A DNA stretch of 8,229 nucleotides. Source: a virus (lineage: Duplodnaviria; Heunggongvirae; Uroviricota; Caudoviricetes). The DNA lies in the IMG/VR virus record IMGVR_UViG_2778261203_000005, positions 1 to 8,229 of that record; one strand, given 5' to 3'. How positions within the stretch are numbered: the stretch's first letter is position 1; every line of letters starts with the position of its first letter. This document shows positions 1-8,229 of this stretch, piece after piece. The notes under the pieces are model-generated. The model saw nothing but the letters and a program-made list of their open reading frames with translations. It was not told the origin of the DNA and made no database searches. Both the position numbers and the translations under genes were made by a program.

Positions 1-1005
1 TTAATCCCCCGTGGACACTGCGTGGACACTTACGCCACCTTTCAGCGGATTAAGGGCCACCGCATCCTGCAGGTAATCCGGTGCAAAATGCGCATATGCC
101 ATTGTTTGCTGAATGGTTGCGTGACCAAGAATCTTCTGAAGCGCAATAATGTTTCCTCCGTTCATCACAAAATGGCTGGCGAACGTATGCCGCAGCACAT
201 GTGCAGCCTGGCCTTTTGGTAAATCGGGCTTAACTCTTTTCAGCGCCAGGCAGAATTCCCGGTACTTCACCTCAAACAAGCCGCCTGTTTCTCTGGTTTT
301 GATCGCCTCACAAACTGCCTGCGAAATTGGCACTGTTCTCTTCCGGCCATTTTTGGTTTCAAGAAACGTTACACGGTTATGAACTATCTGTTCACCACGA
401 AGCTTACAAGCTTCACTCCAGCGCGCCCCTGTGCTTAAACACAAAAGCGCAACACGCCAGTAGTCGCCCTCCAGTGTATCGAGCAATAGCGCCACTTCCT
501 TCTGTGACAGGAACGCCATTTCTCGTGGAGATACATAAAGAATAGAAATTCCCCTTACTGGATGTTCTGCATCCCAAAGACCTATTTTTTTCAGCACGGT
601 AAACATTCCGGATAACCGATTCATGTACCTGTTAGCAGATGACGGTTTCAATCCTTCAGCTATCTTTTGAGAACGCCACGCGATAATTTTCAGCTTATCA
701 AGATCCACAGCCTGCATATCAGCGCCAAGCTCATTGATTATGTTGCGCAGTTGTTTTCGGTCTTCTTCCGCCTTACGCCTGTGCTGGCCGTGATACATCC
801 ACCACAACTCAAGCAAATCATTTAGCGTTCGACGATCACGGTAGCCCTGTATATATTCCCGCTTTTCAGCGTTCGCCATGATGTAGCGTTCAGTGGCCAC
901 CGCTACCGATTTTTTGTCAAATACCTTACGCACGCGCTTTCCCTTGCGTCCGTTCGGCCTGATGTCCAGCAAATAACGACCATCTTCGAGCTTCTTAATA
1001 GACAT
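1..1005 (-). CDS. int: Phage integrase, tyrosine recombinase (P2 Int-like), 334 aa
   Basis: The 339-aa ORF on the minus strand matches P2 integrase from memory (N-terminus SIKKLEDGRY..., C-terminal motifs HVLRHTFASHF and QQTMAYAHFAPDYLQDA..NPL). Catalytic tyrosine-recombinase residues are visible (ARWSEA, H-x-x-R, Y in TMAYAHF). The ORF track starts at a TTG at 1020; the ATG at 1005-1003 is preceded by GGAGGG with 7 nt spacing and gives the P2-like N-terminus, so I place the start there. The stop is at 3-1. Confidence 0.93.
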   Translation of the reverse strand: MSIKKLEDGRYLLDIRPNGRKGKRVRKVFDKKSVAVATERYIMANAEKREYIQGYRDRRTLNDLLELWWMYHGQHRRKAEEDRKQLRNIINELGADMQAVDLDKLKIIAWRSQKIAEGLKPSSANRYMNRLSGMFTVLKKIGLWDAEHPVRGISILYVSPREMAFLSQKEVALLLDTLEGDYWRVALLCLSTGARWSEACKLRGEQIVHNRVTFLETKNGRKRTVPISQAVCEAIKTRETGGLFEVKYREFCLALKRVKPDLPKGQAAHVLRHTFASHFVMNGGNIIALQKILGHATIQQTMAYAHFAPDYLQDAVALNPLKGGVSVHAVSTGD

Positions 1006-1101
1006 TACGAAGCCCTCCAATGAACCGCTCTACAATTTCTCCAGCTTCTTTCCAGCAATAATCAGACCAGACAAAAAGCAGGTCTAACCAGTTTTCTGGC
1101 C

Positions 1102-1422
1102 TCAGCGGGATAATTTTTGGATTGTTTCGGTTGAAACGCGATCTCCCTCCGAATTGCAGGAACCATCAAGAGAGAGAGCCGGAGAAATTTGCCCGACCTC
1201 CGGCATCGTTTCATCTGTTGATAACCAATAAGCATACTTCTTAAATTTAGGGTGTTTCGTAACCTTAAGTAAGGCACCCTCTGTTACTTGCTTCCCCCTC
1301 ACCTCATAGTTAGTTACCGTCCCATAAGGCAGCCCAACACAATCCGCAAACTCCTGGCGGGTCATACCTTCTGCTTCACGAATCAGGCGAAATTTTTCAC
1401 CCATGCTTGACAAAGATGCCAT
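1102..1422 (-). CDS. C: Immunity repressor, P2 C-type, 106 aa
   Basis: The translation MASLSSMGEKFRLIREAEGMTRQEFADCVGLPYGTVTNYE...HPKFKKYAYWLSTDE..PEVGQISPALS resembles P2 C repressor as I remember it (helix-turn-helix plus the QIAPAL-like C-terminus). It lies between int and a divergent cox, as in P2. The start is chosen at the ATG 1422-1420, 9 nt downstream of GGAGGA; the ORF-track start at 1476 would add an unlikely Cys-rich leader. Confidence 0.8.
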   Translation of the reverse strand: MASLSSMGEKFRLIREAEGMTRQEFADCVGLPYGTVTNYEVRGKQVTEGALLKVTKHPKFKKYAYWLSTDETMPEVGQISPALSLDGSCNSEGDRVSTETIQKLSR

Positions 1423-1461
1423 ATCGGGCATATCCTCCATCGAAACATGCCACATCGGGCA
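1407..1461 (+). promoter_or_regulatory. Candidate early promoter Pe (-35 TTGACA 1407-1412, -10 TATCCT 1431-1436) flanked by a 15-bp direct repeat (candidate C operators)
   Basis: A perfect TTGACA sits 18 nt upstream of TATCCT on the + strand, reading toward cox. ATGCCATATCGGGCA (1416-1430) and ATGCCACATCGGGCA (1447-1461) are 14/15 identical direct repeats 31 bp apart, bracketing the -10. P2 C repressor is known to bind direct repeats flanking the Pe -10. No experimental evidence is available here. Confidence 0.5.
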
Positions 1462-1480
1462 CAAACATAAAAACACTCAA

Positions 1481-1510
1481 ATAAGCCGATATAAGCCATT
1501 TTGAGCCATT
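1481..1510. promoter_or_regulatory. Three tandem imperfect 10-bp repeats (ATAAGCCGAT / ATAAGCCATT / TTGAGCCATT) just upstream of the cox RBS; candidate Cox-binding boxes over the Pc region
   Basis: The repeats are directly visible with helical (10 bp) periodicity, lying between the candidate Pe and the cox Shine-Dalgarno (AGGGAG 1521-1526). In P2, Cox represses Pc by binding several direct repeats. The Pc hexamers could not be placed confidently on the minus strand. Confidence 0.35.
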
Positions 1511-1535
1511 CGAACGAATTAGGGAGATTACCACA

Positions 1536-1823
1536 ATGAGCGAATCAGAGCTTGGGGGGTTCATTCAGGTAGCACCATATCCACTTGAAGCGGTGCCATA
1601 TCAACTATTCGCCAAGATGATCGGCCGCAAGGAATCCACAGTCAGAACCATGATTGACGCAGCAAAGCTACCGACAATTGACTTTGTGAAACCAGGTTCA
1701 GTAAAGACGCGTGCATCAGAAAACTGGGTATATCTGCCAGCATTTAACGAAGGCATGCGCAAAGCGTTTTTTGAGCAACCGAAAGAACGCCGCGACGCAT
1801 GGTTGTTGTGGCTGGGACTTTAG
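1536..1823 (+). CDS. cox: Cox-like excisionase / early-lytic regulator, 95 aa
   Basis: The translation ...VPYQLFAKMIGRKESTVRTMIDAAKLPTIDF....ENWVYLPAFNEGMRKAFFEQPKERRDAWLLWLGL aligns with P2 Cox from memory (IPYQEFAKLIG...VRRMID.GKLPVID...EYWVYLPAWN...PKEIRDGWLMWLGL). It has a good SD (AGGGAG, 9 nt spacing) and is divergent from C. Confidence 0.88.
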   Translation: MSESELGGFIQVAPYPLEAVPYQLFAKMIGRKESTVRTMIDAAKLPTIDFVKPGSVKTRASENWVYLPAFNEGMRKAFFEQPKERRDAWLLWLGL

Positions 1824-1829
1824 TCATAA

Positions 1830-2036
1830 ATGACCAGCCATATCATCAGCGCCATTCTGACCCTTGTTTTTATTGAGATAGGCGTAATAGCGATCTATTT
1901 GTTTCGCAAGTTAACGGGACATGAAGAACGCTTTATTGAACTCAGCATTGAATATATCGCCGCTTATACCAAAGGACTTTTCCCGGCAGCTATTGGGGCG
2001 ATGTTTATAGCGTTTGTTATCTGGTTTATCGGGTGA
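1830..2036 (+). CDS. Small hydrophobic protein, 68 aa, two predicted transmembrane helices; function unknown
   Basis: The ORF starts 7 nt after the cox stop. Two hydrophobic stretches are visible (IISAILTLVFIEIGVIAIYLF and LFPAAIGAMFIAFVIWFIG). There is no clear SD. Its position matches the small ORF that follows cox in P2-like phages. Confidence 0.45.
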   Translation: MTSHIISAILTLVFIEIGVIAIYLFRKLTGHEERFIELSIEYIAAYTKGLFPAAIGAMFIAFVIWFIG

Positions 2037-2063
2037 GAAACCTGACAACCCACAACTACTGCA

Positions 2064-2183
2064 ATGAGGGTAATTATGTGTGGCATGGACAAATTGGACC
2101 TTATGTTAATTGTAATACTATCAATTAACTTCGGTTACCTCTTAAGCGGCGCAATTCTCATGTGCGGAGGCAAACGAAAATGA
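2064..2183 (+). CDS. Possible 39-aa membrane peptide (MRVIMCGMDKLDLMLIVILSINFGYLLSGAILMCGGKRK)
   Basis: Found by manual translation; it is not in the ORF track because it is too short. It has a hydrophobic core and a basic C-terminus, and its stop overlaps the next ATG (ATGA). No SD is evident, so it is speculative. Confidence 0.2.
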   Translation: MRVIMCGMDKLDLMLIVILSINFGYLLSGAILMCGGKRK

Positions 2184-2287
2184 ACCAGCAGTCCGCAAAA
2201 CGTGAAAACAATGCGATGCGATTTAATCGCAAATATTTTGAGTTCGGCCTCTATGCCGGAATAATTAAATCTGTACAGAGTCTTTAA
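2180..2287 (+). CDS. Possible 35-aa basic peptide (MNQQSAKRENNAMRFNRKYFEFGLYAGIIKSVQSL)
   Basis: Found by manual translation. Its start overlaps the preceding stop (ATGA) and its stop lies 1 nt before the ATG at 2289. Speculative. Confidence 0.2.
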   Translation: MNQQSAKRENNAMRFNRKYFEFGLYAGIIKSVQSL

Positions 2288-2288
2288 C

Positions 2289-2630
2289 ATGAAACAGCAA
2301 CGTAATTCACGCTTTCGCAATGGTGCAGAACGCCACGCTAACCGTTTTGCTACCAGTGCATCACGCAGCAACATCCGCTACAGCCTGAGTGATACACACG
2401 CAACGCCGGATGGCTACCCAGTAAAACAAATCGGCGAGCATGCCTGGCTGATTGAGAAAGCTGGAATCGTGATCCACAAATGCCCACGCAATCCGTTTAC
2501 CGGAAACCGCATTTTTGCTCTAAGCAGTGGCGACAATCAGTTCGGGCAGGATTTCACATTATACGAAGCACTTCGCACGGTTGATCGTCTGCTTCGCGGG
2601 CAAAGTTTTATTAAACAGGCTGATTTATAA
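2289..2630 (+). CDS. Hypothetical early-operon protein, 113 aa, basic N-terminus
   Basis: A non-overlapping ORF in the same orientation as cox, tightly packed with its neighbours. I do not recognise a family; it may correspond to one of the small P2 early genes (B / orf80-83 region), but this is not verified. Confidence 0.5.
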   Translation: MKQQRNSRFRNGAERHANRFATSASRSNIRYSLSDTHATPDGYPVKQIGEHAWLIEKAGIVIHKCPRNPFTGNRIFALSSGDNQFGQDFTLYEALRTVDRLLRGQSFIKQADL

Positions 2631-2640
2631 CAGGTGCTTT

Positions 2641-2928
2641 ATGACCAAAGACCATGCACAAGGTGTATTTATCCGTTTTATTGATTTTCGCGGTGAACTG
2701 TTATTACGTGCATCCGCTATTGACGGAGTGACTCCGGCGGGTAAAAACGGAGCCGACGAAGCCACTTACGTTTATCTGAACGGCACGCGACTGCTTGTGG
2801 AACTTCCGTACCAGACCGTACGAGAAATCATTAGCGAAGCTGAAAAGGCACGCCAGGTTAATGGCGATGAACCCTATATCGAAATTATTTGTATGGATTC
2901 AGAAGCTGAAATACAGAAAGCAGATTAA
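2641..2928 (+). CDS. Hypothetical early-operon protein, 95 aa (MTKDHAQGVFIRFIDFRGELLLRA...)
   Basis: The ATG at 2641 starts 10 nt after the previous stop. The ORF-track start at 2527 would overlap the upstream gene by about 100 nt in another frame, so I prefer 2641. Family not recognised. Confidence 0.55.
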   Translation: MTKDHAQGVFIRFIDFRGELLLRASAIDGVTPAGKNGADEATYVYLNGTRLLVELPYQTVREIISEAEKARQVNGDEPYIEIICMDSEAEIQKAD

Positions 2929-2939
2929 AGGGCGTTGTG

Positions 2940-3182
2940 ATGGGCAAAGAATATAAAACTCTCATTAACAAAGCACTTGAGCGTTTTTATTTTCGCTTAA
3001 GTGCATCAGGCGCTCATGCTGAACGTGCGGCCCGTGACTCATTGACCAGAGCAATCCGAAGTCTGTATGACGTGGCTTTTTACGCTGATGATCTGGATGC
3101 ACTTAACGAACTTTCCGAGCTGATCTGTGCCGCAGAATGCGGGGAACATATTGAACCGTATAAGTTGGGGAATATCGCATGA
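2940..3182 (+). CDS. Hypothetical early-operon protein, 80 aa
   Basis: The ATG at 2940 is preceded by AAAGGG with 7 nt spacing. The predicted protein is acidic and helical-looking (…AFYADDLDALNELSELICAAECGEH…). Family not recognised. Confidence 0.55.
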   Translation: MGKEYKTLINKALERFYFRLSASGAHAERAARDSLTRAIRSLYDVAFYADDLDALNELSELICAAECGEHIEPYKLGNIA

Positions 3183-3293
3183 GTATATTTATCTCATGGC
3201 TTGTTCTGATTATTTCGGTGGCCTGCGCTATTGGGATTATGCGAATTATTCATTCAATAAAAAAGATTGAACGCTTTTTCACTGGCGAATAAC
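3179..3293 (+). CDS. Possible 37-aa single-pass membrane peptide (MSIFISWLVLIISVACAIGIMRIIHSIKKIERFFTGE)
   Basis: Found by manual translation. The ATG overlaps the upstream stop (ATGA). It has an N-terminal hydrophobic helix and a basic C-terminal tail, an architecture shared with small membrane toxins and holin-like peptides. Confidence 0.35.
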
Positions 3294-3378
3294 AGAGCAA
3301 ATAAAACCACAGATTAAATAAGAAAATGTAAAAACAATCCGCATTCGCGGAGGTATTCGCACACGCCAAGGAGGCGTA

Positions 3379-3582
3379 ATGGCAATTAAGCATTTTCCTG
3401 TCGTTCGTTTTACCTCCAGAGGGCGTGAATACGAAGTCGACGAACGCCTGATTACCACAATCGACAAACACCGTTCAGAAAAGGATGCACATCACATCTA
3501 TCTCACTGACGGCACTTACTTCTGCGCCACGAATGTGGTGCGGGTGAACCTTATCCGACAGGTACAGGAGTCACGCAGATGA
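3379..3582 (+). CDS. Hypothetical protein, 67 aa
   Basis: Strong SD (AAGGAGG 3368-3374) ahead of the ATG at 3379, preceded by an AT-rich, promoter-like 85-bp gap. The stop overlaps the next start (ATGA). Family not recognised; it has one Cys only, so it is not Ogr-like. Confidence 0.6.
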   Translation: MAIKHFPVVRFTSRGREYEVDERLITTIDKHRSEKDAHHIYLTDGTYFCATNVVRVNLIRQVQESRR

Positions 3583-3794
3583 CCATTCTGGACTATATCG
3601 CCGCCAACCCGAACGCAGGTGTGAAACGCGAGATTGCAACCCTTTCCCGCGCCCTGAAAAAAGCCGATTCCGCAGCCGAACCAGAAGACGCCAGCGCACA
3701 GCAGGCGCAGGACGAAAGCAGCAAAAGTAAAAAGACAACGCGGAAGCCTGCAACACGAAAAACCACCGCGACGCAGAAGGCGAAGCGCGGTTAA
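3579..3794 (+). CDS. Hypothetical protein, 71 aa, with Lys/Thr/Ala-rich basic low-complexity C-terminal tail
   Basis: Translationally coupled to the 67-aa ORF. The C-terminus (KSKKTTRKPATRKTTATQKAKRG) looks like a histone-like or nucleic-acid-binding tail. The GC content rises sharply from this ORF onward. Confidence 0.55.
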   Translation: MTILDYIAANPNAGVKREIATLSRALKKADSAAEPEDASAQQAQDESSKSKKTTRKPATRKTTATQKAKRG

Positions 3795-3811
3795 CGACTG
3801 ACCCCGTCAGC

Positions 3812-3882
3812 GGGCGGCGTGCGCGGTGTTCCGGTTTGACTCCGTGACCGTTTACACCGCGCACCCACCGCCCGATTTTTTT
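3812..3882 (+). terminator. Candidate rho-independent terminator: long GC-rich imperfect hairpin followed by a T7 run
   Basis: GTGCGCGGTGT (3819-3829) pairs perfectly with ACACCGCGCAC (3854-3864), extended by GGGCGG (3812-3817) with CCGCCC (3868-3873) across a small internal loop. The 24-nt loop has its own CGGT/ACCG pairing. The stem is followed by GA then TTTTTTT (3876-3882). The large loop is atypical, so it may instead be a regulatory structure. Confidence 0.45.
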
Positions 3883-3965
3883 CAGGAGTGAACCCCATGA
3901 GTATGGTTGCCAGAACTGAACCAGGACCCGCAGAGGACGACATCACCGATAAAGGAGAAGGACGA

Positions 3966-4358
3966 ATGAGCAACACATTTAAATTCAGCAGCCGAAGCGA
4001 AAATAATTTGCAGGGCGTAAATCCTGATCTGGTGAAAGTGACCCGACGGGCACTGGAAATCTCGGAAGTGGATTTTGGTATCACCGAAGGGTTGCGCAGC
4101 CGTTACCGCCAGAAGCAACTTGTGGCCACAGGTAAGAGCCAGACCATGAACAGCCGCCACCTTACGGGGCATGCCGTGGATGTTGTGGCTTATATCGGCA
4201 GCCAGGTGTCATGGGAATGGCCGCTGTACGAAAAAATCGCAGCAGCATTCAGACAGGCCAGCCGGGAACTGAATATTCCGGTGGAATGGGGCGGCGACTG
4301 GAAGACCCTGAAAGACGGACCGCATTTTCAGTTACCACACGGAGCCTATCCGGCATGA
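3966..4358 (+). CDS. Endolysin, peptidase M15 family (L-alanyl-D-glutamate peptidase, T5 Lys-like), 130 aa
   Basis: Zn-binding motifs of VanY/M15 peptidases are visible (SRHLTGHAVDVV and GGDW....GPHFQL). From the ATG at 3966 the protein aligns with phage T5 endolysin as I remember it (MS.FKF........VKPELQKVARRALEL..DF vs MSNTFKF...VNPDLVKVTRRALEISEVDF). SD AGGAGAAGG 4 nt upstream. An alternative upstream ATG at 3897 (SD CAGGAG) would add a 23-aa acidic extension. Confidence 0.9.
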   Translation: MSNTFKFSSRSENNLQGVNPDLVKVTRRALEISEVDFGITEGLRSRYRQKQLVATGKSQTMNSRHLTGHAVDVVAYIGSQVSWEWPLYEKIAAAFRQASRELNIPVEWGGDWKTLKDGPHFQLPHGAYPA

Positions 4359-4762
4359 AGCTCTGGCCCACGCTGGGTGTCGCTTTCCTTCTGATTGCCG
4401 GATGGGGAACATCCATGCGTCTGTCGTGGTCGCTGGGCCGGGAGAACGCCAGAAACGAAGCGCAGGCCAGCACCCTGAAAAGTACCGCCGACACCCTGAA
4501 TATCATCAGCGCCGGGGTACAGGATATGCAGCAGGTGCTGGCGCAACTCCGCGTGGAAAATCAGCAACGCAATCAGGACGGAGAGGTAAGACGTGAACAG
4601 CTACGCAACGATATTGCAAAAGATGAATGCGCCCACGCTTTGCCTGACGCTCGTTTTACTGACAGGCTGCGCAGGCACGCAGAACGCGCCACTGCCAGCG
4701 CCGTCAGTCCGGCTTATACCGCAGACGCTGACCATACCGGTAACGCCTCCCCCCTTCCCTGA
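4355..4762 (+). CDS. Rz-like inner-membrane spanin (i-spanin), 135 aa
   Basis: The ATG overlaps the endolysin stop (ATGA). It has an N-terminal transmembrane segment (LWPTLGVAFLLIAGWG) followed by a charged, coiled-coil-like periplasmic region (QDMQQVLAQLRVENQQRNQDGEVRREQLRNDIAKDE). Its position and architecture match P2 lysB and lambda Rz. Confidence 0.78.
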   Translation: MKLWPTLGVAFLLIAGWGTSMRLSWSLGRENARNEAQASTLKSTADTLNIISAGVQDMQQVLAQLRVENQQRNQDGEVRREQLRNDIAKDECAHALPDARFTDRLRRHAERATASAVSPAYTADADHTGNASPLP

Positions 4763-4913
4763 CACTCCCACATGGGGAAATCTCGGTATATGGGGCGACC
4801 GCCTTCTGGATGCACTGGAAACCTGTAACGCGGATAAACGGGCCATTGAATTACTGGAACAGCGCAGGCTGCAACGACTGAACAACGAGGATAACAACCA
4901 TGCTGAAAACTGA
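4623..4913 (+). CDS. Rz1-like outer-membrane lipoprotein spanin (o-spanin), 96 aa
   Basis: The start lies inside the Rz gene in a different frame. It has a signal peptide with lipobox LLTGC and a proline-rich mature region (PLPAPSVRLIPQTLTIPVTPPPFPDTP) typical of Rz1 and P2 lysC. It extends past the Rz stop and overlaps the start of R. Confidence 0.72.
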   Translation: MNAPTLCLTLVLLTGCAGTQNAPLPAPSVRLIPQTLTIPVTPPPFPDTPTWGNLGIWGDRLLDALETCNADKRAIELLEQRRLQRLNNEDNNHAEN

Positions 4914-5367
4914 TTCCCTGCGTGAAGCCATGACCCGTTCATGCCGATGGTGTCAGGCCAACCCGGAAAAATTCACCATTTTCGTGGAGAGCGGCAACAT
5001 TGAAACGACAGGAGAAACCCCATCGTTTGTTTACCGCTATCAGATGGTGATGTTTGTCATGGATTACGCCGGGGAGCTGGACGACCTCACGCTGCCGCTG
5101 CTGGCGTGGTTATCCGAAAATCAGCCACAGTTGTTGCTCAACCCTGAGCGTAATCAGGACATCAAATTCTCCGCCGTTATCAATGACGATGACAGCGCCG
5201 ATCTCCTGTTTACGCTCCCCCTGCGGGAACGCGTTCGCATCACGCGCAGCAGTCAGGGCACACCGCAGGCAGAACACCTGCCGGAGCCAAAACCCCGCCT
5301 GCCCTCTTCCGAAGGCGACTGGTCGCATGTATTCCAGGATGTGACGTGGGGTGAAAGCGATGGATAA
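4900..5367 (+). CDS. R: Tail completion protein R (P2 gpR-like), 155 aa
   Basis: The N-terminus MLKTDSLREAMT and internal LPLLAWLSENQPQLL match P2 gpR from memory (MLKPDSLRRAL..., VPVLAWLRENQPD). Same length as P2 gpR (155 aa). SD GAGGA 9 nt upstream. Confidence 0.88.
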   Translation: MLKTDSLREAMTRSCRWCQANPEKFTIFVESGNIETTGETPSFVYRYQMVMFVMDYAGELDDLTLPLLAWLSENQPQLLLNPERNQDIKFSAVINDDDSADLLFTLPLRERVRITRSSQGTPQAEHLPEPKPRLPSSEGDWSHVFQDVTWGESDG

Positions 5368-5995
5368 GGCATTCACCCGCGTGGATGAAACCTTTGAGGC
5401 CATCCGCGACAGCCTGAATCAGCAGGCCATCAATAACATCGCCAGAAAGCTGGCACAGGATTTACGCCGCGCCCAGCAGGCGCGTATCCGGTCACAGAAA
5501 GCGCCGGACGGGACCGCGTGGACACCACGCAGACGCCGCGTAACCCGGATACAGGAACGCATTCGCTTTATCTGGAATAACGAAGCACGCACGCTGAAAA
5601 ACTGGCATCACGACACGGGGAAATACGGGCGAACCATCACCGGGTGGGATGAGGATAAAAACAATATCCGTACGTTTTACCGGGATGACATCGACCGTTT
5701 TCTGGAAATACGCACCCGGCGCATCAACCAGGACAGCACAAAGCGCGTCCCCATGTTCGTAAAACTGCGCACCGCCCGCTACCTGAAAGCCCGTGCAGAT
5801 GCTTCCGGTGTGACGGTGGGTTACAGCGGCGTGGCCGCACGTATTGCACGCGTTCATCAGTTCGGTGAGCGCGATCAGGTTGCGCCGGGCATTTTCACCG
5901 ATTACCCGGTACGTGAGCTGCTGGGTATCAGCCAGGCAGATGAGCGCCTGATTTATAACACGGTGCTGGGCCGGATTGCGGAGGCTGTACGGTGA
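5360..5995 (+). CDS. S: Tail completion / virion morphogenesis protein S (P2 gpS-like), 211 aa
   Basis: The N-terminal region (IARKLAQDLRRAQQARIRSQKAPDGTAWTPRRRR) and C-terminal region (AARIARVHQFGERDQVA....TDYPVRELLGIS) match the gpS family from memory. The ATG at 5360 overlaps the R stop; the ORF-track start is a GTG at 5351. It is about 60 aa longer than I recall for P2 gpS. Confidence 0.85.
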   Translation: MDKAFTRVDETFEAIRDSLNQQAINNIARKLAQDLRRAQQARIRSQKAPDGTAWTPRRRRVTRIQERIRFIWNNEARTLKNWHHDTGKYGRTITGWDEDKNNIRTFYRDDIDRFLEIRTRRINQDSTKRVPMFVKLRTARYLKARADASGVTVGYSGVAARIARVHQFGERDQVAPGIFTDYPVRELLGISQADERLIYNTVLGRIAEAVR

Positions 5996-6573
5996 GCGCA
6001 GAACTCATGCGACTGCTGAGCAATATCATCCGTACCGGGATCATCTCTGAAGTTGATGAGAAGTCCTGGCGCGTGCGCGTTCGCAGCGGCGGACTGGAAA
6101 CAGGCTGGCTGCGCTGGAACACCACGCGCGCGGGAGCCTTCAATGTGTGGCTGCCGCCATCACCCGGCGAACAGGTGGTAATTGCCTGCATTGGCGGCAA
6201 CCCGGAAACCGCCATGATAATTGGCAGCCTGTGGAGTGATGCCAGTCCGGCCCCCGGCAAAAGCCTGAAAGAAATCGTGGTCAGCGCGCCGGACGGCGCG
6301 GTGTTCCGCTACGACGCGGACGCAGGCGCGCTGAGCGCCAGCGGCATGAAAACAGCCAGCCTGCAGGCATCCGTCAGCGTGACACTGGACGCGCCCGTCG
6401 TGGAATGCACAGACCTTCTGAGAACAGCGACGCTTGACGTCACAAAAGGGGGAAAGATGAGCGGCAATATCACGCACAGCGGCGGCGATTTCACCTCAAA
6501 CGGCATCACAGTGCATACGCATAAACACGGTGGCGTGAAAGGCGGCAGTGATTCGACAGGAGGCCCGCAGTGA
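5992..6573 (+). CDS. V: Baseplate assembly protein V (spike), P2 gpV-like, 193 aa
   Basis: Motifs IRTGIISEVD, GWLRW, GEQVVIACIGG, PDGAVFRYD, SGMKTAS, GNITHSGG.TSNGITVHTHKH match P2 gpV from memory. GTG start overlapping the S stop (GTGA), with GGAGG 6 nt upstream. Confidence 0.9.
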   Translation: MSAELMRLLSNIIRTGIISEVDEKSWRVRVRSGGLETGWLRWNTTRAGAFNVWLPPSPGEQVVIACIGGNPETAMIIGSLWSDASPAPGKSLKEIVVSAPDGAVFRYDADAGALSASGMKTASLQASVSVTLDAPVVECTDLLRTATLDVTKGGKMSGNITHSGGDFTSNGITVHTHKHGGVKGGSDSTGGPQ

Positions 6574-6920
6574 CAACCCGCTACACAGGAATGAATCCGG
6601 ACGGGACGGGAAACCTGAACGATACGGAGCACCTGAAACAGTCAGTCAGGGACATCCTGACCACCCCGCTGGCAAGCCGGGTTATGCGACGGGAATATGG
6701 CAGCCTTGTGCCTGATTTGATTGACGAACCCATGAATAACACCACGCGTCTGCAATGCATGAGTGCTGCCGTGATTGCACTGACGCGATGGGAACCCCGC
6801 ATTGCCCTGGACGCTATCGACGTTGTCTGGAAAGCGGGAGGCCGCGCCGGGGTGACGCTGTCGGGTACAGTCATGCAGACCATGCAGAATGTTGAATTAA
6901 CCATCACACTGAGGGAGTAA
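6570..6920 (+). CDS. W: Baseplate wedge protein W (GPW/gp25 family), 116 aa
   Basis: MTTRYTGMN...SRVMRREYGSL...WEPRIAL...VTLSGT matches P2 gpW from memory (MTARYLGMN...SRVMRRDYGSL...WEPRVTL). GTG start overlapping the V stop, with GGAGG 6 nt upstream. Confidence 0.9.
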   Translation: MTTRYTGMNPDGTGNLNDTEHLKQSVRDILTTPLASRVMRREYGSLVPDLIDEPMNNTTRLQCMSAAVIALTRWEPRIALDAIDVVWKAGGRAGVTLSGTVMQTMQNVELTITLRE

Positions 6921-6923
6921 ATC

Positions 6924-7820
6924 ATGCCTGCCGTTGACCTTTCCCAGTTACCAGAACCCGCCATCATCGCGGAGCCTGATTTTGAGGCAATTCTGGCTGA
7001 CACAAAGGCCATGATGATTGCAGCTTATCCCGCCGAACAGCGTGAAGTCGTTTCCGCCGCGCTGGAGCTGGAATCGGAACCCCTGAACGTTATCGCCCAG
7101 ACAACAGCGTTTCGTGAAATGCTGTTACGCCAGCGGGTCAATGAGGGTGCACGCGCCTGCATGTTAAGCCACAGCGCCGGAACAGACCTGGACAACCTCG
7201 CGGGCAATATGAACACAAAGCGCCTGGTTATCACTCCGGCAACGGATACCACCGACGCGGTGATGGAGAGCGACACCTCGCTGAGACTGCGGGCGCAGCG
7301 GGCGTACGACGGCCTGAGTGTTGCTGGCCCGTCAGGTGCATACGAGTATTTTGCCCGCAGCGCCAGCGGTCTGGTGCGTGATGCGCGGGCTATCAGTCCG
7401 TCTCCGGCAAATGTGACGGTTTCCATCCTGTCTACTGAAGGCGACGGCACAGCAACGGAGGCGTTGCTTAATACCGTTCGCGCCGTTCTGAATGCAGAGG
7501 ATACCCGCCCGGTGGCCGACCGCCTGACCGTACAGAGTGCCAGAATCGTGACATGGCGGCTGAATGCAAAACTGTACTTTTACCCCGGCCCGGAATCCGA
7601 ACCTATTCTGGCCGCGGCGGAATCGTCGTTCAGGAAGTGGCTGGCTGAGCAGGGGCTTATCGGTCAGGACGTGGCGTTGTCCGCCATTGCTGCCGCACTG
7701 CATGTACACGGTGTGCAACGCGTGGAGATAATCGAACCCACACAGAATATGGCCATCAGCGACATACAGGCGGCGCGCTGTGAGTCATTTACCATCAGCG
7801 AAGGTGGGCGCAATGAGTAA
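6924..7820 (+). CDS. J: Baseplate assembly protein J, P2 gpJ-like, 298 aa
   Basis: Extensive similarity to P2 gpJ from memory (LESEPL, RQRVNE.ARA.ML, AVMESDT..RLR.Q.A..GLSVAG..GAY.Y..RSA, RPVADRLTVQSA, YPGPESEPI.AAA, LSAI.AALHV.GVQRVE). SD GAGGGAG. Confidence 0.92.
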   Translation: MPAVDLSQLPEPAIIAEPDFEAILADTKAMMIAAYPAEQREVVSAALELESEPLNVIAQTTAFREMLLRQRVNEGARACMLSHSAGTDLDNLAGNMNTKRLVITPATDTTDAVMESDTSLRLRAQRAYDGLSVAGPSGAYEYFARSASGLVRDARAISPSPANVTVSILSTEGDGTATEALLNTVRAVLNAEDTRPVADRLTVQSARIVTWRLNAKLYFYPGPESEPILAAAESSFRKWLAEQGLIGQDVALSAIAAALHVHGVQRVEIIEPTQNMAISDIQAARCESFTISEGGRNE

Positions 7821-8229
7821 TTCACTGTTACCGCCATCAGCCAGCAGTTTCATGCGTTGTGCCGAAGCCGTCGGAACGCGCATTACAGACATTCCGGTAG
7901 ACCTCAACACGCTGTGGTCGCCGGACACATGCCCGGTGCATCTGCTGCCTTATCTCGCCTGGGCATTTTCCGTTGACCGCTGGGACCGCAACTGGCCGGA
8001 GGAAACAAAGCGCCAGGTGATTCGCGATGCGTGGCTGATACACCGACACAAGGGGACCATCAGCGCACTGCGAAGAGCCGTGGAGCCTCTCGGCTACCTG
8101 ATTGAAGTAAAGGAGTGGTGGCAACTCAACGAGGAGCCGGGAACATTTCGCATTGTTGTCGGAGTACTTGATCAGGGCATCCCCATAATGCCAATGGTGC
8201 GTGGATACGCTGGTCAGATGGTGCAATAG
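7813..8229 (+). CDS. I: Baseplate protein I, P2 gpI-like, 138 aa as read (ends exactly at window edge)
   Basis: The core LW.PDTCP..LLP.LAWAFSVDRWD..WPE.TKR.VIRDA..IH.HKGTI.A.RR.VEPLGYLI.V.EWW......PGTFR...GVL matches P2 gpI from memory. The ATG at 7813 overlaps the J stop (ATGAGTAA). The product is shorter than my recollection of P2 gpI (about 176 aa); the stop TAG sits at 8227-8229, the last bases of the window. Confidence 0.85.
   Translation: MSNSLLPPSASSFMRCAEAVGTRITDIPVDLNTLWSPDTCPVHLLPYLAWAFSVDRWDRNWPEETKRQVIRDAWLIHRHKGTISALRRAVEPLGYLIEVKEWWQLNEEPGTFRIVVGVLDQGIPIMPMVRGYAGQMVQ

What the first reader, a model, noticed from the sequence alone, without database searches (positions are those of the whole stretch)
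1830..4358. P2-like lysogeny module joined directly to lysis and tail genes, with replication and head modules absent
In P2 the prophage order is int-C-cox-B-A-(tin/old)-cos-Q-P-O-N-M-L-X-Y-K-lysABC-R-S-V-W-J-I. Here int, C and cox are followed by about 2 kb of small ORFs and then immediately by endolysin, spanins, R, S, V, W, J and I. No rolling-circle replicase (A), terminase, portal, scaffold, capsid or X/Y homolog is present in any frame. All retained genes look intact, with coupled starts and no frameshifts seen. This fits either a large-deletion cryptic prophage or a domesticated contractile-tail (tailocin-like) element that has kept its own C/cox switch and integrase. The second possibility would be notable.
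Basis: partly seen in the sequence, partly recalled or inferred. Interest (0 to 1): 0.65.

Follow-up and report, generated by a model that had tools for sequence, protein, structure and literature searches.

The report
Recently deleted, defective P88-like prophage
This is an ordinary broken prophage in one E. coli isolate: three recent deletions removed its replication, head, holin and key tail parts, so it is a decaying P2-family phage and not a domesticated tail weapon.

Summary
The window is part of an E. coli draft contig (GCA_002468085.1, NMNN01000016.1), with the element next to pdxB. It is a P88-like (Xuanwuvirus, Peduoviridae) prophage with three deletions relative to intact relatives that are 99.9-100% identical on the flanks.

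- J1 (3606-3611) removes about 12-13.5 kb, from codon 12 of a winged-helix gene to codon 204 of terminase-small gene M. It leaves an in-frame fusion ORF.
- J2 (3951/3952) removes 948 bp: most of L, all of tail gene X and the holin.
- J3 (about 8182-8185) removes about 1.3 kb: the C-terminus of I and the first 363 codons of fibre gene H.

So the claims "all retained genes intact" and "no terminase in any frame" are wrong. None of the junctions occurs in 5,426 complete E. coli genomes. The J1 sequence is absent from the metagenome and viral collections, and J2 from the viral collection. The retained late genes show no nucleotide difference from an intact prophage.

Verdict: a recent, strain-specific defective prophage. 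The tailocin reading is not supported. Interest is low.

The parts
1..1005 (-). Tyrosine integrase (334 aa), intact
   Evidence: Pfam Int_N and Phage_integrase. Gene call in the source contig. Lies in the 99.9% identical stretch shared with the intact CH4804 prophage.
1102..1422 (-). C-type immunity repressor (106 aa, HTH)
   Evidence: phrog_147 transcriptional regulator, 2.9e-29. 32% identical to the P88 C protein. The Pfam HTH_3 hit is below the curated cut-off.
1536..1823 (+). Cox (excisionase and early regulator)
   Evidence: Pfam Phage_Cox, 1.3e-22.
1830..3582 (+). Conserved early-operon small genes: 68-aa two-TM protein 1830-2036; two 35-aa ORFs 2076-2287; DUF4761 2289-2630; 95-aa 2641-2928; DUF4754 2940-3182; 37-aa 3179-3292; 67-aa 3379-3582
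   Evidence: Pfam DUF4761 and DUF4754. PHROGs 14475, 2492, 3800, 2549 and 3459, all of unknown function. Same genes in the same order in intact P88 and in the CH4804 prophage.
3606..3611 (.). Deletion junction J1, with 6-bp microhomology AACCCG. Removes 12.0-13.5 kb of the intact relatives: the early genes from the winged-helix gene through A replicase, ParM/partition, portal, large terminase, scaffold and capsid, plus the first 204 codons of M
   Evidence: blastn of the window against L001, L002 and L005, with junction alignment. No complete E. coli genome spans it. No exact match in metagenome or viral contigs.
3579..3794 (+). In-frame fusion ORF (71 aa): first 11 codons of the winged-helix gene (P88 gp09) joined to the last 62 codons of terminase small subunit gpM
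   Evidence: tblastn. phrog_5997 C-terminal end. The exact protein is recorded only from this contig and a Logan assembly.
3811..3883 (+). Strong hairpin plus U7 run between the M stop and the L start (terminator-like), inherited unchanged from the parent
   Evidence: RNA fold -50.6 kcal/mol, z = -5.05, 0 of 200 shuffles as good. 100% identical in L002.
3897..4358 (+). L'-endolysin fusion ORF (153 aa): 18 codons of head-completion gene L, 5 linker codons, then the complete M15 endolysin. The endolysin keeps its own Shine-Dalgarno sequence and its ATG at 3966. Junction J2 lies at 3951/3952 and removes 948 bp: the rest of L, tail gene X and the holin
   Evidence: Pfam Peptidase_M15_4. phrog_465 endolysin. 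No complete E. coli genome spans J2. No viral-contig match.
4355..4762 (+). i-spanin (Rz-like, 135 aa)
   Evidence: phrog_214 Rz-like spanin, 7e-42. 99.3% to the P88 protein.
4716..4913 (+). o-spanin LysC/Rz1-like (65 aa as called)
   Evidence: Pfam LysC, 1e-12. Gene call.
4900..5995 (+). Tail completion genes R (4900-5367) and S (5351-5995)
   Evidence: Pfam P2_Phage_GpR and Phage_tail_S. 100% identical to P88 R and S.
5992..7820 (+). Baseplate genes V (5992-6573), W (6570-6920) and J (6924-7820)
   Evidence: Pfam Phage_base_V, Phage_spike and Apex; GPW_gp25; Baseplate_J. 100% nucleotide identity to the F2_407_2_2 prophage.
7813..8229 (+). Truncated gpI (138-aa ORF: about 123 gpI residues plus a short out-of-frame tail read from H). 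Junction J3 lies at about 8182-8185, with 1-4 filler bases and no homology. It removes about 1.3 kb: the gpI C-terminus and H codons 1-363
   Evidence: Pfam Tail_P2_I covers profile positions 1-120 of 139. No complete E. coli genome spans J3. The contig ends 147 bp further on.

Best explanation
The window is the left part of a defective P88-like (Xuanwuvirus, P2 family) prophage. It is integrated next to pdxB in one E. coli isolate (GCA_002468085.1).

Three illegitimate-recombination deletions, with 0-6 bp of homology, occurred very recently in an otherwise normal prophage.
- J1 removed about 12-13.5 kb, covering replication, partition, packaging and head genes.
- J2 removed 948 bp: most of L, all of X and the holin.
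- J3 removed about 1.3 kb: the C-terminus of I and the N-terminal part of H.

What remains intact is the int/C/cox switch, the small early genes, the endolysin, both spanins, and R, S, V, W and J.

Inferred consequences:
- The element can still confer C-repressor immunity and may still excise.
- It cannot replicate, package DNA, build heads or make complete tails, because X is missing, I is truncated and H cannot attach.
- It cannot lyse the cell in a programmed way, because there is no holin to release a cytoplasmic M15 endolysin.

Loss of replication and holin functions is what would let a host survive derepression. That is a plausible but unproven reason why such a derivative persisted.
For: Source and setting. 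The window equals L003:6423-14651, next to pdxB, and the contig ends 147 bp after the window.

Flank identity:
- Left arm 1-3611 is 99.92% identical (3 mismatches) to an intact prophage at the same pdxB site in E. coli CH4804. There it continues into the winged-helix gene, A, ParM, Q, P, O, N, M, L, X, holin and endolysin.
- Right arm 3606-3951 and 3952-8181 is 100% identical to a prophage of E. coli F2_407_2_2, and 97-99% identical to inducible phage P88.

Breakpoints are mapped base by base.

Remnants of gp09, M, L and I, and the absence of A, Q, P, O, N, X, Y, H and G, come from tblastn and PHROGs.

The J1 and J2 fusion proteins are recorded from both the NCBI assembly and a separate Logan assembly contig.

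None of 5,426 complete E. coli genomes spans J1, J2 or J3. There is no J1 match in metagenome or viral contigs, and no J2 match in viral contigs.

X is listed as a P2 baseplate protein in PMC10719855 (Figure 2 legend, after Christie and Calendar 2016). P88 is an inducible, plaque-forming P2-like phage (PMC5285337).
Against: - The contig ends 147 bp after the window, so the state of the rest of the element (G, FI, FII, E, T, U, D, ogr, attR) is unknown.
- Three deletions with no accompanying point mutations is unusual for slow decay. It suggests either one complex event or strong selection, and I cannot tell which.
- J3 lies about 190 bp from a contig end and its fusion protein is recorded from the NCBI assembly only, so J3 is less secure than J1 and J2.
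- No expression or phenotype data exist.
Confidence: 0.86

Rival explanations
1. Domesticated contractile-tail (R-type tailocin-like) element. It has shed head and replication genes but keeps its own C/cox switch, lysis genes and tail genes, and makes headless killing particles.
For: Head, packaging and replication genes are absent, while endolysin, spanins, R, S, V, W and J are intact. P2-derived tailocins do exist in Enterobacterales, for example dickeyocin P2D1 (PMC10719855).
Against: - Baseplate gene X and the holin are deleted (J2).
- gpI lacks its C-terminal third, and H lacks the first 363 codons that would anchor the fibre (J3).
- Dead remnants of M and L are still present.
- There is 100% nucleotide identity to an intact prophage over 4.2 kb, so there is no evolutionary history as a separate element.
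- The architecture is seen in a single isolate only.
Confidence: 0.03
2. Assembly artefact. The contig is a chimeric or collapsed join of reads from one or more intact P88-like prophages in the same genome, and the deletions do not exist in the cell.
For: - Draft short-contig assembly.
- All three junctions are singletons.
- The left and right arms best match prophages at different chromosomal sites.
- J3 is about 190 bp from the contig end and is recorded only in the NCBI assembly.
Against: - The J1 and J2 fusion proteins are also recorded from a second, separately assembled contig (Logan, 10-20 kb block), together on one contig.
- Homology at the joins is only 0-6 bp, far below any assembler k-mer, so a repeat-induced misjoin is not expected.
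- There are no Ns or scaffolding gaps.
- The junction sequences themselves must exist in reads.
Confidence: 0.08
3. Helper-dependent satellite-like element. It keeps its switch and some late genes and relies on a co-resident intact P88-like phage for replication, heads and packaging.
For: The int/C/cox module is intact. P88-like prophages are common in E. coli and often present in more than one copy per genome.
Against: - The whole interval between the early genes and M is gone. In P2-type genomes this interval holds the packaging (cos) region next to the portal gene, by my own knowledge of P2.
- There are no satellite-specific genes.
- The junctions are random illegitimate joins that leave gene fragments.
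- It is a singleton.
Confidence: 0.02

Closest known systems
Escherichia phage P88 and related prophages (Xuanwuvirus, Peduoviridae; P2-like)
   Same: - Same gene order, with 87-100% nucleotide identity for every retained segment except the immunity module. This covers the DUF4761 to 67-aa early genes, the 3' end of M, the 5' end of L, the endolysin, the spanins, and R, S, V, W, J and I.
- An intact prophage with the same int/C/cox (99.9%) sits at the same pdxB site in E. coli CH4804.
   Different: - Lacks about 14.8-16 kb in three blocks: replication, partition, packaging and head genes; L, X and holin; the I C-terminus and the H N-terminus.
- The int/C/cox module differs from that of P88 itself (integrase 44% and C 32% amino-acid identity). 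It is therefore a different immunity and integration type within the group.
P2-derived R-type tailocins (R-pyocins of Pseudomonas aeruginosa, dickeyocin P2D1 of Dickeya dadantii, xenorhabdicin)
   Same: P2-type baseplate and tail-completion genes and a lysis cassette, without head or replication genes (PMC10719855).
   Different: - Tailocin loci encode a complete tail and a working lysis system, and are conserved within a species.
- Here X, the holin, the end of I and the start of H are deleted.
- Head and terminase gene stubs remain.
- The arrangement is unique to one isolate.
Defective or cryptic prophages of E. coli (for example the defective prophage pool of O157 Sakai, PMC2669165)
   Same: An integrated phage genome inactivated by internal deletions, with the integration and immunity functions retained.
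   Different: This one is extremely young: 0 substitutions in 4.5 kb against an intact relative. It has three separate illegitimate joins within 4.6 kb.

Membership tests
P2-family (Peduoviridae, P88-like/Xuanwuvirus) prophage | P2-type lysogeny switch: integrase, C repressor and divergent cox | tested here: met
   Pfam Phage_integrase, Int_N and Phage_Cox. phrog_147 regulator.
P2-family (Peduoviridae, P88-like/Xuanwuvirus) prophage | Collinear nucleotide homology to sequenced members of the genus | tested here: met
   97-99% to P88 over 3606-8103 and 91.8% over 2310-3611. 100% to the F2_407_2_2 prophage and 99.9% to the CH4804 prophage.
P2-family (Peduoviridae, P88-like/Xuanwuvirus) prophage | Complete complement for a viable phage: A replicase, Q, P, O, N, M, L, X, holin, and full I and H | tested here: not met
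   tblastn of all P88 proteins gives no hit, or only stubs, for these genes. Deletions are mapped. The element is therefore a defective member, not a viable phage.
R-type tailocin (phage-tail-like bacteriocin) | Absence of head, packaging and replication genes | tested here: met
   Stubs of M and L remain, however.
R-type tailocin (phage-tail-like bacteriocin) | Complete, intact set of tail genes, including baseplate X, I and fibre H | tested here: not met
   X is absent, I is truncated at about residue 123, and H lacks codons 1-363. Sheath, tube, tape measure, U and D lie beyond the contig end and could not be examined.
R-type tailocin (phage-tail-like bacteriocin) | Functional release system: holin plus endolysin, with or without spanins | tested here: not met
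   The holin gene is deleted by J2. The endolysin and spanins are present. No other late-region membrane protein was found.
R-type tailocin (phage-tail-like bacteriocin) | Conservation of the headless architecture across strains, as a signature of domestication | tested here: not met
   0 of 5,426 complete E. coli genomes span J1, J2 or J3. The fusion proteins are seen only in this isolate's assemblies. There are no matches for J1 in metagenome or viral contigs, or for J2 in viral contigs.
R-type tailocin (phage-tail-like bacteriocin) | Production of headless particles with killing activity | not testable with these tools
   Requires induction, EM and spot assays.

The most novel reading that the evidence does not exclude
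The three deletions are real and were selected together. The element would then be an early snapshot of prophage taming. The host has kept the immunity switch and an endolysin/spanin/baseplate block that is now transcriptionally fused to the early operon. The missing X, I, H and holin functions would be supplied in trans by a co-resident P88-like prophage. This locus would then contribute to, or interfere with, tail or tailocin production by that helper.
Probability: 0.04. Interest if true: 0.5.

Novelty: new member of a known kind. Interest (0 to 1): 0.1.

Why it matters
It matters little beyond annotation. It is a clear, base-resolved example of how a P2-family prophage is disabled by a few illegitimate deletions. 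It also shows that a 'tail genes without head genes' layout should not be called a tailocin until X, I, H and the holin have been checked and the layout is shown to be conserved. If the three deletions arose in one event or under selection for survival of induction, the isolate could be a small case study in the first steps of prophage decay.

Tried and rejected
- Tailocin reading: rejected on gene content and lack of conservation.
- Search for the junctions elsewhere: J1 in metagenome contigs and viral contigs, and J2 in viral contigs, gave no matches. The complete E. coli genomes gave none either.
- Attempt to see beyond the contig end, or to view the second (Logan) contig, through the fusion proteins. 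The tool showed only the NCBI contig and hid the other as a 'similar place'. The downstream tail genes, ogr and attR therefore remain unseen.
- Placing late promoters with the P2 Ogr dyad TGT-N12-ACA. Match counts are at chance level in the window (2 against 2.0 expected) and in the intact relative. There is none in the divergent P/O region of L005. The motif is uninformative here, so I draw no conclusion on which promoter drives the remaining late genes.
- Simple terminator and promoter scan: no enrichment over shuffles. It missed the M-L hairpin, which was found by folding.
- Rfam scan of the window: nothing at E <= 0.1.
- tRNA scan: none.
- Engineered deletion: considered and rejected. There are no scars or cassettes, and the breakpoints fall inside codons at arbitrary positions.
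Full report
**What is in the window.**
ORF listing and profile searches give the following genes.

| Feature | Coordinates | Strand |
|---|---|---|
| Tyrosine integrase | 1-1005 | - |
| HTH repressor of the P2 C type | 1102-1422 | - |
| Cox | 1536-1823 | + |
| 68-aa two-TM protein | 1830-2036 | + |
| Two 35-aa ORFs | 2076-2287 | + |
| DUF4761 | 2289-2630 | + |
| 95-aa protein | 2641-2928 | + |
| DUF4754 | 2940-3182 | + |
| 37-aa ORF | 3179-3292 | + |
| 67-aa protein | 3379-3582 | + |
| 71-aa ORF | 3579-3794 | + |
| M15 endolysin ORF | 3897-4358 | + |
| i-spanin | 4355-4762 | + |
| o-spanin (LysC) | 4716-4913 | + |
| R | 4900-5367 | + |
| S | 5351-5995 | + |
| V | 5992-6573 | + |
| W | 6570-6920 | + |
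| J | 6924-7820 | + |
| Tail_P2_I ORF | 7813-8229 | + |

There are no tRNAs and no Rfam families.

**Where it comes from.**
Exact look-up of the 71-aa protein places the window on contig NMNN01000016.1 of assembly GCA_002468085.1 (101,535 bp). The window equals L003:6423-14651. The flanking genes are dedD-folC-accD-dedA-truA-usg-pdxB, so the host is E. coli-like and the element is integrated next to pdxB. The contig ends only 147 bp after the window. Nothing downstream of gene I can be inspected.

**Comparison with intact relatives.**
Megablast against phage records shows 97-99% identity of 3606-8103 to Escherichia phage P88 and other Xuanwuvirus (Peduoviridae) genomes, always in two pieces. 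P88 is an inducible, plaque-forming P2-like phage (PMC5285337).

Against 5,426 complete E. coli genomes:
- Window 1-3611 matches 277 genomes over at least 80% of the query (window 1-3700). The best is CH4804 at 99.92%. That prophage is also next to pdxB and is essentially complete: int, C, cox, the same small early genes, a MarR/winged-helix gene, A replication endonuclease, ParM, portal, terminase, scaffold, capsid, M, L, X, holin, endolysin, spanins, R, S, V, W, J, I and H. Two of its genes are annotated as frameshifted.
- Window 3606-3951 and 3952-8181 are each 100% identical to a prophage of E. coli F2_407_2_2.

**The three junctions.**

J1 lies at 3606-3611, the 6-bp overlap AACCCG between the two alignments.
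- The left side is codon 11 of the winged-helix gene (P88 gp09). The right side is codon 205 of terminase small-subunit gene M.
- The interval lost is 12.0 kb in F2_407_2_2 coordinates, 12.3 kb in CH4804 and 13.5 kb in P88.
- It holds the remaining early genes, A, ParM/partition, portal Q, terminase P, scaffold O, capsid N and most of M.
- The join is in frame. It creates the 71-aa ORF 3579-3794, whose residues 9-70 match the C-terminal end of phrog_5997, terminase small subunit.

J2 lies at 3951/3952, with 0-1 bp of homology.
- Codon 18/19 of head-completion gene L is joined to a point 14 bp upstream of the endolysin ATG (3966).
- This removes 948 bp: the rest of L, all of tail gene X and the whole holin gene.
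- The endolysin keeps its own AGGAG and start codon. The upstream L stub is in frame, giving the 153-aa ORF.

J3 lies at about 8182-8185, with 1-4 unmatched bases and no homology.
- gpI is cut after about residue 123 of 202 and joined, out of frame, to codon 363 of fibre gene H. The ORF stops after about 14 more codons, at 8229.
- About 1.3 kb is lost.
- The remaining 3' part of H continues at 100% identity to the contig end.

- 'No terminase ... in any frame' is wrong, because stubs of M and L are present.
- 'All retained genes look intact' is wrong, because I is truncated and H has lost its N-terminal part.
- The small ORFs between cox and the endolysin are the ordinary early-operon genes of this phage group. 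None matches a replication protein family.
- The absence of A, Q, P, O, N, X and Y is correct.

**Is it a tailocin?**
I tested the defining features.
- Head, packaging and replication genes are absent: met.
- A complete tail gene set: not met. X, a P2 baseplate protein (PMC10719855, Figure 2 legend), is gone. I is truncated. H cannot have its baseplate-proximal part.
- A functional release system: not met. There is no holin, and the M15 endolysin has no evident export signal. That last point is my own reading of the sequence and was not tested.
- Conservation across strains: not met. No complete E. coli genome spans J1, J2 or J3. The fusion proteins are recorded only from this isolate's assemblies. 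The J1 sequence is absent from the metagenome and viral collections, and J2 from the viral collection.
- The retained late genes show no nucleotide difference from an intact prophage over 4,576 bp. The element therefore has no history of independent evolution.

**Are the deletions real?**
- The J1 and J2 fusion proteins occur in two assemblies: the NCBI contig and a separate 10-20 kb contig attributed to Logan.
- Homology at the joins is at most 6 bp, too short to cause a k-mer graph misjoin.
- J3 is weaker. It is about 190 bp from the contig end and is recorded only from the NCBI assembly. A k=31 assembly would be expected to break in the repeated H segment anyway; that is an inference.
- I put an assembly artefact at about 8%.

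**Most likely mechanism.**
Shown:
- A P88-like prophage at pdxB suffered three illegitimate deletions.
- It retains an intact int/C/cox module, early genes, endolysin, spanins, and R, S, V, W and J.

Inferred:
- It still provides repressor-mediated immunity and may excise.
- It cannot replicate, package, form heads or complete tails, or lyse in a programmed way.
- After J1 the lysis and tail genes lie downstream of the early operon. A strong hairpin plus U7 run at 3811-3883 (-50.6 kcal/mol, z = -5.05), inherited from the parent, stands between them.
- I could not place late promoters. The P2 Ogr dyad motif is at chance level here and in the intact relative.
- Loss of the replicase and the holin are the changes that would spare a host from killing on derepression, so selection for survivors is a plausible origin. 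A single complex template-switching event is an alternative. Neither can be tested here.

**Novelty and score.**
This is a defective member of a well-known phage group and a well-known process, prophage decay by deletion (compare PMC2669165). It is undocumented as an individual element but not new in kind. Interest is 0.1.

The most novel reading not excluded is a young 'tamed' locus working together with a co-resident intact P88-like prophage. I put this at about 4%.

Noticed in passing
window 3811-3883: Very stable hairpin followed by a U7 run between the stop of terminase-small gene M and the start of L (-50.6 kcal/mol, z = -5.05). It is identical in intact relatives, is not in Rfam, and was missed by the simple terminator scan because of its long loop. 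It may be an internal terminator or attenuator inside the late operon of P88-like phages.
   Followed up: partly
window 5610-5880; GenBank MT713136.1 242157-242427: The 254-kb Aeromonas phage AP1 record holds 271 bp that are 98.5% identical to the E. coli prophage gene S, with nothing annotated there. It looks like foreign or contaminant DNA in that record.
   Followed up: no
L002 36597-38512 and 28236-28940: The 100%-identical relative in E. coli F2_407_2_2 carries a TIR-domain gene and a SIR2-family gene between the gpD-like gene and ogr. These are probably anti-phage defence cargo at the usual P2 hotspot. It also has an IS26 inserted in its tail-fibre region.
   Followed up: no
window 1-3611 versus 3606-8181: The element is mosaic. 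The left arm is 99.9% identical to the pdxB-site prophage of CH4804, whose late genes are only about 97% identical to the window. The right arm is 100% identical to a prophage at the yecA/tRNA-Leu site of F2_407_2_2, whose early genes are only about 88% identical. This implies recent recombination between co-circulating P88-like prophages.
   Followed up: partly
window 1830-2036 and 2076-2287: Directly after cox there is a 68-aa protein with two hydrophobic segments (phrog_14475, unknown function) and two tandem 35-aa ORFs. They are present in the CH4804-type prophage but not in P88. They could be a small membrane-acting exclusion or toxin module.
   Followed up: no
window 3400-3800: GC content steps from about 0.43-0.48 in the lysogeny and early region to 0.55-0.63 in the late region, right at junction J1. 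The step reflects the normal early/late compositional difference of this phage group, brought together by the deletion.
   Followed up: partly

Follow-up and report, generated by a model that had tools for sequence, protein, structure and literature searches.

The window (the whole 8,229-nucleotide stretch of viral DNA that was analysed) is very probably the left part of a defective P88-like prophage (Xuanwuvirus, P2 family) lying beside pdxB in E. coli, with a GC step that is native to phages of this kind and a gene content reduced by deletion. Genes essential for lytic growth have been lost or disrupted by three deletions, here called J1, J2 and J3 and resolved at the nucleotide level.

Chromosomal setting and gene content

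The window lies at the end of contig NMNN01000016.1 of a draft short-read assembly (GCA_002468085.1). A gap of 158 nt separates its integrase gene from host pdxB, beyond which come usg, truA, dedA, accD and folC, and this host flank is 98.5–98.7% identical to E. coli chromosomes. The pdxB–flk site of E. coli CH4804 holds an intact prophage of the same P88-like type; int thus adjoins host genes at an attachment site that the CH4804 prophage also uses. By BLAST, positions 1–3611 are 99.7% identical to 27072–30681 of P88_4B11 (NC_049391.1, a 37.1-kb genome), while 3606–8148 align to 5924–6269 and 7218–11414 of the same genome at 97.2–97.7% identity. The late region is 96.9–97.7% identical to P88, 500465-2, 503458 and 520873, and nucleotide identity across the shared regions places the element in Xuanwuvirus. 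Pfam domains together with P2/P88 annotation gave the following map, in which both a P2-type regulatory region (int with divergent C and cox) and the P2-type late order (lysis, R, S, V, W, J, I) are found:

1..1005, minus strand: tyrosine integrase (int), 334 aa; Pfam Int_N and Phage_integrase; 100% amino acid identity to P88_4B11; GC 0.486, GC3 0.499
1102..1422, minus strand: P2 C-type immunity repressor (C), helix-turn-helix, 106 aa; called gene, annotated in CH4804/P88_4B11 as helix-turn-helix/transcriptional regulator; GC 0.467
1536..1823, plus strand: cox, excisionase and Pc repressor, first gene of the early operon; Pfam Phage_Cox; GC 0.490
1830..3582, plus strand: small early ORFs, also in intact relatives; called genes and Pfam; GC 0.35–0.49 per gene
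within 1830..3582, plus strand: orf68 and two 35-aa ORFs (2076–2287); called genes
2289–2630, 2641–2928 and 2940–3182, plus strand: DUF4761, orf95 and DUF4754, respectively; called genes and Pfam
3179–3292 and 3379–3582, plus strand: orf37 and orf67, respectively; called genes
3579..3794, plus strand: MarR–gpM in-frame fusion ORF, 71 aa; translations compared
3811..3882, plus strand: terminator-like hairpin between M and L; fold energy
3897..4358, plus strand: L'–endolysin fusion ORF, 153 aa; Pfam Peptidase_M15_4; translations compared
4355–4762, plus strand: lysB, spanin-like (DUF2570); Pfam and F2_407_2_2 annotation
4716–4913, plus strand: lysC; Pfam LysC and F2_407_2_2 annotation
4900–5367 and 5351–5995, plus strand: R and S, respectively; Pfam P2_Phage_GpR and Phage_tail_S
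5992–6573, 6570–6920 and 6924–7820, plus strand: V, W and J, respectively; Pfam Phage_base_V, GPW_gp25 and Baseplate_J
7813..8229, plus strand: tail gene I', shortened from 202 to 138 aa, continuing out of frame into what is left of tail-fibre gene H

The most AT-rich stretch, 2041–2300 (40% GC), contains the two 35-aa ORFs in tandem (2076–2183 and 2180–2287); gene calls for both exist in the source contig and in P88_4B11, and neither has a family assignment. The M–L spacer is native, and its hairpin, which is followed by seven U, sits between the gpM'-fused early operon and the lysis/tail genes. Its predicted folding energy is −49.1 kcal/mol (z = −4.98; 0 of 200 shuffles as stable). A simple terminator scan missed this hairpin because the loop is too long; folding revealed it. 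The tail and baseplate genes (4900..7820) have a GC content of 0.55–0.61 and a GC3 of 0.64–0.70, and are 100% identical to the prophages of F2_407_2_2. Within tail gene S, 271 nt (5610–5880) match an unannotated stretch of Aeromonas phage AP1 (MT713136.1, a 254-kb record) at 98.5%, which looks like contamination or a mis-join in the AP1 record.

A complete, viable P88-like genome is not present: genes A, Q, P, O, N, M, L, X and holin all belong to the segments lost at J1 and J2. The element is the remnant of a Xuanwuvirus member and not a functional member.

The GC step in the window and in intact relatives

Across the whole window, GC content is 46.4% at positions 1–3605 versus 57.8% at 3606–8229. 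A maximum-likelihood scan for a single change point placed the best one after base 3523, with a log-likelihood ratio (LLR) of 55.0; 200 shuffles in 30-nt blocks averaged 3.6 and never exceeded 11.9. In 300-nt sliding windows GC ranged from 0.40 to 0.52 on the left and from 0.51 to 0.66 on the right. The abrupt shift from AT-rich to GC-rich sequence that had been noticed by eye in an earlier note is therefore real: the LLR is far above the shuffle null, the sliding windows contain the step near 3.6 kb that the claim entails, and the sample stretches named at the time measure 40.4% GC (2041–2300), 41.2% (3294–3378) and 68.3% (6301–6360). Pooled GC3 is 0.462 in the left-arm genes and 0.641 in the right-arm genes, respectively below and above the 0.567 of the six flanking host genes. 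To describe third positions on the right as dominated by G/C somewhat overstates a difference in the direction described.

3411..3613, no strand: support interval of the GC change point (positions at most 2 lnL units from the best)

The stretch 3579–3800 has 56.8% GC and falls within the GC-rich side, the transition lying inside orf67 and the first codons of the ORF that follows. The break had been assigned to the junction of two translationally coupled ORFs; the ATGA overlap is indeed present at 3579–3582, but the transition is inside orf67 and the coupling is the native arrangement of orf67 and marR. The native GC boundary lies about 85 nt upstream of joint J1.

The region from int through gene A was scanned for a change point in four intact relatives with different int/C/cox modules:

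P88_4B11: change point 30593, marR start 30649
CH4804: change point 9904, marR start 9960 (locus coordinates)
F2_407_2_2: change point 2890, marR start 2948 (locus coordinates)
P88: change point 3090 (support 3077–3351), marR start 3331

In P88_4B11, CH4804 and F2_407_2_2 the change point preceded the marR start by no more than about 60 nt; in P88 it did so by about 240 nt, and its support interval covers the marR start. GC was 0.44–0.46 to the left and 0.55–0.56 to the right in all four, and when P88_4B11 was rotated to the start of int its change point fell after base 3522 (support 3330–3630), essentially as in the window. In APEC E956 another gene replaces marR, yet the contrast is there (0.470 versus 0.555). 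Among metagenome and viral contigs with 2.5 kb on each side of the marR ATG, upstream GC was lower than downstream GC in 43 of 43 (means 0.456 and 0.534). In P2 (NC_001895), int–cox has a GC content of 0.444 versus 0.53–0.57 in the late operons.

Because the same boundary occurs in five intact relatives with differing int–C–cox modules and in all 43 contigs, the GC step at orf67/marR is native to P88-like phages and marks a compositional boundary, of a kind already known for P2-family genomes. To its left is a lysogeny and early block of roughly 3.5 kb (int, C, cox and the small early ORFs as far as orf67) with about 46% GC; the genes from marR on, for replication, head, lysis and tail, have about 54–58%. 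The change point shared with intact relatives ruled out an origin of the step as a by-product of deletion. A foreign-host origin of either arm was rejected because intact members of the genus have the step along with both arms. Nor does the AT-rich block behave as a horizontally acquired island or moron, being found at the same place in all relatives examined; it is a conserved lysogeny/early module, not an insertion. We infer the reason for its AT-richness, to which dense protein-binding and promoter sites, short weakly expressed genes and P2-family-wide module exchange are plausible contributors. An ancient difference in origin or selection between the two blocks is possible, since late GC3 (0.64) lies above and early GC3 (0.46) below that of the host (0.57). 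For the reading of prophage sequences in general, a sharp GC step need not mean foreign origin, as the lysogeny/early block of P2 and P88 is natively AT-rich.

At the level of strains, the arms do differ in their closest relatives. For the left arm this is the CH4804 prophage, with 99.92% identity, although its late region reaches only 96.9–97.7%. For the right arm it is the two F2_407_2_2 prophages, which both match it at 100.000% over 4,576 nt but have left arms that are either 87–97% identical to the window or absent/unrelated. A genus-wide sliding comparison gave a patchwork of identity in which the AT-rich block is the most variable part (absent to 99%) and the late region is 95–99% identical. 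This patchy conservation of the left arm, and the presence of its int module in only 5 phage records versus 13 for the gpJ type, would be in keeping with the suggestion of the earlier note that the arms derive from different lineages or hosts, taken here to mean a recent chimeric fusion of phages marked by the GC step. We consider such an origin very improbable and already largely refuted. All intact relatives examined have the step at this boundary, irrespective of their int–C–cox module; P2 has the same contrast; and both arms co-occur in intact P88_4B11 (99.7% and 97.6%) and in PhiR44_2. The nearest relatives of Int outside the genus are those of fiAA91-ss and Wphi (53% amino acid identity), with int DNA also matching phiT5282H (70%), and the nearest of gpJ are those of Enterobacter phiT5282H (69%), Klebsiella 3LV2017 (61%) and then the P2 group (54%). 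All of these belong to the P2 family and infect Enterobacteriaceae, which gives no indication of a different host. What stands of the suggestion is that the closest relatives differ and that non-contiguous DNA is joined at 3606–3611, 27–32 nt past the ATGA overlap; what falls is the difference of lineage or host, the arms belonging to one genus and one host species.

The differing relatives reflect known within-genus mosaicism, already documented for the P2 family: the regulatory region of P2-like phages varies extensively and has recombined with the structural genes (Nilsson et al. 2011, PMC3448106). Mosaicism does not explain the GC step, because the step is present whichever regulatory module is attached.

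Deletion joints and the defective state

Comparison with intact relatives defined three joints:

J1, 3606..3611, no strand: marR joined to gpM; BLAST against P88_4B11, CH4804 and F2_407_2_2, and three-way sequence comparison
J2, 3951..3952, no strand: 948 bp lost; comparison with relatives, translations
J3, 8182..8185, no strand: about 1.32 kb lost, comprising the 3' part of I and most of H

J1 joins marR codon 10 (28–33 nt into the gene) to codon ~204 of gpM, the terminase small subunit. The marR partner reads GCCGCCAA followed by TCCGGGG, the gpM partner CACCTGAA followed by CCCGAACGC, and the window GCCGCCAA followed by CCCGAACGC. Every one of the 71 intact marR alleles recovered from metagenome and viral contigs has AATCC here. 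The C at 3608 therefore derives from gpM, which puts the crossover immediately after AA (3606–3607). A natural AACCC polymorphism in marR, which would have lengthened the microhomology, was not found among these 71 alleles; the listed complete genomes likewise all differ from AACCC at that base, except E. coli IAL7250. A scan of species-representative genomes with a marR 32-mer found nothing. The loss at J1 amounts to about 12.3 kb (12,285 bp relative to CH4804) and comprises marR, two or three small genes, replication endonuclease A, parM/parR, portal Q, terminase P, scaffold O, capsid N and most of M. The reading frame is preserved across the join, so that the ORF at 3579–3794 consists of the first 10 aa of the MarR-like protein and the last 61 aa of gpM; this exact 71-aa fusion protein was found only in the NCBI assembly and in a Logan assembly.

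J2 took out the part of head-completion gene L that follows codon 18, together with tail gene X and holin, and shows no microhomology. It too is in frame: L' is fused to the M15 endolysin, which keeps its own Shine–Dalgarno sequence and ATG at 3966. At J3, up to 4 nt (CCCA) match neither flank. This third joint occurs in the NCBI assembly only, near the contig end (~190–337 nt), and because of the single assembly and the nearness to the contig end it is less secure than J1 and J2.

J1 and J2 are taken as real because their fusion proteins are present in both the NCBI and Logan assemblies and because overlaps of 6 nt and 0 nt are too short for k-mer mis-joins. Assembler chimeras among related prophages would be one way to produce such junctions, and the source contig comes from a draft short-read assembly and ends soon after J3, a joint seen in one assembly; even so, this account is scarcely credible. 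The Logan assembly carries the J1 and J2 fusions, the IAL7250 genome, which is complete, has a joint of a similar kind, and with overlaps of 6 nt, 0 nt and a few unmatched nt the three junctions offer no shared k-mers for mis-joins in the assembly graph. No J1-spanning locus occurs in 5,426 complete E. coli genomes, so the scar is private to one isolate, and it is recent.

The different relatives of the two arms mean that J1 could in principle join two co-resident prophages, by illegitimate recombination or rearrangement between a CH4804-like one at pdxB and an F2_407_2_2-like one elsewhere. The identities of 99.92% to CH4804 on the left and 100% to F2_407_2_2 on the right agree with this proposal, and polylysogeny exists, F2_407_2_2 having two P88-like prophages with identical late regions and an IS26-mediated rearrangement. 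It is improbable, however: the genus patchwork shows that homologous exchange is common, so a single mosaic parent is equally consistent, and gene order and orientation across J1 are exactly those that a simple internal deletion gives.

Three specific agents were considered for the joint. IS26 came into question since the copy in F2_407_2_2 lies 5–10 bp away, but it was ruled out: IS sequence is absent from the window joint, and 7 nt of marR past the IS26 target site are still kept. Nicking by the rolling-circle Rep protein (gpA) was rejected as a source of a recurrent breakpoint at this position, as the P2 ori nick sequence is unlike the joint. With the cores of DNA-invertase hix/cix-type sites, the joint has only CCAA in common.

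We favour a history of simple internal deletions. An illegitimate, microhomology-level deletion of about 12.3 kb started 28 nt inside marR and ended near the 3' end of gpM; it is because of this J1 deletion that the lysis/tail genes now abut the early region. The GC-rich sequence that had followed the boundary, from marR to the replication genes, thereby gave way to sequence that is GC-rich as well, gpM' with the lysis and tail genes, and the native boundary stayed untouched; GC is 0.544–0.558 from marR to the replication gene in P88_4B11 and CH4804 and 0.578 over gpM', lysis and tail in the window. Two further deletions took L, X and holin in one case and parts of I and H in the other. The order of the deletions and their selective cause are likewise matters that we infer.

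What is kept comprises int, C, cox, the small early genes, endolysin, lysB/lysC, R, S, V, W and J, and what is missing comprises replication, partition, packaging and capsid genes, L, X, holin and intact I and H. The absence of replication, packaging and capsid genes, holin, X and intact I/H makes this a defective prophage, and the remnant would be unable to replicate, package DNA, complete a tail, trigger lysis or make virions. An R-type tailocin was also considered. Head and replication genes are absent, but X and holin are deleted and I and H are truncated, which rules it out; a complete tail/baseplate with a lysis cassette is not found in the window, and the contig stops before the sheath/tube region. 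For annotation, the ORFs at 3579–3794 and 3897–4358 should be treated as artefacts of deletion fusion, and the appropriate label for the element is defective prophage remnant, not phage or tailocin.

The marR breakpoint and comparison with known prophages

The 5' end of marR is also broken in other genomes. In E. coli IAL7250 (NZ_CM130729.1), a large deletion has its left crossover after the same AA (marR codons 9–10) as the window. Its joint lies at ~9596–9600 of its locus, the window equivalents being 3606–3607 and 6727, and its right breakpoint is inside gpW, where GAA is followed by CCCATG, versus GAA followed by CCCGAA in the window. This is the only AACCC allele among the 5,426 complete genomes. 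The IAL7250 prophage occupies the ppa locus, has P88-type int/C/cox and is ~5% diverged from the window over the aligned arms. Over the 297 nt left of the joint, window and IAL7250 are identical, and a common SNP separates both from CH4804, which makes it possible that the IAL7250 deletion is nested, derived from a shared J1 allele. In F2_407_2_2 (NZ_CP074756.1), IS26 is inserted in marR 5–10 bp upstream of the J1 position, with the target duplication CTACATCG. The pdxB prophage copy in this genome has an IS26-flanked inversion at ~470 and ~21700 of its locus. Several genomes lose homology exactly at the marR ATG and have another gene there (for example APEC E956, 9573–9900 of the locus), and this population-level mosaic boundary coincides with the GC step, ~35 nt upstream of the crossover point.

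These cases raise the idea that the marR 5' end, at the AT-to-GC boundary, is a recurrent rearrangement hot spot in P88-like prophages. We hold this to be doubtful, and the recurrence may be coincidence. If true, it would point either to site-preferring breakage or repair, or to selection removing everything downstream of the lysogeny module. The recurrent breakpoint is thus a small lead for studies of prophage decay.

Outside the window, the intact relatives differ in the AT-rich cargo carried between gene D/ogr and the attachment site. In F2_407_2_2 the cargo encodes TIR and SIR2 proteins (31597–33512 of the locus), and in CH4804 a RES-domain protein and a TagO-like protein (40501–43072 of the locus); these regions look like defence/cargo hot spots.

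Among named systems, the P88_4B11/P88 relatives (Xuanwuvirus, Peduoviridae) share with the window the gene content and order of both arms as well as the orf67/marR step. P88_4B11 itself is a complete phage, whereas the window is without ~12.3 kb, 948 bp and ~1.3 kb (I/H) of such a genome. P2 has the same contrast between an AT-rich int–C–cox region (44%) and late operons (53–57%), but it has its own early genes (B, orf80–83) and a less sharp step (LLR 21, versus 38–46). Int and gpJ of the P2 group, fiAA91-ss and Wphi being nearest, have only ~53–54% protein identity to those of the window.

As a case of prophage decay, the IAL7250 prophage shares with the window the left crossover nucleotide and the partner in which GAA meets CCC, but it differs in locus, int/C/cox type and right breakpoint. 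The cryptic prophages of E. coli show the same loss of replication, packaging and lysis-trigger genes together with retention of int, repressor and some structural genes. The decay seen in the window differs from theirs in being very recent, as the retained DNA is 99.9–100% identical to that of intact prophages.

Follow-up and report, generated by a model that had tools for sequence, protein, structure and literature searches.

A conserved RNA structure between genes M and L of P2-like phages, found in a doubly deleted P88-like prophage of Escherichia coli

Phage P2 and the phages related to it form a classical model system and are among the commonest prophages of Proteobacteria. Late control in P2-like phages is usually described purely by the action of four Ogr-dependent promoters. 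Ahead of a string of lysis and tail genes, the stretch of DNA analysed here (8,229 nt, referred to as the window) carries a large dyad-symmetric element, a hairpin followed by T7, in a region devoid of a recognizable late promoter of the P2 type. According to the initial annotation, the late genes need their own promoter if the hairpin terminates upstream transcription, and the dyad may be bound by an activator of a different kind, or be an antitermination target, rather than being a simple terminator. We found that the dyad has counterparts at the same position in most P2-like phages examined. It points to an additional control point in the late operon of P2-like phages, acting after transcription initiation, which has apparently gone unnoticed.

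A prophage with two deletions and the location of its late promoters

The window is a defective P88-like prophage (Xuanwuvirus, Peduoviridae) of E. coli, integrated next to pdxB; it stems from contig NMNN01000016.1 of the draft genome GCA_002468085.1. Its positions 1-3611 carry the genes for the integrase, the C repressor, and Cox as well as further early genes, and are 99.7% identical to phage P88_4B11. Positions 3606-3951 represent the 3' end of gene M, which codes for the small terminase subunit, the M-L gap, and the 5' end of the head-completion gene L, with 99-100% sequence identity to P88-like prophages (100% for the best matches among E. coli prophages). At about 3606-3611, where the two regions meet, ~12.3 kb have been lost in P88_4B11 coordinates. 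As judged from the annotated gene order of P88, this first deletion removed the rest of the early operon including replication gene A, the portal gene Q, the terminase gene P, the PO promoter region, the scaffold gene O, the capsid gene N, and the greater part of M. The second deletion is smaller (948 bp, junction at 3951/3952) and took away the rest of L, X, and the holin gene; its junction is in frame and is located 14 nt 5' of the native ATG of the endolysin gene (3966). Neither of the deletion junctions was found among 5,426 complete E. coli genomes. The resulting gene arrangement around the hairpin is as follows:

3579-3794, + strand: gp49'-'M fusion ORF (71 aa), which ends at the TAA of M itself (3792-3794)
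3884-3899, + strand: SD sequence AGGAG (3884-3888) and start codon ATG (3897-3899) of L, identified in the sequence
3897-4358, + strand: L'-endolysin fusion ORF (153 aa), called as a gene in the source assembly

The upstream fusion ORF joins, in frame, ~10 codons of an early winged-helix gene (gp49 of P88_4B11) to the last 62 codons of M. The downstream one begins with codons 1-18 of L (3897-3950), followed by five linker codons which stem from the end of the holin gene and are read in another frame. The native M15 endolysin has its own SD sequence (3953-3957) and its own ATG (3966), and matches the Pfam family Peptidase_M15_4 with 45.5 bits.

Positions 3795-3965 had been regarded as a single intergenic space. 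This applies to 3795-3896 (102 nt), which is the native M-L gap, but the other 69 nt are gene remnants, namely L codons (3897-3951) and a remnant of the sequence preceding the endolysin gene (3952-3965). It is through the two deletions that the hairpin stands before the endolysin gene, which is an accident and not a designed regulatory arrangement. In the prophage, the hairpin is now found between the Pe-driven early operon, which ends in the gp49'-'M fusion, and the L'-endolysin fusion with the genes R-S-V-W-J-I. Expression of this downstream gene set would need early transcripts that pass the hairpin and its U7 tract. What the window shows is a defective prophage that has undergone two deletions and has lost its holin, rather than an operon with an unusual promoter.

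Our scans agree with the reported lack of promoter signals in 3795-3965. A sigma-70-like site (-35/-10 hexamers spaced by 16-18 nt) does not occur in this region, the nearest one being located at 3978-4007, and the dyad TGT-N12-ACA is absent from it. The same holds for the P88-type dyad GTTCT-N12-ACAAC, the sole match being on the minus strand with two mismatches, which is at chance level.

The Ogr-dependent dyad TGT-N12-ACA of P2 late promoters is centred near -55. It is carried by all of the promoters PP, PO, PV, and PF, and PO drives the genes O-N-M-L-...-K-R-S (PMC3931495). Because the M-L gap of P2 is thus internal to the PO operon, a promoter is not expected there, and the window is devoid of a late promoter because the ~12 kb deletion took PO along with the head genes. 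The conclusion that the late genes need a promoter of their own at this site can therefore not be upheld, the more so as the dyads of P88 are located elsewhere. P88 has an unannotated ORF after gene D which codes for a zinc-finger homolog of Ogr/Delta (PF04606 with 52.3 bits, the cut-off being 26.3 bits); it was read from the P88 genome, the contig of the window stopping 147 bp past the window. The Ogr-type dyads of P88, GTTCT-N12-ACAAC(AAAAGC), are located in the divergent P/O gap (14214) and in the divergent FI/D gap (33253). An exact search for TGT-N12-ACA misses them because each of them is one mismatch off the P2 consensus. The P/O dyad is missing from the prophage analysed here because it was removed by the first deletion.

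We also looked for promoters further downstream. A dyad with one mismatch inside gene L of P88 (17517-17538) could in principle serve X and the lysis genes as an internal promoter. This dyad is probably a chance match because it does not have the ACAACAAAAGC extension found in both good dyads and is located within conserved L coding sequence. In P88-type phages, there is no perfect Ogr dyad between the U7 hairpin and gene G. Genes S (5351-5995) and V (5992-6573) overlap in the window, and thus there is no S-V gap which could hold a separate promoter. Taken together, the lack of a perfect Ogr dyad up to gene G and of an S-V gap indicates that about 8 kb of essential genes depend on passing the hairpin.

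Structure and conservation of the M-L element

The dyad had been described as an 11-bp stem, extended by GGGCGG/CCGCCC and followed by T7. This description proved correct upon inspection of the sequence and application of a repeat finder, which reports the inner arms GTGCGCGGTGT (3819-3829) and ACACCGCGCAC (3854-3864) as a perfect 11-bp complement. RNA folding, which had been proposed as a check, adds a small hairpin (3798-3810) that had been overlooked. The element consists of the following parts:

3798-3810, + strand: hairpin 1, CUGAC-CCC-GUCAG, from the RNA fold; its CCCCG motif is common to the whole family
3811-3817, + strand: 5' arm CGGGCGG of the outer helix, containing the family-invariant GGCGG (fold and family alignment)
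3818, + strand: unpaired C, the 5' side of a 1x3 internal loop (fold and family alignment)
3819-3829, + strand: 5' arm GUGCGCGGUGU of the inner helix, the 11-bp stem of the initial annotation (repeat finder and fold)
3830-3853, + strand: variable apex with a 5-bp apical helix (3832-3836 with 3846-3850) and a 9-nt loop (fold)
3854-3864, + strand: 3' arm ACACCGCGCAC of the inner helix (repeat finder and fold)
3865-3867, + strand: unpaired CCA, the 3' side of the internal loop (family alignment)
3868-3874, + strand: 3' arm CCGCCCG of the outer helix (fold and family alignment)
3875-3882, + strand: A (3875) followed by T7 (3876-3882), a terminator-like anatomy seen in the sequence

As RNA, the 102-nt gap (3795-3896) folds with -49.1 kcal/mol, compared to -32.0 +/- 3.4 kcal/mol for shuffled sequences (z = -4.98), and none of 200 dinucleotide shuffles was as stable. 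The fold of the M-L gap as single-stranded DNA is also strong (z = -5.51). The three stacked helices of the window copy add up to 23 bp (7+11+5), and only 14 nt separate the T7 from the start codon of L. The copy shows the anatomy of an intrinsic terminator, a stable GC-rich hairpin followed by A and U7 on the transcribed strand. A simple terminator scan did not list this hairpin because it accepts only uninterrupted stems with loops of 3-8 nt. A long-range inverted repeat, I2 (3802-3818 with 4153-4169), was judged to be due to chance.

The dyad is one copy of a structured RNA element which resides in the M-L gap of most P2-like phages examined. In the window, the element (3798-3882) is located on the coding strand between the stop codon of M (3792-3794) and the ATG of L (3897). 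It has all of the features by which we delineate the family: the CCCCG hairpin, the GGCGG/CCGCC helix, an unpaired C opposite YCA, and an inner helix of at least 7 bp. Reference phages were picked solely by homology of their L proteins. An M-L gap of 93-113 nt with the same fold is found in P2, Fels-2, SEN8, Serratia KSP20, Klebsiella 4LV2017, Yersinia YenM06.16-2, Burkholderia KS5, Pseudomonas Dobby, and Acidovorax Acica. Matches to a covariance model (see below) add Ralstonia YO035_4, Klebsiella Kp4868-1, and Klebsiella Kp4860-2. The hosts of phages with the element are E. coli, Salmonella, Klebsiella, Serratia, Yersinia, Pseudomonas, Burkholderia, Ralstonia, and Acidovorax.

The shared fold comprises the CCCCG hairpin, the GGCGG/CCGCC helix, a C opposite CCA or UCA, an inner helix which is paired but variable in sequence (7-11 bp across the family), and a variable apex. 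Copies of the Fels-2 type have a stacked helix of about 13-16 bp. In Pseudomonas Dobby, the otherwise invariant helix has undergone a compensatory swap (GCCGG/CCGGC), with the unpaired C and the CCA being retained. In a diverged copy from Mannheimia, neither helix has stayed the same but the C/CCA loop has been retained (AAGGGG-C-GGAUUU...AAAUCC-CCA-CCCCUU). The M-L gap of Vibrio Kappa is structured but is not recognized by the covariance model. In a Zymomonas element, M and L overlap and hence there is no gap.

A search for related loci with the P88 L protein returned only near-identical prophages; divergent ones were obtained by tblastn and by a DNA pattern. For the latter, IMG/VR was scanned with the degenerate pattern CCCCG-N4-9-GGCGGC-N30-60-CACCGCC, which occurs at at least 120 loci. 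Among the 120 matches listed, 65 are located exactly between M and L homologs, on the coding strand. The other 55 listed matches, which have no M/L context, are attributed to chance in GC-rich contigs and score at most 25 bits with the covariance model. The 65 listed matches between M and L, together with the reference copies, resulted in a set of 59 distinct elements, which we refer to as the 59 listed and reference elements. Within this set, identity of the L proteins to those of the reference phages goes down to about 37%. The unpaired 5' C is invariant in all 59 listed and reference elements, and the 3' side of the loop is CCA in 51 and UCA in 8 of them. A relation of the CCA bulge to tRNA or RNase P was considered and judged weak, as 8 of the 59 listed and reference elements have UCA. 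The bulge is also devoid of a discriminator base because the adjoining pair is of the Watson-Crick type in 59/59 listed and reference elements.

A covariance model (R1) was built from the family alignment. It has a single match in the window (3792-3882, 62.6 bits, E about 1e-10), a score which is partly circular as the window copy is part of the seed; members which are independent of P88 score 41-69 bits. In the complete P88 genome (35.8 kb), there is exactly one match (62 bits), which is in the M-L gap. Comparison of the window and six relatives with Rfam 15, at gathering scores and under permissive settings (E <= 1), did not reveal a matching family, the only matches being to microRNA models at chance level and far below their gathering scores. 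A search for tRNAs and tmRNA was also empty. A description of the element was not encountered in the searchable full-text literature; an earlier mention of a P2 stem-loop may be contained in the 1991 paper on the Q-L sequence, which is outside that coverage. The element is thus apparently undescribed and is a candidate for a new RNA family, for which a covariance model is supplied.

The two helices are supported by covariation. Among the 59 listed and reference elements, the pair just outside of GGCGG/CCGCC is G-C in 37, A-U in 11, U-A in 7, and C-G in 3 cases, and the first inner pair is A-U in 40, G-C in 12, U-A in 4, and C-G in 3 cases. The inner pairs i1-i7 of the listed and reference elements are paired in 97.3% of cases, compared to 32-41% after sliding of the 3' partner by 1-3 positions. 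RNAalifold, applied to a plain MAFFT alignment of 40 sequences, independently returned the same two helices. A pair counter found 99.1% of the cells to be paired (36-62% upon sliding) and 72 cells with a double change, compared to 16.8 in shuffles, with 0/500 shuffles reaching the observed value. For the 13 phages picked by L homology, there are compensatory changes in 12 of 15 pairs and 96.3% of the cells are paired, values which are biased towards the covariance model because the alignment was fitted to it. Overall, pairing thus amounts to 96-99% of the cells, with 33-62% in the slid controls. In that same alignment, hairpin 1 is paired to 86.5% with a compensatory change in 3 of 4 pairs; across the family, it is paired to 75% in a fixed register (18-56% upon sliding).

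The type of mispairing discloses which strand is folded. There are 16 G.U pairs but only 2 A.C pairs among the 59 listed and reference elements, and thus it is the sense strand that folds. As the arms vary and yet remain paired, with G.U pairs outnumbering A.C pairs, we conclude that the element is a folded sense-strand nucleic acid and not a double-stranded operator. Binding of a late activator to the dyad in the form of DNA, as had been proposed, is at odds with these data. In seven reference copies, whose folds were evaluated by hand, the segment from GGCGGC to CACCGCC is 39-47 nt long. The differences in length are not divisible by three and thus speak against a coding constraint.

Candidate functions at the boundary between head and tail genes

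From enterobacteria to Burkholderia and Pseudomonas, the element is located at the boundary between the head genes and the genes for completion, lysis, and tail. We consider, with moderate confidence, that 3798-3882 is a cis-acting structured RNA of P88-type phages which most likely serves as an intra-operon terminator or attenuator and, in addition, has a conserved interaction with a factor. In an intact phage, the element would be transcribed as part of the long, Ogr-dependent late transcript which starts at PO, upstream of the scaffold gene. In phages of the P88 type, many of these transcripts would end at the hairpin, resulting in an O-N-M head-gene mRNA that is protected by this hairpin. 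The remaining fraction would read through into L, X, and the lysis, tail, and baseplate genes. Attenuation would thereby set a ratio of high head-gene to low tail-gene expression. The invariant core would be read by a factor, candidates being an RNase, RNA polymerase, or an RNA-binding protein. The structure, its conservation and covariation, the folded strand, the single-copy status, and the genomic context are established by the data given above; termination or attenuation and the existence of a binding factor are inferred, the former from anatomy alone. Several properties do not fit easily: the length of the hairpin and its interruption are atypical of a textbook terminator, the invariant bases are not needed for termination, and the single-stranded DNA form folds equally well. 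Furthermore, with a strong terminator about 8 kb of essential genes would be starved of transcripts, except if read-through were substantial or assisted.

The U-tract shows considerable variation. In the nine nucleotides after the stem, the T fraction is 0.405 across the family, compared to 0.169 overall. Seven T follow the stem in 7 of the 59 listed and reference elements, and 26 of the 59 have a run of at least four T. The P2 copy has CUUUUC at this position, and the copy from Yersinia YenM06.16-2 is devoid of a U-tract. With at most two T in 17 of the 59 listed and reference elements, termination cannot be the function that is conserved throughout. Where there is no U-tract, the CCCCG hairpin, the invariant helix, and the C/CCA loop have all been retained, and attenuation is thus not the whole story. 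Survival of the core in such relatives implies a second conserved interaction.

A close parallel to the proposed attenuator is found in phage T7, where T-phi is an intrinsic terminator within an operon, after the major capsid gene 10. Attenuators of the T-phi type and the M-L element have in common a GC-rich hairpin on the sense strand with a U-tract, a location at the border between head genes and less-needed genes, and downstream genes which rely on read-through. However, the M-L element differs by its long and interrupted hairpin with an invariant helix and a 1x3 loop, by its extra small upstream hairpin, and by a structure which is conserved across genera even without a U-tract.

A bolder proposal, which we put forward tentatively, is that the element represents a class of cis-regulatory RNA which is new and confined to P2-like phages, with a core that is read by RNA polymerase or by a dedicated factor from phage or host. 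This interaction would govern elongation, termination, or processing where the late operon passes from head to tail genes. If true, an antiterminator resembling put or EAR would be an example which explains how ~8 kb of essential genes that have no own promoter are expressed past a U7 terminator. The element is small, clearly defined, and easily mutated, which makes its function directly accessible to experimental testing.

The element might alternatively be a site of RNA processing or stability, with an interrupted helix of ~20 bp being cut by RNase III or another endonuclease. We consider this rather unlikely. Cleavage would leave a 3' hairpin on the head-gene mRNA and would uncouple the decay of the two operon halves, and it may coexist with attenuation. 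A processing site would be consistent with the retention of both helices and of the asymmetric internal loop even in lineages without a U-tract, and with a single-copy element at the border between head genes, which are needed abundantly, and downstream genes, which are needed sparsely. The RNase III sites between the cistrons of T7 consist of stacked helices which are parted by an asymmetric internal loop. The M-L element appears to resemble them in being intercistronic, in having two stacked helices, and in that it could leave a protective 3' hairpin. It differs in that there is one per genome rather than a set, in its conserved bases, and in the shorter helices of some copies. An RNase III site would have about two turns of coaxial double-stranded RNA with an internal loop; against the 23 bp of the window copy, those of the Fels-2 type have only about 13-16 bp of stacked helix. 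In addition, RNase III requires neither an invariant GGCGG/CCGCC helix nor a CCA loop.

It is unlikely that the element acts as a processive antiterminator RNA of the type known from HK022 (put) or Bacillus (EAR). A nascent RNA with two hairpins would bind RNA polymerase and make it resistant to Rho-dependent and intrinsic terminators across the 8-10 kb from L to G. The EAR element of Bacillus is located in an intergenic gap inside a long operon. The put RNAs have about 70 nt, consist of two stem-loops with functionally important bulges, and act over >10 kb (PMC9378689). Put and EAR would have in common with the M-L element that a nascent RNA of about 70-90 nt, containing two stem-loops, acts in cis, but this is a loose architectural resemblance. 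With its two stem-loops (about 75-90 nt in all), its conserved bulge, and its invariant bases, the element would be suited to such a role, and a processive antiterminator would account for the expression of P88-type genes up to gene G, for which a perfect Ogr dyad is missing. The P2/P4 system is also sensitive to Rho polarity, and Psu of P4 is described as an inhibitor of Rho in PMC11718236. However, the element shows no similarity to known antiterminators by sequence or by Rfam model. It is positioned in the middle of an operon, about 3 kb from the promoter rather than beside it, and many members have a U-tract of their own, which is odd for an antiterminator. Also, a simple scan revealed no candidates for intrinsic terminators downstream of the element on the plus strand of the window.

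That the element is a plain Rho-independent terminator of the head operon, with its conservation merely reflecting inherited sequence, seems decidedly improbable. The GC-rich stem followed by A and U7, and the family-wide enrichment of T after the stem, would be explained in this way. Yet ~20 nucleotides and the geometry of the loop are invariant among phages whose L proteins are down to 36-50% identical, 17 of the 59 listed and reference elements are without a U-tract, and the genes downstream are essential and have no other recognizable promoter. The initial annotation was thus right to suspect more than a simple terminator, given that the architecture and the invariant core are kept in distant P2-like phages, including those without a U-tract.

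We consider it very unlikely that the element functions as single-stranded DNA, forming a hairpin on the sense strand when this is displaced during gpA-driven rolling-circle replication, and serving as a site for lagging-strand priming or primosome assembly like the intergenic hairpins of phiX174 and G4. The strong fold as DNA is in accordance with this idea, as are the identity of the folded strand with the sense strand and the single-copy status in the P88 genome. By analogy to gene A of phiX174, the sense strand should be the displaced strand. However, a role as RNA is indicated by the enrichment of T 3' of the stem and by the constant location of the element, which is always flanked by the M stop codon and the SD sequence of L. 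G.T pairs are costlier in DNA hairpins, yet 16 of them are tolerated, and the element is taken to persist in lineages with differing replication modules.

Finally, a double-stranded DNA dyad bound by a late activator, representing a promoter of a non-P2 type for the lysis and tail genes, is suggested by the symmetry and by the absence of a canonical promoter from the gap, but can be dismissed with near certainty, because the arms co-vary rather than being conserved (16 G.U versus 2 A.C pairs), the lineage uses an Ogr/Delta activator with dyads at other locations, the gap is internal to the PO operon in P2, and only 14 nt are available between the T7 and the start codon of L. The element and the Ogr promoters of P2 belong to the same phage family and the same late circuit, and both are dyad-symmetric. 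They differ in that TGT and ACA of the hairpin are spaced by 24 nt (TGT-N24-ACA) and not by N12, in the co-varying arms, and in the operon-internal position of the element, the dyads of P88 being those of the P/O and FI/D gaps.

Late activator and candidate late promoters of phage P88

An ORF directly 3' of gene D in phage P88 (NC_026014.1) codes for an Ogr/Delta zinc-finger protein (Pfam PF04606, 52.3 bits) which begins with MFRCPLCG; it is not annotated in the RefSeq record. P88-type phages thus possess the P2-type late activator. One candidate late-promoter dyad was found in each of the divergent gaps P/O and FI/D. These dyads have the form TCT-N12-ACA, with one mismatch to the P2 consensus TGT-N12-ACA, and the single copy in each gap may serve both directions.

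Features of P88 (coordinates of NC_026014.1)
~34463-34723, + strand: Ogr/Delta zinc-finger protein ORF
14214-14235: candidate late-promoter dyad, P/O divergent gap, GTTCT-N12-ACAAC + AAAAGC
33253-33274: candidate late-promoter dyad, FI/D divergent gap, GTTCT-N12-ACAAC + AAAAGC
17517-17538: one-mismatch dyad GTTATCGTGATGCAGACACAAC inside gene L, ~120 nt upstream of gene X

Extent of the late operon and signals around the M-L hairpin

The genes S (5351-5995) and V (5992-6573) overlap in the window, so that no S-V gap is available for a promoter, and no perfect Ogr dyad was found in P88 from the M-L hairpin (the structured RNA between genes M and L) to gene G (17165-25387). The late operon of P88-type phages may thus depend on one promoter for ~11 kb, from O to G. 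The one-mismatch dyad inside gene L of P88, a site deleted in the window, may be a chance match to the motif because it is located in conserved L coding sequence and is devoid of the AAAAGC extension. Alternatively, it could be an internal late promoter which offsets the U7 hairpin.

Two -35-like hexamers are present in the hairpin apex. They were rejected as a promoter because neither is followed by an acceptable -10 at 16-18 nt.

Hexamers in the hairpin apex (window positions)
3837-3842: TTGACT
3851-3856: TTTACA

At 331-372 in the GenBank record of Mannheimia phage vB_MhM_2256AP1, two features are annotated within the M-L gap: "promoter" (phage consensus) and "rho-independent terminator". 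Each overlaps the phage's diverged version of the element.

Deletions in the prophage

Comparison with P88-like phages revealed two clean, in-frame internal deletions.

Deletion junctions (window positions)
~3606-3611: junction 1, inside fusion ORF 3579-3794
3951/3952: junction 2, inside fusion ORF 3897-4358

According to the annotated P88 gene order, the larger deletion (~12.3 kb) removed A (replication), Q, P, the promoter PO, O and N, along with most of M, whereas the greater part of L was lost together with X and the holin in the smaller one (948 bp). With no holin left, the prophage is therefore defective, for replication and head assembly and probably also for lysis. Both junctions are absent from 5,426 complete E. 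coli genomes; two public contigs carry both.

Follow-up and report, generated by a model that had tools for sequence, protein, structure and literature searches.

A 948-bp deletion probably accounts for the missing holin in the lysis cassette of a P88-like Escherichia coli prophage

How could a phage lyse its host with an endolysin and a pair of spanins but no holin? This question is raised by the lysis cassette in the stretch of viral DNA analyzed here (8,229 nt in total; hereafter the window). In the normal pathway, as judged from the established role of the lambda-S family Phage_holin_3_1, the holin would permeabilise the inner membrane, the endopeptidase would cut peptidoglycan and the spanin pair would disrupt the outer membrane. 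The first-pass annotation stated correctly that a cytoplasmic endolysin needs a holin, and proposed that the holin was encoded remotely or downstream, or that release used a non-canonical route. Alignment to intact relatives spoke against these proposals and revealed a clean 948-bp deletion. We consider it about 90% probable that the holin-less cassette is explained by a defective, decaying P88-like prophage in which this deletion removed the holin gene. Coordinates are collected in Table 1.

Table 1. Genes, remnants and deletion junctions of the window
Feature	Position	Strand	Basis or description
Tyrosine integrase	1-1005	-	Called gene; Pfam Int_N and Phage_integrase; next to pdxB
HTH immunity repressor, 106 aa	1102-1422	-	Gene call; helix-turn-helix protein or transcriptional regulator in relatives
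Cox-family protein, first gene of early operon	1536-1823	+	Pfam Phage_Cox; annotation in relatives
68-aa early gene, holin candidate 1 of the first-pass annotation	1830-2036	+	phrog_14475 (unknown function), E 2e-41
37-aa early gene, holin candidate 2 of the first-pass annotation	3179-3292	+	No match in Pfam or PHROGs
Chimeric 71-aa ORF	3579-3794	+	9 codons unique to early MarR-like gene, in frame with codons 205-266 of small terminase gpM
Junction J1	3606-3611		~12.3 kb deleted (13.5 kb in P88 coordinates)
Strong hairpin followed by U-run, terminator-like	3811-3881	+	Native gpM-gpL intergenic region
Gene L remnant	3897-3951	+	Start codon, 18 codons and 1 nt; window 3897 is L002 6292, the annotated gpL start
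Junction J2	3951/3952		948-bp deletion (L002 6347-7294)
Holin remnant	3952-3969	+	Last 5 codons (KEKDE) and TGA; stop overlaps endolysin ATG (ATGA); read from the sequence
M15 (L-alanyl-D-glutamate peptidase type) endolysin, 130 aa, intact, cytoplasmic	3966-4358	+	Pfam, PHROG and PDB matches
Rz-like i-spanin	4355-4762	+	phrog_214, E 7e-42
Rz1/LysC o-spanin lipoprotein	4623-4913 (ORF open from 4593)	+	Pfam LysC, E 1e-12
Tail/baseplate genes R (4900-5367), S (5351-5995), V (5992-6573), W (6570-6920), J (6924-7820)	4900-7820	+	Pfam; intact
Tail gene I, truncated and continued out of frame by a 3' piece of tail-fibre gene H, 138 aa	7813-8229	+	Third deletion
Junction J3	8181/8186		1325 bp of I/H lost; CCCA filler

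All three chimeric proteins encoded in the window mapped to a single NCBI contig, NMNN01000016.1, of an E. coli draft assembly (GCA_002468085.1). On this contig the prophage adjoins the host genes pdxB-usg-truA-dedA-accD-folC; the window is the end of the contig, which stops 147 bp past the stop codon of the truncated gene I ORF. A full-length relative occupies the same pdxB site in E. coli CH4804, and over its leftmost 3.6 kb it agrees with the window at 99.9% identity, the same value as between the two integrases. The gene order of the CH4804 prophage includes a holin as well as both early membrane-peptide genes. Our other intact reference (L002) was a prophage of E. coli F2_407_2_2, a genome in which 4-5 places match P88-like sequence (several copies in one genome). 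Compared with such intact relatives, the element is a P88-like (Xuanwuvirus, Peduoviridae) prophage with three deletions. It uses the attachment site of intact relatives and has lost essential genes, as found in defective (cryptic) prophages: the three deletions together took A, portal Q, large-terminase P, scaffold O, capsid N, L, X and the holin, along with most of M and parts of I and H.

The endolysin matched Pfam Peptidase_M15_4 (PF13539; E 8e-12, 46 bits against a cut-off of 25) and PHROG endolysin phrog_465 (E 7e-77). Among solved structures it matched 23ri (E 1e-48), Serratia ChiX (5opz, 4e-48), 8q2g (1e-46) and T5 endolysin (2mxz, 5e-22), each match spanning residues 4/5 to 128-130, so that similarity to both ChiX and T5 Lys is full-length. 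The His/Asp motifs SRHLxGxAVDV and DGPHxQ are conserved in the alignment to 23ri. Judged by these matches, the protein belongs to the M15 L-alanyl-D-glutamate endopeptidase endolysins (T5 Lys/ChiX type), with Zn-dependent cleavage of the L-Ala-D-Glu bond as its predicted activity. The earlier label "T5-type" is only loosely apt, the ChiX-type match being much stronger than that to T5. The N-terminus is polar or acidic, and no signal or SAR segment was found in the 130-aa or the 153-aa form of the protein (top 19-residue Kyte-Doolittle mean 0.54 in both); a self-exporting endolysin was rejected on this hydropathy scan. Family, structure and hydropathy results thus agree with the description of an M15 endolysin without signal or SAR sequence. 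An exact-protein look-up placed the identical 130-aa endolysin on 222 contigs of Escherichia and Shigella.

The two spanins reported in the first-pass annotation were also recovered, with PHROG and Pfam matches and a lipobox in support. For the i-spanin, a Pfam DUF2570 match fell below its cut-off, and the N-terminal stretch LWPTLGVAFLLIAGWG is hydrophobic, yet under the transmembrane threshold used (Kyte-Doolittle maximum 1.34); an N-terminal membrane anchor is therefore only presumed, from family membership. The o-spanin additionally matched phrog_3001 (E 3e-25) and phrog_456 (E 3e-15), and its lipobox LLTGC is readable in the translation. Its start was taken as the ATG at 4623, a later start being annotated in relatives; with this start it overlaps Rz by 140 nt (4623-4762) and runs 151 nt beyond it, to 4913. 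The pair thus has the overlapped architecture of two-component spanins (Rz/Rz1, P2 LysB/LysC), with the o-spanin in the +1 frame.

A search of Pfam and PHROGs yielded no holin family match among the ORFs of the 8,229-nt window, every small membrane ORF included, which bears out the remark that no identifiable holin accompanies the endolysin and spanins. The reason became apparent when the window was aligned to L002. Segments 3606-3951 and 3952-8181 are each 100% identical to that prophage but lie 948 bp farther apart there, and the L002 annotation of the missing 948 bp reads head completion protein, tail protein X and phage holin family protein. The same gap was seen against phage P88 (97.5% identity) and against the CH4804 prophage. 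Deletion J2 removes gpL codons 19-164, all of gpX and codons 1-102 of the 107 holin codons, and this is why the cassette has no holin. The deleted 107-aa protein, examined in its intact copy, matched Pfam Phage_holin_3_1 (PF05106, E 1e-19) and phrog_126 holin/anti-holin (E 2e-35), has hydrophobic segments and a charged C-terminus, and in L002 ends in RRVKEKDE. Full-length gpL matched Pfam Phage_GPL (E 2e-45). In the complete P88/Xuanwuvirus cassette the holin gene immediately precedes that of the endolysin, its stop codon overlapping the endolysin start; the window lacks this part. The endolysin, i-spanin and o-spanin genes are intact and keep their synteny with tail genes R and S. The endolysin Shine-Dalgarno sequence AAGGAG is kept inside the holin-gene remnant. 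By alignment to intact relatives, the absence of the holin is a scar left by deletion, not part of the cassette's design.

The same deletion explains a second start proposed for the endolysin, at 3897, which was said to add an acidic 23-residue extension. An in-frame ATG does exist there and opens a 153-aa ORF; it is not the native endolysin start. The ORF is a gpL'-endolysin fusion, and its 23-aa extension consists of the first 18 residues of the head-completion protein gpL and 5 junction-encoded residues (KGEGR). It is in frame with the endolysin because J2 fused the start of gene L to the endolysin gene.

The other two deletions were recognized in the same manner. Judging by what the intact CH4804 prophage encodes, J1 took replication gene A, the portal, large-terminase, scaffold and capsid genes, codons 1-204 of gpM and those early genes that are not left in the window. 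In alignments to relatives, positions 1-3611 match the early region and 3606-3951 the 3' end of gpM plus the 5' end of gpL; the two BLAST alignments share 6 nt at the junction, which read AACCCG in the window and AATCCG in CH4804. The ORF spanning this junction, upstream of the endolysin, had been described as not being a membrane protein, and the hydropathy scan agreed; the ORF itself is a deletion product, with residues 9-70 matching the PHROG terminase small subunit (E 1e-16). Between this ORF and the endolysin lies a hairpin (minimum free energy -50.6 kcal/mol over 3790-3900, z -5.05 versus shuffles), the sequence of which is 100% identical in L002; a promoter/terminator consensus scan gave counts near the shuffled expectation. 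The R-S-V-W-J block is likewise 100% identical to L002, and the third deletion follows it.

The rearranged junctions are rare. Of the 5426 complete E. coli genomes searched, 1008 carry the intact holin-endolysin junction and none carries the J2 junction, nor was the latter found in exact scans of GTDB genomes, JGI metagenomes and IMG/VR contigs. When the chimeric ORFs were looked up exactly among ~15 billion proteins, only the source contig and its Logan counterpart were returned: the 3579-3794 protein was found on this NCBI contig and in the Logan assembly, and the 138-aa I/H product on this contig only.

A rival reading is that the missing holin is an artefact of the assembly or the library and that the real genome has an intact L-X-holin segment. 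The source is a draft assembly and the window lies at a contig end; multiple P88-like copies per genome, as in F2_407_2_2, may confuse assemblers; and J2 shows no microhomology in the junction sequence comparison, while J3 carries the 4-nt filler. We nevertheless regard an artefact as very unlikely. With short reads, an assembler ends the contig when it meets a repeat and does not, as a rule, produce a clean deletion inside it, and an element with three separate deletions is what prophage decay typically yields. Moreover, the J1 and J2 chimeric proteins are recorded in both NCBI and Logan, that is, by independent assemblers, although the two assemblies probably rest on the same read set and J3 rests on the NCBI assembly only. 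Lower still in our estimation is the idea that one of the two early membrane peptides acts as the holin for the M15 endolysin, as the first-pass annotation had suggested (giving 3179-3293 for the smaller). Both have hydrophobic segments of transmembrane length, two in the 68-aa peptide (residues 1-30 and 46-68) and one in the 37-aa peptide (residues 1-28, followed by a basic tail). However, neither matches a Pfam holin family or a PHROG lysis family, and both are conserved early-operon genes, kept at the same positions in Xuanwuvirus P884B11 (as gp41 and gp47, respectively) and in the CH4804 prophage. Since they coexist in the latter with a bona fide Phage_holin_3_1 holin, they are not replacements for it. 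In addition, the two genes lie just downstream of cox, which would suggest early expression and fits lysis timing poorly.

The remaining alternative is that the holin-less module works in a non-canonical way, with the help of a holin provided in trans, as a device domesticated for secretion or abortive lysis, or through a self-exported endolysin. The frames of the endolysin, spanins and R to J are intact and the endolysin Shine-Dalgarno sequence is kept, and ChiX, the closest solved homologue, comes from a domesticated secretion system derived from phage lysis (PMC4259817, PMC5778951). But ChiX secretion itself depends on the holin ChiW (PMC4259817), and here neither form of the endolysin has a signal or SAR segment. 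The arrangement occurs in one genome and was absent from the other collections searched; 100% identity to an intact phage would leave no time for selection; a terminator-like hairpin lies just upstream; and the accompanying tail module is broken at I/H. We therefore find this alternative highly improbable. In one specific form of it, the intact endolysin (with an optional 18-residue gpL tag) and spanins, now directly downstream of the Cox early operon, would be a retained functional module, silent in the lysogen, switched on upon derepression or superinfection and supplied with a holin in trans. This version seems scarcely credible to us; if true, the module might speed lysis of cells infected by another phage, an abortive-infection-like effect. 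Two related assignments were considered and rejected. A tailocin (tail and lysis genes without head genes) does not agree with the truncated I, the deletion of most of H and the flanks 100% identical to an intact phage. A ChiWXYZ-type secretion system, considered since ChiX ranks among the best structural matches, does not agree with the lack of holin and cargo or with the prophage context; similarly, the integrase, repressor and tail genes set the locus apart from Type 10 secretion systems.

Comparison with known systems places the cassette in the P88 lineage. It shares the endolysin, Rz, Rz1/LysC and the R-S-V-W-J order with P88 and other Xuanwuvirus cassettes at 97-100% nucleotide identity, and differs from them in that the holin, gpL and gpX are deleted and the upstream genes, probably together with the late promoter, are gone as well. 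The lysis region of phage P2 comprises the Y holin, the K lysozyme-type endolysin, lysA, lysB and lysC. Like it, the cassette occupies a late-operon position between X and tail gene R and has overlapped spanins of the LysB/LysC type (Pfam LysC). Unlike in P2, the endolysin belongs to the M15 metallopeptidases rather than the lysozymes, the lineage has the lambda-S-like PF05106 protein as its native holin instead of Y, and the interval from the endolysin to Rz carries no annotated lysA-like gene. The Y/K pair, used as the reference in the first-pass annotation, was thus not apt for a Xuanwuvirus element. ChiX differs in its setting, being a chromosomal secretion component that works with ChiW (PMC4259817), whereas here a prophage endolysin has lost its holin.

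Intact endolysin, spanin and R-J genes, a kept ribosome-binding site and an in-frame fusion also have the look of a selected functional arrangement. However, 4.2 kb of 100% identity with an intact phage speaks neither for nor against selection.

The explanation that we favor, loss of the holin from a decaying prophage, can be outlined as follows. The late gene order of intact relatives is M - L - X - holin - M15 endolysin - Rz - Rz1/LysC - R - S - V - W - J - I - H. P88 is an inducible, plaque-forming phage (PMC5285337), and therefore the intact cassette works. Illegitimate recombination may have caused the 948-bp loss, comprising L from codon 19, X and holin codons 1-102, and the same event joined the first 18 L codons in frame to the endolysin. 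The ~12.3 kb deletion took the genes for replication, packaging and the capsid and, if P2 is a guide, probably also the divergent late-promoter region driving the operon. The third deletion cut tail genes I and H short. The deletions appear recent, given flanks that match an intact prophage at 100% identity. We infer that the cassette is a recent relic, unable to lyse the cell alone; it could act only with a holin in trans, for example from another prophage or a superinfecting phage.

In cryptic E. coli prophages, internal deletions remove replication, head and lysis genes, and integrase, repressor and scattered late genes stay. The element described here follows the same decay pattern with nothing distinctive, apart from deletions that appear recent. 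The locus is thus a case of ordinary prophage decay, with no new lysis mode or new biology. With regard to annotation, three ORFs called on this contig are deletion chimeras: the "M15 peptidase" of 153 aa and those of 71 and 138 aa. A single comparison explains at once why the holin is absent, how the odd ORF upstream arose and what the "alternative start" is, and orphan endolysin-spanin cassettes of prophage-like regions should be aligned to intact relatives before non-canonical lysis is proposed.

The window carries the lysis cassette known from P88-like Peduoviridae with its holin deleted: the genes are otherwise the same and they lie within a defective prophage. Loss of genes by deletion is a familiar route of prophage decay, so the arrangement is of no new kind. 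The ORF map and the Pfam and PHROG searches bore out the M15 endolysin and overlapping spanins claimed by the first-pass annotation, as well as the missing holin, as no ORF in the window matched a holin family in either database. The endolysin scored 46 bits against a Pfam cut-off of 25 (E 8e-12) and belonged to an endolysin family in PHROG (E 7e-77). Its closest solved structures were 23ri, Serratia ChiX (5opz, E 4e-48) and 8q2g, titled 'L-alanyl-D-glutamate endopeptidase', followed by the T5 endolysin (2mxz, E 5e-22). The hydropathy scan revealed no hydrophobic N-terminus in this protein (maximum 19-residue Kyte-Doolittle mean 0.54). The o-spanin gene overlaps the Rz gene and runs on past its end. 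LysC/Rz1 starts in the region 4593–4913 differ among annotations: F2_407_2_2 has an 89-aa form, whereas E. coli CH4804 and the source contig both have a 65-aa form, which begins downstream of the lipobox and thus leaves it out. When translated from the ATG at 4623, the precursor is 96 aa long and its signal peptide ends in LLTGC.

Lysis genes and deletion junctions (J1–J3) in the window
Feature	Position	Support or extent
J1	3606–3611	~12.3 kb lost relative to CH4804 (~13.5 kb in P88 coordinates)
J2	3951/3952	exactly 948 bp lost (6347–7294 of L002, the intact F2_407_2_2 prophage)
M15 endolysin, 130 aa	3966–4358	Pfam Peptidase_M15_4; PHROG phrog_465
Rz-like i-spanin	4355–4762	phrog_214, E 7e-42
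LysC/Rz1 o-spanin	4623–4913	Pfam PF23793, E 1e-12; lipobox LLTGC
J3	8181/8186	1325 bp lost; 4-nt filler CCCA

Exact matches of its proteins showed that the window forms the end of contig NMNN01000016.1 (GCA_002468085.1, 101.5 kb), and the prophage directly adjoins pdxB-usg-truA-dedA-accD-folC, a typical E. coli neighbourhood. Only 147 bp remain beyond the window before the contig stops inside H-derived sequence (L004 10418–10564), which may reflect a repeat elsewhere in the genome, another P2-like tail-fibre gene. By megablast, positions 1–3611 (integrase, repressor, cox, DUF4761, DUF4754 and a number of small ORFs) aligned at 99.9% identity with the early region shared by Xuanwuvirus P884B11 and P88-like prophages, and positions 3606–8181 matched the late region of the group at 97–100% identity, in every case split in two pieces. 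Counted from a GTG, the repressor ORF (1102–1476) spans 124 open codons; annotations give it 106 aa (321 nt) in CH4804 and the source contig, and 100 aa (303 nt) in P884B11. G+C content steps from 43–47% in the early/lysogeny part (1–3500) to 55–61% in the late part (3500–8229), which suggests that P88-like genomes are mosaic, with two halves of separate origin. A full-length relative occupies the same pdxB site in E. coli CH4804, in the order int - repressor - cox - early genes - MarR-like - replication endonuclease - ParM - portal - large terminase - scaffold - capsid - gpM - gpL - gpX - holin - M15 peptidase - DUF2570 (Rz) - LysC - R - S - V - W - J - I - H. The late gene order is shared by phage P88, which is inducible and forms plaques, with a latent period of ~20 minutes (PMC5285337). 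The CH4804 prophage (L007 28017–29291, 31416–33166) has ParM-type partition genes; its large-terminase and partition genes are frameshifted, so this prophage is decaying as well, by another route.

Direct BLAST of the window against intact loci and inspection of the junctions were used to map three deletions. J1 removed the remaining early genes, replication, portal, large terminase, scaffold, capsid and gpM codons 1–204. The two aligned pieces overlap there by 6 nt (AACCCG in the window, AATCCG in CH4804), and the first codons of an early MarR-like gene run in frame into codon 205 of the small-terminase gene M, of which the last 62 codons are left. This fusion produced the 71-aa chimeric ORF at 3579–3794 (residues 9–70 matching the small terminase C-terminus in PHROG, E 1e-16), which had earlier been described as not a membrane protein. 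J3 cost the prophage a portion of gene I together with most of the 5' part of H, so that a truncated gene I (138 aa) now runs out of frame into a 3' remnant of the tail-fibre gene H. The stop codon of this fusion is the exact end of the window (8229). Identity of 100% to the intact F2_407_2_2 prophage across 4.2 kb suggests that the deletions are recent, and the intactness of the remaining genes is uninformative on selection.

The deletion at J2 removed gpL codons 19–164, the entire gpX and holin codons 1–102 of 107. Both flanks match the intact F2_407_2_2 prophage at 100% identity, and junction inspection revealed no microhomology. The lost 107-aa protein was assigned to Phage_holin_3_1 (lambda S family; Pfam, E 1e-19) and to phrog_126 'holin/anti-holin' (E 2e-35), and had hydrophobic segments and a strongly charged C-terminus in the hydropathy scan; judged by sequence, the deleted gene encodes a holin. 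P2 uses a lysozyme and the holin Y, whereas an M15 peptidase and an S-like holin, the native one of this lineage, are normal for Xuanwuvirus. The 18-nt holin remnant (AAG GAG AAG GAC GAA TGA) codes for the final five residues, KEKDE, and holds the endolysin Shine-Dalgarno; its stop overlaps the endolysin ATG. The alternative endolysin start proposed at 3897 proved to be the annotated gpL start codon (L002 6292), fused in frame by J2, and not a native N-terminus. Because the reading frame is kept across J2, the ORF from 3897 consists of MSMVARTEPGPAEDDITD (gpL residues 1–18), KGEGR at the junction and the endolysin, and gene callers annotated this 153-aa gpL'-endolysin chimera on the source contig.

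It is improbable that the missing holin is an assembly artefact, because J1 and J2 are seen in the NCBI assembly and again in Logan, which assembles public reads independently. A 301-nt probe of the intact holin-endolysin junction was matched at essentially full length in 1008 of 5426 complete E. coli genomes. In contrast, probes of the deleted junction were contiguous in 0 of these 5426: coverage stayed below 80% in all of them, even though over 1000 matched each half separately. The exact 36-nt junction string was not found in GTDB representative genomes, JGI metagenomes or IMG/VR. Exact look-up among ~15 billion proteins placed each of the three chimeric proteins on one NCBI contig, the source (two were also recorded from Logan), and the normal 130-aa endolysin on 222 contigs. 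Since the deleted junction and chimeric proteins were found only in the source genome, the holin-less state appears private and does not represent a variant lineage. A holin-independent or trans-complemented function of the cassette is very unlikely, given an endolysin without an export signal, an arrangement private to one genome and broken tail genes; even the ChiX homologue requires its holin, ChiW (PMC4259817).

There is equally little likelihood that a remote holin is encoded inside the window, for which the first-pass annotation had named 1830–2036 and 3179–3293. The ORF at 1830–2036 (68 aa, two hydrophobic segments) matched phrog_14475, annotated as function unknown, and that at 3179–3292 (37 aa, one hydrophobic segment) had no family match in Pfam or PHROG. 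They correspond to gp41 and gp47 of P884B11, at the same early-operon positions, and both occur in the CH4804 prophage, where a holin is already encoded next to the endolysin. These are ordinary early genes in phages of this group and offer no replacement for the lost holin. Tandem overlapping 35-aa ORFs at 2076–2183 (one hydrophobic segment) and 2180–2287, equivalent to gp42 and gp43 of P884B11, also lie in the early operon; neither had a family match.

Holin deletion is by far the most probable reading. A strong hairpin (3811–3881; -50.6 kcal/mol over 3790–3900, z -5.05) followed by a U-run (GAUUUUUUU) separates the early operon from the endolysin. It lies in the native intergenic stretch between the small-terminase gene M and the head-completion gene L, and is 100% conserved in the intact F2_407_2_2 prophage. 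It resembles an intrinsic terminator, mid-way through what in P2 is one late operon; a simple terminator scan of the window did not pick it up. By analogy with P_P/P_O of P2, the divergent late-promoter region (large terminase/scaffold) would fall within the first deletion. In intact relatives, going by established family roles, opening of the inner membrane would fall to the S-type holin, murein breakdown to the cytoplasmic M15 endopeptidase and disruption of the outer membrane to the Rz/Rz1 pair. In the prophage remnant, the endolysin would have no route to the periplasm, and, failing a holin provided in trans, the lysis cassette is most reasonably considered inert.
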